A DNA stretch of 64,000 nucleotides from an uncultured Gemmatimonadales bacterium (GTDB lineage: Bacteria; Gemmatimonadota; Gemmatimonadetes; Gemmatimonadales; Gemmatimonadaceae): contig CAWBZV010000003.1 of NCBI GenBank assembly GCA_963793305.1, positions 1,510,634 to 1,574,633 on the forward strand, read 5' to 3'. A model generated the notes under the pieces. It saw only the letters and a program-made list of their open reading frames with translations. It ran no database searches and had not been told where the DNA came from. Of the stretch, positions 1 through 64,000 are shown in pieces. The first letter of the stretch is position 1; each line of letters starts with the position of its first letter. The position numbers were made by a program, and so were the translations under genes.

Positions 1-259
1 CCGCCAGATCCTCGACCTGGGTACGCCAGGTGATCGCGCCTGGCGCCGGCGATCGGCCTCCGCCACGCTGGTCGTAGAACGTCGTTTCACGGCGCTCGGC
101 CAGGTGCAGCAACTGGGGCTGTAGGTACCGCTGGTCAGCCCCAGGACCGCCGTGCACAACAAGTAAGCGCGACCCGCCGCCCCAGGAGGCCCAATAGAGC
201 GGGACAGGTGTCGTGGCGGTAAACCCTTCTACCCGCGGCGCCGGGATCGGGAGAGGCAC
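1..259 (-). CDS. alpha/beta hydrolase, proline iminopeptidase-like (N-terminal part; runs off the window)
   Basis: Manual translation from GTG 259: MPLPIPAPRVEGFTATTPVPLYWASWGGGSRLLVVHGGPGADQRYLQPQLLHLAERRETTFYDQRGGGRS. HGGPG and YDQRGxGRS motifs present. Not in the ORF track. Confidence 0.85.
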   Translation of the reverse strand, partial: MPLPIPAPRVEGFTATTPVPLYWASWGGGSRLLVVHGGPGADQRYLQPQLLHLAERRETTFYDQRGGGRSPAPGAITWRTQVEDLA

Positions 260-271
260 CCAACGAAAATA

Positions 272-3039
272 CTATCGGCCGAGCCAGTAACTGAACTTGA
301 TGATGAAAATGTCGTCCGGGATCGACCGGAAGAGGGCATTCTCGCCGTGCCCGAGCGCAAAGTCGGCGGTCGGCGTGTAGAGGTTCGTGTTCGCCCGGGT
401 CTGCTGCCAGACGAGATAGATGGTCGACCCACGCCGATACTCCCACCGGAGCACGGCATTCCCGCGCAACAATCGCGTATTGAAGTCGGGATTCAACGTC
501 TGATACGCGGTGGCGCCGCCAACGGGGTCGATCTGGACGTTCCCGTTCGACAGCAGCGTCGACGGATCGACCGTCATGGCCACCTGTCGCCAATGCGAGA
601 ACTCGCTGAAGTCGTAGTAATGCCCGGTGCCGAGCAAGGGCTGGGCGTAGACCTGCAGGGAGAGCGACGGCGTGAACGTCACGTTGACGCGCGTGTCCAT
701 CGACAGCGTCGACTGATGCAGCGACGAGAAAATGTACCGGCTTCCGTAATACACCCGCGGCGACAACACGTCTTTTCCGGCGACGGCGATCGTCGTGTCG
801 TACTGGTTGTTCGTCCAGTAGACGTCGAGCGTCGGACCAAAGCTCAATGTGACGTTCGATGCGGGCTTGAGGAGCAGCGTCACTTGCGGCGTCCACTCGC
901 GCTCGGGCGCGTTGACGCCCGCCGGAGTGCTCGACGTTCGCGCTCAACACCATGGCCTTGCGATTGTCGGTGTTGGCGAAGACGTTGAAGTCGTTGATGC
1001 CGCGCTGCTCGAACACGGGCCCGCCACGCGCGATCTGGTCATTGAGCGTCGTCGGCCGGTGGATCACGAAGCCCTGGACGTGCCAGAAGTTCGGCAGGTC
1101 CATGCCGATGAACGCGTGATATTGGACCATCGTGAGGTCGCCATCGGCGTTGTACTGCCGCTGCGTGCCGATGGTCGTATAAATGTTCCGATACCACGAG
1201 TGCGGATGCGTCCACTGGCGGCCGAGGTTCGCGCCGAAGTACTCGTAGTCCGCTCGCCGCTGGAATGCCAGGTCGTTCACCTCGAACCCGGGACTCCGAA
1301 GGTTCGTCGCGGCTTCCCACAGCCAGTCGCCGTTGTCCTTGGCGAGTCGGAGATAGCTCCCCCAGCCTCTGAGCAACGTCATCGTCGTATCGTACCGATC
1401 GTCGAAGAGCCCACCGACGACAGACTTGCGATCGGGCCGTTGGAAGTAATGCGCGCTCGACTGCATCGTGTGCTCGATCGCCGTCGGGCTGCCCGCGACG
1501 TCCGTGACGGCGACGCTTCCCATCAGCGAGTAGTTCCGATTGTTCCACGTATGCAGGAAGTCGATACCCGCGGCCTCGGCGTGCGTGTGCAGGCTGTCGC
1601 GGAGCGTGTCCGTATCCAGGCTGCGCGCGGTCGAGGTGACCATTGCGCCCACGACGGTCGCGCCCTGGCGGAACTCTTGCTTGACGCGACCGACGAAGTA
1701 GTTGCTCAACGGCTCGACGATCGTGCGCCAGATCTCGTTCGGGTTGCGTCGGCGTGCCGACGAAGTGCGCGCTCTCTTGGTTCGTCAGCGCGTCGAGCAC
1801 GCCGATCGAGAGGCCGTCTTGCGTCCGACCCGTGATCTTCGCGGCGCCGAGAATTTGCGTGTTGGATGGCACGCTGTAGTAGGCCGTGGACGAGCTGTTA
1901 ATGATGTTCCCCGACAGCTGCGGCGTCCGCCCGATCCGGCGCGAGTAGAAGAGGCTCATCGACTCGACATTGCTGCAGAACATGCAGTTGAAGCCGCCGT
2001 AGTCGAACGCGTTCGCGCCCGACACGAAAAATGGTCGCTTCTCCGGGTAGAACGTCTCGAATGGGCTCAGGTTGATGACGGCCGGGTCCAGGTCGACCTG
2101 CCCGAAGTCCGGATTGACGGTGGCGTCGAGCGTCAGACTCGAACTCAAGAGGTACTTGAGATCGCCGCCGGCCCGAATCTGTTGCCGGTTGACCGGGTCG
2201 ATCGGATTGCCCCGATTGAGGCCGGTCGCCTCCTCTTGGGCGAGGGTATAGGGCAGGAGCTCGAGTTGGCCGGGACGGTGGTCGATGACGAGCCCCGTGA
2301 GATGCCCGAAGCGCGACGCGCCACTCGCCTCGTTGCGCTTGTAGAACGCCCACTGATCGCGCTCGTTGAGCCGATCGATCACGCGCACGATCTGCAAGCC
2401 CCACGTCTGGTTCGTATCTCTCGAAAACCGCAGTTGCGAAAACGGGATGCGAATCTCGGCGGTCCAGCCCAGTGAGTCGATGCGGGTAGCGACCTGCCAG
2501 ATCGGGTCCCACGACGGGTCGAGACAGTTCTGACCGACCGCGTACTGGTCGCCGATCACGCCCGAGGGGTTGACCTCGAAGACGTCGCGCGTGAGGTGAT
2601 CATGATAGGGGTCGAGCGTGATCGTCAGCTTGTCCGATGTAATCTGCGCCTGCGGCCCGCACTCCTGATCGAGCAGGTCGTCGCGGCGTGCCAGCCGCGT
2701 CCGGACGCCGGGCGCGCCCAGCGAGTCGTACATGCGGGCGCCGATGTACAGCGCGTCATCATCGTAGAGAAAACGCACTTCGGTGCGCTGCGTCCCGGGT
2801 GGGCCCTCGGCCGGTTGCGTTTGCTGGAACGTCGTCGCGGCCGGCGCCGTCTGCCACGCGGGCTCATCCAGCTTTCCGTCGAGCGTGATCTCACCCGTGA
2901 GTCGCACGGCGCGCACAAGAGGCGGCGGCGTAGCATGGACATATCCGCTCCCGGTCTGAGCGGCAACAGAATGACCAAGCGCAGACCAATACGAAACACG
3001 CAGCGTTCCGGAGCACGCCAACTTGGACGCACGAAACAA
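272..3039 (-). CDS. DUF5916 / CBM9-like sugar-binding domain outer-membrane protein, split by two frameshifts (about 1741 and 914-939)
   Basis: N-terminus ITLDGKLDEPAW...TEVRFLYDDDALYIGARMYD and TLDATVNPDFGQV...FETFYPEKRPFF in the 1039..3039 frame; middle in the 135..1709 frame; C-terminus LRGNAVLRWEYRRGSTIYLVWQQ...FIIKFSYW in the 272..883 frame. Confidence 0.85.
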
Positions 3040-3087
3040 CTAAAAGGTTTGATAGCCTTGCGGCGCCGGGGTTGTAAATTGGACCCC

Positions 3088-4422
3088 ATGTCGACCTCCC
3101 TCTCACTCGTCGCCGCATCAGTCTTGACGGCGTGCACGCTGGCTGCGCAGCAGCCGAGCGCCCCGGTTGTCACCGTGCTCCACGCCGCGAAGCTGTGGGA
3201 TGGCACCGGCGCGCCGCCGATCTCCAATGCGGTCATTGTCGTGACAGGAGACCGTATCACCGCGGTCGGCCCTGCGTCGAAAGTGTCAATTCCGGCAGGC
3301 GCCCACACGCTCGATCTGGGCTCCGCCACCTTGGTGCCGGGGTTTATCGACGCCCACACGCACATTATCGGTCGGACCCTGAGCGACCCGGCCGAAGACG
3401 AAGCGGTCGTCAAAGATTACCAGAGCTACGGCGCGATCATCGGCGTATCCAACGCGCGAAAGACCCTGATGGCGGGATTCACGTCGATCCGCAACGTCGG
3501 TGCGCCGGGCTTCGATGACATGGCGCTGCGCGCGGCCGTCGACGCCGATGTCGTTCCGGGACCCCGGATGGAAAACGCGGGTCATGCCACTGGCATCACC
3601 GGCGGCCACTGCGACGAGAACGGCTGGCGCCCCGGCCTCGAGGACCACGACTACCGCGACGGTGTGGCCGATGGTGCGGATGAGGGACGCAAAGCCGTCC
3701 GCTATCAGGTGAAGTACGGCGCCGACGTCATCAAGATCTGCGCATCGGGCGGCGTGCTGTCCGAGGGTGATGCCGTCGGTGCCACGCAATACACGCTCGA
3801 GGAAATGAAGGCCATCGTCGACGAAGCGAGAAAGCTCGGACGCAAGGTCGCCGCACACGCTCACGGGACCGAGGCGATCAAGCTCGCCGTGCAGGCCGGC
3901 GTCTCGTCGATCGAGCACGGCTCGTTCCTCGACGAGGAAGGAGCGAAAATGATGGTGGCGCACGGCACGTATCTCGTGCCCACGCTGTCGGCCGGCGAAG
4001 TGGTCGAGAACGCTGCGAAAAGCGGCCGGCTCAAGGGCCTGCGGGCACAGAAGGCCATGGCGGCGGCACAGTCGATCCGCAACTCGATCAAGCTCGCCGT
4101 CCGGTTGAACGTCCTCATCGCCCTCGGCACCGACGCCGGCGTCGGAGAGCACGGCGCCAACGCACGGGAGTTCCGCCTCATGGTCGACTGGGGTGGCATG
4201 ACCCCCACCCAGGCTCTCATTGCTGGCACATCCAGCGCCGCCAAACTGCTCGGATGGCAGGACCGGGTTGGGACCCTGGAGGCAAACAAATACGCCGACA
4301 TCGTCGCCGTCCCCGGCGACCCCACGAGCGACATCACGGTAACTGAGCACCCGGTGTTCGTCATGAAGGGCGGAAGGATCTACAAAGCCCCCGAAGGAAC
4401 GCAGACTGCCTTGATGTTCTAG
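3088..4422 (+). CDS. secreted metal-dependent amidohydrolase (Xaa-Pro dipeptidase-like)
   Basis: Signal peptide; PGFIDAHTH, GADVIKI, VAAHAHG, SIEHG, GTDAG motifs. ATG 3088 is 7 nt after TAAATT. Confidence 0.9.
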   Translation: MSTSLSLVAASVLTACTLAAQQPSAPVVTVLHAAKLWDGTGAPPISNAVIVVTGDRITAVGPASKVSIPAGAHTLDLGSATLVPGFIDAHTHIIGRTLSDPAEDEAVVKDYQSYGAIIGVSNARKTLMAGFTSIRNVGAPGFDDMALRAAVDADVVPGPRMENAGHATGITGGHCDENGWRPGLEDHDYRDGVADGADEGRKAVRYQVKYGADVIKICASGGVLSEGDAVGATQYTLEEMKAIVDEARKLGRKVAAHAHGTEAIKLAVQAGVSSIEHGSFLDEEGAKMMVAHGTYLVPTLSAGEVVENAAKSGRLKGLRAQKAMAAAQSIRNSIKLAVRLNVLIALGTDAGVGEHGANAREFRLMVDWGGMTPTQALIAGTSSAAKLLGWQDRVGTLEANKYADIVAVPGDPTSDITVTEHPVFVMKGGRIYKAPEGTQTALMF

Positions 4423-4427
4423 GGGGG

Positions 4428-4498
4428 TCCGGGGGGCGTAGTTGGGGTTTGCCCCCCGGAGGCGAACCGACCAGTCGAGCAGCGCTAGCTGCATCGAC
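4428..4498. repeat. intergenic double hairpin (REP-like)
   Basis: TCCGGGGGGC (4428-4437) pairs with GCCCCCCGGA (4451-4460); second stem GTCGA-GCAGC/GCTGC-a-TCGAC at 4474-4498. Confidence 0.55.
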
Positions 4499-4559
4499 GA
4501 GCCGCGGAGCGGCTCAATAGCCGTTACCTCCCCACGTGGCCGCGGGTCTGTCTTGAGGC

Positions 4560-6158
4560 ATGGATTACTCGGTCACGTTCGCCCGTCACTTCTCACGGCT
4601 CGTTTGGCTCCTCGCCCACGAACCGGAGTCAGTCGACGAGCAAAAGGCTGCTTTGCGCGCGGCGGTTACGGTCTCCCGAACGGGGGTCGTAACCCTCCGC
4701 GCTGAGAGCGGTCAACTTGTCGTCAACGGTGCACCGTTACCGGAAGCGTTGACCGGTGTGCAGGACCTCGTCACGACCTTCACGGGGCACGCGGTCAACG
4801 AGATGATCGTCGATATGGGCGCGCTGCCGGCCGACATCCTCGGCACTGCCCGTATCCTCGGCTCCGCGCCAGTTCAAGCGGGCCCCGACCAGGGGAAAGA
4901 GGTCGACGCCAAGCTCCGGGCGCTCGCACCCCGCACCGTGCGGGTGTCGCTGCGCCGCGCGCGCCGGCAATCGACCCCCCTGGGGGTCCCTGTCATCCCG
5001 CCACCCGGGGCGCCTCAGCAGGTGCCCGCCGCGGTAGCCGCCCGGGTCAATGGCCTGCAGCCCGCCACGGTCTCGAATCGGGTCAGCGACTTCCAGCACG
5101 ATGTCACGAACGAGATCGTTCGCGAATTCACGACCCTCGAACGGCAGAAAGAGTCGCCCGAGGAGCTCCTGGCAAAGCTCAACGTCACGAACTCGGTGTC
5201 CGCGACCTCGCGACTCCTCGACGTTGTCGTCGGCATGATCGAAGGCGCCGCGCGCGAGTCGAAACCACTCGTGGTCGCCGATCTCTTCCTCCGCGTCGTT
5301 CGCGGTGAGGCGAGCAAGGCTGACCCCGAGGTCAAGCGCGCGTATGCCGCGGCCATCCGCCGGCTGTGCAAGCCGACGACGCTGCGCAGCGTGGCGGGCA
5401 TCCTGCCGAAGCGGAAAGACCGCGTGAACGACTACCTGGCCATCCTCGCCCGGACCGGCGAAGAAGGCGCCGAGGCGCTCATCGAGCAGCTCACGGCGGC
5501 ACAATCGTTGTCCGAGCGGCGCATCTTTTTCGACGCGCTCGTCACGCTCAAATCCGGCACGTCGACGCTCACGCACATGCTCGGCGACGCGCGCTGGTAC
5601 GTGGCGCGCAACGCCGCGGACCTCCTCGGCGAGCTCAATTGCCTCGAGGCCGAGGGCGCGCTCGCCGATCTCTTGCGGCACGATGATGACCGCGTCCGGC
5701 GCGCCGCGACGAACGCGCTGGCCAAGCTCGGCACGCCGCAGTCCCGTGTGGCGCTCAAGAAGGCGCTCAAGGATACGTCGCCGCAGGTGCGCGCCACCGC
5801 CGCCGCGGGGCTCGTCGGCAAGAACGGCAAGGAGACCGCGGCCACATTGCTCCGCGCCCTCGACAACGAGCCAGACCTCGAGGTCCAGATCGCCATCCTC
5901 GGCGCCCTCGGCCGCATGGCCGACCCCGAATCGGTCGATCGCTTGATCAAGGCCGCCGAACCCGACGGCCGGCTCTTCAAGCGCAAGCCCCCCGCCTTCC
6001 GGATCGCCGCCGTCGCCGCACTCGGCGACGCCCGCACGCCCGCGGCATTGACCGCTCTGCAAGAGCTCACGAACGATCGCGACAAAGACGTGCGCGACGC
6101 CACGGCACGTGCCCTAGGGCAGCGCGCTAGCGAGCCGAGAAGTCTGTCTTCGGCGTAA
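4560..6158 (+). CDS. HEAT-repeat domain protein
   Basis: Repeated motifs DARWYVARNAADLLGEL, DDRVRRAATNALAKLG, SPQVRATAAAGL, DKDVRDATARALG. Confidence 0.85.
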   Translation: MDYSVTFARHFSRLVWLLAHEPESVDEQKAALRAAVTVSRTGVVTLRAESGQLVVNGAPLPEALTGVQDLVTTFTGHAVNEMIVDMGALPADILGTARILGSAPVQAGPDQGKEVDAKLRALAPRTVRVSLRRARRQSTPLGVPVIPPPGAPQQVPAAVAARVNGLQPATVSNRVSDFQHDVTNEIVREFTTLERQKESPEELLAKLNVTNSVSATSRLLDVVVGMIEGAARESKPLVVADLFLRVVRGEASKADPEVKRAYAAAIRRLCKPTTLRSVAGILPKRKDRVNDYLAILARTGEEGAEALIEQLTAAQSLSERRIFFDALVTLKSGTSTLTHMLGDARWYVARNAADLLGELNCLEAEGALADLLRHDDDRVRRAATNALAKLGTPQSRVALKKALKDTSPQVRATAAAGLVGKNGKETAATLLRALDNEPDLEVQIAILGALGRMADPESVDRLIKAAEPDGRLFKRKPPAFRIAAVAALGDARTPAALTALQELTNDRDKDVRDATARALGQRASEPRSLSSA

Positions 6159-7194
6159 TCGCCCGGCAGGTGGCAGCGAGCAGCGACGCGGTCCGATCGA
6201 GATCGTCGAGACTCACGGTCTCGTTGGGCGAATGCATGTAGCGATTGGGCACGGACACGAGCGCCGTCGCAACGCCTTCGCGCGCGAGATGGATCGCGTC
6301 CGCGTCGGTGCTCGTGTCGCGCCCCGCGGCATGGACACTGTAGGGAATGCCGTCCCGCTCCGCGGTATCGCGAAGCAGCGAGAAGAGCACGGGCGAGATG
6401 ATCGACCCACGCGCCAGCACCGGCCCGCTGCCGAGCTTGTGGTCGCCGTACTCCTTCTTCTCGATGCCCGGATGATCCGTCGCGAACGTCACGTCGACGA
6501 CGATGGCGGCCTGCGGGCTCACGCCGACGGCGCCGACGAGCGCGCCACCGCCGTGATAGGCGATCTCCTCCTGTGTCGTCGCCACGGCGACCACGCGCGC
6601 CGCGCCCGGTGACTCGGCGTAGCGCCGCAACGCCTCGAGCACGATAAACGCACCGATGCGATTATCGATGGACCGCGACACCAGGCGCCCATTCGGAAAA
6701 TCGACGGCGCGCGCGTCGATGACGCCGGGATCGCCGACGGCCACTCGCGCCTCGGCCTCGGCACGCGACGCCGCGCCGATGTCGACCCACAGGTCGGTGA
6801 TCTTCGTCGCTTTGTCCCGATCTTCGTTCTTGATGAGATGGATGGGCTTCCGCCCGACGACTCCAACGACGTCCCCGGCGCGTCCCAGGAACACGACCCG
6901 CTGCCCCACGAGCACCTGCGCATCCCACCCACCGATGTTCGAGAAGTAGAGGTACCCATCGTCGTCGATGTACGTGAGGATGAGCCCGATCTCGTCGACA
7001 TGCCCCGCGAGCATGATCGTCGGCGCCCCCTTCGCGTTCACGGTCGCAATGCTATTCCCGACCACGTCACCTCTCACGTCCGCAAAACTCTTGGCGCGTT
7101 CGCGCCAGACCTGCGCGGGCCGAGCTTCGAAGCCCGACGGTCCTGGACTGTCCAGCAGATGCTTGAGAAAGGCGATCGAATCGTGATTGAGCAT
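6127..7194 (-). CDS. M42 family metallo-aminopeptidase
   Basis: PGPSGFE, LAGHVDEIG, SIDNRIG, TTQEEI, RYMHSPNE motifs. Confidence 0.92.
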   Translation of the reverse strand: MLNHDSIAFLKHLLDSPGPSGFEARPAQVWRERAKSFADVRGDVVGNSIATVNAKGAPTIMLAGHVDEIGLILTYIDDDGYLYFSNIGGWDAQVLVGQRVVFLGRAGDVVGVVGRKPIHLIKNEDRDKATKITDLWVDIGAASRAEAEARVAVGDPGVIDARAVDFPNGRLVSRSIDNRIGAFIVLEALRRYAESPGAARVVAVATTQEEIAYHGGGALVGAVGVSPQAAIVVDVTFATDHPGIEKKEYGDHKLGSGPVLARGSIISPVLFSLLRDTAERDGIPYSVHAAGRDTSTDADAIHLAREGVATALVSVPNRYMHSPNETVSLDDLDRTASLLAATCRAITPKTDFSAR

Positions 7195-7195
7195 G

Positions 7196-8080
7196 TCAGG
7201 CTATGGGTAGAGCGCATTCGGGGCGCGGAGCACCAAACAGCGCAGGGTGAAAAATCGCGGCCAGCGTTTCGACTCCATCTATGAGCCGTGGTCCCGGCCG
7301 GCTCAACAGCGAGTTTGCGTCAATGGCCCAGACCGGGACCTCGGGTAACCACGCCAACTCGCGCGCCGCCTGAGCGGCACGGTGTACATCATAGCCGCAC
7401 GGAGCCACCAGCACAATGTCTGGTTGCGCGGCGATGATCGCTTCACGGGGCACGACCGTGGAATGCGCCCCCGGGGTGCCCACGACGTCGGCGCCGCCCG
7501 CGCGACGAGCCATCTCCGGCACCCAGTGTCCGGCGATGAACACTGGGTCGGTCCACTCGATGACGACCACTCGCGGCCGCGGCGCTCTCGCAGCCTTGAG
7601 TCTCTGATGGACGTCTTCGACCCTCGCCCGTAGCGCGGCAGCCAATCGCACGCCGGCGTCGGCGTCGCCGAACGCGCACGCGACGTCACGGATATCGCCA
7701 AGGACGCCGTCGAGAGTCGACGCTGAGAGAGTAGCGATGCGCGGTCGCGGCGTCAGCCGCGCTGCGTACAACCGGCACTCCGTCTCGCTGACCGCGCACA
7801 CCTCACACAACGCCTGCGTAACGATGAGGTCGGGCGCGAGAGTCTCCACGAGATCCCAGTCGACTGTATACAACGGGTGACCATTGGCGACGTACGTGCG
7901 AACGCTCGCGTCGACGCTAGCAGCGTCGGCCGTGTGATCGATGGCTGTCGACGTCACTCGCGGCAGGTGCTTCACATGAGCCGGGTAATCGCACTCATGA
8001 CTCACGCCGACGAGTTGGTCAGAACGTCCGAGCGCGGCAACGATCTCGGTGCCGCTGGGCAAAAGCGAGACGATATTCAT
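7196..8080 (-). CDS. cobalamin/iron-siderophore-type substrate-binding protein (BtuF-like)
   Basis: MNIVSLLPSGTEIVAALG, VGVSHECDYP, PDLIVTQALCEVCAV, SRPGPRLIDGVE. Confidence 0.85.
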   Translation of the reverse strand: MNIVSLLPSGTEIVAALGRSDQLVGVSHECDYPAHVKHLPRVTSTAIDHTADAASVDASVRTYVANGHPLYTVDWDLVETLAPDLIVTQALCEVCAVSETECRLYAARLTPRPRIATLSASTLDGVLGDIRDVACAFGDADAGVRLAAALRARVEDVHQRLKAARAPRPRVVVIEWTDPVFIAGHWVPEMARRAGGADVVGTPGAHSTVVPREAIIAAQPDIVLVAPCGYDVHRAAQAARELAWLPEVPVWAIDANSLLSRPGPRLIDGVETLAAIFHPALFGAPRPECALPIA

Positions 8081-8136
8081 GTATTTACAGCGCCGTGACT
8101 TTACGATACCGTTTATCCGATCTTCACGGAGGATAC

Positions 8137-9567
8137 ATGACTCACGTTCGTCCGCGCGCGTTGGCCTTGGGTTTCGCGCTCGCTCTCTTACCCGCGAGCA
8201 CCTGGGCCCAAGGATTCGGGCTGAACGAGATTGGAACCTGTGCGGAAGCGCGCGGGTTCGCCAATACCGGCGCCCCTTGCCACGATGCGTCGTCGATCTA
8301 CTGGAACCCGGCCGCAACCCCCTCGTTGCCTGGGTTCTCGATATATGGGGGAGCGTCCGCCATACGCCTGATGGGCGGCTTCAGGCAGGACACGACGGGT
8401 CACCAGTACAACTCGAACGTGCCCGTGGTCGTCCCCCCGGCCGTGTTCGTGAATTTCTCCAACATGATCGGCCCGAACAAGTACGCCCTCGGGTTCGGCT
8501 TCTACGTCCCGTACGGTCTGATCTCGCAGTGGCGCGATGACTTTCCGGGTCGGTTCGCCTCGTCGCGTGCCTCGATCAACACGTACTACCTGCAGCCGAA
8601 CCTCGCCATCGAGATCATTCCATCGGTCCTCTCGATCGGCGGCGGACCCGTGATCGGGATCTCGTCGATCCGGCTCGACCAGGCGCTGGATCTGTCGACC
8701 TTCCCGGTTCCCGGCGCGCCGCTCGGCACCACGTTCGCGGAGCTCGGCATCGCGCCTGGCACCGAGGCCGGGACGGTGACGCTCAAGAGCGCCAACGAGG
8801 TTGCTCCCGGCTTCAATGTCGGCGTGCACGCGAACCTGCTGCCGACGCTGCAGATCGGCGCACGGTACCTCTCGCATCTCGTGTTCGACTACAAGAATGG
8901 GACGGCGTCGTTCCGTCAGGTCGAAACAGGCCTGGTGCTCGCCGCGAATAACCCGCTCGGCCTGCCCGGCGGCACGCCGGTCGACGGCGTTCTCGCGCCG
9001 TCCTTCACCGGAACCGGGCCGTTCACGAATCAGGGCGTGGCGACGAAGATCACCCACCCCTATCAGTTCCAGGTCGGGCTCGGGTACACGGGCCTGAGCC
9101 AGACGACGATCTCCGTCGACTACGCACTGGTCGGCTGGTCCGAGTTCCAGTCACTGCCGATTGTATTCCAGGGACCCGCCGCCGCGAACAGTCAGACGAT
9201 TCTCGCCAACTATACGGACTCGTGGTCGATCCGGTCCGGTCTCGAGCACGTATTCGGCGACCCGGTCGTCGGATTCATCGGGCGGCTGGGATTCAGCTAC
9301 GCCAAGACTCCGGTGCCGCGCGATGCGGTCGTCCCACTTCTCCCCGATATGAATCGCTTCAACTACTCGGCCGGCATCGGCTATCCGCTGAGCAAGCACA
9401 CGGCGATCGACCTCTCCTACATTCACGTCGGGACGGAAGGCCGGCGCGGCCTCATCGTGCAGCGCACGACGACGGTGAACAACAACCTGAATTACACGCA
9501 GCTCGACGATGGGTTCTACACGCTCGCCGCGAATGTCGTGTCCTTGAGCCTCAAACTCGGTTTCTAA
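8137..9567 (+). CDS. OmpP1/FadL family outer-membrane transporter
   Basis: GGAGG RBS; signal peptide then GFGLNEIG; DASSIYWNPA; GFGFYVPYGL; C-terminal Phe. Confidence 0.88.
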   Translation: MTHVRPRALALGFALALLPASTWAQGFGLNEIGTCAEARGFANTGAPCHDASSIYWNPAATPSLPGFSIYGGASAIRLMGGFRQDTTGHQYNSNVPVVVPPAVFVNFSNMIGPNKYALGFGFYVPYGLISQWRDDFPGRFASSRASINTYYLQPNLAIEIIPSVLSIGGGPVIGISSIRLDQALDLSTFPVPGAPLGTTFAELGIAPGTEAGTVTLKSANEVAPGFNVGVHANLLPTLQIGARYLSHLVFDYKNGTASFRQVETGLVLAANNPLGLPGGTPVDGVLAPSFTGTGPFTNQGVATKITHPYQFQVGLGYTGLSQTTISVDYALVGWSEFQSLPIVFQGPAAANSQTILANYTDSWSIRSGLEHVFGDPVVGFIGRLGFSYAKTPVPRDAVVPLLPDMNRFNYSAGIGYPLSKHTAIDLSYIHVGTEGRRGLIVQRTTTVNNNLNYTQLDDGFYTLAANVVSLSLKLGF

Positions 9568-9570
9568 GCC

Positions 9571-10785
9571 ATGACTCGATATCTCTCGATGAGCCTCGCC
9601 GCCGCGATGATTGCGCTCGCGGCCTGCGATTCCGACAAGATCGTCACTCCGCCCGCGACCTCGCTCAACACCGGGATCTTCAAGAGCTACGTCGCGATCG
9701 GTAACAGCATCACGGCCGGCTACCAATCGGGCGGCATCGTCGACTCGACGCAGCAGGAGAGCTTTGCCTTCCTCCTGGCGCAAGCGGCCGGCACCCGATA
9801 CGCCTATCCCGCGTTCACGGTGCCCGGCTGCCCGCCGCCGATCGCGAACTTCCAGACCGGCGCGCGACTCGACAACGGGACGGCCACGACTTGCCTCGGG
9901 CGCGACCCGAGCAAAGTCAGCGCGATCCTGAACAACGTCGCGGTGCCCGGCGCCGCCGTCGCGGACTTGACGGCGCTCACGACCGCGAACTCGAACGCGC
10001 TCACGACGTTCATCCTCGGCGGCCAGACCCAGATCCAGAAAGCGCTCGCCGCGTCGCCGACCTTCGTGACCGTCGAAATCGGCAATAACGATGTGCTCCC
10101 GGCGGCCCTCTCGGGCATCCCGGTTCCCACGGCGGGAGTCTCCCCGGGGATCACACCCGTCGACTCGTTCGAGATCCAATACGCCCGGGCCATCAACCAG
10201 CTGACGTCAGCCCAGCCGAAACTCAAGGGCGTCCTGCTCGGCGTCTTCAACGTCACCCTGATCGGCGCGCTGTTCCCGATCGACAGCGTGATCAACAACC
10301 CGCTCCTCGGCGCCGAAGTCGACGCCGCGGCGGGGCACGCGATCACCTACGCGCCCGATTGTGTGAACAGCGGCGCGCTCTTGTCGCTTGAGGTGCTGCC
10401 ACTGATTGCGTCGGGCGAGGTTCCGCCGATCATCGGGTGCGCCGATGCCAACCCCTTCACGCTCTCGGTGGACAAGATCGGACTCTTCGTCGGCACTGTG
10501 CAGGCATACAACGGCTACATCCAGGCGAAAGCCGACTCGATCGGGTTCGCGTACATGGACCCGAATCCGCTCCTCCTTCAACTGCGAGCGATCGATTCGA
10601 TTCCGCCATACCCGAACTTCGCCAGCGCGACCCACCCGTTCGGATCCTTCATTACGCTCGACGGCATTCACCCGTCGGCAGCCGCGCACCAGCTGATCGC
10701 CGCCGCCATGATCGCCAAGATCGACAGCGTGTACGGGCTAACGATCGGCCAGAATATGCTCGCTCAGCGCGTCGCCCGGCGGTAA
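9571..10785 (+). CDS. SGNH/GDSL hydrolase lipoprotein
   Basis: Lipobox LAAC; YVAIGNSITAG, NNVAVPGA, IGNNDVL, LDGIHP; directly after the FadL-like gene. Confidence 0.85.
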   Translation: MTRYLSMSLAAAMIALAACDSDKIVTPPATSLNTGIFKSYVAIGNSITAGYQSGGIVDSTQQESFAFLLAQAAGTRYAYPAFTVPGCPPPIANFQTGARLDNGTATTCLGRDPSKVSAILNNVAVPGAAVADLTALTTANSNALTTFILGGQTQIQKALAASPTFVTVEIGNNDVLPAALSGIPVPTAGVSPGITPVDSFEIQYARAINQLTSAQPKLKGVLLGVFNVTLIGALFPIDSVINNPLLGAEVDAAAGHAITYAPDCVNSGALLSLEVLPLIASGEVPPIIGCADANPFTLSVDKIGLFVGTVQAYNGYIQAKADSIGFAYMDPNPLLLQLRAIDSIPPYPNFASATHPFGSFITLDGIHPSAAAHQLIAAAMIAKIDSVYGLTIGQNMLAQRVARR

Positions 10786-10807
10786 AGCGGAATCGCGGGG
10801 TCGCGCG

Positions 10808-12793
10808 CTAGCGGGCGAGGCGCGCGACCCAGCGATACATGATGAGCATCGTCGCGGTAAATGCGATGCAGGACAACGCGACCGCGCCACTCGCGGCAAA
10901 CTGGTCGCCGACGAGCGACAGGGGGAAGTCCTTCCCGGAGAACGCGACGAGGGCGGCGACCAGCACGCCCACGAGCCCCTCGCCGACGATCAGGCCCGAG
11001 GCGAGCAGCACACCGAGCTGCTTGACGGCTGCCGGGTCGGCACGGTGCTCGGCACGCCGATCGAAGTACCACCCGGCCAGAGCGCCGATCACCACCATCA
11101 GCGTGACTTGGGTGGGCAGGTAAATCCCCAAGCCAACCGCGAGCGGAGACAGATGGACGCGGCCGTTCGTGGCTCGACGCAGGGCCGCATTGATGACGAT
11201 GAGACCCACACCGATCGCGATACCGACACCGATCAAGCTCCAATCGATGTTGTTCTGCAGTACACCCTGAGCGAGCGCGGAGATCAAGCCCGCCTGCGGC
11301 GCCGGCAAGGGATTGGCGCGGGCGACTCCCGGCGCGCCGAGAAACCCGTACGCGTGATTCAACAGGTCCAGGATGGGGGGGATGATCGCCGCCCCCGCAA
11401 CGACACCGAAGATGAGCGCCACCTGCTGCTTCCACGGTGTCGCGTCCACGAGTTGCCCGGTCTTGAGGTCCTGCAGATTGTTGTTCGCGATCGTCGCGGC
11501 GGCAAAGACCACCGAGACCACGAACAGGGCGTAGGCGACGAGGGCAGGTTGCGCGGCGGTCGGCAGATACGGACGCACGCCGACCACCATGAGCAGCGCC
11601 GCTCCGATGACCGCCACGATGCCGATGCCGGACAGAGGACTGTTGGACGCGCCGATAAGGCCAGCCATGTAGCCGCAGACTGACGACACAAAGAAACTCA
11701 TGAGCGCGATGAACACGACGCCACCGATCACGAGCACCGTCATCTTGGGCGCGAGCGCGCCACCGGAATCAAAATTCGCCAGCAGGATCGCGATCGGCAC
11801 CATGCAGACGAGCGTCACGACCGCCACGATGCCGATCGGAATGTCTTGCTCCGTTCGAGGCATCAGGGCCTGCTGACCCGATCTCCGCGCGCGCGAGGCG
11901 GCCAGCGCCGATCGCAATCCGCGGTACACGGGCTGCACCAGCATCAGGAGCGTCCAGATCGCCGCGATGAGAATCGTGCCCGCACCGACGAAGCGCACCT
12001 GGTGGCTCCAGGTCGCTTGTGCCAACGCGGCCGCTGTTCCATGGCCAGCGTTCAGCGCCGAGTAATGGGGAACGCCCCACGCCCAGGCGATGATCGTTCC
12101 GATCCCAATCGCGACGCCAACCCACAGCCCCACGAGGTGACCAACGCCGAAGAGTGCCACGGAGAAGAAGAGATCAAACCCGGTCACGGCGCCCCGCTCG
12201 CCAAGGCGGAAATACCGCGCCAGATCGCTGGCGAATATTCTGGTAGCCACGATGACCGCGAACGCGGCGGATACAATCGACCCGGCCGTCACCGCCAACA
12301 GGCCGGCGCGAGTGGCGTCGACGCCGCTCTTCTCAGCGGTGCCGCCACTGCCAACCTTGAGCACTTCGGCGCACGCCACGCCTTCCGGAAACGGCAAGTC
12401 CGATTCCGTCACGAGCGCGCGTCTGAGCGGGATAGAGTACATCACGCCAAGCACGCCGCCCAGTGCGCAAATCGACGCCGAGGTCCAGTACGGGAAGCCG
12501 CTCCACCAGCCGATGATCACCAGCCCGGGCAACACGAAAATGATCGCCGAGAGCGTTCCGGCGGCCGACGCGACGGTCTGAACGATGTTGTTTTCTTGGA
12601 TCGTCACGTCCTTGAAGCCGCGCAGCACCGCCATGGAGATGACGGCCGCCGGGATCGAGGTCGCGAAGGTCAGTCCTGCTTTGAGCCCGAAGAAAACGTT
12701 CGCCGCGGTGAAAATCAGCGTGATCAACACTCCGAGGATCACGCTCCGTACGGTCAGTTCTTTTCGTACGTCTTCTTTGAGGAGTTGGCCCAT
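10808..12793 (-). CDS. OPT family oligopeptide transporter
   Basis: ELTVRSVILG, GLKAGLTFATSIPAAVIS, ENNIVQTVASA, LPFPEGVACAEVL, NNLQDLKTG, APQAGL. Confidence 0.93.
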   Translation of the reverse strand: MGQLLKEDVRKELTVRSVILGVLITLIFTAANVFFGLKAGLTFATSIPAAVISMAVLRGFKDVTIQENNIVQTVASAAGTLSAIIFVLPGLVIIGWWSGFPYWTSASICALGGVLGVMYSIPLRRALVTESDLPFPEGVACAEVLKVGSGGTAEKSGVDATRAGLLAVTAGSIVSAAFAVIVATRIFASDLARYFRLGERGAVTGFDLFFSVALFGVGHLVGLWVGVAIGIGTIIAWAWGVPHYSALNAGHGTAAALAQATWSHQVRFVGAGTILIAAIWTLLMLVQPVYRGLRSALAASRARRSGQQALMPRTEQDIPIGIVAVVTLVCMVPIAILLANFDSGGALAPKMTVLVIGGVVFIALMSFFVSSVCGYMAGLIGASNSPLSGIGIVAVIGAALLMVVGVRPYLPTAAQPALVAYALFVVSVVFAAATIANNNLQDLKTGQLVDATPWKQQVALIFGVVAGAAIIPPILDLLNHAYGFLGAPGVARANPLPAPQAGLISALAQGVLQNNIDWSLIGVGIAIGVGLIVINAALRRATNGRVHLSPLAVGLGIYLPTQVTLMVVIGALAGWYFDRRAEHRADPAAVKQLGVLLASGLIVGEGLVGVLVAALVAFSGKDFPLSLVGDQFAASGAVALSCIAFTATMLIMYRWVARLAR

Positions 12794-12802
12794 GCGGCCC
12801 AA

Positions 12803-13663
12803 TTATGCTTCACGGCGCTTCACCAGGCTAGGCTTGAGCCGCCGGACCATGAGCCACAGGGCAGCGGCTATGGCGGCGAGAGGCAGCAAGACCCCGAGCG
12901 AAGCGATGCCGGAGGCGACGAACCCGATGAAGTTGCGCCAAGCTTGCCGCGTCGCCTCCCGAATCGGATGCTCCCCTGGTGCCTCGGCTAGCACGGTCGC
13001 ACGCTCGTGCACCGTGACGTCCAAAGCGCTCATGGTCGCATGCGCCTTGAGGTACCTCAGGTGCCCTTCATAGTGCTCGATCTCCCCTTGCACACGCGCC
13101 AACTCCCGCTCGAGGTCGAGCACGTCCTTGAGCTTCCCGGTGCGTGTCGCGAGGAGCACCGTCAGCTGCTGCTCCTCCCGCTTCGAGTTCACCACGCGCG
13201 CCTCGAAGTCGACATACTCTTCGCCCACGTCTCGCGCCGTCATGTTCACCGACTCGACGCGCCCGATGGGGTTGAGCTGGCCCAGCACGCCGTCGAGCCG
13301 CTCCTCGGGAACATCAATGACGAGGGTGGCCGTCTTCACGTTCTCGGCCCCACGCTGGATCGAGCTCGATCCGATATACCCGCCAAACGTCGTCGCCAGA
13401 TTCCTCACGCGCGCGACAGCCGGGTCGATCGAATCCACCTCGATCGACACTTGGCCCGTTCGGATGATCATCGGCCCTCCAGATCCCTCGGAGTCGGAGG
13501 CCATCACCGGCTGATCCAGCCTTTCTTCGGACAGTGGCGCCGCGGCCATGAATGCGGCTTTACGCGCGGCGACGGCGGTACGATCACGCTCGTACCGGAG
13601 TGCCTTTTGGCCGCAGCCAAGGGTGAGCGCGAGCGCAGTGAGCGCAATAATGGGATATCGCAT
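12803..13663 (-). CDS. DUF4349 domain lipoprotein
   Basis: Lipobox LGC; MIIRTGQVSIEV, DVGEEYVD, coiled coil ERELARVQGEIE; C-terminal TM helix. Confidence 0.85.
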   Translation of the reverse strand: MRYPIIALTALALTLGCGQKALRYERDRTAVAARKAAFMAAAPLSEERLDQPVMASDSEGSGGPMIIRTGQVSIEVDSIDPAVARVRNLATTFGGYIGSSSIQRGAENVKTATLVIDVPEERLDGVLGQLNPIGRVESVNMTARDVGEEYVDFEARVVNSKREEQQLTVLLATRTGKLKDVLDLERELARVQGEIEHYEGHLRYLKAHATMSALDVTVHERATVLAEAPGEHPIREATRQAWRNFIGFVASGIASLGVLLPLAAIAAALWLMVRRLKPSLVKRREA

Positions 13664-13728
13664 GCCAGGGAGACGCCGTGGAGCGCACGACTTGCACACC
13701 CGGCGTCACCCAGCCACTGTTTGCGGTC

Positions 13729-15507
13729 ATGAATCTCGTCTTTGCCCTCCAGTTGGCCGCTGTCGCGTCCGCGCCAATCAGCCATATCCACTACGAGGTC
13801 ACAGCGGACTCCGCCAACGTGGCCGACCGAACCCTCGGCGTCGTCACGACGTTCGATGTCGACGGCTCAGGCCAGGTGATGCTCGCGCTCCCGGGTTGGA
13901 CACCGGGCGCGTACGAGATGTCCTGGTTCGCGCGCTGGGTGCACGATTTCACCGTGACGACAGCCAATGGCCGGCCGCTCACGTGGGACAAGGCCGACTA
14001 CCAGACGTGGCGGATCGAGCCCGCCGGCGCGAAGTCGATCAAGGTCAGCTTCCGCTACGAAGCCGACACGCTCGACAATGCAATGGCCTGGACGGGACAC
14101 GATTTCGTGCTGTTCAACGGCACGAATCTCTTTCTCTATCCGGTCGGCCGCGACGTGACGTCGCCCACGGTGACAGTGCACACGCACGCCGGATGGCGCG
14201 TCGCCACCGGCATGGCCGCGGCCGCGACACCGGGCTCGTACGGCGCACCCAACTATCACGATCTGGTCGATATGCCGTTCTTCGTCGGCCGTTTCGATAT
14301 CGATAGCGTGCGCACGGTAGACCGCTGGGTCCGGCTCGCCACGTACCCCCTCGGGATCGTCGCCGGTGCGCGCCGGCAAGCAGCGTTGAGCGCGATAGCG
14401 AAGGTGATCCCGCCCGAGTCGGCGGTCTTCCATGAGACGCCCTGGTCGAGCTACACCGTGCTCGAGATCGCCGACTCGTCATTCGGCGGCGCGAGTGGTC
14501 TCGAGCACCAGAACTCGCACGTCGATGTCATCACGGCCCAGGGACTGGAGAGCGACTTCATCCCCAGCCTGTACGCGCACGAGATCTTCCACTCGTGGAA
14601 CGTCAAGCGTCTGCGGCCGGCCGAGATGGTGCCGTATAAGTACGACGCGCCCGAGCCGACGCCCTGGCTCTGGGTCAGCGAGGGGATCACCGACTACTAC
14701 GCCGATCTCGCCGAGGTTCGCGGCGGAGTCGTTGGCGACTCGGGCTTCTATGATCTCACCGCCGGCAAGATCGACCAGGTCGCCGCCGCGCCCTCATCGG
14801 CGCTGACGGACGCGTCCCTCACGACGTGGATCCACCCGACCGATGGCTCCGAATACGTGTATTACCCGAAGGGCTCGCTCGCCGGATTCATGATCGACGT
14901 GATCATCCGCGACGCGAGCGACAATCGGCGGTCGCTCGATGATGTCATGCGCGAGCTCTACGAGACGACATACAAGAAGGGCCGCGGATTCACGGCCGCG
15001 GATTGGTGGGGGGCCGTGAGTCGTGCCGCCGGCGGGAAGTCGTTCGACGAGTTCAATCGCCGGTATATCGACGGACGCGAGCCGTTCCCCTGGGACACCA
15101 TCCTGCCGCTCGCCGGCCTCCGCTTGCAGGCCGACTCGGTCCGCGAGTTGCGGCTCGGCGTCTTCAGCGCGCCGGATTCGTCAGGGCACGTGCGCGTGGT
15201 CAACGTAGAGGCGGGCAGCTCGGCGGCCGAAGCCGGCGTTCATAGCGGCGACGTGCTCGTGTCGATCGGCGATGTCGCGGTAACCGACGTGAACTTCGGC
15301 GCGCGCATCCGCGCCCGGTACGCCGCGGCCACGCCCGGCGCCGTGATTCCCGTGACGGTCGTGCGCGACGGGTCGACGATGACGCTCTCGGCTCCGGCCC
15401 GGTTTCGAACCCACGTGAGCGCCCACATTTCGGCCGATCCGGCGGCTACGCTCAAGGCGAAACGGGTGCGAGCTGGGATTCTCCACGGGACGGTCGGCGC
15501 CGCATAA
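13729..15507 (+). CDS. M61 family glycyl aminopeptidase with PDZ domain
   Basis: PGWTPGAY, GLEHQNS, AHEIFHSWNVKRLRP, LWVSEGITDYY, YYPKG; C-terminal PDZ. Confidence 0.92.
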   Translation: MNLVFALQLAAVASAPISHIHYEVTADSANVADRTLGVVTTFDVDGSGQVMLALPGWTPGAYEMSWFARWVHDFTVTTANGRPLTWDKADYQTWRIEPAGAKSIKVSFRYEADTLDNAMAWTGHDFVLFNGTNLFLYPVGRDVTSPTVTVHTHAGWRVATGMAAAATPGSYGAPNYHDLVDMPFFVGRFDIDSVRTVDRWVRLATYPLGIVAGARRQAALSAIAKVIPPESAVFHETPWSSYTVLEIADSSFGGASGLEHQNSHVDVITAQGLESDFIPSLYAHEIFHSWNVKRLRPAEMVPYKYDAPEPTPWLWVSEGITDYYADLAEVRGGVVGDSGFYDLTAGKIDQVAAAPSSALTDASLTTWIHPTDGSEYVYYPKGSLAGFMIDVIIRDASDNRRSLDDVMRELYETTYKKGRGFTAADWWGAVSRAAGGKSFDEFNRRYIDGREPFPWDTILPLAGLRLQADSVRELRLGVFSAPDSSGHVRVVNVEAGSSAAEAGVHSGDVLVSIGDVAVTDVNFGARIRARYAAATPGAVIPVTVVRDGSTMTLSAPARFRTHVSAHISADPAATLKAKRVRAGILHGTVGAA

Positions 15508-16820
15508 GCGTCTCGATCTCCGCGGCTTCGCGTGGGGCGTTCGATATCCGTCGAACGCCCGCGGGCGTGGCGATGTAATCGTCCTCGATGCGTACGCCGA
15601 TGTTCGCGTATCGCTTGATCGCCGGACGAATCTTGTCGATCATCGCCCGATTTCTCGGCGTATCGGGCACGGTCTCTATCAGGTTCGACCTGACATAGAG
15701 GCCTGGCTCTATCGTGAACGCGCTGCCGGCGGCGATGCGACCCGTGAAATAAAATTGCTCGGGATCATGCACTTCGAGCCCGATGCCGTGCCCCAGACCG
15801 TGCATGTAGTACAGTGCGTATTGCGCGCAGAGACGATCAGCGCCGCACTCGTACGTCGCGTCGGCCGCCTCGATGAGCCCGAGCCGGGCGAGGCCGGCCG
15901 CCAGGACTGCCGTGGCGGAATCACTCATGCGCCGCGCCGGCGCGTCGAGCAGAGCCTGTCGCTCCGCCGTCGCCTGTGCGTCGCGAACGATCTGATACAC
16001 CGCGCGCTGGTCTGAGGTATAGTGGCCGCTGACCGGTACGGTCCGCGTGACGTCGCCGGCGTATCCTCGATACGATGCCCCGAACGTCCATGACGACGAG
16101 ATCACCGGCCTGCATCACGCGATTGTCGATGTTGTAATGCAGCACGGTCGCATTCGGCCCGGAGCCAACCGTGCTGGCGAACGACGGCCGATCCGCGCCC
16201 TCACTGCGAAACGTGTACTCGATGCGCGCCTGCACCTGATATTCGTTCACGCCGGGCGCGACAACCGAGAGCGCCGCCCGCTCGCCGTCGGATGTGATCG
16301 AGGCCGCCCGCGTCAGGAGGTCGAGCTCGGTGGTGCTCTTCGTTCCTCGCAACTGCTCGATCAGGCGAGTCCCGTCTGAGACAATGGCGTGAGGGTGCGC
16401 GCGAATAAGCGCCGCGACATCGCCGGGCGGTGCAACCACACCGAGCGTCGTGCTGTCCTTGAGCAATGAATCGAGGACATCCTCCAGGTCAGCTCGTGGT
16501 CGGGCGGGAACGCCGGTGATGTGCGTTGCGCCCGCTGGCCCCATGCGCTGACCACTCCAGACCTCCTGCGCCGGGTCCTTGGCCTCCACGAACAGCATGC
16601 CCGACCCGTGCTTGATGATGAGAACCGCCGCATCCGGTTCGTTCACGCCGGTCAGATACATGAACGATGGCGCCTGCTCGAACGACAGATAATCCTCGGC
16701 AGGCTCGGGCGCGCCGAGGACCAGGAGATAGTCGCTCGGCATGCTCGCCGCGACCGTGGCGCGACGCGCGGCGTACTCTCCGATGGTGATCTGCGCGAAC
16801 AGCGCGATCGCGAGGATCAC
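15452..16820 (-). CDS. Xaa-Pro aminopeptidase (M24B), +1 frameshift at 16082-16088
   Basis: AMP_N region FMYLTGVNEPDA; removing one base restores VMDVGASYRGYAGDVTRT; HGLGHGIGLEVHD, FTIEPGLY, GVRIEDD. Confidence 0.9.
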
Positions 16821-17515
16821 CGATTCGCGGGCACGAACTGCCAGCGCGCGCTGACCGAGACGGAAATGGTGATCGGCCCCGCGTCGATTGGCGTCGGCGC
16901 CGCCGCCGCGCCCCCGGCCATCGCGCGCGCATACATGATCGGTCGAATCCCGTTGTCCCCGCTCGCCGTCAGCTCGATAAGCGGCCCGAGCGTGCCCCCG
17001 GCGCTTCGCGCCAGCACCTCGGCATCTCCGCGCGCTTGCACCGTCGCCCGCGCGAGCGCCTCACGCCTGGCGCTGTCCGCGTTCGACGCCGTGAACTGCA
17101 AGCTGCCGATGCTATTGGCGCCGCCGGCCAGCGCTGCGTCGATCGCCCGCCCGACGTCGTCGATCTTCCGGATGTCCACACGCACCGTGTTGCGCGCGAG
17201 ATATCCGGTGACGTTCCGTTGGGTGTATTGCGGCTGGACACTGTAGCCGGACGTGCCGAGCTGCTCGCGCGTGAGGCCGATCGCGCGAAGCGTGTCCAGC
17301 GTGGCTTTCGTGAGACGGGAGTTCTCGGCGGCCGCCGCCGCCGCGGTCGCGGCGCGCGTCTCGACGGCGACGAGAACGGTCGCGCGATCGGCCGGTGCGT
17401 CGGCATGCGCCTCGGCGGTCGTGACAATCGCCGGTGGTTGCGGCGCCGCGACTTGCGCCCGCAACGGCAACGCCAACGCCACGGAAAGGAGCAACGCCAT
17501 GTCGACTATTCGCAT
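16817..17515 (-). CDS. SIMPL (DUF541) domain protein
   Basis: Signal peptide; ADRATVLVAVET, YSVQPQY, IDAALAGGANSI. Confidence 0.88.
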   Translation of the reverse strand: MRIVDMALLLSVALALPLRAQVAAPQPPAIVTTAEAHADAPADRATVLVAVETRAATAAAAAAENSRLTKATLDTLRAIGLTREQLGTSGYSVQPQYTQRNVTGYLARNTVRVDIRKIDDVGRAIDAALAGGANSIGSLQFTASNADSARREALARATVQARGDAEVLARSAGGTLGPLIELTASGDNGIRPIMYARAMAGGAAAAPTPIDAGPITISVSVSARWQFVPANR

Positions 17516-17582
17516 ATCCGGCCCCTGGGGGTTTGGGGGGGTGACTCACGATTTCGACTATTCGTCCCGCAAGATATCTTGA

Positions 17583-19434
17583 ATGGCCATGGCCGTGTCC
17601 ACCCGTGCACTGGAACAAGTCGTCGACGTTGAGACGCCGGAGCAGGTCGTCCTCACGTTCACGATCGCCGGGATCGGATCGCGGGCCGCCGCGGCAGTGG
17701 TCGACTCGCTCATCCTCCTGATCCTGTTCATTGCATCCAGCTTGATCATGGGCAGCTTGGTGAGCCGGGGGATCCATCACGTCTCCTCGGTCGAGTCCAT
17801 CATCCTTGCGCTCTGGGTCCTGCTTACCTTCGCGATGGTCTGGGGTTACTACGTCCTGTTCGAGGCGATCTGGGACGGCCAGACGCCGGGCAAGCGGGTA
17901 ATCGGTCTCCGGGTCGTTCGCGATGGCGGATATTCGATCACCTTCGCTGCGTCCGCGGTCCGGAACCTCACGCGCGCGCTCGATGCGCAGCCGGGTGTCT
18001 TCTATTTCGTCGGGCTGGTCAGCGCGATCATCTCGCCGAGTGGCAAGCGACTGGGCGACTATGCCGCGGGGACGATCGTGGTCAGCGAGCGCGCGGTCAC
18101 CGAGCGCGGCGCGGCGCCTCCGCCCATTCCCTCCGGCGGCACGGCGATCGCGACCACGACGTATCTCACGGACGACGAGTTTGCGCTCCTCGACCGGTAT
18201 GAGCAGCGACGCGCCTCGCTCGATCGGGTGCATGCGTTCCAATTCGAGTCCGATCTGGCGGACCGGTTTCGGAAGCGGGCGCCGTCGACCGTCGCGACCG
18301 ATCGCGTGTTCCTCGCCGAGTTGTGGGCGGCGGAGCGCGACGCGCGCGCCCGCGGCGCGGCGGCGCGCAGCGACACGGGCGCCGCGCGCGAGCAGTATGC
18401 GCTCGTCGCGCAAGGCGGAGAGCGGTGGCGCGAGTTCGCCGCGCGGCTGGCCGTGTTGCGGCGGGGAGGGCTGGCCAAGCTTCCCGAGGAAGACGTTCTC
18501 CGACTTCGTCGCCCGCTATCGCGAGCTCACCACGGACTTGGCGCGCCTGACGACCGCCAGTCGCGGCCGGGACACGCAATCCCTGTGGTACTTGAACCGC
18601 CTGGTCGCCAGCGGTCACGCGATGCTGTATCGCGATCGTCCGATAGCGCCCGGCTCCGTCTGGCGATTCATCACGCGGTCTATTCCTAAGGAGATCCGCC
18701 GGTCGTGGCGGCCGATCGTCCTCGCCGCGCTGCTGCTCTACGTCCCTGCGGTCGTCGCCTGGGTCGGTGTCGTCCGGGATCCCGCATCGGCATCCTCGTT
18801 CATTCCGTCCGGTATGCTCGACCGCGCGGAAGAGGGCATCACGCGCGCCCGCGAAGGAACGGGATACATCGCCGATGACCCGCTCATGCGTCCGTTGATC
18901 TCGAGCACCGTGATCTCGAACAATATCGGTGTGTCATTCAGCGCATTCGCCGGCGGACTCTCGGCGGGCATCCTCACCGTGGTCGCGCTCGTCTTCAACG
19001 GCATCGAGCTCGGCGGCGTCTTCGGCCTCTATCAGTCCAAAGGCATTCTGCCGCTCATCGTGAAGTTCGTCGCGCCGCACAGCGTGTTCGAGCTGACCGC
19101 CATCTGCATTGCTGGTGGCGCGGGCTTCCTGCTCGCGGCCGGTATCCTGTTGCCGGGTTCGCTGACGCGGCGCGAAGCACTGATCGCGAACGGTCAACGG
19201 GCGATTCGGCTTATTGCGGGTGCAACGTTGCTGTTGCTCTGTGCGGGAACGCTCGAGGGACTCATCTCCCCCATCCCTTGGTGGACGCTGGCACAGAAAC
19301 TGACTGTATCGGGGCTGACAGCGGTAATCCTTGCTCTTTATATCAGCTTAGGATGGCATGATGATGATAAAACGATCACTGGCACTACTGACGGCGTTGC
19401 CGGCGCTGCTCCTCACGGCCGATCTGCACCATGA
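17583..19434 (+). CDS. RDD domain fused to SpoIIM (DUF95) membrane domain, +1 frameshift at 18492-18498
   Basis: RDD: ETPEQV, AGIGSRAAAAVVD, GQTPGKR, KRLGDYAAGTIVV. SpoIIM: NNIGVSFSAFAGG, PHSVFEL. Removing one T gives EEDVSDFVARYRELTTDLARL. Confidence 0.82.
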
Positions 19435-19879
19435 TGTGCTGAAGGCGGTATCGACGTTCAAGATGTTCGATCCGTCGATGGAAAAATTCTTCGACGCGTC
19501 GGCGGGATACGCGGTGTTTCCCGGCGTGACGAAGGGTGCCATTGGTGTTGGCGCTGCTCATGGCGATGGCGAAGTCATCGTACACGGCGCGGTGATCGGC
19601 ACGACATTGCTCACGCAAGTGACCGTGGGCGCACAACTCGGCGGTCAGCAATACTCCGAGATTATCTTCTTCGACAGCAAGGACGCGCTCGAGTCGTTCA
19701 AGGGCGGCCACTTCACGATGGCCGCGCAAGTCAGTGCGGTAGCGGCCGCGGAGGGCGCCTCGGCCAACGCCAAGTACAGTCAAGGCGTGGCGGTATTCAC
19801 GGTCGCCAAAGGCGGCTTGATGTACGAGGCCAGCATCGGCGGGCAGAAGTTCAGTTTCCACCCCAAAGAAACGAGCTAA
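19358..19879 (+). CDS. YSC84/SYLF lipid-binding domain protein
   Basis: GYAVFPGVTKGAIGVG, VGAQLGGQQYSEIIFF, GGLMYEASIGGQKF. Confidence 0.87.
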   Translation: MMMIKRSLALLTALPALLLTADLHHDVLKAVSTFKMFDPSMEKFFDASAGYAVFPGVTKGAIGVGAAHGDGEVIVHGAVIGTTLLTQVTVGAQLGGQQYSEIIFFDSKDALESFKGGHFTMAAQVSAVAAAEGASANAKYSQGVAVFTVAKGGLMYEASIGGQKFSFHPKETS

Positions 19880-19949
19880 CGCCGCTCTACGGTGGCTGTC
19901 TACCCCGGCGCCGTATCCGGGCGCTGGGGCCGCGGGCGAACTTGCCCGC

Positions 19950-20291
19950 ATGCGACTCGTCGTATTGTGCCTTGCCGTTGCCTGCATTGCGCAGGGCTGC
20001 CGGTCCCCGTCATACGCCGAGTCTCCGCTCGCCGACTTCGATGGTCGCATTGATCGCGTCGGCGACCGGCTTTCGGGTAACGTCATCGCCCATTTGAGTC
20101 CCGGCAGCCCGCGTGTGAGCGTCGTGGGCTCGGTCTCTGGCCGAGACGTTCGGCTCTGGTTCGGGTCGGATTTCGTCTTTTCCGGCACCATTGATGACGC
20201 ACCGGATGCGGCGACCGGCGCGATCGCCGTCAGCGGCATTCTCATTGGACCGGACTTGGGACCTGTCCCCGAACGCTTGACGCTTCGCTAG
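19950..20291 (+). CDS. hypothetical lipoprotein
   Basis: Hydrophobic N-terminus with IAQGC lipobox-like site. Confidence 0.5.
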   Translation: MRLVVLCLAVACIAQGCRSPSYAESPLADFDGRIDRVGDRLSGNVIAHLSPGSPRVSVVGSVSGRDVRLWFGSDFVFSGTIDDAPDAATGAIAVSGILIGPDLGPVPERLTLR

Positions 20292-20303
20292 ATTGCCCAG
20301 GGT

Positions 20304-20645
20304 ATGGTGCCGGCTCAAGACGAGCCGACGCTCGCCGCGCTGATCACGCGAGCAGCCGACCACGCGTCGACCCGTATCCTGCTCACCTGCGCCGTTCTGG
20401 GCGCACTGACCGCGCTCACGCCGTGGGTGGTACGGACCACCCCACGCGTCGTGCCGACGGCCCTTGGCATCTGCCTCGTCGCGTTCGGAGTCCGTGGTCT
20501 CGCGACCCATGCCTTGGCCGCTGATCCGGCCGTCACAACACTGCGCGTGCTGGCACGCATCAGTGTCGGTGTCGGCGTCATATCCGGAGTCGTTGGCGCT
20601 TTCTGGCTGTTCTTCCTCGCCTACGGCAGCTCATTCTGGAACTGA
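20304..20645 (+). CDS. hypothetical membrane protein (3 TM)
   Basis: Three hydrophobic segments; co-oriented with neighbours. Confidence 0.6.
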   Translation: MVPAQDEPTLAALITRAADHASTRILLTCAVLGALTALTPWVVRTTPRVVPTALGICLVAFGVRGLATHALAADPAVTTLRVLARISVGVGVISGVVGAFWLFFLAYGSSFWN

Positions 20646-20671
20646 GCGGCCCGAACGTCCCCGTCAGGCAT

Positions 20672-21835
20672 TTGGCGTTCTTTCGCGCCGCCAGTGCTGA
20701 GCTCGAAGGATCGAGCGAGTACCGGACTCTGCTCGCCGGGGTGGTCGTCATGCGGCTGGTCGATAAGTGGCGATCGCGCGACGGCGACAGTGAGCGACAG
20801 GTTCGCGATTTTGCGCCCGTCCAACAGACGATCGACGCGCTCGATGACAGTACGCACCGGCGGGCGCTGCAGGCTCTCATCGATGCGATCAGCGCGCATA
20901 TCGATGGGGCCGCCGATATGCGTGTCGCGAGGTTGTACGACTACGGGCTTTGTCTGGAGCGCGACGCGCGCTGGGATCCAGCCGCGGACGTCCATCTGAC
21001 AGCGATCGATCTGACGCCGCAGAACCAGTCGCTCGTCCCTCGGTGCTGTCGACAGGCCAGCGCATGCTTCCGCAAAATGGGCGATCTCGACCGAGCCGAG
21101 CAACTCGCGCTAGATGGACAGCGGGTCGCCCGAGAGATGGGTGACCAGCCGTGGTTGTTGCGGTTGCGGATCACCGCGTCCAAGATCCCCTGGTATAGGG
21201 GCGATCTGTCGACGGCGGAACGATTGCTCGAAAGTGTCATCGCGGACGCCGACGCCATTGGCTTAACCGAGATATCCGCGGCGGCGTGCCAAGATCTGGG
21301 CGCGCTCGCCAGCGATCGGAACCAGCCCGAGCTCTCGGCGCGGTACTTGTACGCGGCGCTCAAGGGGTTGGACGACCCGAGCGAGAAAATCCGCGCGATG
21401 GGAGATCTCGCGGCCGCGCTTCAAGACTGCGGGTATTTCGAACAGGCGTGGGCGCTGTTCTCGACGGTCCGTCAGTCGCCATATGCCGATGCCGAGACAC
21501 GCACCTATGCGTCACTGAACATGTTATACGGCGCCACTCTGTCGGGCGAACGGTCGCAGTTCGATCAATTGAGCCACGAGCTCCGCGATCAGCCGCTCAG
21601 CGCGCGCCAGCGCGCCAGCTATCACGTATTTCTCGGGAAGGGCTATCTCAGGTTCCATGAGCCGTGGAAAGCTCGGGTAGAGTTCGCGGAGGCGGCCATG
21701 GTCGCCCGTGACGGCGGTGTCGTCAGGTTTCGGCGCGAAGCCGAGATGCTACTGGGAATGGGGCTCGAGGTGATCCTCGACGACATTCGGCATCGCCGCG
21801 GGGCGTTCGAAGAGGCGTTTGTCGCGGTTGGATGA
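20672..21835 (+). CDS. TPR-like alpha-helical protein, paralog 1 (start uncertain)
   Basis: Helical repeats GDLDRAEQL, GDLSTAERLL, GYFEQAWAL; collinear with the next gene over its whole length. Homology extends upstream of TTG 20672 (PNVPVRH from 20651). Confidence 0.75.
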   Translation: MAFFRAASAELEGSSEYRTLLAGVVVMRLVDKWRSRDGDSERQVRDFAPVQQTIDALDDSTHRRALQALIDAISAHIDGAADMRVARLYDYGLCLERDARWDPAADVHLTAIDLTPQNQSLVPRCCRQASACFRKMGDLDRAEQLALDGQRVAREMGDQPWLLRLRITASKIPWYRGDLSTAERLLESVIADADAIGLTEISAAACQDLGALASDRNQPELSARYLYAALKGLDDPSEKIRAMGDLAAALQDCGYFEQAWALFSTVRQSPYADAETRTYASLNMLYGATLSGERSQFDQLSHELRDQPLSARQRASYHVFLGKGYLRFHEPWKARVEFAEAAMVARDGGVVRFRREAEMLLGMGLEVILDDIRHRRGAFEEAFVAVG

Positions 21836-21839
21836 GGCC

Positions 21840-21870
21840 ACGGGCAGCCAAGCCCGTCAGTGTCTTGTTT
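21840..21870 (+). terminator. possible weak intrinsic terminator between the TPR paralogs
   Basis: ACGGGC/GCCCGT stem (21840-21857) followed by a T-rich stretch. Confidence 0.3.
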
Positions 21871-21900
21871 CAAGTCTGTTGTTTTTCGCAATTACATCAT

Positions 21901-23340
21901 ATGTTCGCGCGCGTGTTCTATTGCTCCGGTCCCGAGCGCCATACGTGGAGCGACGAGGCTGACGCGGCCCGTTGCTGCAACGGATACCGTCTCGTGCGCG
22001 GTTTCGAGGCCGAACCGGACGGGACGTACCGTCTCGTCCGCTCGTGGGAGCCCGCGACGGAGGCCGTGAACCACTCACCGAGATCCGCCCCCGTGATCGA
22101 CGCCGACCCGCCCATCAACCCGAACGTCCCGGTCCGCCACATGGCGTTCTTCCGAGCCGCGAGTGCCGAGACCGAAGGGTCGATGGAGTACAAGACGGTG
22201 CTGGCCGGTTTGCTCGTCCTCCGACTGCTCGATAAATGGCGGTCGCGCGTCGACGGCGATCGCGAGCTCAAGTTCCACGAGTTCGTGGCCGTCAAGCGCG
22301 CGGTCGAGGCCATCGCCGATAGTCCGGTGCGTCGGATCCTCGGTGAGCTCGTCAACACGATCAGCGCGTTCACCGACGGCTCTGCCGACACGCGGGTGCC
22401 GAAGCTGATCGCCTACGCGCAACTCCTCGAGCACGACGCGCGCTACGACGTGTCGGCCGATGTGTACCTGACCGCGATCGAGCTGGCGAGTGACAAGGAG
22501 CTCTTGCCGCTGTGCTATCAGCGCGCGGGCATCAGTCTCCGCCACCTGGGGGAAATCGATCGCGCCGCGGAGTTGTATCGCGAGGGGTTGGCCATCGCGG
22601 TCGAGAATGGCGATCAATTCTGGCTCTTGAGGCTTCGCCTCTCGACGGCACTGCTCGAGTTCCACAAGGGTGATTTGCCGGAGGCCGAGCGCCAACTCGA
22701 TGGGATCATTGCCGATGCGGACGTGCTCGCATCACCGGTGGCCGCCGAGGCGCGGCACGAACGTGGGCGAGTGGCCTATGCGAGAGACCAGGATGCGATC
22801 GCCGCCGAGTACTACTATGCGGCGTTGAAGGCGTATGTCGATCCGGCGTTGAAGTTCAGGGTCATGCACGACCTCGCGGGCGCGCTCACGGATCTCGGTC
22901 ACCTGGAGTACGCGCGAACCGTGCTCTCGGCCCTCCACAATGCGGCCCACGCGGACGTTGAGATGGGATGCCATGCCGCGCTCAACCTCATGCGCGTCGC
23001 CGTGCTGATGGGTGAGCAGGTGAAATTCGACCAGTTGCGGCGCGAGCTCGCCGACAAGCGCCTCACCGCGCATCAGCGAGCGCACTACCACGTGTTCGTG
23101 GGGCAGGGATACTTCCGGTTTGGCGAGCCGGTCAGGGCACGGGACGAATTCGCCCAAGCGTTGGTCATCGCGCAGACGCACCGCCTCTACAAGATCCTGA
23201 TCCAGGCGGACGAGTTGCTCAAGACGACGCCCGAGGAGCGCGCGCCCGCGTGGAAAGACCCGTCGCCTCGCCCGGGCTTGCTGGCGATACTCGACGAGAT
23301 CCGGAATCGCCGTGGCGAGTTCGCGGTGGCGACTGAATAG
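21901..23340 (+). CDS. TPR-like alpha-helical protein, paralog 2, with N-terminal Cys/His-containing extension
   Basis: GEIDRAAELY, GDLPEAERQL, GHLEYARTVL, GEPVRARDEF repeats; no signal peptide or TM; ATG 21901 follows an AT-rich intergenic region. Confidence 0.78.
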   Translation: MFARVFYCSGPERHTWSDEADAARCCNGYRLVRGFEAEPDGTYRLVRSWEPATEAVNHSPRSAPVIDADPPINPNVPVRHMAFFRAASAETEGSMEYKTVLAGLLVLRLLDKWRSRVDGDRELKFHEFVAVKRAVEAIADSPVRRILGELVNTISAFTDGSADTRVPKLIAYAQLLEHDARYDVSADVYLTAIELASDKELLPLCYQRAGISLRHLGEIDRAAELYREGLAIAVENGDQFWLLRLRLSTALLEFHKGDLPEAERQLDGIIADADVLASPVAAEARHERGRVAYARDQDAIAAEYYYAALKAYVDPALKFRVMHDLAGALTDLGHLEYARTVLSALHNAAHADVEMGCHAALNLMRVAVLMGEQVKFDQLRRELADKRLTAHQRAHYHVFVGQGYFRFGEPVRARDEFAQALVIAQTHRLYKILIQADELLKTTPEERAPAWKDPSPRPGLLAILDEIRNRRGEFAVATE

Positions 23341-23360
23341 TCGCCACCGCAACGTCTCGA

Positions 23361-23492
23361 TCAGCAGCTGTTGCCGGAACCCGCGGTAACAGCGCCACCA
23401 CAATCAGCACTCGTAGGACTCGTCGGCGACGTGCACGCGGCGAGCGCGATGACGGTCGCGAGGATGACGAGACGGGCGGTGCGTTGTGACAT
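23361..23492 (-). CDS. 43-aa small lipoprotein / putative signalling pre-peptide
   Basis: MSQRTARLVILATVIALAACTSPTSPTSADCGGAVTAGSGNSC*. GGAGG at 23499-23503 (6-nt spacer); basic n-region, hydrophobic h-region, LAAC lipobox. Below the ORF-track cutoff. Confidence 0.85.
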   Translation of the reverse strand: MSQRTARLVILATVIALAACTSPTSPTSADCGGAVTAGSGNSC

Positions 23493-23504
23493 GAACAACC
23501 TCCA

Positions 23505-23522
23505 GTTGGGGTGAGCCCCAAC
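23505..23522. promoter_or_regulatory. inverted repeat abutting the SD of the small peptide gene
   Basis: GTTGGGG-tgag-CCCCAAC, a perfect 7-bp stem. Confidence 0.5.
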
Positions 23523-23555
23523 GGTAGGCCGTCATGGCGCTATCGCATATGGTCG

Positions 23556-24689
23556 TTAGGTAGCTGTCGCCTGTCCGTGCAGGCCCGTCACATCGATGAT
23601 CACGCCCATGTACTCGGGCTCGCCGAGCGCATTCACAGTGGTGTGAGCCGCGACATGGATGGTGCGAACCGTGCCATCACCCGTGAGAAATCGCACGTCA
23701 TGATCGAGATCGCGACGCCGTTTGGCGGCGGTCGCGACGATTTCGTCCACCCAGGCCTGGTCTTCCGGATACACGCGTTGTCGAAGCGCCTCAACTGAAG
23801 GCTCCGGCTTCTCCGGATCGAGATCGAGAATCCGCAATGCTTCCTTGGAGCACAGGATCCGCCCCGACGGGACGTTCCAGCCCCAGCTGCCGGTATGCGT
23901 CAGCCGTTGCCCTTCGGCGAGAAACGCCTCGCTGCGTCGCAGCTCTTCCTCGGCCCGCTTCCGGTCGCCGATGTCCTCGACAACGACGATGCCAAAGCAC
24001 GGCGCGCCGAGCTCATCGCGGACGAGCGAGACCGCGAGGTTTGCCCAGACCACGCGGCCATCCTTGGCAAAGCAGCGTTTCTCCAGGCGGTACGAGTCGC
24101 GCTTGCCGTGCACGAGCTCCGTGAACACGTTCCAATCGGCTTCGCCCCGCGCCGGGTGCGTGATCTTCGTGAATTGGAAGGTGCGGAACTCCTGTTCGCT
24201 GTACCCGAAGAGGCTGCGGATCTGTCGATTCGTTTTGAACGCGTGGCCGCTCGCGTTCACGAGCGCGATCCCGACCGCCGCTTCATCGAAGAGCGCGTGG
24301 AGCTGTCGCTCGCTGTCTCTGAGCGCCCGCTCGATTTTCACGCGCCTGGCATTGCTGGCCCAACTCACCGCTCCAGCGCAGAGCACGAACACGGCGAGCC
24401 GCGGCAGCTGGTCGATGGCCACGGCCAATGAGCCGATGGGCGCCACGAAGAAATAGTCGACGGCGATCGCGGCCAGCGCCGCCGCGAGCAACCCCACGCG
24501 CCATCCGCCACTCCAGGTCGCGCCGGCGACGGCGACGAGAAAGAGCGTCGTGGGATCGACGCTTGGACGAAGCGCAATGGCGACCGCCAGCGCCAGCGTC
24601 GTCCATCCGAGCGCAGGCGCGTACCGCGCAACTTCGGTCCGCATGCGGACGACCGGCGCCTGCTGCTGCGCGATGACCATTTGCGTCAT
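23556..24689 (-). CDS. DUF4118 membrane sensor with two PAS domains, no output domain
   Basis: KdpD-type TM region (FLVAVAGATWSGGWRVGLLAAALA...DYFFVAP); PAS1 LFDEAAVGIALV...EDIGDRKRAEEELR; PAS2 EGQRLTHTGSWGW...MGVIIDVT; stop 9 codons later. Confidence 0.8.
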   Translation of the reverse strand: MTQMVIAQQQAPVVRMRTEVARYAPALGWTTLALAVAIALRPSVDPTTLFLVAVAGATWSGGWRVGLLAAALAAIAVDYFFVAPIGSLAVAIDQLPRLAVFVLCAGAVSWASNARRVKIERALRDSERQLHALFDEAAVGIALVNASGHAFKTNRQIRSLFGYSEQEFRTFQFTKITHPARGEADWNVFTELVHGKRDSYRLEKRCFAKDGRVVWANLAVSLVRDELGAPCFGIVVVEDIGDRKRAEEELRRSEAFLAEGQRLTHTGSWGWNVPSGRILCSKEALRILDLDPEKPEPSVEALRQRVYPEDQAWVDEIVATAAKRRRDLDHDVRFLTGDGTVRTIHVAAHTTVNALGEPEYMGVIIDVTGLHGQATAT

Positions 24690-24738
24690 GGCGCTCGAAA
24701 TGGTAGCGTCATAACCCGTTACCAGCTAGCTCAGCCAT

Positions 24739-25350
24739 ATGCCGCTTTCGTATAACCGCATCGCGGGCCAGAGTATCGAACGCCTCGCCGCTTTGAGCGA
24801 CGGGATATTCTCGGTCGGAATGACCTTGCTGGTGCTCGACCTGCACGTGCCGGCGCGCGAGGTCATTCACGGCGAGGCCGATCTCCTGCACGCCCTGGTT
24901 GGCATCGGGCCGCAGGTCGTGATCTACCTCATGAGTTTTCTCACGCTCGGCATTTTCTGGGTCGGACAACAAACCCAGCTCAACTATCTCGAGCGCAGTT
25001 CCAAAGGCCTGACCTGGGTCAACCTCGGCTTCTTATTCGCGGTAACGTTGATGCCTTTCTCGACGCGGCTGCTCGGCGAGTTCCCGACCTATCGCATCGC
25101 GCTCATCGCCTACTGGCTCAACCTGTTCCTCCTCGGCCTCGCGAACTACCTGAGTTGGACGTGCTCGACCAAGTTAAGCCTGACCAAGGCCGACATGCCG
25201 GCGGACGTGCCGCGCGCGATACAACGGCGGGTCCTGGGCTACCAGGCGCTCTACGCGATCGGCGCGTTGCTGTGCATCGTCGGCAACTCCTGGAGCATCG
25301 CGTTCATTGTGCTGGTGCAACTGACAGCCGTAATTGCTCTGCGCCGATAG
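24739..25350 (+). CDS. TMEM175 (DUF1211) family channel protein
   Basis: ERLAALSDGIFSVGMTLLVLDL, YLMSFLTLGIFW. Confidence 0.88.
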   Translation: MPLSYNRIAGQSIERLAALSDGIFSVGMTLLVLDLHVPAREVIHGEADLLHALVGIGPQVVIYLMSFLTLGIFWVGQQTQLNYLERSSKGLTWVNLGFLFAVTLMPFSTRLLGEFPTYRIALIAYWLNLFLLGLANYLSWTCSTKLSLTKADMPADVPRAIQRRVLGYQALYAIGALLCIVGNSWSIAFIVLVQLTAVIALRR

Positions 25351-26011
25351 CGCCCTCGGGCGTGTCCTCGTGCTTGAAGTACACGAATACGTCGCCTTGC
25401 CTCACGTGCGGCTCGACACGTGCCCTGAGCGACCCGATCTCGTACGTCTCTTTGCGCAGGCGCAGATAGGTAAAATCGGCGGTCGTCACGTCCGGCGTTT
25501 CGAGCGTCTCACTTTCCGCCACGCACAACGCAGCGTTCGCCGCTCTCAGGCACTCGTACACCGGGTCGCTGAACCACGACTCGTGCCGGAACTCGAACGC
25601 GTAGCGCGTGTCGCGAGGCAGCCCGTCGACGAACCCCCGCAGCCGGTCGACGTTGCAGCGGAGAAATGGGGGTAGCTGAAACAAGACGGGCCCGAGGCGC
25701 TCCGCGGCGCGAAGCGGAGCGAGCGCGTTGAGAAAACTGGCGGTAAAATCGAGCGCCCCATCCAACCGCTTGACATGCGTGATGGACTGATGCGCTTTGA
25801 CCGCAAACCGAAACCCGGGCGATGTCTGCGCAATCCACCCGACTTGCAGCTTCTCAGTCGGAAACCGCCGAAACGTGTAATTCAACTCGACGGAGTTGAG
25901 CCGGGTCGAGTAGTACCCGAGAAACTTGGACGCGGCGAGCTTCGCCGGGTACCATGATGGCTTCCAGGCCGGATACGCCCACCCCAATGTCCCCGCGTAG
26001 ATGGCTCCCAC
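25304..26011 (-). CDS. DUF72 domain protein
   Basis: GTLGWAY, SVELNYTF, FAVKAHQSITH, LGPVLFQLPP, FEFRHESW, YLRLR. Confidence 0.92.
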   Translation of the reverse strand: MGAIYAGTLGWAYPAWKPSWYPAKLAASKFLGYYSTRLNSVELNYTFRRFPTEKLQVGWIAQTSPGFRFAVKAHQSITHVKRLDGALDFTASFLNALAPLRAAERLGPVLFQLPPFLRCNVDRLRGFVDGLPRDTRYAFEFRHESWFSDPVYECLRAANAALCVAESETLETPDVTTADFTYLRLRKETYEIGSLRARVEPHVRQGDVFVYFKHEDTPEGAIGAEQLRLSVAPAQ

Positions 26012-26015
26012 GGTG

Positions 26016-26363
26016 TCAGTCCCGTTCGTTGGGATCGACGACTCTGATTTTCACTTGCCCCATGATTTCGTGACCGACGATGCGGATGCACGGCGCGTCG
26101 TCTCGCGGCACGGCTCTCGTCACGCGCCGAATTTTGAACTCCGGGCTTTCGACGCGCACACCGTGCGGCACGGTGATCTTGACCTCGCCCATCATCGCAA
26201 CCACTTCGATCTCGGATGTGCCCGGCAGGAACCGGGCGTGCCGGAGATCGAGCCGAACGCGGCCGAAGAACACGTACACCCAGAGATGAGCCGGAAGCTC
26301 CCAGTCTCCAGCGCGGTCAGCCGGAGCGATGACCGAGATGACCGCCCGTGGTTTTACTTCCAA
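26016..26363 (-). CDS. LiaF/DUF1707-associated beta-domain protein
   Basis: FFGRVRLDLRHARF, AMMGEVKITVPHGVRV, IRIVGHEIMGQVKI. Confidence 0.65.
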   Translation of the reverse strand: MEVKPRAVISVIAPADRAGDWELPAHLWVYVFFGRVRLDLRHARFLPGTSEIEVVAMMGEVKITVPHGVRVESPEFKIRRVTRAVPRDDAPCIRIVGHEIMGQVKIRVVDPNERD

Positions 26364-26530
26364 CGCTTGGATGCGATAATTGGTGAGTCCTGACGGACGA
26401 AGAGCATATCCGTCTGGAACAGCGCATCGTGCAGCGGTCGCCGCGAAAACTCCATGTCGGGGATGTGCAGGAGACCCTTGAGCCTCGACTTCACATCCGG
26501 GGGCAGGAGCCGGGTAATGAACTCTCGCAT
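26354..26530 (-). pseudogene. 58-aa ORF resembling joined N- and C-termini of an FkbM-family methyltransferase
   Basis: MREFITRLLPPDVKSRLKGLLHIPDMEFS followed by RRPLHDALFQTDMLFVRQDSPIIASKRWK*; no DIGAxxG SAM motif. Confidence 0.45.
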
Positions 26531-26562
26531 AACCGTCGCATTATAGCATGTATTATTCCCGT

Positions 26563-27018
26563 ATGACTATCCGTGCCTTGGTATTTGCGCTGGTACTGCA
26601 GCCCCCAACGGGGAAGTTGATCCTTCGCGCGCATGCGCACGGTGACCAGATTTATACGTGCCAGCAGAACGCCTACACGTTCTCGTGGGGTCTCAAAGCG
26701 CCCGACGCGCGGCTGTTCGACGATAGCAATCGGGTCATCGGCCGCCATTTCGCCGGGCCGACCTGGCAACTGAGTGACAGCAGTCAGGTGGTGGGTCGTC
26801 CGATCGCCAAGCAAGACGCACCCGAGCCGAACGCGGTTCCTTGGCTCACGCTTGCCGCCGTGAGCAACACCGGCCACGGCCTCTTGGAGCACGTGAAGAC
26901 GATCCGACGCATCAATACTCACGGCGGCCAGCCACCGGCCGGCGGATGCGACCAGTCGCACGTGGGCGCCGAGCTCCGAGTCCCGTACACCGCCGAATAC
27001 GACTTCTACGCCGACTAA
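26563..27018 (+). CDS. DUF3455 domain protein
   Basis: GDQIYTC, IGRHFAGPTW, DAPEPNAVPWL, RINTHGGQPP, VPYTAEYDFY. Confidence 0.88.
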   Translation: MTIRALVFALVLQPPTGKLILRAHAHGDQIYTCQQNAYTFSWGLKAPDARLFDDSNRVIGRHFAGPTWQLSDSSQVVGRPIAKQDAPEPNAVPWLTLAAVSNTGHGLLEHVKTIRRINTHGGQPPAGGCDQSHVGAELRVPYTAEYDFYAD

Positions 27019-28121
27019 AGGATCGCCCGCAGCACGGGAATCCGGCGGAACACGTACTCGCTGGCGGCGAACGTCGTGACGGTTGCCAGCACGGTCAGCA
27101 ACAGAAACTTGAGCAGCGCCGGCCACTCGAGACTCCACAGCAGCCGTGCGCCGAGGATCACAAAGGGCGGGTGGAAGACGTAGACGCTGAAAGCGTTTCG
27201 TGACAGAAATTGGGTGAACGTGTTCTGTTCATTCGCTTTCTCACGGTAGAGAACGAGCAACCCGGCCGATATCGCGACGCACGTCACGGACTCCCAAACG
27301 CTGAACGCGGCGCTCCGCCAGTTCCACCCGTCATGTATCGATCCACCCCGCATGATCGCGAGCCAGGCGACGAAACCAACGGGCAGCACCACCATCAGCC
27401 ATCGTATGCCGCGCTCGTATGGGAAGGTATTCAACCACCCATTGCGCGCGGCAATTATCCCCGCGCCAAAGAGCAGTATGTACTGCGAAAAATCCCCCAG
27501 GTGCATGTTGAACAGGGAGTAATCCGGCAACACCCCCCGGATAACAAACCGCCCCGCTGCCATGCAGATAGCAAGAATCGCCAACGCCCCATTGCCTGGC
27601 GGAGGTCTCCGGATCGCATCTTCCCGCGGTCGCGCGTAGCGCGCTGCGTACACGGCCGAAAAGATGAGGAGCGCGAGCAAAAACCAGAGGGGCCCGTTCT
27701 CCTGAAGCACTTCGAGATCGACGATGTGATGCACCCACTCGTGCGCAAACGAGTACGGCGCCGTCCACGAATGCGAGAGGTAGTACTCGGTCACGGGCCC
27801 AATCACGAACATGTAGAGCAGAACGGGTAGCCCGAGCCGAAACGCCCGATCACGCAGAAACTTCTGGGACCCTTTGCGATCGATGGAGGGCGGCACGAAC
27901 ACACCAGCCACGAAGAACAAGAGCCCCATGAAAAATGATTGTAAATACATCTGCCACGCCGCGAACGTGACCAGGGTGAGATGCGTAATGGGCGGCCGCT
28001 CGACAAAGTACCAATTCCCGAGCGGACTATAGGTATCGGCCGCATGCATGCTGATCACGAGGATAATCATCGTCCACCGGAGATTGTCGATGAACGCCAA
28101 CCGCGATAGGTTCGGTCGCAT
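27015..28121 (-). CDS. acyltransferase family 3 (OpgC-like)
   Basis: RLAFIDNLR, FFMGLLFFVAG, GPLWFL, AFSVYVFHPP; multi-TM. Confidence 0.88.
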   Translation of the reverse strand: MRPNLSRLAFIDNLRWTMIILVISMHAADTYSPLGNWYFVERPPITHLTLVTFAAWQMYLQSFFMGLLFFVAGVFVPPSIDRKGSQKFLRDRAFRLGLPVLLYMFVIGPVTEYYLSHSWTAPYSFAHEWVHHIVDLEVLQENGPLWFLLALLIFSAVYAARYARPREDAIRRPPPGNGALAILAICMAAGRFVIRGVLPDYSLFNMHLGDFSQYILLFGAGIIAARNGWLNTFPYERGIRWLMVVLPVGFVAWLAIMRGGSIHDGWNWRSAAFSVWESVTCVAISAGLLVLYREKANEQNTFTQFLSRNAFSVYVFHPPFVILGARLLWSLEWPALLKFLLLTVLATVTTFAASEYVFRRIPVLRAIL

Positions 28122-28593
28122 GACGAAAGCCCTCTCACTCACGCTCGCGCTCATGTGCGCGGCCCCCTTGACCGTGCGCGGTCAGCTGATCGACACCAAG
28201 GTGGTGAGCCTCGAAGCCGCGAAGACCATGGTGGCGGCGGCCGAAGCCGAGGCGAAGAAACACAGCTGGAACATGGCCATCGCTATAGTCGATGCGAGTG
28301 GCAACCTGATTTTGTTTCACCGCATGGACGATGTGCAGACCGGCAGCCTCGATGTGGCGATTGAGAAAGCCCGCACCGCCGCCAAGTTCCGTCGCCCCAC
28401 TCAGGCGTTCGCCGACGCCGTCAAGAGCGGCAACCTGGGCATTCTGTCCTTTCCTGGCGCCGCCGCGGTGGCTGGCGGCGTCCCGATCACCGTCGACGGG
28501 AAGGTCATCGGCGCGGTCGGCTGTAGCGGTATGGCATCCGACCAGGACGCCGTCGTCGCCCAGGCCGGAGTGGACGCGCTAAGCGCTCATTAG
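28120..28593 (+). CDS. GlcG/HbpS family heme-binding protein
   Basis: Signal peptide; IAIVDASGNL, RMDD, AIEKARTA, GGVPI, IGAVGCSG...QD. Confidence 0.9.
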   Translation: MTKALSLTLALMCAAPLTVRGQLIDTKVVSLEAAKTMVAAAEAEAKKHSWNMAIAIVDASGNLILFHRMDDVQTGSLDVAIEKARTAAKFRRPTQAFADAVKSGNLGILSFPGAAAVAGGVPITVDGKVIGAVGCSGMASDQDAVVAQAGVDALSAH

Positions 28594-29322
28594 GGGAAAC
28601 TGGATTTCCAGCATCCGGTCGTGATAGAGCTCGCGCTTGGGACCCGCGAGGCTGTGCGGCCGGACGCGCATCCACGCGCGAATCGCATCGTACGCTCCCT
28701 CGGCCGCCTCGTACTCGTCCGGGGCATAGGCGCACGCCACCGTGACCGCCGGCAGCTCTTTGATATCGAGACGATCGAGGCGAGTCGTCGCGCGAACCTC
28801 GATGAATGGCTCGCCGCCGGGCACTCCGGTATCAGCGCATTGGTGCCAGAGCACACCACGCATACCTCCACGCATTCTCTCAGGTACCCGACCGAGTAAC
28901 TCCCGCTCGGCCTGGACGACGTCATCGTATCCGAGCGCCATGTCGCCGAGGGACGCCACTCTCGTTGCGGGTCGCTGCTTGATGACGACCGGGACGCTTC
29001 GTGTCCCACTCGCGATCGCGGCATTGATGCGCTCGAGCGAGTCTTGTACGCGCGCCAGCGCGCATTGCAGTCTCTCGCGCGAACGCTGCAACGCCATCCG
29101 TCGCGAGACCCGACGCCCGAGCGCGGCCACCTCGGCGAGGGACAGTCCCATGTCCCGACAGGCCAGAATCTCGGCCAACGCGATGAGCTGCTCCGGCGCA
29201 TAATACCGATACCGAGTCGCCGGATCGGTGCGCTCGGGTTTCAACAACCCGATCTCGTCATAGAATCGCAGCATCTTCGCCGTGACCCCGGCGATGCGCG
29301 CGAACTCCCCTATTCGATACAT
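28579..29322 (-). CDS. MerR family transcriptional regulator with GyrI-like effector domain
   Basis: MYRIGEFARIAGVTAKMLRFYDEIGLLKP...TRYRYY; C-terminal GPKRELY...EIQFPL. Confidence 0.9.
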   Translation of the reverse strand: MYRIGEFARIAGVTAKMLRFYDEIGLLKPERTDPATRYRYYAPEQLIALAEILACRDMGLSLAEVAALGRRVSRRMALQRSRERLQCALARVQDSLERINAAIASGTRSVPVVIKQRPATRVASLGDMALGYDDVVQAERELLGRVPERMRGGMRGVLWHQCADTGVPGGEPFIEVRATTRLDRLDIKELPAVTVACAYAPDEYEAAEGAYDAIRAWMRVRPHSLAGPKRELYHDRMLEIQFPLMSA

Positions 29323-29324
29323 AG

Positions 29325-29355
29325 TTGAACTCTCCCCCAACAGGAATGTTCAATT
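29325..29355 (+). promoter_or_regulatory. MerR-type promoter/operator
   Basis: TTGAAC, 19-nt spacer (TCTCCCCCAACAGGAATGT), TCAATT; dyad TTGAAC..TCC/GGA..GTTCAA; 7 nt before ATG 29363. Confidence 0.65.
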
Positions 29356-29362
29356 GTGTCGC

Positions 29363-30037
29363 ATGTTGCGCACTATTTTTTTCACCACGTTCGCGGCTGC
29401 GACCCTCGCCGCCCAGCAGCCGGCCACGGGCGCCGTGCTCGTCCTCTATCAGCCGAAACCGGGCATGGACCGCGACTTCGAGCTCGGCGACCAACGCCAC
29501 CTCGCATGGCACCGTTCCATCGATGACCGCTGGCTCTGGCCAGGCTGGACGATCGACGACGGCGAGCGCCGGGGCTTCTTCCTCGATGCCACGTTCTTTC
29601 ACCCGTGGACAGATTTCGACCATCCGCTCGAGCCGAACGAGGACGAGGCCAACTGGACCATCAATGTGGCGCCGTACGCCGACGTGCGCTCGGTCATGCG
29701 ATACGACATCGTGGGCGCGCTGACGACTCTCACGCCTCAGCAACTCGCGGTGCCGTACATGACGCTCGCGTTCGTCACGGTGCACCCGGGCATGGGCGCC
29801 AAATTCGAAGCCGCAATTTCGGCGACGCTGCGGGCGGCCAATACTCCACACCTGGTGATGCGACCGGTGAGTGGAGCCAGCGAGTACATCGTCATGATGG
29901 GCGCCCAAAAGCTCGCCGACCTCCCATCAAATGGCGGACAGATCGAGAGCGCGATGCAATCCGCGGGCGCATTCGTCGACCGCGCGCGAACCGAGACGTG
30001 GCGCTACCGTCCGGAGCTCAGCTACGTGCCGCGCTGA
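29363..30037 (+). CDS. secreted hypothetical protein, two ferredoxin-like (NIPSNAP/dimeric alpha-beta barrel-like) halves
   Basis: Signal peptide; internal duplication PKPGMDRDFE / VHPGMGAKFE. Confidence 0.6.
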   Translation: MLRTIFFTTFAAATLAAQQPATGAVLVLYQPKPGMDRDFELGDQRHLAWHRSIDDRWLWPGWTIDDGERRGFFLDATFFHPWTDFDHPLEPNEDEANWTINVAPYADVRSVMRYDIVGALTTLTPQQLAVPYMTLAFVTVHPGMGAKFEAAISATLRAANTPHLVMRPVSGASEYIVMMGAQKLADLPSNGGQIESAMQSAGAFVDRARTETWRYRPELSYVPR

Positions 30038-30891
30038 CCCGCCGGCTCCGGCAGCCGCAGGCTCCCAGCGTCCTCGCCATCGAACTTGGTATCGGCCCCC
30101 ACGCCCTGCCACGCCTCGAGATCCGCGAGCAGCGCCTGCGCATGCTGCCGCACGGCGCCGACCGCGTCCTCCCCGAGCTGCAGCCTGAGCGGCGTGCGCT
30201 CGGCGTTGAGCGCCTGGTCGATGGCCTCCGCGGCCTTGAGCGGATCGCCTGCTTGCGTGCCGTGCATTCCCGTGACGAACTCGCGCGTGCCGCCGACCGT
30301 TGCCCTATAGGCCTCGATCACGGGCATGTGCCGCGTCCCTGACCCCAGCAGGTTCGTGCGGAAGTTGCCGGGTTCGACGATGAGCACCTTGATACCGAAC
30401 GGCGCCACTTCCTGCGCGAGCGCCTCGGACATGCCTTCCATCGCGAACTTGGCGGCCGAGTAGGCGCCGAAGCCGGCAAACGAGAGCTGGCCGCCGATAC
30501 TCGAGATGTTGACGATGGCGCCACGACTCTGCGACCGAAGAACGGGGAGGGCCGCACGAATAACCGCCACCGCGCCGAAGAAGTTGGTCTCCATGAGAGA
30601 GCGCAGCTCGGACTCGGGCGTCTCCTCGACGGCGCCGACGATCCCGAACCCGGCATTATTGATGATGACGTTGATGCCGCCAAAGCGCTTGACGCCCGCA
30701 TCGATGGCTCGTTGCGCATCGCCTGGGGTGTCGACATTGAGCGAGACCGCCAACACATGGTCGGGATCTCGAACGGTGATCTTCGCCGGGTCTCGCGCGG
30801 TCGCGATGACGTTGTATCCTCGCGACACGGCATACGTCGCGAAGGCCTGGCCAAAGCCAGACGAGGCGCCGGTAATGAACCACGTAGTCAT
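30022..30891 (-). CDS. SDR family oxidoreductase
   Basis: WFITGASSGFG, NNAG, YSAAK, VEPGNFRT. Confidence 0.92.
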   Translation of the reverse strand: MTTWFITGASSGFGQAFATYAVSRGYNVIATARDPAKITVRDPDHVLAVSLNVDTPGDAQRAIDAGVKRFGGINVIINNAGFGIVGAVEETPESELRSLMETNFFGAVAVIRAALPVLRSQSRGAIVNISSIGGQLSFAGFGAYSAAKFAMEGMSEALAQEVAPFGIKVLIVEPGNFRTNLLGSGTRHMPVIEAYRATVGGTREFVTGMHGTQAGDPLKAAEAIDQALNAERTPLRLQLGEDAVGAVRQHAQALLADLEAWQGVGADTKFDGEDAGSLRLPEPAGQRGT

Positions 30892-31313
30892 GTACGAACA
30901 ATGTACCGCGCGAGGCCCTCGAGGCAACCGCGCCACCCCTGCTGGTGTTGATCGCGGAGCGTTTCGTTCGCGACGCGCTCATGCGTCACGATGACCTCGG
31001 TGTCCGTACCTCGCGGCTCGAACCGCACGGTCACCCGCTCGGGCTCGCCGTCCGAGCCCTCGAGGCGCCACGAATAGGTCAACAGATGCGGCCGTTCGAC
31101 GGCTTCAAACACCCCCACGATCCAGATCTCACTGCCGTCCGGCATTCGATTGCCGATCCGATAGGCGCCGCCCACGCGCACATCGACCCTCGGGCTGATG
31201 CAGGTCACGCCCTCAGGCCCCCACCATTCCACGAGTTGTTCGGGCGTCGTCCAGGCGTCGAACAGCCGCTCCGGTGTCGCGCGGATCGTGTGTCGCACGA
31301 CCAGCGTGATCAC
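30888..31313 (-). CDS. SRPBCC/AHSA1 domain protein
   Basis: ATPERLFDAWTTPEQLVEWWGP, DVRVGGAY, HQQGWRGCL. Confidence 0.88.
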   Translation of the reverse strand: MITLVVRHTIRATPERLFDAWTTPEQLVEWWGPEGVTCISPRVDVRVGGAYRIGNRMPDGSEIWIVGVFEAVERPHLLTYSWRLEGSDGEPERVTVRFEPRGTDTEVIVTHERVANETLRDQHQQGWRGCLEGLARYIVRT

Positions 31314-31639
31314 GGCCGCTCTACATAGCGCGCAAGCGCACGCAGCTGGCCTTCCCAGAAACGCCGGGACTGCTCGAGCCACGCCTCGGCAATCTCCAGG
31401 CCGCGCGGGTTGAGCGAGCAATGATGTTCGCGTCCATCAATGTGCCGGACAATCAGACCCGCATGCTCGAGGACCCGGAGGTGGCGCGATATTGCCGGCA
31501 GCGACATCGCGAACGGTTCGGCAAGCTCACCGACGGTCGCCGGCCGCTCGGCCAGTCGCGCGATCAGTTTCCGGCGGGTCCGATCGCCAAGTGCGCGGAA
31601 CAGTAGATCGAGCCGGTCTTGCGCAACATTTAACAACAT
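31310..31639 (-). CDS. ArsR/SmtB family transcriptional regulator
   Basis: LFRALGDRTRRKLI, SLPAISRHLRVLEHAGLI. Confidence 0.9.
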   Translation of the reverse strand: MLLNVAQDRLDLLFRALGDRTRRKLIARLAERPATVGELAEPFAMSLPAISRHLRVLEHAGLIVRHIDGREHHCSLNPRGLEIAEAWLEQSRRFWEGQLRALARYVERP

Positions 31640-31652
31640 TGTTAAATATTGC
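31623..31652. promoter_or_regulatory. palindromic operator, probably bound by the ArsR protein
   Basis: GCAAcATTTAACAA-CA-TTGTTAAATaTTGC overlapping the ArsR start codon, between divergent genes. Confidence 0.7.
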
Positions 31653-31673
31653 TCGACCCCAACCCCATTCGCA

Positions 31674-32156
31674 ATGACCACCCGCCGGTTGTTCTGCGCG
31701 CAGATCGCCGCCGCCCTCGCGGTGTTCCAAGATGATGGCATTTCGCACGTCGCCGAGTCGATCCACCAAGAGGTGATGTTCCGGTTTACGCCGGAGCAGA
31801 TCTACACGGCGCTGCTCGACGAGAAGCAGTTCTCGGCGATGAGCGGCGGACTCGCCGCGCGCATCGACGCGCGCGAAGGTGGCGCATTCTCGCTCTTCGA
31901 CAACCAGATCACGGGGCGCACCGTCCAACTCGTGCCGAACACGCGGATCGTCCAAGCGTGGCGATCCGGCTCATGGCAGGAAGGCACGTACTCAATAGCA
32001 CGATTCGAGCTCGCCGCGACAGCGCCGGGCACGAAGCTCGTGTTCGATCACACGGGGTTTCCAATTGGTCAAGCAAAGCATTTGGCTGCCGGGTGGACAG
32101 ACCACTACTGGCACAACCTCCAACGTTTGGATGCTCTCGGCTTAAAGATGAAGTGA
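31674..32156 (+). CDS. SRPBCC/AHSA1 domain protein
   Basis: IHQEV, EGGAFSLF, RIVQAWR, GWTDHYW. Confidence 0.85.
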   Translation: MTTRRLFCAQIAAALAVFQDDGISHVAESIHQEVMFRFTPEQIYTALLDEKQFSAMSGGLAARIDAREGGAFSLFDNQITGRTVQLVPNTRIVQAWRSGSWQEGTYSIARFELAATAPGTKLVFDHTGFPIGQAKHLAAGWTDHYWHNLQRLDALGLKMK

Positions 32157-32175
32157 CCCTTCCGAGAGATGAACA

Positions 32176-32697
32176 ATGCGAAGATTGCTGTGCGCGGCTG
32201 CGCTGGTAGCCGCGCTGCCATTGGGCGCGCAGATGCCGGGACCTGGAGTGGAATTTCTGCTCGCGCGCACCGGGACGTTGCAACTCACCGACCAACAGGT
32301 CGTGAAGCTCGCCGCGATTGCGCGGCGCGCGGCCGATCGACACAAGGCTATGCGCGCGAGCTTCGACTCGCTGCGCACCCAGTTTCGCCGTAGCGACTCA
32401 GGCGCCCGTCGCCGCGAAGGTCCGCCATCGCAGCTCCATGCGGCGATGGAGCGCGAGCATGATGCCATGCACGCGGATCTGCGCGACGCCATCGCCGTGC
32501 TCACGCCGGAGCAGCAGGCCCACGCGTGGGAGCTCGTCAGCCGGCGCCGCATCATGATCCATCACATGGGTCCTGGCCGCGGCGGGCCGATGATGAGACG
32601 CGATGGGCAGGATGGACGCGATGGCCATCGCCGTGGGGCTATGTCGATGAACGGGGACGACGACGATGATCAGGTAGCTGTGGGCGACGATCAGTAA
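32176..32697 (+). CDS. Spy/CpxP-like periplasmic protein
   Basis: Signal peptide; LQLTDQQ and VLTPEQQ (LTxxQ) motifs; Met/His/Gly-rich tail. Confidence 0.7.
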   Translation: MRRLLCAAALVAALPLGAQMPGPGVEFLLARTGTLQLTDQQVVKLAAIARRAADRHKAMRASFDSLRTQFRRSDSGARRREGPPSQLHAAMEREHDAMHADLRDAIAVLTPEQQAHAWELVSRRRIMIHHMGPGRGGPMMRRDGQDGRDGHRRGAMSMNGDDDDDQVAVGDDQ

Positions 32698-33198
32698 TCA
32701 CCGATCCGCTGGTCTCTCCGGATCCCAGCCGGGATCTGGAGAGGCCGGGGGCGGTTGATGTTGTCCCAGGTTGTTCGCATCGACCTTCGCGAACACAAAA
32801 TTCTCCGGAGCGACCGGCGCGCCAGCCAAACGCCGAAGCATCGCCAATTGCCCGACATGGGTCATGGCATCAGCCAACGGTCCCTGTAGGAGTTGTTCCG
32901 GTCGGATCGTAGGCGCATCGCCAGTCTCGATCAGCCGCCCAAGATCTTCCATAACGTCATGCAGTCGTGCGACCTCCTCGGCGAACGTCGGGAGCAACTG
33001 CGGCCGCCACACCCCGCCCACGAACAACGTCCGCGCGTATCCGAGCACGCCAGTGATGTGCCGCACCAACTCGTGCGGCGTCCGCACGTTCATTCCCGCC
33101 TGGAAATCCGCGTACGCATCCGGTGCGTCACGAAGGGCCTTTTGGGCCCGATAGGCGATCGCGCCCAAGAGGTGCTTGAGCATCGATCGCTGGGTCAT
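32698..33198 (-). CDS. DinB-like hypothetical protein
   Basis: RTPHELVRHI, QGPLADAMTHVGQLAMLRRLAG. Confidence 0.75.
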   Translation of the reverse strand: MTQRSMLKHLLGAIAYRAQKALRDAPDAYADFQAGMNVRTPHELVRHITGVLGYARTLFVGGVWRPQLLPTFAEEVARLHDVMEDLGRLIETGDAPTIRPEQLLQGPLADAMTHVGQLAMLRRLAGAPVAPENFVFAKVDANNLGQHQPPPASPDPGWDPERPADR

Positions 33199-33222
33199 GT
33201 CCCATATCATATCATACGGGAT

Positions 33223-33861
33223 ATGGCACTCGACCCACCGGTCCTGCAAGGCAGGCACGTTCGCCTCGAGCCACTCGAGCGGCGCCACATCGAGGGCCTG
33301 GCCGCCGCGTCTGCCGGAGATCCGCCACTCTACCAATGGAGCCCCGTCCCGCAAGGCGCGCACGCAACGACGGGGTACGTCGAGGCCGCGCTCGCCGGGC
33401 GGGCGCAAGGGAAGGTGATCCCATTCGCGATCGTTCGCGCCGCTGATGGCGTGATCATCGGCTCGTCGCGCTTCTTTGATATCGAGCAGTGGGCCTGGCC
33501 GTCCGGCCATCCCCGGCACGGCCGCATGACGCCCAACGTCTGTGAGATCGGCTATACCTGGCTCGACCGCTCCGCCGTCCGCACCGGCGCGAACACCGAG
33601 GCGAAGCTCATGATGCTCACCCACGCGTTCGAGGCCTGGGACGTCGTCCGGGTGTGCTTCCACACGGATGTCCGCAACGAACGCTCGCGCGCCGCGCTCC
33701 AACGCATTGGCGGGCAATTCGAGGGGATCTTGCGCGGACATCGGATGGCCGCCGACTTTATCCCTCGCGACTCGGTCCGCTTCTCGATCGTTGCGTCCGA
33801 GTGGCCAACAGCGAAACAGCGACTGGAACAACTCCTGGAGCGACAGCGGAATCCCGGATGA
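33223..33861 (+). CDS. GNAT N-acetyltransferase (RimJ/RimL type)
   Basis: LQGRHVRLEPL, EIGYTWL, NTEAKLMMLTHAFE, RNERSRAA. Confidence 0.9.
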   Translation: MALDPPVLQGRHVRLEPLERRHIEGLAAASAGDPPLYQWSPVPQGAHATTGYVEAALAGRAQGKVIPFAIVRAADGVIIGSSRFFDIEQWAWPSGHPRHGRMTPNVCEIGYTWLDRSAVRTGANTEAKLMMLTHAFEAWDVVRVCFHTDVRNERSRAALQRIGGQFEGILRGHRMAADFIPRDSVRFSIVASEWPTAKQRLEQLLERQRNPG

Positions 33862-34376
33862 AACGCCTCAGCGCGGTCCTCGGCTCGGCGCTCTTCCTGG
33901 TCATAGCGCCGGGCTTTGTTGCGCTCTACATGCCGTGGCTGATGAGCCGCTGGCATGTGGCCCCGGCGTTGCTCGGCTGGGCGCCATTCCGCTGGATCGG
34001 CATCGCGCTGATCGTCGCCGGACTCCCCATCTTGATCGACTCCTTCGCCCGCTTCGCGCTGCAAGGCCTCGGCACCCCGGCGCCGATCGCGCCGCCAACG
34101 CACCTCGTCGTGACCGGCTGGTATCGCTACGTCCGCAATCCCATGTATGTCGCGGTCTTCGCGTTGATCATCGGCCAAGGACTACTCTTCGGCCGCACGA
34201 ACGTGCTCGAATGGGGGCTGGTGTTCTTTCTGCTGACACACCTGTTCGTGGTGTTCTATGAAGAGCCGAATCTGCGCCGGACCTTCGGGAGCGAGTATGA
34301 CGCGTATCGCGCTGCTGTGCATCGTTGGATTCCCCGTCTGCGCCCTTACTCAGCCGGTGCGCCCGAGAGCCCGTGA
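33858..34376 (+). CDS. isoprenylcysteine carboxyl methyltransferase family protein
   Basis: GLGTPAPIAPP, GWYRYVRNPMY, YEEPNL...FG.EY..Y...V.RW. Confidence 0.88.
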   Translation: MKRLSAVLGSALFLVIAPGFVALYMPWLMSRWHVAPALLGWAPFRWIGIALIVAGLPILIDSFARFALQGLGTPAPIAPPTHLVVTGWYRYVRNPMYVAVFALIIGQGLLFGRTNVLEWGLVFFLLTHLFVVFYEEPNLRRTFGSEYDAYRAAVHRWIPRLRPYSAGAPESP

Positions 34377-35409
34377 TGCGGGCGTCGTCATTGGGGTCTT
34401 CCAGCCCGGAGCGCTCAACGCGATCACGGACGTCACCGGCGTCCGCGTCGGCCATACGACGGTTGTTCAAGGCGATAGCATCCACACGGGTGTAACCGCC
34501 ATTCTCCCGCACGGCGGAAATCTGTTCCGCGATCGCGTTCCCGCCGCGCTGTTCGTCTACAATGGGTTCGGTAAGCTCGTCGGAGCCACGCAACTTGAGG
34601 AACATGGCGAGCTCGAAACGCCAATTCTCCTCACCTGTACGCTTTGCGTGTGGAAAGCGGCCGATGCCATGGTCGCGTATCTGCTGGCCCAGCCGGATAT
34701 GAGCAATGTCTATTCGATCAACCCGGTTGTTGGCGAAACGAACGATGGCGGTTTGAGCGACATCCGCTCGCGGCCAATCACCGAAGCCGACGTCCGGGCC
34801 GCTCTCCAAAACGCGACGGACGGCCCGGTGGCCGAAGGTTCAGTTGGCGCCGGCGCCGGCACGCGGGCCCTCGGCTGGAAGGGCGGCATCGGCACGAGCT
34901 CCCGCAAACTCCCAGCGAAGTACGGCTCGTACACCGTAGGTGTCCTGGTCCAATCGAACTACGGCGGCATCCTCACGATCAACGGCGCCCCGGTCGGCAA
35001 GGAGCTGGGTCGTTACGACTTCCAGGATTCACACGGATCGTGCATGATGATCGTCGCCACCGACGCGCCGCTGACATCCCGCGACCTCGAGCGCGTTGCC
35101 AAGCGCGCCATCCTAGGCCTGGCCCGCACCGGCTCGGACGGCAGCCCGGGCTCCGGCGATTATGTCATCGCGTTCTCGACCGCCGAATCGGTCCGCCGGC
35201 ACCCGGGCACGCCGGGATCGACGTATGTCTCGGAACAACTCCGCCACGACGACCTGGGGCCGTTGTTCGAGGCAACGGCCGAGGCCACCGAAGAGGCGCT
35301 CGTGAACTCGTTGTTCCGTGCCACCGACGTGACCTACCGCGGACACAAGATGGAGGCGCTCCCCATCGATCGGACACTCGCCATTCTCACGAAATACCAC
35401 GCGCGGTAA
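34297..35409 (+). CDS. dmpA: P1/S58 family peptidase (DmpA-like)
   Basis: NAITDVTGVRVGH, NGFGKLVG, PVVGETNDG, KGGIGTSSR, GSCMMIVATDAP, GSGD. Confidence 0.88.
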   Translation: MTRIALLCIVGFPVCALTQPVRPRARDAGVVIGVFQPGALNAITDVTGVRVGHTTVVQGDSIHTGVTAILPHGGNLFRDRVPAALFVYNGFGKLVGATQLEEHGELETPILLTCTLCVWKAADAMVAYLLAQPDMSNVYSINPVVGETNDGGLSDIRSRPITEADVRAALQNATDGPVAEGSVGAGAGTRALGWKGGIGTSSRKLPAKYGSYTVGVLVQSNYGGILTINGAPVGKELGRYDFQDSHGSCMMIVATDAPLTSRDLERVAKRAILGLARTGSDGSPGSGDYVIAFSTAESVRRHPGTPGSTYVSEQLRHDDLGPLFEATAEATEEALVNSLFRATDVTYRGHKMEALPIDRTLAILTKYHAR

Positions 35410-35470
35410 CCGTGTTGGCTCGCCCGTTGCATAGCCACCCATGAGCTCACTCACTCGGAGCGGAAAATCC

Positions 35471-35983
35471 ATGCACCTCATGCACTACGTGGCACTCGTT
35501 GGTGTGGTCGCCGTCGCCGGCACTGTCGCCGCACAGGAGCATGGCGGCGGCCATGGTCATGCGCCCGCGCACGGGCCGCCCGCGTACCACGGGCAGGGTC
35601 ACTCGTACGCGAGCCCACACGATTACGTCGACCACGAAGGACATCCCGCAGCTCCGCACGTCCACGACGATGGCCATTGGGTCGGCCACGATACGGGACC
35701 CAATGATGCGCACTACCACATCGATCATCCGTGGGCGCACGGTCACTTCACGGGTGGATTCGGCCCGGGGCACGTGTGGCGCTTGGGCGGCGGTGGCCCT
35801 GGTCGGTTCGGGTTCGGTGGATTCTACTGGAGCGTGGCGCCGTACGACGTCCAGTATGCCGGCGACTGGCTGTGGGATTCAGACGACGTCGTGATCTACG
35901 ATGACCCCGACCACATCGGCTGGTACCTGGCGTACAACCAGCGCCTCGGGACGTACGTGCACGTGGAATATTTGGGACCGTAA
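35471..35983 (+). CDS. secreted His/Gly-rich hypothetical protein
   Basis: Signal peptide; His-dense N-half; C-terminus [27 protein letters not shown]. Confidence 0.7.
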
Positions 35984-35989
35984 GGTCCG

Positions 35990-36730
35990 TTACTGATACG
36001 CGTGCCAGGCCCAACCCGCGTAGTGCGGGTTGGCCTGGTCCGTCTCATCGAGCGTGTGGAGCATCTGCGGCAGCGAGTCGCCATAGTCCTGCGTGCGCAG
36101 CCCGACCGCCATGGTCGCCAGATTGGATCCGCTGATGCCATCGTACGCCATCGCCAGCATCCGCTGGCTCGTCTCACGAAGCGTCGCCGCATCCGGGCGC
36201 GGCAGCTCATAAAGCATGAGCGTGTACCGCGGGAGCGCCGCGAGCAGTGTCTGCCGCTGGTCGGCGTTGCCCTTGAGCAGTTTCGTCTGAATATCCGCGT
36301 CGACGCCGAGGCTCGCGGCGTCGCTCGCGTGACGCACGGCGCGATAGGTCTCGACGAGACCGGGGAGATACGCCAGGTTGCCCGGCCCTTTGTTCTCCGG
36401 CCGCTGCTGCGGCTCGATGTCGAGATGGATGCCATCGAACCGCGCGTCCTGATGTCGCGCGTTGTACTGAATGACCGCCCGGACCTGGTTGAGCACCTTC
36501 TCCGGACTCGACAACAGCGCTTCGACGCGAATCCGCGCGCCGTGCAGCATCACCACGAGTGGTGCGAGGTCGACATCGGGAGAGAACGAGACGTAGACCT
36601 CCGTAATCCCCTGCTGCTGACAGAAATCACGCAGATGCTCGGCGCCGTGCGGCGCGCCGAGTACCTGCGGTGTGTGCCAAACCCAAAGCCCGTGAGCCAG
36701 CGCCAGCACGAAGTGCAGCATTGGGATCAT
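35990..36730 (-). CDS. hypothetical protein, possible glycoside-hydrolase-like TIM barrel
   Basis: LWVW, FDGIHLDIEP, LMLY, GWAWHAY motifs. Confidence 0.6.
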   Translation of the reverse strand: MIPMLHFVLALAHGLWVWHTPQVLGAPHGAEHLRDFCQQQGITEVYVSFSPDVDLAPLVVMLHGARIRVEALLSSPEKVLNQVRAVIQYNARHQDARFDGIHLDIEPQQRPENKGPGNLAYLPGLVETYRAVRHASDAASLGVDADIQTKLLKGNADQRQTLLAALPRYTLMLYELPRPDAATLRETSQRMLAMAYDGISGSNLATMAVGLRTQDYGDSLPQMLHTLDETDQANPHYAGWAWHAYQ

Positions 36731-37581
36731 AATGAACCGGCGATCGTAGTGGCGCGACTCGATAGCTCGGGGGCCCCAAGCGCAGTGCAGCGCTTGGCGA
36801 AGTCCGCGCGCGGCCCGATCCACCGCAATTCATCGATCGATTGGAAGACGGGCGCATCGAGTCGCAATGTCGCGAGCACGCGAAAGAGCAGCGCGTCGTC
36901 CCAAGCTGCGATCAGGGCTTCCGATAGCGCCCGCGCTTTCTTGATCGCCGGGTCCCACTTCGTCCAGTCTTTCGGTACGTCCTCGAGATGCGGATATCGC
37001 GAGAGCACGCTCGCGGCTCCCTTGGCGCCCCATCCCGTGATGCCCGGATACCCATCGGCGCTGTCGCCGACGACCGCGAGGTAGTCGGGTATCGATCGCG
37101 GCGACACGCCGAACTTGGCGACGACGCCATCCTCGTCGCGCACGATATCCTGGCGCCGGTCGACTTGCACCACGCGAGTCCCGACGACGCACTGGCCGAG
37201 ATCTTTGTCCGGTGTGCAGATGCGCACCTGCGTCACCCGTGGGTCGAGCGCGGCCTTGGCCGCCGCTGCGGCCAGCGCGTCGTCGGCCTCGAAGTACGTC
37301 ATGGGCCACACGACGACGCCCATGGCCGCCAACGCATCCTCCAGCACCGGAAACTGCGCGAGCAGGTCGGGCTCTACGCCCTCGCTCGTCTTGTACCCGG
37401 GATAGAGATCATTGCGAAACGACTCCACGACGTGATCGGTCGCCACCCCGATGTGCGTCGCGCCGCGTTCGATCATGGACAGCACCGACCCCAACACGCC
37501 CCGGACGCCGCCGAGCGCTCCCGGCACCGCGAAGTAGTGCCGGAAGAGCTCATACGTCCCGTCGATCAGGTGCACATCCAT
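36727..37581 (-). CDS. 5'-3' exonuclease / flap endonuclease (stand-alone PolA N-terminal-like)
   Basis: HLIDGTYELFR, FRNDLYPGYK, FEADD, DKDL, VGDSADGYPGITGWGAK. Confidence 0.92.
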   Translation of the reverse strand: MDVHLIDGTYELFRHYFAVPGALGGVRGVLGSVLSMIERGATHIGVATDHVVESFRNDLYPGYKTSEGVEPDLLAQFPVLEDALAAMGVVVWPMTYFEADDALAAAAAKAALDPRVTQVRICTPDKDLGQCVVGTRVVQVDRRQDIVRDEDGVVAKFGVSPRSIPDYLAVVGDSADGYPGITGWGAKGAASVLSRYPHLEDVPKDWTKWDPAIKKARALSEALIAAWDDALLFRVLATLRLDAPVFQSIDELRWIGPRADFAKRCTALGAPELSSRATTIAGSL

Positions 37582-37586
37582 GATGG

Positions 37587-38849
37587 TTATCGCCGGTCGA
37601 TGACGCGCTTGGCCTTGCCGGCCGACCGCTCGATCGTGCCCGGTGCCTGAATCACGACGCGACAGGTGACGCCGATGGTGTTCTTGATCGAGTCGGCGAG
37701 CCGCTGGCTCTCATCGCGTAATCCGGCGCCATCCCAGTGATCGGGTCGCGCCTCGGTGATCACCGTCATGTCGTCGAGTCGCTCGCGGCGCGTGACTTCG
37801 ATCACGAAGTGGCCGGCGCACCAACGCCGCGACAGCAGCGCGGCCTCGATCTGCGTTGGGAATACGTTGATCCCGCGCACGATAATCATGTCGTCCGAAC
37901 GCCCCGTGACCTTCTCCATTCGTCGCATGCTCGGACAAGCGGTCCCGGGCAACAGTCTCGTGAGATCCCTGGTGCGATACCGAATCACGGGCATGGCTTC
38001 TTTTGTAAGAGACGTGAATACAAGCTCCCCTAACTCGCCGTCTGCCAGTCGCTCGCCAGTCACGGGGTCCACGATCTCGGGAAAAAAGTGATCTTCCCAG
38101 ATGTGCAGCCCATCTTTGGTCTCGACATACTCCTGCGCGACGCCGGGCCCCATGACCTCCGACAACCCATAGATATCGACAGCGTCCATATCGAATGCCC
38201 GCTCGATCTCCTGCCGCATGACGTTAGTCCATGGCTCAGCGCCAAAGATCCCGATCTTGAGTGAGCTCTTCGCCGGATCGACGCCGAGGCGCACGAACTC
38301 GTCGAGAATCGTGAGCATGTAGCTCGGCGTCACCATGATGATATCGGGCTTGAAATCGGAAATGAGTTGCACCTGTCGCTCGGTCATTCCCCCCGACACC
38401 GGAACGACCGTACATCCCAGCCGCTCGGCCCCATAATGTGCACCGAGCCCGCCCGTAAAGAGCCCATAGCCATACGCGACATGCACGATCATCCCCGGTC
38501 GGCCACCAGCGGCTCGAATTGACCGCGCCATGAGCTCGGCCCACGTATCGATGTCGCGCCGCGTGTATCCGACGACGGTCGGCTTTCCCGTCGTGCCGGA
38601 CGACGCGTGAATGCGCACGATCTGATCCCGTGGTACGGCGAACATGCCAAAGGGATAGTTGGCACGCAGATCGTCTTTTGTCGTGAACGGAAAATTACAT
38701 AGGTCGCTGACGTGTTGAAAATCGGCAGGATGCACCCTGGCGGCATCGAACGTACGCCGGTAGTGAGGCACGTGCGCATAGGCATGGTGGAGTGTCGCCG
38801 ACAATCGCTCGCGCTGGAGTGTCGCGAGCGAAGCGAGCGCACCATTCAT
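37587..38849 (-). CDS. paaK: phenylacetate-CoA ligase
   Basis: FPFTTKDDLRANYPFGMFAVP, HASSGTTGKPTVVGYT, YGYGLFTGGLGAHYG, DIYGLSEVMGPGVA. Confidence 0.95.
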   Translation of the reverse strand: MNGALASLATLQRERLSATLHHAYAHVPHYRRTFDAARVHPADFQHVSDLCNFPFTTKDDLRANYPFGMFAVPRDQIVRIHASSGTTGKPTVVGYTRRDIDTWAELMARSIRAAGGRPGMIVHVAYGYGLFTGGLGAHYGAERLGCTVVPVSGGMTERQVQLISDFKPDIIMVTPSYMLTILDEFVRLGVDPAKSSLKIGIFGAEPWTNVMRQEIERAFDMDAVDIYGLSEVMGPGVAQEYVETKDGLHIWEDHFFPEIVDPVTGERLADGELGELVFTSLTKEAMPVIRYRTRDLTRLLPGTACPSMRRMEKVTGRSDDMIIVRGINVFPTQIEAALLSRRWCAGHFVIEVTRRERLDDMTVITEARPDHWDGAGLRDESQRLADSIKNTIGVTCRVVIQAPGTIERSAGKAKRVIDRR

Positions 38850-39262
38850 ACGATCGACCCGCCGACGGTCCGCGAGAATCCGCGGAACTCGGCGACGACG
38901 GTCCCATTCACCGACACGCTGACATTGTAGATGCCGGAGCGCCCGGACCGCGAGACTTCTCTGGCGGTGGCCACGAGCCGGTCGCCCTTCGCCACGGGCT
39001 TGATGAAGCTGATCGTGCAATGCTGCGCGACCGTGCGCTCGCCGTACGAGTTACACGCGAACGCGAACGCCGAATCGGCCAGCGTGAAAATAAAGCCGCC
39101 GTGGGCGATCTCGTGGCCATTGAGCATGGCCTCGCCCACGGTCATGGTCAGCGTCGCCCGCCCCGGCGCGACGTTGACGATCTCCATACCGAGCCCACGC
39201 GATGCGGTATCGGCCGACCACATTGCGTCGGCCGACGCGCGCGCCAGCTCGTCTGGCGTCAC
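38846..39262 (-). CDS. paaI: hydroxyphenylacetyl-CoA thioesterase PaaI
   Basis: MLNGHEIAHGGFIFTLADSAFAFACNS; adjacent to paaK. Confidence 0.92.
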   Translation of the reverse strand: MTPDELARASADAMWSADTASRGLGMEIVNVAPGRATLTMTVGEAMLNGHEIAHGGFIFTLADSAFAFACNSYGERTVAQHCTISFIKPVAKGDRLVATAREVSRSGRSGIYNVSVSVNGTVVAEFRGFSRTVGGSIV

Positions 39263-39732
39263 TATTTCGGGCCTTTCTCCTTCCGAACGCGATCGTCAGG
39301 AGTCACACCGAGCGCGGTCGCGAGATCGATCTGGTGATCTTGCTCCTCCTTCACGATGCCACGGAGCACCTCGGCCAACGCGATCTCTCCCAGGGCATCA
39401 GCCTGGCGGATGCGCTCGCGATAGTTCTTGATCGTGTTGTCCTCGGCGCGCAGATCCGCCCACAGCATTTTCTCGTTGTCTTCCGACACCTCGACCGTCT
39501 TCGGCGTGTGCACCGGATAGGCGCCGAGATAGTCGAGCTGCCGCGCGATGGCGAGCGCGTGGTTGAGCTCTTGATGCGCGTGTTCGACGAGCTGGTCGGC
39601 AATGTTCATGTACTGCGCCTTGTCCAGCTTCTGACTGAAGATGACGTATTGGATGATCGCCTGGTACTCGCGGGCGATATCGTCCTGCAATCCTTGCACG
39701 AGTGCGGCACGTGCGGCGTCTTGATCTGACAT
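39262..39732 (-). CDS. ferritin-like / bacterioferritin family protein
   Basis: EYQAIIQY, ELNHA, AEDNTIKNY, EEQDH di-iron pattern. Confidence 0.85.
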   Translation of the reverse strand: MSDQDAARAALVQGLQDDIAREYQAIIQYVIFSQKLDKAQYMNIADQLVEHAHQELNHALAIARQLDYLGAYPVHTPKTVEVSEDNEKMLWADLRAEDNTIKNYRERIRQADALGEIALAEVLRGIVKEEQDHQIDLATALGVTPDDRVRKEKGPK

Positions 39733-39741
39733 GCCGGGTAT

Positions 39742-40191
39742 TTAACCGAACTCGATCGCGTAGCGCAAGAACCCGCTGTGCGGCGCGTACTTATCGTAGA
39801 GTCCGCGGGCGCGATAGTTCGTTTCTTTCGTGTGCCAGTACAAGTAGGCCCAACCACGCGTTTTGGACTCGGTGGCGAGCCAATCGATGAGCATCTTGCC
39901 CACACCCGCCGTGCGCCGAGTCGCTTCGACGTACAGGTCCTCCAAGTAACACACCGGTGTCAGCGTCGAGGTGCTCTCGTGCACGAGATAGTTCGCGATG
40001 CCGATCACCCCGAGGTCGCTGTCCTCGGCTACGATCGCCCAGATGGGCGCGGCCGCATCGAGGATACGCCCCCACGTAGCGCGCGTCTGCGCCTCCGATG
40101 GCTCTTTCTCGTAATAGCGCGTGTAGGCGTCCCACAGCTCACGCCAGCGCGGCTCGTCGCGCGATTCGATCCTGCGGATTTGGACGGTCAT
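39742..40191 (-). CDS. GNAT N-acetyltransferase
   Basis: CYLEDLYV...RTAGVGKMLI, LYWHTKETNYRARGLYDK. Confidence 0.9.
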   Translation of the reverse strand: MTVQIRRIESRDEPRWRELWDAYTRYYEKEPSEAQTRATWGRILDAAAPIWAIVAEDSDLGVIGIANYLVHESTSTLTPVCYLEDLYVEATRRTAGVGKMLIDWLATESKTRGWAYLYWHTKETNYRARGLYDKYAPHSGFLRYAIEFG

Positions 40192-40256
40192 GGCGGTAGT
40201 ATCGGCGGATCAGATGCCGCGCGAAATGGCCACTTTCACGTCCAACACGGTCAGCG

Positions 40257-40748
40257 CTATGACCTGTCGCGCAACGCGTACGTGAAGATATCAGTGTTCG
40301 GCGGCTTCTGACCGATCTGCCGCAGCATGCTCGTCACCTGCCCGCGATGCAGCGTGGCATGATTCACCAGGTGCAACACCAGCTTCCATCGGTGAATCTC
40401 GCAATCGGGTCCGACGAGCTGCCCCGCGAGCTCCGCCTCTGTCGCCGCCTCGAGGTAATCACGAAGATCCCGCCAGATCACGGGCCAATCCCGTTGCATG
40501 TCGCCGAGGCTCGTCGGGGTCGGATCGGCGTCCCCGATATCCGCGAGGCGAGGCAGCGTGTTCTCGCGAAGACACTGCACCCAGAACTCTTCCGAGATGT
40601 AGAAGTGATACAGGGTTCGCCGGATGGTCGCGTGGGACCCGCCGGTATCGCGGTCGACGTCAGCCGGCGGCAAAGTCGAGCAAGCGGCCAGCAACCGCCG
40701 CGTCGCCCACTCGGAATAATTCGACTGAAAGAGCAACTGATCCTTCAT
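40257..40748 (-). CDS. DinB family protein
   Basis: YSEWATRRLL, HLVNHATLHRGQ. Confidence 0.9.
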   Translation of the reverse strand: MKDQLLFQSNYSEWATRRLLAACSTLPPADVDRDTGGSHATIRRTLYHFYISEEFWVQCLRENTLPRLADIGDADPTPTSLGDMQRDWPVIWRDLRDYLEAATEAELAGQLVGPDCEIHRWKLVLHLVNHATLHRGQVTSMLRQIGQKPPNTDIFTYALRDRS

Positions 40749-41866
40749 GGCATCGGCCCGTTATAGTGTGCGCGCGGTCGGATCAGCTGGCCGCTGGAAT
40801 ATTGCTCGATCGCATGCGCGACCCAACCCACGGTTCGGCCGAGCGCAAACAGGATGATCGGGGCGTGCTCGGGAAGCCGATACGCGAGTGACACCGCCGC
40901 CAGTCCGAAATCGAGAGTCGGGTAGAGCCCGAGCACCTCGTGCCCCTTTTTAGCCAAGCCGCGCACGCGCCGCCAGATCGTGCGATTGCGGCTCTCCTCG
41001 GCGAGTCGCAGCAACATCTCGGCGCGCGGGTCACCGTCGGGGTAGAGCGGATGCCCAAACCCCGGCACGGTCTCGCCACGGCGCAACATGCTCTCGATGG
41101 CTCGTGGCTCGCGCAGCATTGCCGCGGCGCGCTCGCTCTGCCCACCGTGCCGGTGCCCTTTGAGCGTCGCCAGCGCGGCCGCCACGACGTCATACGGCGA
41201 CGCGCCCGCCGACGCCGCGCATCGGGCCGTGAACGCCGAGACATTGAGCTCGTGGTCCGCGCAGAGCACCAACGCCGACCGTACGACCTCGCTGACCTTG
41301 GCCCCCCACAGGGTATGGATCGGCCCCCGCACGTCGCGCCCACCAATGACCGACGCCATGAGTCGCACGATGCGGACCCCCGTACGTCGTACCCCTGCAG
41401 GGCCTAGATCATATCCGGCGGGGTCTGCGCCCCCGGCCAGAGGCAGTGTCGCCTGACAGAGGCTCAGCGCATCCGCCTTGGCCACGATGCGCGGCGACCG
41501 CACGGGAGGCTGGTCAAAGAGACCCGAGCTTTGCCAGAGGAGCTCGGCCACTGTTTCGAGACTCGCACGCTCGGCCAGCTCGATCGCGTCCTGCCCGCGG
41601 TAGTACAGGCGACCGTCCCGGATGAGCGTGATCCCCGACTCCAAGACGGGGCTGCCCCAATCGAGTCCTTTGGCCGCCGCGATCGCCGGATCGCGCCGCG
41701 CCTCTTTCCGGTCGCGCAGGCGTTCGATGTCCTGCTTGATATACCGCCGCTCTCTCGTCCGACCCGGCACGCGCTCCGATCGCAGCTGCCCCCGGCTCGC
41801 GTACGCATAGAGGGTCGCCCGCGTGACGCCGAGCGCGTCGGCGGCTTGCGCCGCGGTCAAATACAT
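40745..41866 (-). CDS. HTH-fused citrate synthase family protein
   Basis: N-terminal HTH YLTAAQAADALGVTRATLYAYASRG; ADHELNVSAFTAR; PGFGHPLY. Confidence 0.88.
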   Translation of the reverse strand: MYLTAAQAADALGVTRATLYAYASRGQLRSERVPGRTRERRYIKQDIERLRDRKEARRDPAIAAAKGLDWGSPVLESGITLIRDGRLYYRGQDAIELAERASLETVAELLWQSSGLFDQPPVRSPRIVAKADALSLCQATLPLAGGADPAGYDLGPAGVRRTGVRIVRLMASVIGGRDVRGPIHTLWGAKVSEVVRSALVLCADHELNVSAFTARCAASAGASPYDVVAAALATLKGHRHGGQSERAAAMLREPRAIESMLRRGETVPGFGHPLYPDGDPRAEMLLRLAEESRNRTIWRRVRGLAKKGHEVLGLYPTLDFGLAAVSLAYRLPEHAPIILFALGRTVGWVAHAIEQYSSGQLIRPRAHYNGPMP

Positions 41867-41891
41867 TGATTGCCGAATCAAGATTGACAAT
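41866..41891. promoter_or_regulatory. dyad between divergent citrate synthase genes
   Basis: TTGATT-gccg-AATCAA followed by ATTGACAAT. Confidence 0.5.
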
Positions 41892-41919
41892 GTATTGGCC
41901 CACCGTCGAACATGCGAGC

Positions 41920-42960
41920 ATGAGCACTGGACTGGAAGGCGTCGTCGCCGCGTCGACGCGGCTCAGCCGTGTCGATGGCGAAGCAGGGACCCTGATCCTC
42001 GCGGGGTATGCGGTCGAGGATCTCGCGTTGCACGCCACGTTCGAAGAAGTCGTCGCTCTCTTTTTGAGACAATACTCGCCCGATGGCCGAGCGCTGCCAC
42101 CCGCGACGATCGACGTACTACACCATGCGGCCGCCCGAAGGGCGCCGCCCATGGATGCCCTATTGATGGCGACACCCACGCTGGAGGGCGATGCTCTCAC
42201 CGCCATCGCGGCATTCCCGACGATAGTCGGCACATACTGGCGCCTGTTGAATGGCGAGAGCCCGGTCCCCGTGCGCTACGATCTCTCGCACGCGGCTCAC
42301 TATCTCCATCAGCTTTCCGGAGTCGAGCCGACCCCCGAGCGCGTCCGTGCGCTCGAGACGTACCTGATCACCGTGTGTGACCACGGCCTGAACGCCTCCA
42401 CGTTCACCGCCCGAGTGATCGCCTCCACGCACTCGGACGTGATCTCGGCCATCACCGGCGCCCTCGCCGCGCTCAAGGGTCCTCTGCACGGTGGCGCCCC
42501 AGGCCCGGCGCTCGACATGGTCTTCGAGATCGGCACGCCCGATCGGGCCGAGGCCATCATTCGATCGAAGCTCAACGCAGGGGAGCGCCTCATGGGCTTC
42601 GGCCATCGCGTCTATCGCGTCCGCGACCCGCGTGCCGACGTCCTCGCGGCCGCGGCCGAGCGCTTGTACGAGAACGGCGCCGACCGCCGCATCTACGAAC
42701 TGGCGCGGAGCATCGAGCGCACGGCGTTGCGCGTGCTGCACGAGCACAAGCCCGACCGCCGCCTCGACACGAACGTCGAGTTCTACACCGCGCTCTTGCT
42801 GCACGGCCTCGGCCTGCCGACCGAGCTCTTCACGCCGACATTCGCCGTCGGTCGTGTCCTCGGCTGGTGCGCCCACTATCACGAGCAACTGCGCGACGGC
42901 CGGCTGATCCGTCCGCAATCCGAGTATATCGGCCCCGTCGGACTACAGTACGTCGCCTAG
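41920..42960 (+). CDS. citrate / 2-methylcitrate synthase
   Basis: GLEGVVAA, DHGLNASTFTAR, GPLHGGA, MGFGHRVY, NVEFY. Confidence 0.92.
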   Translation: MSTGLEGVVAASTRLSRVDGEAGTLILAGYAVEDLALHATFEEVVALFLRQYSPDGRALPPATIDVLHHAAARRAPPMDALLMATPTLEGDALTAIAAFPTIVGTYWRLLNGESPVPVRYDLSHAAHYLHQLSGVEPTPERVRALETYLITVCDHGLNASTFTARVIASTHSDVISAITGALAALKGPLHGGAPGPALDMVFEIGTPDRAEAIIRSKLNAGERLMGFGHRVYRVRDPRADVLAAAAERLYENGADRRIYELARSIERTALRVLHEHKPDRRLDTNVEFYTALLLHGLGLPTELFTPTFAVGRVLGWCAHYHEQLRDGRLIRPQSEYIGPVGLQYVA

Positions 42961-44337
42961 CGTGCGCGTCGCGCGATCGAGCGCGCGTTCGTCCGCGCCG
43001 CCGAATCCGAGCAGCAGCCCGTTCCGCGGCGTCGCCCCGCCGTAACACGTCGACAGCGCGGTCGCCGCCAGCCCGCGCCGGTCGAGCTGCCGTACGACCT
43101 CGATATCCGACATGCCGTCCGGAAGCCACACGGGAACGTGCAGTCCCGCATCGGCGTTGTGAACGACCAGCTTGCCGTGGCAATGCCGCGCCAGTCCCGC
43201 GAGCAGCGCATCGCGCCGGCGGCGATAGATGTCGCGCATGCGCCGAATGTGACGCGCGAACCGGCCTTCGCGCAGGAAATCGGCGAGCGCCAGTTGGTAG
43301 AGCGTCGGCGAAAAGATGTCGAGCGCCTCGCGCGCGCGGAGGAACGCGTCCCAGAGTCGCGGCGGCACGACGACGTACGCCACGCGCAGGGCGGGGAACA
43401 ACACCTTGCTGAACGTGCCCATGTACACGACCCGTTCGTGCGCATCCATCCCCTGCAGGGCGCCGAGCGGACGGCTGACGTAGCGATACTCACTATCGTA
43501 GTCGTCTTCGATCACCCACGCATCGGCTTGGGCGGCCCACGCCAAGAGGGCCACACGCCGGGCGGCGGTCATCGAGACGCCGAGGGGATATTGATGCGCG
43601 GGCGTGACGTAAACGGCGCGCGAGGTGCCGATCTGCTCGACCTGTATCCCGTCGTCGTCGACGGGGACATACGCGATGGCCGCGCCCGGACCCGCCAGAG
43701 CGAACCGGGCCCCGGGATACCCAGGCTCCTCGATCCCGATAGTGTCGCCGGGCGCCACCAATACCGCGGCGCAGATGTTGAGGGCCGCCTGTGAGCTCGA
43801 GACGACGAGCACATGGCTGGCCTCGCAGCGTACGGCGCGAGAGGTCCGCAAGTACTCGGCGATCTGCTCGCGCAGGGGCAGGTATCCGGCCGGATCGCCA
43901 TATCCCATGAGCTCAGGGGGCATTGCCCGTGCGTGCCGGGCGACAATCCGCGCCCACGCGCTCCGTGGAAACTGGTCGAGCGCGGGGGAGCTGACGCGGA
44001 AGGGCCGTACCCCTTCATCCGGCCACGACGCCGAGGCCGTGCGCTTGCCGGCCCGCCGCCCCGCCACGAGGTCGGCATTAACGTACGTCCCCGATCCGCG
44101 CCGGCCGGCGAAGTAGCCTTCGTTCAGCAGCTGCTCGTAGGCGGCGAGGACCGGAAGCCGCGAGACGCCGAGTTCGGCCGCGAGCGCGCGGGTCGACGGG
44201 ATGCGTTGGCCGGGTCGCAGATGTCCCGCCAGTATCGCGCGGCGATAGCCCTCATAGATCTGTTGGTAAAGCGGTGCACGCGAGTCGCGATCGATCGGCA
44301 GGTGCGTGATCAGCTGCGGTCCAGCGGTAGAACGCAT
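42943..44337 (-). CDS. MocR/GabR family regulator (GntR HTH plus PLP-dependent aminotransferase domain)
   Basis: PLYQQIY...PSTRALAAELGVSR, IEDDYDSEYRY, GTFSKVLFPALR. Confidence 0.93.
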   Translation of the reverse strand: MRSTAGPQLITHLPIDRDSRAPLYQQIYEGYRRAILAGHLRPGQRIPSTRALAAELGVSRLPVLAAYEQLLNEGYFAGRRGSGTYVNADLVAGRRAGKRTASASWPDEGVRPFRVSSPALDQFPRSAWARIVARHARAMPPELMGYGDPAGYLPLREQIAEYLRTSRAVRCEASHVLVVSSSQAALNICAAVLVAPGDTIGIEEPGYPGARFALAGPGAAIAYVPVDDDGIQVEQIGTSRAVYVTPAHQYPLGVSMTAARRVALLAWAAQADAWVIEDDYDSEYRYVSRPLGALQGMDAHERVVYMGTFSKVLFPALRVAYVVVPPRLWDAFLRAREALDIFSPTLYQLALADFLREGRFARHIRRMRDIYRRRRDALLAGLARHCHGKLVVHNADAGLHVPVWLPDGMSDIEVVRQLDRRGLAATALSTCYGGATPRNGLLLGFGGADERALDRATRTLGDVL

Positions 44338-44344
44338 ATCGAAA

Positions 44345-44430
44345 GATACCCAGGAGCTTAGATACTAGGAGTTGGATACTAGGAGTTGGATACTAGGAGT
44401 TGGATACTAGGAGTTAGATACCCAGGAGTT
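44345..44430. repeat. tandem repeat, 6 copies of a ~14-bp unit (GATACTAGGAGTTG)
   Basis: Three exact copies 44361-44402, one GATACTAGGAGTTA, flanked by two GATACCCAGGAG variants. Confidence 0.92.
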
Positions 44431-44493
44431 CGGACATTGGGTAGCTCACGATCGGTCGTCAGGCGACGAGCGCGAAGCGCGAGGAGGGTCTTG

Positions 44494-44513
44494 CCTAACC
44501 AAGACAGTCTAGG
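44494..44513. promoter_or_regulatory. putative PadR operator
   Basis: CCTA-N12-TAGG dyad next to a TATCGT -10-like box 6 nt before the padR ATG. Confidence 0.5.
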
Positions 44514-44525
44514 TATCGTCGAGTC

Positions 44526-44834
44526 ATGTACGGCACACTCGATGCCCTGATTCTCAAAGCGCTGAAGCTCGGCCCGCGCCACGGGTACGCCGTGGCGCGA
44601 TGGCTCGAGCAGGCCGCCGACGGCGCCGTCGTGATCGAGGATGGCTCGCTGTATCCGGCGCTCTACCGGTTGGAACAACGCCAGTGGATCGAGGCGGACT
44701 GGGGTGTGACCGAGCTCGGTCGGCGAGCGCGCTTCTATCGCCTGACCCGCAAGGGACGCCGACAGCTCGCGGTCGCGACGCGCGAGTGGACCGTGTTCGC
44801 CGCGTTCGTCTCCCGCGTCCTGGAAACCGCCTGA
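44526..44834 (+). CDS. PadR family transcriptional regulator
   Basis: GTLDALILKAL, HGYAVARW, GSLYPALYRLE, RRARFYRLT. Confidence 0.92.
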   Translation: MYGTLDALILKALKLGPRHGYAVARWLEQAADGAVVIEDGSLYPALYRLEQRQWIEADWGVTELGRRARFYRLTRKGRRQLAVATREWTVFAAFVSRVLETA

Positions 44835-47413
44835 TGCGCCCCACAGAGGTCGATGCCGAGCTCGCGTTCCACGTCGAGATGCGCGCGCGTGAGCTGATGG
44901 CGCGGGGCATACCGGAAGATGATGCATGGCGCCAAGCGCGCGAGCGACTCGGCGACCCGGCCAATCTCAAGGCGCGACTGGTCGCCATCGGCCAATCGAC
45001 CCATCGCCGCGAGCTGTTGTCGGAGCTCTGGTACGACATGCGGTTCGCGTTGCGCCAGATGGTCGCCGCTCCGACCTTCGCCGCGATCGCGATCGGCACG
45101 CTCGCGATCGGCATCGGTGGGACTACCGCGATCTTCAGCGCGGTCAAAGCGGTCGTGCTCGCGCCATTCCCCTGGACACACCCCAATCGCACGGTCGTCG
45201 TCCCCGAGCGCTGGCACGACCTCGATGGCAGCGTGTCCGTCGGGAACTACGTCGACTGGCGCGCGCTCACGTCGTCCTTCACCGAGCTGGCGGCCGAGAA
45301 ATTCGCCGGCTACACACTGGATGCCGCCCCGGCGCCGGAACGGGTCACGGGTGGCCAAGTCACCGACAATTTCTTCGCCGTCTTCGGCCAACGCCCGATG
45401 CTCGGCCGCACGCTTCGTGCTGATGATGACGAGCATGTCGTCGTCCTCAGCGAGGGTCTGTGGCGATCACGGTTTGGCGCCGACAGCGGGATCCTCGGCC
45501 GCACGATCACGATCAACGTCACGCCGTACACGGTCATCGGCGTGATGCCCGCCGCGTTCGACCCGACGCTGTCGGAAGAGCAGCTCTGGGTGCCAGCCGT
45601 ATTTACCCCGGCGCAGCGCGCCGAACACGATGAGCACTCCCTGCAGGTCGTCGGATTGTTGACGCCGACCGCGACACTCGACGCCGCGCAACGCGATGTG
45701 CGTCATGCCGCCGAGCTCCTGGCCGCTCGTTACCCGCGGGCCGATGTGGACCGCTCAGCGACCGCGTATTTACTCGGTCCCTATCTCATCGGCAACGCGC
45801 ACGACCAATTGCTGTTCGTGCTCGGCGCCGTCTCGCTCGTCTTTCTCATCGCCTGCGTCAACGTCGCGAACTTGCTCCTGGCGCGGTCGTCGGTGCGCGC
45901 GCGCGAGATCGCGATTCGCGCGGCGATCGGCGCGGGACGCGGTCGGCTCGTCCGCCAACTGCTGACGGAAGGCGCCGTCATGTCGTTCCTCGCGTCGATC
46001 CTCGGTGTCGTCGTGGCCGCGGTCCTCGTTCGCGTGCTCGTGGCCGCGGCGCCCGCTGGCGTCATCCCGCGTCTCGCGCAGACGCACATCGATACCGGCG
46101 TGCTGGCGTTCGCGCTGGCTATCGCGGCGGTCGCGACGTTGGCGAGCGGCCTGCTGCCAGCCCTGCGACTCGCGCGCCAGGATCCGCACGAAACCCTGCG
46201 CGGTGAGGGCCGCGGGATCGGGGCGGGGCGTTCGCGGGAAAGACTCCGCGGTGTACTCGTCACCGTCGAGGTGACGCTCGCGTTGATGCTTCTCGTCGGC
46301 TCCGGGCTTCTCGTGAGAAGCGCGATGGTACTCCAACGCACGGCAACGGGATTCGACAAAACGGGTATCTCGGCAGCCGGTGTGTCCCTGCCGGCCGCGA
46401 CCTACCGCGATCCCACGAGCGTCCGGCACGCGTTCGAGCAGATCGCCGAGCGCGTGACGCTCGTCTCCGCGCGCCCGCTCAGTGGCCCGGGCGGTGAAAA
46501 CGGCCTCATTCCCGAGGGCCGCCCGCTCGGCCCGGAGAGCGCGATCGCGAGCAACATGAGAATCGTGTCGCCGGACTACTTCACGACGATGCGCATTCCG
46601 ATCCGGCAGGGACGAGCCTTCACGTCGCAGGACGTCCGCGGCGCGACGCGCGTCATGATCGTCAGTGCCCGGTTTGCCGAGATGGCGTGGCCAGGAGGCG
46701 AGGCGATCGGCCGCCGTGTCGTGTGCTGCGAGGGAACCGACACGGACCCCATGTGGAAGACGGTCATCGGCGTGGCCGGCGACGTGCGATCGCGTGGCCC
46801 CGCGGGACAGATCGATCCGGAGTTCTATCTGCCGATCGACCAAGCGCCCGACGCTGCCTGGGCGTGGATTGGAGAGTCCATGACGATGGTCGTGCGAAGC
46901 CCGTCGCCCGGCGATGCGGCCAGCACCATGCGCGCCGCCGTGCGGTCGCTCGACCCGACACTGCCCGTGTCGAACATCCAGACCGCGGACCAAGCCTTTC
47001 GGACGGCCCTCGCGCCCGCTCGCTTCAACGCCCTCCTGCTCGGCGCCCTGGCGGCGATCGGGCTCTTGCTCTCGGCGGCTGGGATCTTCGGCGTCATCGC
47101 CTACTTCGTCGCCCTTCGGACTCACGAGATCGGCGTGCGCCGCGCGCTCGGCGCCACCGCGAACGATGTGCTGTGGCTCATGACACGGCAGGGCCTGCGG
47201 CCGGTCCTCATCGGCTTGAGCGTCGGCACCATCGTGTCGCTGCTGAGCGCGCGGCTGCTACGGAGCGCGCTCTACGGTGTCACGCCGTGGGATCCGGTGA
47301 CCTTCGCCGCCGTGGGAGTCGTGTTGGGCGGAGTCGCCCTGGCCGCGATCCTGGTGCCCGCGCGGCGCGCCATGCGCATCCAGCCCACGCGCGCGCTTCA
47401 GTTCGGCGGATGA
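44834..47413 (+). CDS. ADOP-type duplicated ABC permease (MacB/FtsX)
   Basis: VDAELAFHVEMR prefix; LIACVNVANLLLAR; REIAIRAAIGAGRGRLVRQLLTE; HEIGVRRALGA; coupled to padR. Confidence 0.92.
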   Translation: MRPTEVDAELAFHVEMRARELMARGIPEDDAWRQARERLGDPANLKARLVAIGQSTHRRELLSELWYDMRFALRQMVAAPTFAAIAIGTLAIGIGGTTAIFSAVKAVVLAPFPWTHPNRTVVVPERWHDLDGSVSVGNYVDWRALTSSFTELAAEKFAGYTLDAAPAPERVTGGQVTDNFFAVFGQRPMLGRTLRADDDEHVVVLSEGLWRSRFGADSGILGRTITINVTPYTVIGVMPAAFDPTLSEEQLWVPAVFTPAQRAEHDEHSLQVVGLLTPTATLDAAQRDVRHAAELLAARYPRADVDRSATAYLLGPYLIGNAHDQLLFVLGAVSLVFLIACVNVANLLLARSSVRAREIAIRAAIGAGRGRLVRQLLTEGAVMSFLASILGVVVAAVLVRVLVAAAPAGVIPRLAQTHIDTGVLAFALAIAAVATLASGLLPALRLARQDPHETLRGEGRGIGAGRSRERLRGVLVTVEVTLALMLLVGSGLLVRSAMVLQRTATGFDKTGISAAGVSLPAATYRDPTSVRHAFEQIAERVTLVSARPLSGPGGENGLIPEGRPLGPESAIASNMRIVSPDYFTTMRIPIRQGRAFTSQDVRGATRVMIVSARFAEMAWPGGEAIGRRVVCCEGTDTDPMWKTVIGVAGDVRSRGPAGQIDPEFYLPIDQAPDAAWAWIGESMTMVVRSPSPGDAASTMRAAVRSLDPTLPVSNIQTADQAFRTALAPARFNALLLGALAAIGLLLSAAGIFGVIAYFVALRTHEIGVRRALGATANDVLWLMTRQGLRPVLIGLSVGTIVSLLSARLLRSALYGVTPWDPVTFAAVGVVLGGVALAAILVPARRAMRIQPTRALQFGG

Positions 47414-47429
47414 CGCGCTAGATTGGGGG

Positions 47430-47696
47430 ATGGCCTCCCACGAACGGACACTCGGCATGGTATTCGACCATCCTACCTCGCACAACATCGAGTGGAAAGA
47501 CGTCATTCACATGCTGAACCAGCTCGGCACGACGGAAGACGCCGGTCATGATGGTTTGCGCGTCACGGTAAATGGCATGACGGTCGTCTTCCATCACACG
47601 GAACGGAAGACCCTCGACGACGAACAGATAAAGCAGATGCGACATTTCCTGCACCAAGTCGGACTGCAACCGGAGCAGCGCGCTAAGGGGCCGTGA
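47430..47696 (+). CDS. HicA-like small protein
   Basis: HERTL..VF.HPTSHNIEWKDV...L..LG; RVTVNG...VFH; ..MRHFL..VG pattern. Confidence 0.6.
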   Translation: MASHERTLGMVFDHPTSHNIEWKDVIHMLNQLGTTEDAGHDGLRVTVNGMTVVFHHTERKTLDDEQIKQMRHFLHQVGLQPEQRAKGP

Positions 47697-48534
47697 TCGC
47701 GGCGATCCCGAAGTTCGCCAGCAGCTGCTTCTGCAGGTCATCGGACATCGCATTCAGCTGTTGAACGCCTTGCGCCCCGCCGCCGACGCGATAGCGCAGC
47801 TGGCGCTGACCGAGCGGCGTCTCGATGATGCGCATCACGGCCTCGACGATCTCCGTGGGATCGCCCGCGATCTGCTCCAGCGTGTGCATGATCGAGTCGG
47901 CGATCCCGTTCACGGGTCCGTACGTCGTCGTCCGCGCGGTATCGGCGGCCTGTTCGAGATTTCCCGCGATCGCGGTCTTGTACGATCCAGGCTCGAGGAT
48001 CACCGAGTCGATGTGCTGCGCGGCGAGCTCATAGCGGTACGACTCGGCTAAGGCTTCCATCGCCCACTTGCTCGCGCAGTAGTACGCCATCGCCGGCAAG
48101 ACGATGCGACCGGCGCCACTCGACACGTGAAGCAGCAGGCCGCTCCCCTGGCGACGCATGGCTGGGAGCACCGCCCGGTTCATGCGCACGACACTGTAGA
48201 AGTTCGTGTCCATGAGCGACTGGACCTGGGCCAACGTGACGGCTTCCGAAACGCCGGTCAGCACCCGCCCGGCGTTGTTGATGAGAATGTCGATGCGCCC
48301 CGCGGCCGCCATCACTTGGGCTACGGCGCGCTCGACCGACGTGTCGCTGGTGACATCCAGCTCAATGACCTCGGTGAGCGAGCGAAGCTCCCGGGCAGCG
48401 GCGGCGTTCTTCCCGTCCACGCCGCGCATCGTCGCGAAAACACGGTAGTTACGCCCCGCCAGCGCCTCGGCCAGCAAACGCCCGAATCCCGTACTGGCGC
48501 CAGTAATGACGACGACTCGTTTCGAGTCAGGCAT
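47683..48534 (-). CDS. SDR family oxidoreductase
   Basis: VITGASTGFG, INNAG, YCASK. Confidence 0.92.
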   Translation of the reverse strand: MPDSKRVVVITGASTGFGRLLAEALAGRNYRVFATMRGVDGKNAAAARELRSLTEVIELDVTSDTSVERAVAQVMAAAGRIDILINNAGRVLTGVSEAVTLAQVQSLMDTNFYSVVRMNRAVLPAMRRQGSGLLLHVSSGAGRIVLPAMAYYCASKWAMEALAESYRYELAAQHIDSVILEPGSYKTAIAGNLEQAADTARTTTYGPVNGIADSIMHTLEQIAGDPTEIVEAVMRIIETPLGQRQLRYRVGGGAQGVQQLNAMSDDLQKQLLANFGIAAITAP

Positions 48535-48611
48535 GCACATCCCCTGTAGCGATTCGATTCATATGTCTATGAGTACCAACGCTATACGCGACTTGGGAGT
48601 ACTAGTCCCTA

Positions 48612-49706
48612 GTGACAATTACGGACGAGGCCGGCGCACCCACGTCGTCTGGTCGCATTCCGTCGCTCGACGGGATGCGCGCCGTTGCTGTCAGCTTCGT
48701 CTGCATCTCCCATCTCATCGGCGGTCCGTCGGCCCCGCTCGACCTGGGGACCATCGGCGTGCGCGTCTTTTTCGTGCTCTCCGGATTTTTGATCACGACG
48801 CTGCTGCTGCACGAGTGGGATCAATACGGCACAATCAATCTGATCCGTTTCTACTTCCGCCGCGTACTCCGCATCTTCCCGGCATACTACGCGTATCTCG
48901 CCGTAATTGCACTCGCGGGCTCGCTCGGCGTGATCCAGTTACATCGTGGTGATCTGCTGTACGCTCTCACGTACACCGTGAATTACCACATGCCGGTGTC
49001 CTCGGTGTTCGTCCAGCACGCTTGGTCGCTGGCGGTCGAGGAGCAGTTCTACTTATTATGGCCGGCGTTGTTGCTGCTGTTGGGGAGGAAGCGGGGGCTG
49101 CAGTTCGCGCTGCTGGTGATTTGCCTGTCGCCCCTCGTCCGCATCGCCGTGCACGAGTCGTTGCCGGATGCCATGAAGGGCACGATCCGATATCGATTCG
49201 AGACCGTCGCCGACGGGATCGCGGTCGGGTGTGCGCTGGCCGGGTACCGCGCTCAGCTGTGGGCGATGGGGTGGTACCGGCGATTGTTGACCACCGCGTG
49301 GTTCTGGCTCGTGCCCGCCGGCGTCATCGCGCTCTCATTCATCGGCTCGCATGCGTTCCAGGCGATCATCGGCGCGTCGATCATGAACCTCCTGATCGTC
49401 GCGATGGTCGATCGCGGCATGCGCCAGTCGACCGACCCGGTTGGCCGTCTGCTCAACACGCGCGCCTTCGCCGCCACCGGTGTCTTGAGCTATTCGCTCT
49501 ATCTCTGGCAGCAGCCATTCCTGGCCAGCCACCAGACCGGGTGGTGGACGGCGCTGCCGATCAGCATCGTCTTCACCGTATGCGCGGCGCTCGTCTCTTA
49601 CGTACTGATTGAGCGCCCGTTCCTCGCGCTCCGCCAGTTCTTCGAACGCCCTCACTTCGTCCGGGTCGCCGCGGTCTTCCCCTCGACGACGAGGCCGCCC
49701 GAGTAG
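48612..49706 (+). CDS. acyltransferase family 3 (OafA-like)
   Basis: IPSLDGMRAVAV, FFVLSGFLIT, FYFRRVLRIFP, WSLAVEEQFY, SYSLYLWQ. Confidence 0.92.
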   Translation: MTITDEAGAPTSSGRIPSLDGMRAVAVSFVCISHLIGGPSAPLDLGTIGVRVFFVLSGFLITTLLLHEWDQYGTINLIRFYFRRVLRIFPAYYAYLAVIALAGSLGVIQLHRGDLLYALTYTVNYHMPVSSVFVQHAWSLAVEEQFYLLWPALLLLLGRKRGLQFALLVICLSPLVRIAVHESLPDAMKGTIRYRFETVADGIAVGCALAGYRAQLWAMGWYRRLLTTAWFWLVPAGVIALSFIGSHAFQAIIGASIMNLLIVAMVDRGMRQSTDPVGRLLNTRAFAATGVLSYSLYLWQQPFLASHQTGWWTALPISIVFTVCAALVSYVLIERPFLALRQFFERPHFVRVAAVFPSTTRPPE

Positions 49707-50044
49707 TGCGCCTCGAACGTACCCGTCATGTGATCGCCTTTGTAGTGCGACACGCTGTGCAGTAGCGTCACGGACTGGCCGGGCCGCTTCGTACTTGGAT
49801 ACGGTCCTGCTTCGGTCACGACGCTGTCGGCGCCCATCGCGATGACTCGCACGGGGATGGGCGGTCGGTCCGCGAACTTCATGGTCCACGTCTTCTGGTC
49901 ACCGGAGACCGTGATGACGACGGCTCCGATCACGCTGTCCTTGGGCCCGATCATATAGCGGTTGTTCCAGACGCCGGCGGCGTTCTGCGCACCAGCGGTC
50001 GCTGCCATGACGAGGGCGGCCGATACCACGAGGGCGTAACCCAT
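49652..50044 (-). CDS. secreted hypothetical protein
   Basis: Signal peptide ending AGA-Q; beta-rich body. Confidence 0.65.
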   Translation of the reverse strand: MGYALVVSAALVMAATAGAQNAAGVWNNRYMIGPKDSVIGAVVITVSGDQKTWTMKFADRPPIPVRVIAMGADSVVTEAGPYPSTKRPGQSVTLLHSVSHYKGDHMTGTFEAHYSGGLVVEGKTAATRTK

Positions 50045-50095
50045 AGGTTACAAAATCGTCAAGTGCCGCGAGAGCGCAATGGCGATATTTGCCTC

Positions 50096-50308
50096 ATGAC
50101 AGACCACATGAGCTCCATTCAAGAAGCCGCGCATCACTTTGGCGCCTACGCCGCCGCGCGGTATCCGGGCAAGAGCTGGGATGAGATCGAGGCCGATCTC
50201 CGCCGCGGGTGGGAAACCCCCGAGCAGCACCTCGAAGCCGGGTGGGACGAGATCAAAGAGGTGGTGCACGACGCATGGTCGCACGTTACGCACGACCGCG
50301 CTGATTGA
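50096..50308 (+). CDS. small hypothetical protein
   Basis: YPGKSWDEIEADLRRGWE...WDEIKEVVHDAW repeated Trp helices. Confidence 0.6.
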   Translation: MTDHMSSIQEAAHHFGAYAAARYPGKSWDEIEADLRRGWETPEQHLEAGWDEIKEVVHDAWSHVTHDRAD

Positions 50309-50317
50309 CCCGGTCGC

Positions 50318-50872
50318 CTAGGCCGGCATCGCGGTCCACGTCGTACTCTTCGCCATCTTGTACCGCTTGATGTTCGCGTAGGGAATCGTCGTGAGGAACG
50401 AGACCTCGTCCCCCTTGCTCGACAGCGCGATCATGCTCGAGTCGCTCAGCGATTTGTCGTCAGCGACCACGAGCGAGTTGAAGTGCGAGTTGCACTCGAG
50501 TGACTTGGGATTCTCGGTGCACTTCCCACCTCTGTCGAAGTACACCAGGTCGTCGAACACGATCTCGTAGATGAAACCGCTGGAGTACCCGCCGCAGTCT
50601 TCGGTGAGATCGGTCGAGATGTGAATCGTGGTGCGATTTTTCTCCAGCTTGATCATGCGCACCAGGTCCAGCATCGTCCACTTCTCGCCTTTGTTCAGCG
50701 TGTCCTGGAGATCCTTCTTCAACGCCGGCAGGTTGACTTTGAGGGCCTGCATTCCGGAGAACCGCTGGATCAGATCGCGGGCCTGCACCACGCTGAGCGG
50801 GACCCATGCCTGAAACCCGTCGCGCAGATCCTTCGGCTGTCTCGAGTCGCCTCGATAAAAGGTGTATGACAT
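50318..50872 (-). CDS. putative R-S-E class ADP-ribosyltransferase (enterotoxin A / pertussis S1 / scabin-like fold)
   Basis: FYRGDSRQP...GF, HISTD, FIYEI, GDEVSF...IPYANI. TACATT lies 7 nt before ATG 50872. Confidence 0.72.
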   Translation of the reverse strand: MSYTFYRGDSRQPKDLRDGFQAWVPLSVVQARDLIQRFSGMQALKVNLPALKKDLQDTLNKGEKWTMLDLVRMIKLEKNRTTIHISTDLTEDCGGYSSGFIYEIVFDDLVYFDRGGKCTENPKSLECNSHFNSLVVADDKSLSDSSMIALSSKGDEVSFLTTIPYANIKRYKMAKSTTWTAMPA

Positions 50873-50889
50873 GGGCGGCAATGTAATAC

Positions 50890-51406
50890 TTACCGGCGGC
50901 CGGACGCAGTGATCTGGTAGACGACGCACTCCAGCCCGGCCGAGTTGAGGCGCGATGGCACGAGTACGCCGCCGATTTTCTCGATGGCGCGCCGGGAGCG
51001 CCAGTTCTCGCGCCCGATGAGAAACACGACGGCGTCCACGAACGTGAACGCGTGCCGCAGCATCAGCTGCTTCATCTCGCCATTGTACGTCCCGCCCCAG
51101 TGCGATCGCGCCAGGAACGTCCAGCCGATCTCGATCTCGCTCTTCTCGGGGTCATAGCCGTAATACCGCGATGATCCGACAACCCGGCCGTCCGCCTTGT
51201 CGATCGCGATGAGTGCACCGCCGGACTCGAGGGCTTCCCGGAAGAACGCCGCGAAGACGTTCCGGCTTGTACCGATCCGATACCGGATGCTGTTCCCAGA
51301 TGAGCGGATCAGACGCCACGGCATAGAGATCCTGAAAGTCCTCCGCCCGGAGCGGCCTCAGTGTCACGAGCTCGCCCTCCAGCGTCGGCAAGAGATCAGG
51401 TGGCAC
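50890..51406 (-). CDS. GNAT N-acetyltransferase, +1 frameshift at 51256-51262
   Basis: LEGELVTLRPL...ASDPLIWEQHP..DRYKP joined to VFAAFFREAL...EIGWTFLARSHWGGTYN. Confidence 0.87.
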
Positions 51407-51471
51407 AGTGAGAGCCGATCGCGCCGGCGCGCGTTCTTTCTAGTGAGCCCATCGCGAGCACGGAGTCCCTC

Positions 51472-52458
51472 ATGTCCACATCACTACGCCTCATACTCTG
51501 CACGATAGCAGCGGCGGCCACGACCACGTTCGCCCAAACTCCTCGTCCCGAAGGCTCGCCGCAGCGTCATGGCGAGATCGGGTTCATCGCGCCGGCGGGC
51601 TGGACTGTCCAGCGTGGTCCAAATGGTATCACCGTGCTGGCCCACGCAGTCAACCCCAAGAACAGCCATGCGAGATCCGGATGCTGCCGCCCACCGCCGC
51701 GCAGGGCGATCCCGGGCAAATGGGTTTGCAGATGGTGCAAGCATTCTCCAACCAGAATCGGCTCGGCCCCTACCAGGGTCAGTACGGGAAGACCGTGATG
51801 CAGTCACGCGAAGACGGCGTATCGGGTACTGGCTGGAACTACGTGGACCTCTCTGGCCAGTTGGGCCAAAGCGGTATCACGGTGCGCATGCTCATGGTCG
51901 ATATGGGAGGCGGCCAAGTGCTGCCGATCGTCGGCTTCACCAAAGTCTGGAATTGCCTCGGCAACCAAGCCGTGCGTGACAACGACGTTCTGGGCGCTCT
52001 TGTTCCACAGCTTGCAGATTCCCGGCTACACGCAGGACTCGCCGAAGCTCGCCGAGCAATTGGTCGGGATGTGGACCAGCGCGAGCGGCGGTGCGGGGAA
52101 CGCCGCGATCTTTGCGCCGAACGGCCATTTCAGTACGGTTGCCGTCTACCAATCCTATCAAGCGTCTTCGACCCCCGGTTACGTGTGGGAAGTCGACCGG
52201 AGCTGGCAAGGCGACGGTCCGTACGAAGTCCACGGCGACCGCGTACACACGCGCAACCCCAAAGGGAGCGACACGGAGAAAGACGTGACGCGCTACTTCA
52301 GCATCGTGCGCACACCCAACGAGAACAAGCCGGGCGGCTATGAGTACGCCTTACGAATGGTCGAACGATCCTGGGACGGCAGCGCCACGTGGGGGTTCAA
52401 TCCCGCCAGCGGCAACTTCGTCACTCACATGATCAAGTCCCCCGGCTCACATCAATGA
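51472..52458 (+). CDS. secreted hypothetical protein, split by two frameshifts (about 51657 and 51984-51990)
   Basis: Signal peptide in 51472..51798; continuous protein-like sequence through the 51681..52343 and 51976..52458 frames. Confidence 0.6.
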
Positions 52459-52910
52459 CGCCGGAGATCGTCCTTGGGATTGATGAACGTGAGATCCGTG
52501 GGCCCGACGCCGCTGATCTGTATCAGGTACTCACCCGATTTCGAGTACTGAAAGTGGCTCAGGTTCGCGGGTAGAAAAAGCACGGTGCCTTCCGGATACG
52601 CCGTCAGCTTCGTCTCATCCCACGTATCCCCGACGCCGAGATACAGCGTCCCTTTCAGGACCGTATAGATCCGGTCATCCGGGTGCGTGTGAGGCAGGAT
52701 TTTGAGGCCATTCGGCGCACGCAGCCGCGTGGCATAGAGGCCGGGTTTGGTCGGCGTGCCATACACCACCGCGCGCATCGCTCCGGTGGGCAAGGCGGGA
52801 TGTTGGCTCCACTTGATCTCGTCCGGTGTGATCGCTTGCACCGTTTGGGCCCGAACGGAACCGGCGACAAGTGCGACCGACACGAGAACGGCCAGCGTGC
52901 GATTGGACAT
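52452..52910 (-). CDS. cupin domain protein (secreted)
   Basis: PHTHPDDRIYTVLKGT, FLPANLSHF, GVGP. Confidence 0.85.
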   Translation of the reverse strand: MSNRTLAVLVSVALVAGSVRAQTVQAITPDEIKWSQHPALPTGAMRAVVYGTPTKPGLYATRLRAPNGLKILPHTHPDDRIYTVLKGTLYLGVGDTWDETKLTAYPEGTVLFLPANLSHFQYSKSGEYLIQISGVGPTDLTFINPKDDLRRH

Positions 52911-52930
52911 GATCTCTCCCTTTTCTAGTA

Positions 52931-53695
52931 CTAACGTAATCCGTCGCCCGGATTGCTCGCGTCCCACTGGTTGGCGATAACACGACGACCAGTAACCTCG
53001 TCGGCGTGCGCCGAGACCAGCCACAAAAGTGGCGGCACCATGACCGCCGGATCCAGTAGCGCACCCCGCGAGGCCTGAGGCAATGAGTCGGGGACCATGC
53101 CGGTCAGTGTGGGACCGCCTGGTAGCAACGCGTTGACTGTAACCCCGGTGTCGCGCAGATCTTGCGCCCAGATGATGGTCTCGGACTCCAACGCCGCCTT
53201 CGATGGCCCATAGGGCGAGAACCCCGCTCGGCGCATGGTCGAATCGCTCACCGCGATGTTGATGATCCGCCCCCAACCGGCTCGCACCAGATGCGGCGTC
53301 GCCGCGCGCGCCATCAAGAACGGTCCGTTGACGTTGGTATCGATCACCATCCGCCACGTGTCAGGCGTGACCTCCCAAAACCGCGACGGATGGGTCATGA
53401 AGTGCTCGCTGACGTACTTCATGCCTCGACCGGCATTGTTGACGAGAATGTCGAGCCGGCCAAACCGCTCGAGCGCCACGTCCACGGCTCGCCGCGCGTC
53501 AGTCTCCTTCGTCACGTCCGCGATCACCGGCATGACCATGCCCTCGCCGGCCTCCCTCGCGACCGCATCGATCTCATTCCGTTCGCGCGCCGCCGTCGCT
53601 ACCACGCGGATGCCGACGCGCGCCAACCCCAACGTCATTGCTCGCCCGAGGCCCCGCCCCGCGCCGGTGATGATCGCCACACGTTCGCCGGTCAT
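52931..53695 (-). CDS. SDR family oxidoreductase
   Basis: IITGAGRGLG, VNNAG, YGPSK, VNALLPGG. Confidence 0.92.
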   Translation of the reverse strand: MTGERVAIITGAGRGLGRAMTLGLARVGIRVVATAARERNEIDAVAREAGEGMVMPVIADVTKETDARRAVDVALERFGRLDILVNNAGRGMKYVSEHFMTHPSRFWEVTPDTWRMVIDTNVNGPFLMARAATPHLVRAGWGRIINIAVSDSTMRRAGFSPYGPSKAALESETIIWAQDLRDTGVTVNALLPGGPTLTGMVPDSLPQASRGALLDPAVMVPPLLWLVSAHADEVTGRRVIANQWDASNPGDGLR

Positions 53696-53744
53696 TCTCT
53701 ATCATAACCGACGCGGGTGTACGCGGCGACACGGGGGGCACCGC

Positions 53745-55154
53745 TCAGTGCCATGCCGTCAGCGGCAGGTGAAAGGCAAAGACGCTGTCGACGGGGATAC
53801 CGAGCGCGGTGATCGTACGATGGAGCGTCTCCGCGCGCGCGGCGTTGTAGTTCGGGACGAAGGCCGGCGGCACGATCATATCGCTGGCGTAGAGCCAGCG
53901 GCGCGCCGGCCAGTAGACGAGGAGATCGGAAGCGGCCGGTAGGAGACGGATCTCGTTCGCCCCGCTGCCCAGCGCGACGGGGTCGTGAACAATGCGCAGC
54001 GATGCGGCGCGCGGCGCGCGGGCGAGCGAATCCGGATGCGTTGCATAGGGCGCCGCAATGACGGCCCGCACGCGCGCGGCGTTCACATCGAGCGCATAGA
54101 CCGGAATGCCGCGGCTCACGTATTCGCGAACGCCGCCGATCTGCATCCAGGCCGACGCCGTCGTGACGACCGCGACGATCGGAACTCCTGGAAAAAGATG
54201 GGCCGCCTGTGCCAGGACCGCGCGCGACTTGGCGTTCGACTGGGACGCGTCGAGGACGATAATCCCGTCGGGCTCGCGTATGAGCGCCGACTGATAGTAC
54301 CCCGCGAAGAGTACGACCCCGTCGGCCAGCGTCACTGGATTGAGCGTCGGTTCCGGCATGGTCGGTGCGCCATGGCTGATCGTCGCGAACCGTGGTCGCA
54401 CGGAATCGGCGATGGCAAATGAGTCCGGGGGCGCCGCTGGCGCGACGTTGACCGCCGTCACCACGAATCGGCGCCACGGCTCGCCGTTGAACGTGACGAG
54501 TCGTTGACGCGGATACCATACGCCGTTCGCCTCGAGGGTCCACCCCGACCACCGGGTGCCGAACGTGATGTCGCCCCACAAGGACCAGAACACGAATGTC
54601 GGATACGCGCGCACGAGCCAGACGGCGTCGGGAAAGCCGGTCGCGGCATCGATGGCGAGCCGGACGCGCGCGTCCGCCCAGTGGAACGCGACGACGTGGT
54701 GAGGAACGCCGTCGATCACCGAATCGCGCAGTGCCGTGAGATCCGATGCGGCGAGCGCCGTGAGCAAAATGCGGTCTGGCGAGAGCGCGAGCACCTCGGA
54801 GGCAACCGCGGCATCGAACCCCGACGCCGCGGTGAGCCCACCACGGCTCACGACGCTGTCACTCGCCACAATCGTCTGCGTGAACGATTGGTTCGCCATC
54901 GCAAAGCTGGTCACGGTAGTCATCCGCAGCCCCACTGGCGCCATTCGCCGCAATGTCGTGATCGTCTCCGCGATGGCCGCCGGGGCAACGCGTGGATCAC
55001 CGACCGACGTGAAGTACTCGAGCCCCTCTTCGACCGTGCGAACGGCGGACACGGCCTGCAGCTTGTCGAGACCACCGATCGCCGCCGCGCTGCGTTCAAC
55101 CATTTGGCGCGGGGGCGGCACGAGCGCCAGGAGATAACACAGGATGGTGCGCAT
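53745..55154 (-). CDS. secreted protein with degenerate metallo-beta-lactamase-like C-terminal domain
   Basis: GIIVLDA...AVVTTASAWMQIGGVREY (the HxHxDH position lacks His); LLVYWP...LYASD. Confidence 0.65.
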   Translation of the reverse strand: MRTILCYLLALVPPPRQMVERSAAAIGGLDKLQAVSAVRTVEEGLEYFTSVGDPRVAPAAIAETITTLRRMAPVGLRMTTVTSFAMANQSFTQTIVASDSVVSRGGLTAASGFDAAVASEVLALSPDRILLTALAASDLTALRDSVIDGVPHHVVAFHWADARVRLAIDAATGFPDAVWLVRAYPTFVFWSLWGDITFGTRWSGWTLEANGVWYPRQRLVTFNGEPWRRFVVTAVNVAPAAPPDSFAIADSVRPRFATISHGAPTMPEPTLNPVTLADGVVLFAGYYQSALIREPDGIIVLDASQSNAKSRAVLAQAAHLFPGVPIVAVVTTASAWMQIGGVREYVSRGIPVYALDVNAARVRAVIAAPYATHPDSLARAPRAASLRIVHDPVALGSGANEIRLLPAASDLLVYWPARRWLYASDMIVPPAFVPNYNAARAETLHRTITALGIPVDSVFAFHLPLTAWH

Positions 55155-55250
55155 GCGACCAATGTTTGTCAGCCGCGCGCGATATTCGAGGCATCGTGCC
55201 GCCAGCGCGGCGATCATGCAGCGAGTGAGGTGGCGTCCGTAGGTTGGATC

Positions 55251-55970
55251 ATGCCGAAATCCTTCGTGGTCTACGATAACATGCAGTACTCGGGCAAGCC
55301 CGCGACGGTGAAGGGACTGTGCAAGCATATCAACCTGCTCGGCGAAGCGACGATCTGGCCGGGGCTCAAGAACTACGGCACGCTTCCGACGCAGAGCGCC
55401 TTCGCGTCGATGGTCCGCAAGGCCGTCACCGGCAACGGGCCACTCGTCCTCGACGTCGAAAAGCTGCTGCTCACGTCGAGCGCCAACGCACAGACCCTGT
55501 CGACGCTCGCCGACTGGGCGCACACGGCGGCGCCGGGTCATCCGGTCGGCTACTTCGGGTTCACACAGATGTTGAATACGCCCATGTCCGATTACAGCTA
55601 CGCGATTCAGCTGGGAGCGAACGTGGAGGCCTGGTTTCCCTCGGCGTATACGCGCGATGATGATGAGACGAGTTGGGCGGCGCGCGTTCAAGCGGCGGCA
55701 ACGCAGGCGCAAGCGTGGGGCACGGGACAGCCGATCTATTTCTATCTGTGGCCGCAGTACGCGACCGGCACGGCGAAGCAGTATCAGTATGTCGATTATG
55801 ACTATTGGATGTTCCAACTCAAAACAGCCTACGAGTATGGCGATGGCGTGGTGATCTGGAGTAAAGCGACGGCGTGGAACAACAGCACGAACTGGTGGAA
55901 CGCGACGGAAGATTTCATCATGCCGATGGCGCAATCGCGTCCCACGACGCCCCGGCGTGCGGGCCCCTGA
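55251..55970 (+). CDS. hypothetical protein, possible glycoside-hydrolase-like TIM barrel
   Basis: LVLDVE, FPSAY, PIYFYLWPQY, DGVVIW; Tyr/Trp-rich. Confidence 0.55.
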   Translation: MPKSFVVYDNMQYSGKPATVKGLCKHINLLGEATIWPGLKNYGTLPTQSAFASMVRKAVTGNGPLVLDVEKLLLTSSANAQTLSTLADWAHTAAPGHPVGYFGFTQMLNTPMSDYSYAIQLGANVEAWFPSAYTRDDDETSWAARVQAAATQAQAWGTGQPIYFYLWPQYATGTAKQYQYVDYDYWMFQLKTAYEYGDGVVIWSKATAWNNSTNWWNATEDFIMPMAQSRPTTPRRAGP

Positions 55971-56772
55971 CGCGCGATACCTGTGGCTGTGCGTGCTGCT
56001 GGCCAGCCACGCAGGCGCTCAGCTTCCCGAAACGGTGCACTTCCCGAGCGCGGACGGCACGACGACGCTCGTCGGCTACCTCTGGTTGCCACAGGGTGGC
56101 GGCCAGCATCCGGCGATCGTGATGATGCACGGGCGCGCCGGGTCCTACTCGTCGAACGCCGATGGTGTCTACACGGCCGGGACATTGTCGAAGCGCCATC
56201 AGGCGTGGGGTGTGTTCTGGGCCGAGCATGGATACGTGGCGCTACACGTCGACGGATTCGGACCCAGGGGGTATCCGGCGGGGTTCCCGCGGTATAGCTA
56301 CAAGGATCGGCCGGAGGCCGTCAGCGAGCAGACCGTGCGGCCGCTCGACGCCTACGGTGCGTTGGCGTTTCTGCGAGGGCGGCCGGATGTGATCGCCGAT
56401 CGCATCGGGCTACAGGGATGGTCCAACGGCGGGAGCGCCACGCTCGTCACCATGTCCGTGCAGGCCGCGGGGAGCGGGTTTCGAGCTGCGCTCGCATTCT
56501 ATCCGGGGTGCGACCTCTCAATCTACAAGCGGCGCTACACGTCGTACGCACCGCTCCTCGTCTTTCTCGGCTCGGCCGACGAAGAGGTCTCGCCGGCGAT
56601 CTGCGAGCGCGTCATACCACAGAATGGCGAATCCCGATGGATCGTGTATCCTGGCGCCACGCACGACTTCGATGATCCCGGCGCACCACGACAGTCAGTC
56701 GCCGCGAACCGTACGGCCTCCGACGACGCTCACGAGCGAGCCGTGGCGTTTTTCAAGGCGTGGCTGCAGTGA
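55957..56772 (+). CDS. dienelactone hydrolase family protein
   Basis: GWSNGG nucleophile elbow; AFYPGC; YPGATHDFD. Confidence 0.88.
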   Translation: MRAPDARYLWLCVLLASHAGAQLPETVHFPSADGTTTLVGYLWLPQGGGQHPAIVMMHGRAGSYSSNADGVYTAGTLSKRHQAWGVFWAEHGYVALHVDGFGPRGYPAGFPRYSYKDRPEAVSEQTVRPLDAYGALAFLRGRPDVIADRIGLQGWSNGGSATLVTMSVQAAGSGFRAALAFYPGCDLSIYKRRYTSYAPLLVFLGSADEEVSPAICERVIPQNGESRWIVYPGATHDFDDPGAPRQSVAANRTASDDAHERAVAFFKAWLQ

Positions 56773-56806
56773 ACTTGTCGGGCCAGAGCGGTGTAATCTC
56801 GAGACT

Positions 56807-57187
56807 ATGATGCTCGTCGAATTTGCGCTTGTCGCCGCGCTCGCACAGGGAAGACTTGCCGCTCGCGATTCATTGCCGGCGAATCCCATCAACGACGCCA
56901 AAAGCGTCATCTCGTTCTTGAACACCGGTCACGCCGACAGCGTGCAGCGCCGCATGACGGCCGAGGCACAACAGCGTCGCACGGCGGCGCAGCGTGACTC
57001 GCTCTGGCACGTGCTGGTGTCCCAGGTTGGCACGTTCCGGCGATTCGGCGCGGCGCGTGTAGAGCAAGGTCCCGACGGCGGACGTACCGTCATCATGGAG
57101 CTCGAATTTTCTGCCCAGCCGGTGCACGCATTGGTCGTATACGACACGAGCGGTCAGATCTCGTCGGTCGTGTTCCAAGCTCCCTGA
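56807..57187 (+). CDS. DUF3887-like secreted protein
   Basis: Signal peptide; LW..L..QVG.F and YDTSGQISSVVF pattern. Confidence 0.55.
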   Translation: MMLVEFALVAALAQGRLAARDSLPANPINDAKSVISFLNTGHADSVQRRMTAEAQQRRTAAQRDSLWHVLVSQVGTFRRFGAARVEQGPDGGRTVIMELEFSAQPVHALVVYDTSGQISSVVFQAP

Positions 57188-57197
57188 GCGACGGCGA

Positions 57198-57620
57198 TCA
57201 CGTGTCGCTGCTCGTCCATTCACGCGTCCATTCTGCCGCAGTCGACCCGAGGTCGAGCGAGGCGGTTTGAAAGCCGAGCGTGACTTGATGCACTGTCCCC
57301 GAACCGTTGGGGGGCGATTTCACGTGATGTCCCACCGTGTGAATGTTTCGAACGACGACATTCGTCAACCCGACCTGGCCAATGGGGGCCCCGAGGTTTT
57401 TGCCATTGCCGGGACCATGGATCTCGAATTTGACCGATGCGATCACTTCTTGAGTCGCGAGCGCTGACCACAACACGGGCGAGGCGGAGTCAACCTGCTT
57501 GGTGATCACGATCGTCTTGCCGCTCTTCGCTGATCCGCCGCTCGACCCGAGCCATGGCAGCACCGGTCCGGTGTAGACGGTGAGTATCGGAATCTGGCTC
57601 GGGGGATTGAGACCGTCCAT
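57198..57620 (-). CDS. Hcp1-like (T6SS tube fold) protein, orphan
   Basis: IVITKQVDSASPVLWSALATQEVIASVKFE, LTNVVV, QVTLGF. Confidence 0.65.
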   Translation of the reverse strand: MDGLNPPSQIPILTVYTGPVLPWLGSSGGSAKSGKTIVITKQVDSASPVLWSALATQEVIASVKFEIHGPGNGKNLGAPIGQVGLTNVVVRNIHTVGHHVKSPPNGSGTVHQVTLGFQTASLDLGSTAAEWTREWTSSDT

Positions 57621-57628
57621 AATACGGC

Positions 57629-58135
57629 GTGACCGTCACCGCTCTCGCACGCGCGCTCGGCTGTCTCGTAATGGCATCCGTCGGGTGCTCACGGTACCAA
57701 CTGCGGGCGGCGGGCTTGCCGATCCCCCTATCGCGGCAACCCATCCGGCAGAGCGTCGCCGTAGACGGCGACTCCGGCGCTCTGGTCGTCACGACATTCG
57801 TTTCGGGACGAGTCACCCTCGCGCTCGTGACTACCCGCGGCGCGGGCGTGGCCATCCACACGGACTCGATCGGCGCCGCCGATTGGGCTGACAGCGCCGC
57901 GCGAGGCGGCGCCGCGACTTTGCATGATACGGCCTCCAGCGTCGGGACCATCTCCGTTGTCGACAGCGCGGGATTCCTGCGCCCCGAGACGCTTCGGTTT
58001 CTCCAGAGTCCGGACCCGGCGTTCAGTGAGTCCGTCGAGGCCGCGCTGGCCCACTCGCGGTACTACCCTGCCATGCTGGGTGGCCGACCAGTCAGTCAAC
58101 TGGTGCGCCAGTCATTCACGTTCTCCCTCGAGTGA
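57629..58135 (+). CDS. hypothetical lipoprotein with TonB C-terminal-like domain
   Basis: VVDSAG...SPDPAFSESV..AL...RYYPAMLGGRPVSQLVRQSFTF. Confidence 0.6.
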   Translation: MTVTALARALGCLVMASVGCSRYQLRAAGLPIPLSRQPIRQSVAVDGDSGALVVTTFVSGRVTLALVTTRGAGVAIHTDSIGAADWADSAARGGAATLHDTASSVGTISVVDSAGFLRPETLRFLQSPDPAFSESVEAALAHSRYYPAMLGGRPVSQLVRQSFTFSLE

Positions 58136-58685
58136 CCTCGTAACGAAGCTCCACCATGCCGCTCTTGTAGGCTTTGACCTCCGCGAGATGGAGGGGGATG
58201 TCTCGGTCGAGCTTCTCGAAGAATGGAATGCCTTCGCCGATCAAGATCGGCAAAATCGAATAGCGCACTTCGTCGGCGAGCCCGCGACGAAGGCATTCGG
58301 CGGACACCGCACTGCCTCCAACGAACCAGATCGTACGGAACGTGGGCCGTAGGCGTCCATTCACGAACTGCGCGAGATCGCCCGAGTGGAACTCGACGGT
58401 ATCCCGGGTCCGTGGGAGCGTGCGACTCGTCAGGACGAAAGTAGGTTTGTCGCCGTACGACCACCCGAACCCCTGGGCTTCAAAACCCAGCGCGGTCTCA
58501 TAGGTTCGCGACCCCATGACGTAGCAATCGATCGTCTTGAGAAACGCCGCGACGAATCCCGGCTCCATCGTGGCCCCGCCGACAAACTCGTCCGAGGTTT
58601 CGAGCCAGTCGACGCGCCCGTCCTTTCGAGCCACGAAGCCGTCGAGGCTCGCCGCCATGTGGATCGTTACGCGAGAGTCGAGCAT
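58116..58685 (-). CDS. dihydrofolate reductase / RibD C-terminal family protein
   Basis: MAASLDGFVA, MGSRTYE, WFVGGS, PILIGEGIPFF. Confidence 0.9.
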   Translation of the reverse strand: MLDSRVTIHMAASLDGFVARKDGRVDWLETSDEFVGGATMEPGFVAAFLKTIDCYVMGSRTYETALGFEAQGFGWSYGDKPTFVLTSRTLPRTRDTVEFHSGDLAQFVNGRLRPTFRTIWFVGGSAVSAECLRRGLADEVRYSILPILIGEGIPFFEKLDRDIPLHLAEVKAYKSGMVELRYEVTRGRT

Positions 58686-58799
58686 ATATTGAAACCTATG
58701 GCGAAATTCTTGGTCGAGCACCAGGGATGAACGTCACAAAGGACGTGCAGGGCTCGACAGGAAAAAGATTGTCTTTGCCTCGGACGCGGAAATGCGCGC

Positions 58800-59180
58800 C
58801 TACAAGCGCGCCAAGTAGATCAGCAGTGTTGCAGCCGCAGCCGCCTCCGCGGCGATCGTCATGTTCATAACGATCGAGTGCGCCGCGACGGGCGCCGCGA
58901 TATAGTGGTCCAACCCGCCAAACCCCATCGCCCCGTACACCGCGATCATCAGCACACCGACCGCGCGTGAACGGAAGCGATAGACACCGTAGCCGAGTAC
59001 ACCGATAGCCGTCGTGGCGAAGAACGCCACCCAGACCCCGACGGGTGTGAGCCACGGCGGCATGTTGGGATATTCCCCCAGATACACGGCGTTGTGCGCA
59101 AAGTGCGTCAGGCTCGCCACACCGTAGACGATCATGATGAGGCGCAACCCGCTGTCGTTCCTTCGTGCGGTGATATCCAT
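58800..59180 (-). CDS. hypothetical membrane protein
   Basis: Four TM segments; HFAHNA..L.EYPNMP.W and GLDHY motifs. Confidence 0.7.
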   Translation of the reverse strand: MDITARRNDSGLRLIMIVYGVASLTHFAHNAVYLGEYPNMPPWLTPVGVWVAFFATTAIGVLGYGVYRFRSRAVGVLMIAVYGAMGFGGLDHYIAAPVAAHSIVMNMTIAAEAAAAATLLIYLARL

Positions 59181-59221
59181 ATCGCTCACGGAGAAATTAC
59201 ATGATGCGGCTGCCGGCAATG

Positions 59222-59479
59222 TCAGGGTGTACCAATGACAACGAAATCCGAGGCGGTCACCACCTGCGGCGGATGCGAGCCAATGATACGCAGGACGGCA
59301 CTTTTGTCGTATCGCGTCCCGTCTGGCCCGATCTCAACGAACTGTTCGGCCAACAGCTCCCGAAACACGGCGAGTTCCGCTGTTCGCTCGGCATTGAGGA
59401 TGCGCATCTCGTTCACCTGCGGTCCCGCGTCCTGTACGCGGAACGCGATGGCCAGCAACGCGAATATCACGTACCGCAT
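59222..59479 (-). pseudogene. truncated DUF4440/NTF2-like protein
   Basis: LLAEQFVEIGPDGTRYDK motif; ends after about half of the expected domain. Confidence 0.45.
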
Positions 59480-59489
59480 AGTGGCGCCC

Positions 59490-60731
59490 TCACTCGCGCA
59501 GAACGTTGTGCTTGCGGAGAACGGCCTGGAGCTCGGCGTGCGGGATGCCGAACGACTTCCAGTAGTCGGCGCCGGTCATCGTCTCGGCGGCGATCATCGC
59601 GTTGTCCACCGCTTCCTCGGTGGCCTGCACGGTCGCCAGGAACAATGGGTCGATGCGGTCGCTGACGAGCCGCTGGACCGTGGCGACCGGTGGGTGGTCG
59701 GACGCCGTGCTATTCCCATTGTCCGCGCCAGTGTTCGCGGTCGAGAAGGCAAGGAACAGATCGCCGGAGCCGTTACCGTGAATCGAGCCGGTGCGACCAA
59801 GGCCGAGTGGAACGCGCTTGGCGAGCCGCTTGAGTTGATCGGGTGTGAGCGGCGCGTCGGTCGCTACGATGACGATGATCGAGCCACGCTCGGCCTCTTC
59901 CGGGCTCTCATCGATCGCGCTCGTCTGACGATCGCAGAGCGGTGCCGGCTGACCGTCGCCGCGAAGCACCGGCGGGTCGAGGAGACGCGCGACACAGCCA
60001 GTCGGATACCCGGCGATCTCGCGACCGACCGTGATGCCTGCCATACGAAACTCCGAGCGGTTGCCGTAGTTGCACTGTACCAGGACGCCGACCGTATAGC
60101 CGCCCAGCTCCGCGCTCAGGCGGCGTGACGATGTGCCAGTGCCGCCCTTGAAGCCGTTGCACTGCATACCGGTGCCGCCGCCGACGTTCCCCTCCCGCAC
60201 GGGGCCGCCGTGAGCGGAGTCCAGTGCCTGGAGAGCATGCTCGCGCTTGACGTGCTGCCCCTTCATGTCGTTGAGGCGCTGGTCCGAGGTCTCGGCCACC
60301 AGCGGGTACCAGAACGGGCCGGCGCGGTTGCGCGAGACCATCCACTCGACGACGGCGTCGCGGACCACGCCGACGCTCAGCGTGTTGGTGATCATGATCG
60401 GCGTCTCGAGCACGCCACTCTCATCCACCCAATGCGTGCCGGTCATGTCGCCATTGCCATTGCCCGAATAGAAGGCCGCGAACACACCATCGGTCGATGC
60501 CTTACCGCGCGGGAGAATGGCGGTGACACCGGTGCGGACCGGGCCGCGGCCGACGATGCGTTTGCCATCGCCGGCGATCAGCGTCACGAAGCCGACCTCG
60601 ACGCCGGCGACGTCAGTGATCGCATTCAACGGGCCAGGCGTCCCATCGAATGGGACGCCCAGGTCGCGGGCGCGGGGCTGCTGTGCCATGAGCGGGGGTG
60701 CAAGGAGGACCATCAGTGCAGTGCGGCGCAT
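59490..60731 (-). CDS. dmpA: P1/S58 family peptidase (DmpA-like), second copy
   Basis: PRARDLG, NAITDVAGVEVG, NGNGDMTG, FKGGTGTSSR, GSIIVIVATDAP, NGSGD. Confidence 0.9.
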   Translation of the reverse strand: MRRTALMVLLAPPLMAQQPRARDLGVPFDGTPGPLNAITDVAGVEVGFVTLIAGDGKRIVGRGPVRTGVTAILPRGKASTDGVFAAFYSGNGNGDMTGTHWVDESGVLETPIMITNTLSVGVVRDAVVEWMVSRNRAGPFWYPLVAETSDQRLNDMKGQHVKREHALQALDSAHGGPVREGNVGGGTGMQCNGFKGGTGTSSRRLSAELGGYTVGVLVQCNYGNRSEFRMAGITVGREIAGYPTGCVARLLDPPVLRGDGQPAPLCDRQTSAIDESPEEAERGSIIVIVATDAPLTPDQLKRLAKRVPLGLGRTGSIHGNGSGDLFLAFSTANTGADNGNSTASDHPPVATVQRLVSDRIDPLFLATVQATEEAVDNAMIAAETMTGADYWKSFGIPHAELQAVLRKHNVLRE

Positions 60732-60754
60732 GTTCGTTAAAATACGTTGCGCCC

Positions 60755-62143
60755 ATGACCAACGCATCAGAATTACGGCGTATCGCCGCGTTCTCGGATT
60801 TACCGGACGCTGAAATTCAGTGGTTTCTGAGCCACGCCGAGGAGGTGTCTCTTCGGGCCGGAGAGATCTTCGTACGGCAAGGCGATCCGCCGGATTGGAT
60901 GTTCGTCCTGCTGGACGGACTCTTTCAGTGGTACGGAGAGTTCGGTGGAGACACCGTCGCACTCCCGGCCCAAGCCGGTGAGATCAATGGCGTGTTTCCA
61001 TTCTCCAGGATGGAGCGGTTCACCGTATCCTGCCGGGCCTTGAGCGACGGCCGGATCCTCAGATTCCCCGCCGCGCTGCATCCGGAGCTGATCCAGAAGA
61101 TGCCGGAGTTGACGCCGCGGTTGGTCGCCTTGATGTCCGACCGCATCCGCGAAGGCACCCGCATCGAGCAACAACGCGATCGGGTGATCTCATTGGGCAA
61201 GCTCTCCTCCGGCCTCGCCCACGAGCTGAACAACCCTGCGTCGGCCGCCACGCGCGCGGCCGATCAGATGCGCGAGACGCTCGCTACCATGCGCAGTGCG
61301 AACGCGGAATTGTGGCGGAGCCCGGTGAACGATTCGCAGAAAGCCCATATCGACGACGCGGAAGCGTCGCTGCTGCAAGCCCGCGCGCCGTTGGATGGAC
61401 TCGCACTCAGCGACCTGGAAGAAACGCTGGACTCGATGTTGCGCCATCATGGTTTCGCCGATTCCTGGCAGCTCTCGGGCACCTTGGCGCGATGCGGCAT
61501 GCGTCCGGAGTCCTTGGCCGCTGTGCTGAGGGACCTCGACGTCGACACAGCCCGACCCGCGCTCATGCGAATGGCCGCGTCCGCGGAACTGTCGGCTCTT
61601 CTTGGCACGATCGAGCGTAGCACAGCCCGAGTCTCCAAGTTGATCGACACGGTCAAGGCGTACAGCTCCATGGATCAGGCGTCCATTCAGGACATTGACG
61701 TTGTCCAGAGCCTCGAAACTACGCTTAACGCTTTGACACACATACTCCAGCCGCGCATCAGCGTGCACCGTTCCTATCAGCCGACCCCATTGCTGGTCAA
61801 AACGGTGGGCGCGGAATTGAGCCAGGTATGGACGAACCTGATCGAGAACGCCGTCGAAGCCATGCTCGGCGTGGGTGAGCTTCGGCTTCGCACGTTCCGC
61901 GATGACCACTATGTCGCCGTCGAAATCGGCGACACCGGCCCCGGCATGCCCCCCGACGTCCAGTCTCACATCTTTGATCCTTTCTTCACGACCAAGGGCG
62001 TGGGCGCTGGCACGGGTCTCGGGCTCAACACCGTGCGGACCATCGTGAGAAAGCACGGCGGTGCGATTCACGTCAGTTCAAAGCCGGGAGACACTCGCTT
62101 TCAGGTGTGGCTTCCCTGGGCGGACCCGGGGTCGACTCCCTGA
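60755..62143 (+). CDS. cNMP-binding domain sensor histidine kinase
   Basis: N-terminal cNMP domain; GLAHELNNPA; QVWTNLIENA; DTGPG; FDPFFTTK; GTGLGL. Confidence 0.92.
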   Translation: MTNASELRRIAAFSDLPDAEIQWFLSHAEEVSLRAGEIFVRQGDPPDWMFVLLDGLFQWYGEFGGDTVALPAQAGEINGVFPFSRMERFTVSCRALSDGRILRFPAALHPELIQKMPELTPRLVALMSDRIREGTRIEQQRDRVISLGKLSSGLAHELNNPASAATRAADQMRETLATMRSANAELWRSPVNDSQKAHIDDAEASLLQARAPLDGLALSDLEETLDSMLRHHGFADSWQLSGTLARCGMRPESLAAVLRDLDVDTARPALMRMAASAELSALLGTIERSTARVSKLIDTVKAYSSMDQASIQDIDVVQSLETTLNALTHILQPRISVHRSYQPTPLLVKTVGAELSQVWTNLIENAVEAMLGVGELRLRTFRDDHYVAVEIGDTGPGMPPDVQSHIFDPFFTTKGVGAGTGLGLNTVRTIVRKHGGAIHVSSKPGDTRFQVWLPWADPGSTP

Positions 62144-62273
62144 TCAACGCGCGGGTGTGATCAGTCGAAATCGGACACCGGGGACTGTGACGCAGCCGGC
62201 GCATGGCGTCGCCTCCCGTTTCGCTCCATACTATCGCGATCTTCGTCGCCATCGCTCCCGGAGGCACTTCGTC

Positions 62274-62810
62274 ATGATGCGTTCGATCACGTTGCTATCT
62301 CTCGCCTTCGTCTTGGGCATCGCACCTTCGCATCCCGTTGCTGCCACCGCGCCGTCGGTACTAGCGGCGGATCGCGAGATCTGGACGATGGTGATCGGCT
62401 ACGTCACCGCGGCCGCCGAGCAGGTGCCGGACTCGAGCTACTCGTATCGCCCGGCGCCGACGGTGCGCACCTTCGGCCAGCTCGTCGCGCACATCGCCGG
62501 CTCCCAGGACATGTTCTGCGCCCAGGCACTCGGCGAGCAGGCGCACGCCTCGGACGAGATCGAGAGGACCATCACCGGAAAGGCCGCATTGGTCGCGGCG
62601 CTCAAGGCCTCCACCGCGCACTGCCAAAAGGCGTACGCGATGAGCGACGCCGACGCGATGAAACGGACCGTCAAGACGTTCGCTGGCGAGCGGTCCGCGC
62701 TCTGGGCGTTGCTCTACAGTACGGTGCACGACAACGAGCACTATGGAAACATTGTCACCTACATGCGCATGCTCGGCATGGTACCACCGTCGAGTCAGCC
62801 GGCGCGCTAG
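62274..62810 (+). CDS. secreted DinB family protein
   Basis: GGAGG RBS; YSYRP...VRTFGQLVAHIA; HDNEHYGNIVTYMRMLGMVPPS. Confidence 0.88.
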   Translation: MMRSITLLSLAFVLGIAPSHPVAATAPSVLAADREIWTMVIGYVTAAAEQVPDSSYSYRPAPTVRTFGQLVAHIAGSQDMFCAQALGEQAHASDEIERTITGKAALVAALKASTAHCQKAYAMSDADAMKRTVKTFAGERSALWALLYSTVHDNEHYGNIVTYMRMLGMVPPSSQPAR

Positions 62811-63346
62811 GCGCCGAGCGAAGCGAGCAGCGCCTGACCTTCGGGCCAGGCGCCGAGCTTGGAGTCGGAGTTGATGTGTCCACGGTTGCCGACATCAACG
62901 AACCGACTGCCCCATGCCCGCGCGAACGCCTCGGCGCGAGCCGCGCTGACCCAGATGTCATCGCGGCTCGCCACGACAATGGTCGCGAACGACAACGGTT
63001 CCAGCGGCATCGGCCTGAATCCGTCAGTCCCGGGCGGATAGTTCGGTGCCTCGACATCGCTCGGCGCGACCAGCAACGCCCCACGCACTTTCTCGCGCGT
63101 CCCCGCTCCAGCGGTCGCAGCCCAGTGCGCAACGGTAGCGCACCCCAAGCTATGTGCCGCCAACACGACGTCGCCCGCCGCTACTCCGATAGCCTGATCG
63201 AGCGCCTCGACCCAGTCGACGCGTCGCGGCGTCTGCCAGTCCGACTGCTCTACACGCCGACAATCCGTACGCTCGCCTTCCCAGTACGACTGCCAGTGCT
63301 CCGGGCCCGAATTCCAGAGGCCTGGAATGAGCAATACCTCGGTCAT
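62807..63346 (-). CDS. RBBP9/YdeN family alpha/beta hydrolase
   Basis: PGLWNSGPEHWQ, AHSLGC, GHINSDS. Confidence 0.92.
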   Translation of the reverse strand: MTEVLLIPGLWNSGPEHWQSYWEGERTDCRRVEQSDWQTPRRVDWVEALDQAIGVAAGDVVLAAHSLGCATVAHWAATAGAGTREKVRGALLVAPSDVEAPNYPPGTDGFRPMPLEPLSFATIVVASRDDIWVSAARAEAFARAWGSRFVDVGNRGHINSDSKLGAWPEGQALLASLGA

Positions 63347-63913
63347 AGGGGCGCGCGGAGTGCAGCCATGACCCGCGCGTAACTCCTCAAATCGATATGA
63401 CGTTCGGCCAACAATGTCCCGGCGGCGCCGCTGGCTACTATGATCTTGAATTCTTCGGTCGGCATTGTCTGCAGGTACAAGTCCGGCGGGGAGATATCAA
63501 TGTTGGTCGGGCTCGCGTAGACCGCGATCTGGATTTGCCCGGCGGCATACGCATAGGTGAATGTCTCGAGGTAATCGAAAGCGACACTCACTGGCAGCGG
63601 CGTCCACTCGCTCGTCGAGTCGGCCGTTGAATCCGTGCTGATGTAGACAAGCACCAGACCGTTGGCCGCGATCGCCGACGTGATCGCGGGAACGCTGATG
63701 GTGGCGACCCGCGTCGAACGTCGCAAATGGCCCAGAGCTGATGGGAACGGTCCAGACGGTGTCGTGGTACATTGAGTCCACGAGCGTAATCGTATCGGTG
63801 ACGACGCTGGCGTTGTTGAGCGGTCCTGTGGAGGATGATGATCCGCCACACGCCACGACAGCCAGGCTCAGTGACACCGCCAGAGCCAGCAGGAGCGGGC
63901 GATCGTTCGTCAT
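63343..63913 (-). CDS. hypothetical lipoprotein, +1 frameshift near 63716-63722
   Basis: Lipobox VVAC in the 63497..63952 frame; continues in the 63343..63849 frame (ISVPAIT...GLVLVY...WTPLP). Confidence 0.65.
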
Positions 63914-64000
63914 GGCTTGTTCCGCGTTGAGGACAACATCACATTCCGACATTCATTGGCATATGATGCGGGGCGGATGCGTTCCGCGACAGGTGCAACG

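Follow-up and report, generated by a model that had tools for sequence, protein, structure and literature searches.

Does a 43-codon open reading frame in an uncultured Gemmatimonadales bacterium encode a working peptide and, if so, what would read that peptide? The frame lies within a stretch of 64,000 nucleotides that was analysed as a whole (hereafter the window), and an earlier note on this DNA had proposed that its product is an exported lipopeptide with a possible disulfide loop, to be shed as a signal or displayed on the membrane. The comparisons described below favour, with a probability of about 0.6, an exported peptide signal and a cognate intracellular receptor of the TPR family, which would work like the Rap-Phr pairs of Bacillus. 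The gene family, its pairing with TPR genes, the cassette that holds both and a block of diverged alleles are read directly from sequence, and the TPR fold is taken from a structural model. The outcome is a widespread peptide-receptor cassette that is apparently undescribed. The features of the locus are collected in Table 1.

Table 1. Features of the peptide-receptor locus, in window coordinates.
Feature	Coordinates	Strand	Remarks
Tandem TPR paralog, candidate orphan receptor	20672..21835	+	Lacks a peptide of its own and the N-terminal extension
TPR-family gene, predicted cytoplasmic receptor	21901..23340	+	Tail-to-tail with the peptide gene, 20-nt gap
N-terminal helical region of the TPR protein	22141..22494	+	96-100% identical among alleles; predicted output part
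Diverged allele block: C-terminal ~280 TPR codons, intergenic gap and peptide core	22500..23400		~0.9 kb
43-aa lipopeptide precursor gene	23361..23492	-	ORF translation and family homologs
Gly-rich core, 13 residues, Cys-bracketed	23364..23402	-	Allele-variable; predicted signal
Pro/Ser/Thr linker, residues 21-30	23403..23432	-	Asp at its end, abutting the core
Signal peptide, residues 1-19, and lipobox Cys20	23433..23492	-	Pattern-based; nearly invariant across alleles at the window locus
Shine-Dalgarno sequence GGAGG	23499..23503	-	6 nt 5' of the ATG
DUF4118-PAS-PAS membrane protein gene	23556..24689	-	Directly 5' of the peptide gene; position shared by 4 genomes of the genus

The peptide gene and its relatives

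The reading frame, lipobox, Shine-Dalgarno sequence and C-terminal Cys pair are all present where the earlier note had placed them. Residues 8-19 have a mean hydropathy of 2.9 and run into the lipobox LAA/C, which has no Asp at position +2; the assignment as a lipoprotein is made from this pattern and from its conservation in the family. Recomputation gave the same mature product, in which cleavage by signal peptidase II leaves 24 residues that close with a 13-residue C...C segment and a terminal Cys. The rarity of Shine-Dalgarno sequences in the window holds roughly: of the 62 genes delivered by a crude gene caller, 6 have an SD-like word if only the best start is considered, and 11 if nearby starts are allowed.

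The hexamer (codon-based) coding score of the frame is negative (-5.9) and Pfam returns no match to the window peptide, but the gene is judged real because homologs exist. A chance ORF was rejected on several counts. The genome of origin (5.72 Mb) holds 13 short paralogs of the peptide, and the search for relatives that the earlier note had called for gave 5-13 matches in each of the five same-genus genomes and was positive in 15 of 31 genomes overall, a tally that takes in the unpublished genome G012 (elsewhere counted in two tallies only, one of them that of the TPR family across the phylum). A profile built from 56 sequences retrieved 391 clusters (50% identity) among 1.84 billion representative proteins, and GGAG or GAGG stands 5' of 98 of the 113 family members that are paired with a TPR gene. 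Pfam and NCBIfam contain no family for the peptide and yield weak signal-peptide matches at most, and the ESM Atlas places the window peptide in three unnamed clusters, all under 0.9.

Around the gene, Rfam has no match across 19000-26000, and no consensus promoter or terminator was found at the peptide gene itself. A perfect 7-bp hairpin lies just 5' of the Shine-Dalgarno sequence (23505-23522), and its stem is kept in the related genomes G001 and G004 as judged by eye. Contigs from soil RNA libraries span the peptide gene, and neighbouring genes too, in three of the four runs compared (seven being listed), although such contigs carry no strand and may derive from DNA and are thus no proof of transcription.

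The family consensus consists of a signal peptide, the lipobox, the motif C-x-x-P-T-[AGS]-P, a variable linker and a Gly-rich core. A19, C20 and P26 are each present in at least 90% of the 56 aligned homologs, and T-[AGS]-P follows the lipobox Cys in 102 of the 113 paired peptides, the mature parts of which have a median length of 24 aa (range 16-49). Two additional Cys occur in 82 of the 113 and none in 30; the one apparent single is a counting artefact, that member having lost its lipobox Cys. Among the 82 two-Cys peptides, 29 carry an Asp immediately before the first loop Cys. The larger collection gives a similar picture, since 122 of the 148 clusters parsed from the best 150 of the 391 have two further Cys (with loops mostly of 8-11 residues), 23 have none, two have one and one has three.

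Because the extra Cys come paired or not at all, a disulfide is probable, and to this extent the proposal of a looped, signal-like lipopeptide stands. A disulfide as the defining trait of the family was rejected, as 30 of 113 members lack it and it was gained or lost about eight times. On a FastTree phylogeny of 112 receptors the loop label changes 8 times, with at least 7 changes forced, against a mean of 26.6 when labels are shuffled. The Gly-rich core persists in members without Cys, some of which carry it in tandem; exact tandem core repeats occur in 7 of the 113 precursors; and one ortholog (L119) lacks the lipobox Cys while keeping the loop. The changes of the loop, the tandem core repeats and the lipobox loss in L119 suggest that the active unit is the C-terminal Gly-rich core, to which the disulfide and possibly the lipid would be accessory.

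A convergent TPR gene as partner

What the earlier note had overlooked is the gene that converges on the peptide gene. In 62 new loci, fetched from 102 matches outside the genome of origin, a convergent lipopeptide lies within -60 to 200 nt of 56 of the 62 countable TPR ORFs (of 63, one was dropped for missing flanking DNA). As a control, the same detector applied to the genome of origin found such a peptide beside 13 of 2462 other genes versus 8 of 19 TPR-family genes. That genome contains 22 TPR loci, four of them frameshifted and one partial. A convergent short peptide accompanies ten of them, and at two the peptide lies upstream; at one more the convergent gene encodes a cupredoxin lipoprotein, and the others have none, so that 12 of the 22 lack a convergent short peptide (including the two with an upstream peptide); one peptide stands without a TPR neighbour. 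The tail-to-tail arrangement prevails in the family, and in four loci the peptide lies upstream of the TPR gene and co-directional with it. Of 201 Gemmatimonadota genomes sampled, 84 yielded a member of the TPR family, mostly in single copy and nearly all in two families of one order, with at most nine candidates scored per genome. Twenty proteins were looked up, and none came from a named cultured isolate.

The start of the TPR gene in the window is either the ATG at 21901 (479 aa) or that at 22141 (399 aa), the frame being open from 21832. Pfam TPR matches fall under the curated cut-off for the window protein and exceed it for several paralogs. An AlphaFold2 model of the protein is all-helical (pLDDT 90.5), with four helices at the N-terminus, then seven helical hairpins and a capping region. 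In a fold search with this model, LGN (Z 24.0) and Pins (Z 23.4) come first, followed by SprE and four Rap proteins at Z 20.0-21.0, namely 6t3h (20.8, over 319 residues), RapI (20.6), phi105 Rap (20.2) and RapH (20.0); NprR is also among the matches (19.3). The Rap chains, which combine a three-helix bundle at the N-terminus with a C-terminal TPR domain and score below LGN and Pins, align from model residue 23-25 onwards over nearly the whole length (rmsd 5.6-7.2), and for pLS20 Rap and RapH the alignment begins at the N-terminal helices. Z scores of this size are common among TPR superhelices, and no Rap protein appears by sequence among the best 60 of 141 matches to the TPR protein; homology to Rap is therefore possible at most.

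Since only one of 112 family members has a 19-residue segment above a hydropathy of 1.8, the TPR protein is predicted to be cytoplasmic. The conserved polar residues of the family are R141, H213, R247 and D251. No Gln column is conserved at 75% or more in the 112 aligned proteins, and the positions equivalent to RapJ N225, the conserved groove Asn that contacts the backbone of the bound peptide, are, in registers set by eye, D in 58% (214), D in 91% (251) and N in 60% or E in 30% (289). Prediction of a complex between TPR residues 5-400 and peptide residues 14-43 gave scores of 0.09 and 0.01, where the mark was 0.32; these values speak neither for nor against binding.

Six TPR paralogs carry an N-terminal extension of about 50 aa (21901-22060, plus strand, in the window) with the motif C-x-G-P-x-x-H-x-W...C-C, which is confined to the genus of origin among the loci examined and is possibly a metal-binding module. 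The ESM Atlas has nothing for this extension, which also stays under a pLDDT of 50 when the full-length TPR protein is folded from its sequence alone.

Alleles at the window locus

Two relatives compared with the window are about 96% identical to it in the flanks and 60-93% identical per 60-nt bin from about 22500 to 23400. Within the TPR core, dS is 0.13-0.17 over the first 125 codons, with 0-2 amino-acid changes, and 0.50-0.96 past them, with a dN of 0.09-0.16. At its other end the block stops within the peptide gene, at the first loop Cys; peptide codons 1-31 show 1-2 nonsynonymous changes among alleles, and the core differs in all three genomes. Ten sequences of the locus (seven public orthologs and three genomes) fall into seven C-terminal classes that are 72-85% identical to one another, and in the public orthologs the N-terminal part is 96-100% identical. 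The same block pattern recurs at two other loci, where the AraC gene is spared, and four comparisons with identical cores show no dip in identity.

Among three close genomes, TPR proteins are 92-99.5% identical in the 10 comparisons that share a core and 78-86% identical in the 6 with differing cores, giving a correlation of TPR with core identity of rho 0.85 over 16 non-independent comparisons. Against the more distant G005 the correlation is gone (rho -0.10, n=19). Presumed groove positions hold no significant excess of allelic changes (13/36 versus 41/168, p=0.15; registers by eye). Because dN/dS in the block is below 1, it looks like a set of old alleles exchanged by recombination, not like the product of recent positive selection. 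Co-divergence could come from linkage alone within such a recombined block; cognate pairing is favoured because the block edges coincide with one and the same set of functional boundaries at three separate loci. Contigs from the soil RNA libraries depart from the window at the same point, and one run contains three different cores, which shows coexisting alleles, not expression. The tandem TPR paralog (20672-21835, plus strand) also has very different alleles, its DNA being 94-98% identical to G004 and 50-62% to G001.

These alleles bear on three other explanations. According to the first, the peptide never passes between cells, and the TPR protein senses unexported precursor or a recycled periplasmic fragment, thereby reporting on Sec export, lipoprotein maturation or disulfide status in its own envelope. 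The pairing and cassette data would fit such a monitor equally well, the lipid anchor kept in at least 90% of aligned members would limit diffusion, and most members have a redox-sensitive Cys pair. It is nonetheless unlikely, as it leaves at least seven coexisting, deeply diverged alleles at one locus unexplained, which suggest selection between cells, and as the Cys pair is dispensable in about eight lineages and the lipobox Cys is lost in one ortholog.

A polymorphic toxin and its immunity protein, or a device for contact-dependent kin recognition, would also swap a variable C-terminal tip together with an adjacent partner. Here the lipopeptide would pass between touching cells, much as myxobacterial lipoprotein toxins do, and the TPR protein would neutralise the cognate form; a lipoprotein without Asp at +2 and the presence of LolA agree with this. 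The tip, however, is 10-14 mostly Gly, Ser and Thr residues with no catalytic or membrane-active character, and the partner has an invariant N-terminal part and is accompanied by a transcription factor and a receiver protein, for which an immunity gene would have no use. This account appears decidedly improbable.

The third alternative takes up the membrane display considered in the earlier note. A lipobox, a flexible linker and a disulfide loop form an architecture suited to a loop shown at the surface, to be read by another membrane or periplasmic receptor, with the TPR gene linked for some other reason. A gene for a membrane PAS protein lies directly 5' of the peptide in the window and in three relatives, and four loci have a cupredoxin lipoprotein of 140-145 aa with a similar Cys-bracketed segment in the peptide's place. 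Yet the diverged block does not reach the PAS gene, which adjoins the peptide gene in four genomes only, and it is the C-terminal region of the TPR protein, and no membrane protein, that changes with the core at three loci. Since this co-varying partner has neither a signal nor a transmembrane segment, pure display has lost ground and is rated very unlikely.

The PAS protein itself has no output domain, and its gene is 63 nt from that of the peptide and co-directional with it in four genomes. At the cupredoxin loci (L007:5339-5773, minus strand, and also L080, L109 and L123), the TPR partner is a convergent lipoprotein that contains a Cys-bracketed Gly-rich segment in its interior; it may be a peptide precursor joined to a copper domain.

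The ancestral cassette

Clustering of 383 neighbours of the 113 TPR-peptide pairs revealed further genes that the earlier note had not seen. Beyond the genus, 57 of the 63 loci whose neighbour was called (55 of 59 genomes) have an AraC-type (HTH_18) gene in divergent orientation to the peptide gene, and a single-domain receiver with intact catalytic motifs follows the AraC gene in 46 of 55. The N-terminus of the AraC protein is itself receiver-like (hhalign 89%, E 2e-6), with the acidic pair and the Lys missing from its consensus. A direct repeat with a 21-bp period lies about 113 nt 5' of the peptide start in 42 of the 57 AraC loci outside the genus. None of the 57 has it on the reverse strand, shuffled sequences give 0.1, and among 13 loci that lack the AraC gene it occurs in 2; the motif was chosen by eye from the very sequences counted, so that the count is not an independent one. 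For an AraC-family regulator, tandem half-sites with a spacing of about 21 bp are described in the available part of one report (PMC13292587).

Within the genus the AraC gene is kept in 18 of 43 loci. The repeat is absent from all 43, the window included, and a strict pattern found no copy elsewhere in the genome of origin. The window copy also lacks the AraC gene and the lone receiver. It would therefore be a two-gene derivative with several coexisting specificity alleles, whose target must be encoded elsewhere.

No conserved neighbour is a protease. An SBP_bac_5 (OppA/DppA-like) gene lies directly 5' of the TPR gene in L144, L145 and L146 (and L180), and all three such neighbours scanned matched that family; the protein encoded upstream of the TPR gene in three genomes is a candidate importer.

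As the earlier note had stated, there is no maturase beside the window gene, which is flanked by the TPR gene and the DUF4118-PAS-PAS gene. Nor is there a modifying enzyme or RRE protein beside it or among the conserved neighbour clusters displayed for the 113 pairs. This weighs against a further set of explanations, in which the active product is cut from the signal peptide or is a RiPP matured by a distant enzyme. Enterococcal pheromones derive from lipoprotein signal peptides, the precursor here is a lipoprotein, and one pair of TPR and AraC paralogs adjoins a lasso-peptide-like cluster. A pheromone derived from the signal peptide was rejected because residues 1-31 are near-constant among alleles, with 1-2 nonsynonymous changes while the receptors differ by about 20% C-terminally. 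The RiPP precursor that the earlier note had offered as an alternative was likewise set aside for want of a conserved modifying-enzyme neighbour. Both versions are highly improbable.

Proposed mechanism

How the preferred arrangement of exported signal and intracellular receptor would operate can be outlined in steps. Sec export, lipidation and cleavage at Cys20 would come first, as suggested by the lipobox and by the presence of the Lgt, LspA and LolA families in the genome, which also encodes a DsbA-like thioredoxin and two SBP_bac_5 matches. The paired occurrence of the tail Cys suggests that they would then form a disulfide in the periplasm, and its role would be confined to the outside because the cytoplasm would reduce the ring. 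A protease cutting in or after the Pro/Ser/Thr linker, often near Asp, may free a Gly-rich core of 10-14 residues, which would be re-imported, plausibly via an Opp/Dpp-type transporter. Inside the cell, co-segregation suggests binding of the core by the C-terminal TPR superhelix of the cognate receptor. The conserved N-terminal helices of the receptor would in turn control a partner, which synteny suggests to be the atypical-receiver AraC protein, the lone receiver or both, and the AraC protein may feed back on the peptide promoter via the 21-bp direct repeat. Release, re-import, binding and output are thus all inferred from sequence. Counted against this scheme are the higher fold scores of LGN and Pins than of Rap, the lack of Rap proteins among the best 60 of 141 sequence matches, the possibility that linkage produced the co-divergence, the dN/dS below 1, the 12 of 22 TPR loci in the genome of origin with no convergent short peptide, the null result with G005, the lack of a conserved protease neighbour, the non-significant groove test and the absence of the repeat in the genus.

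Relation to known peptide-receptor systems

The genomic signature of RRNPP systems, in the available part of PMC10075063, comprises five criteria, with secretion by SPI at the strict level and SPII accepted at a relaxed level. Four of the five are found outright at this locus. The propeptide has 43 aa (10-100 aa in the signature); the receptor has 399-479 aa depending on the start (about 250-500 aa); TPR repeats are indicated by Pfam in paralogs and by the superhelix of the model and the fold search; and receptor and propeptide are direct neighbours, with a 20-nt gap in the window and the pairing frequencies given above (56/62 versus 13/2462). The fifth, secretion, is predicted by pattern, from a basic N-region, a hydrophobic stretch and the lipobox, at the relaxed SPII level only.

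The likeness to Rap-Phr extends to several features. In both, a small propeptide, whose export by Sec is a prediction here, is encoded beside an all-helical TPR protein of about 400 aa with an N-terminal helical part and no HTH, and paralogs and orphans are numerous within a genome (here 22 TPR loci and 13 peptides). Receiver-domain proteins are linked as candidate targets. Rap binds Spo0F or ComA according to the sections available of PMC3601965, and intragenic duplication of the core, as seen here, is known from Phr in the accessible portions of PMC5199041 and PMC11343458.

The differences are as clear. The present pairs belong to a diderm phylum, with SPII-type precursors as the rule and an optional disulfide loop. 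The genes are tail-to-tail and were ancestrally fixed in a cassette with an atypical-receiver AraC regulator, whereas phr lies downstream of rap and is co-directional with it. Rap genes also occur on Bacillus plasmids and phages, whereas the TPR proteins of this family had no match in plasmid or phage collections. Among assignable RRNPPA propeptides, SPII-type precursors make up about 8% (211 of 2,734) in the part of PMC9765709 available. The catalytic Gln for dephosphorylation of Spo0F (Q47 in RapH) is not conserved here, although it is needed by the phosphatase Raps only, as stated in the accessible part of PMC3601965. By analogy, the pair may work like Rap-Phr, yet it is not classed as Rap because orientation and catalytic Gln disagree and homology is possible at most.

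With RRNPP systems at large (NprR-NprX, PlcR-PapR, Rgg-SHP and AimR-AimP), the locus appears to share the signature at the relaxed level, and NprR is among the fold matches. Those systems are described, in the literature as far as available, from Firmicutes and their mobile elements, whereas this one belongs to Gemmatimonadota; its receptor has no DNA-binding domain, and transcriptional output would reside on a separate gene. A different parallel is provided by staphylococcal agr and Bacillus ComQXP, in which a hypervariable signal and the sensing part are exchanged as a unit between conserved flanks. Here, too, the predicted signal and the predicted sensing part of the receptor swap as one block between conserved flanks. 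The signals of agr are small macrocycles, and agr and ComQXP use membrane histidine kinases and dedicated maturases; here the partner that varies with the signal is soluble, a TPR protein, and a disulfide would close the ring.

A literature search outside subscription journals found no report of RRNPP systems in Gemmatimonads or of Gram-negative quorum sensing by peptides from lipoprotein precursors, and the part of the supplement to PMC10075063 available has no Gemmatimonad entry. Known peptide signals with cytoplasmic TPR receptors are from Firmicutes only in the literature found, as far as its text was available. If the preferred reading is true, such communication extends to a diderm phylum that is common in soil and whose regulation is poorly studied, and very small lipoproteins, overlooked or labelled 'hypothetical', gain a role as signal precursors. 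A bolder and more tentative proposal, at somewhat less than even odds, is that peptide quorum sensing in Gemmatimonadota evolved independently of the Firmicutes RRNPP systems with a design for two membranes. This design would combine lipoprotein-route export, an optional disulfide that protects the core once released, a TPR receptor leading to AraC feedback, and swappable tail-to-tail pherotype cassettes, many of which would coexist in soil. The natural allele series at the window locus would be a ready set of presumed cognate and non-cognate pairs for testing.

Unusual loci of the family

Four TPR paralogs in the genome of origin are frameshifted (L015, L016, L017 and L002:15212-16289), and the L017 peptide reads past the usual stop. 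The orthologs of L015 and L017 are intact in G001 and G004, and the frameshifts and the readthrough reflect either decay or assembly error. At L148:5344-5769 and in 18 other genomes of the second family, the TPR gene has a prepilin-like (N_methyl) gene in divergent orientation, often with a receiver-HD-GYP gene nearby, which may be plain synteny. Lastly, the TPR and AraC paralogs at L002:3608-13214 stand ahead of the lasso-peptide-like cluster, which contains PqqD, transglutaminase-like and Asn-synthase-like proteins and a 39-aa candidate precursor, together with a TonB receptor/FecR/ECF sigma set.
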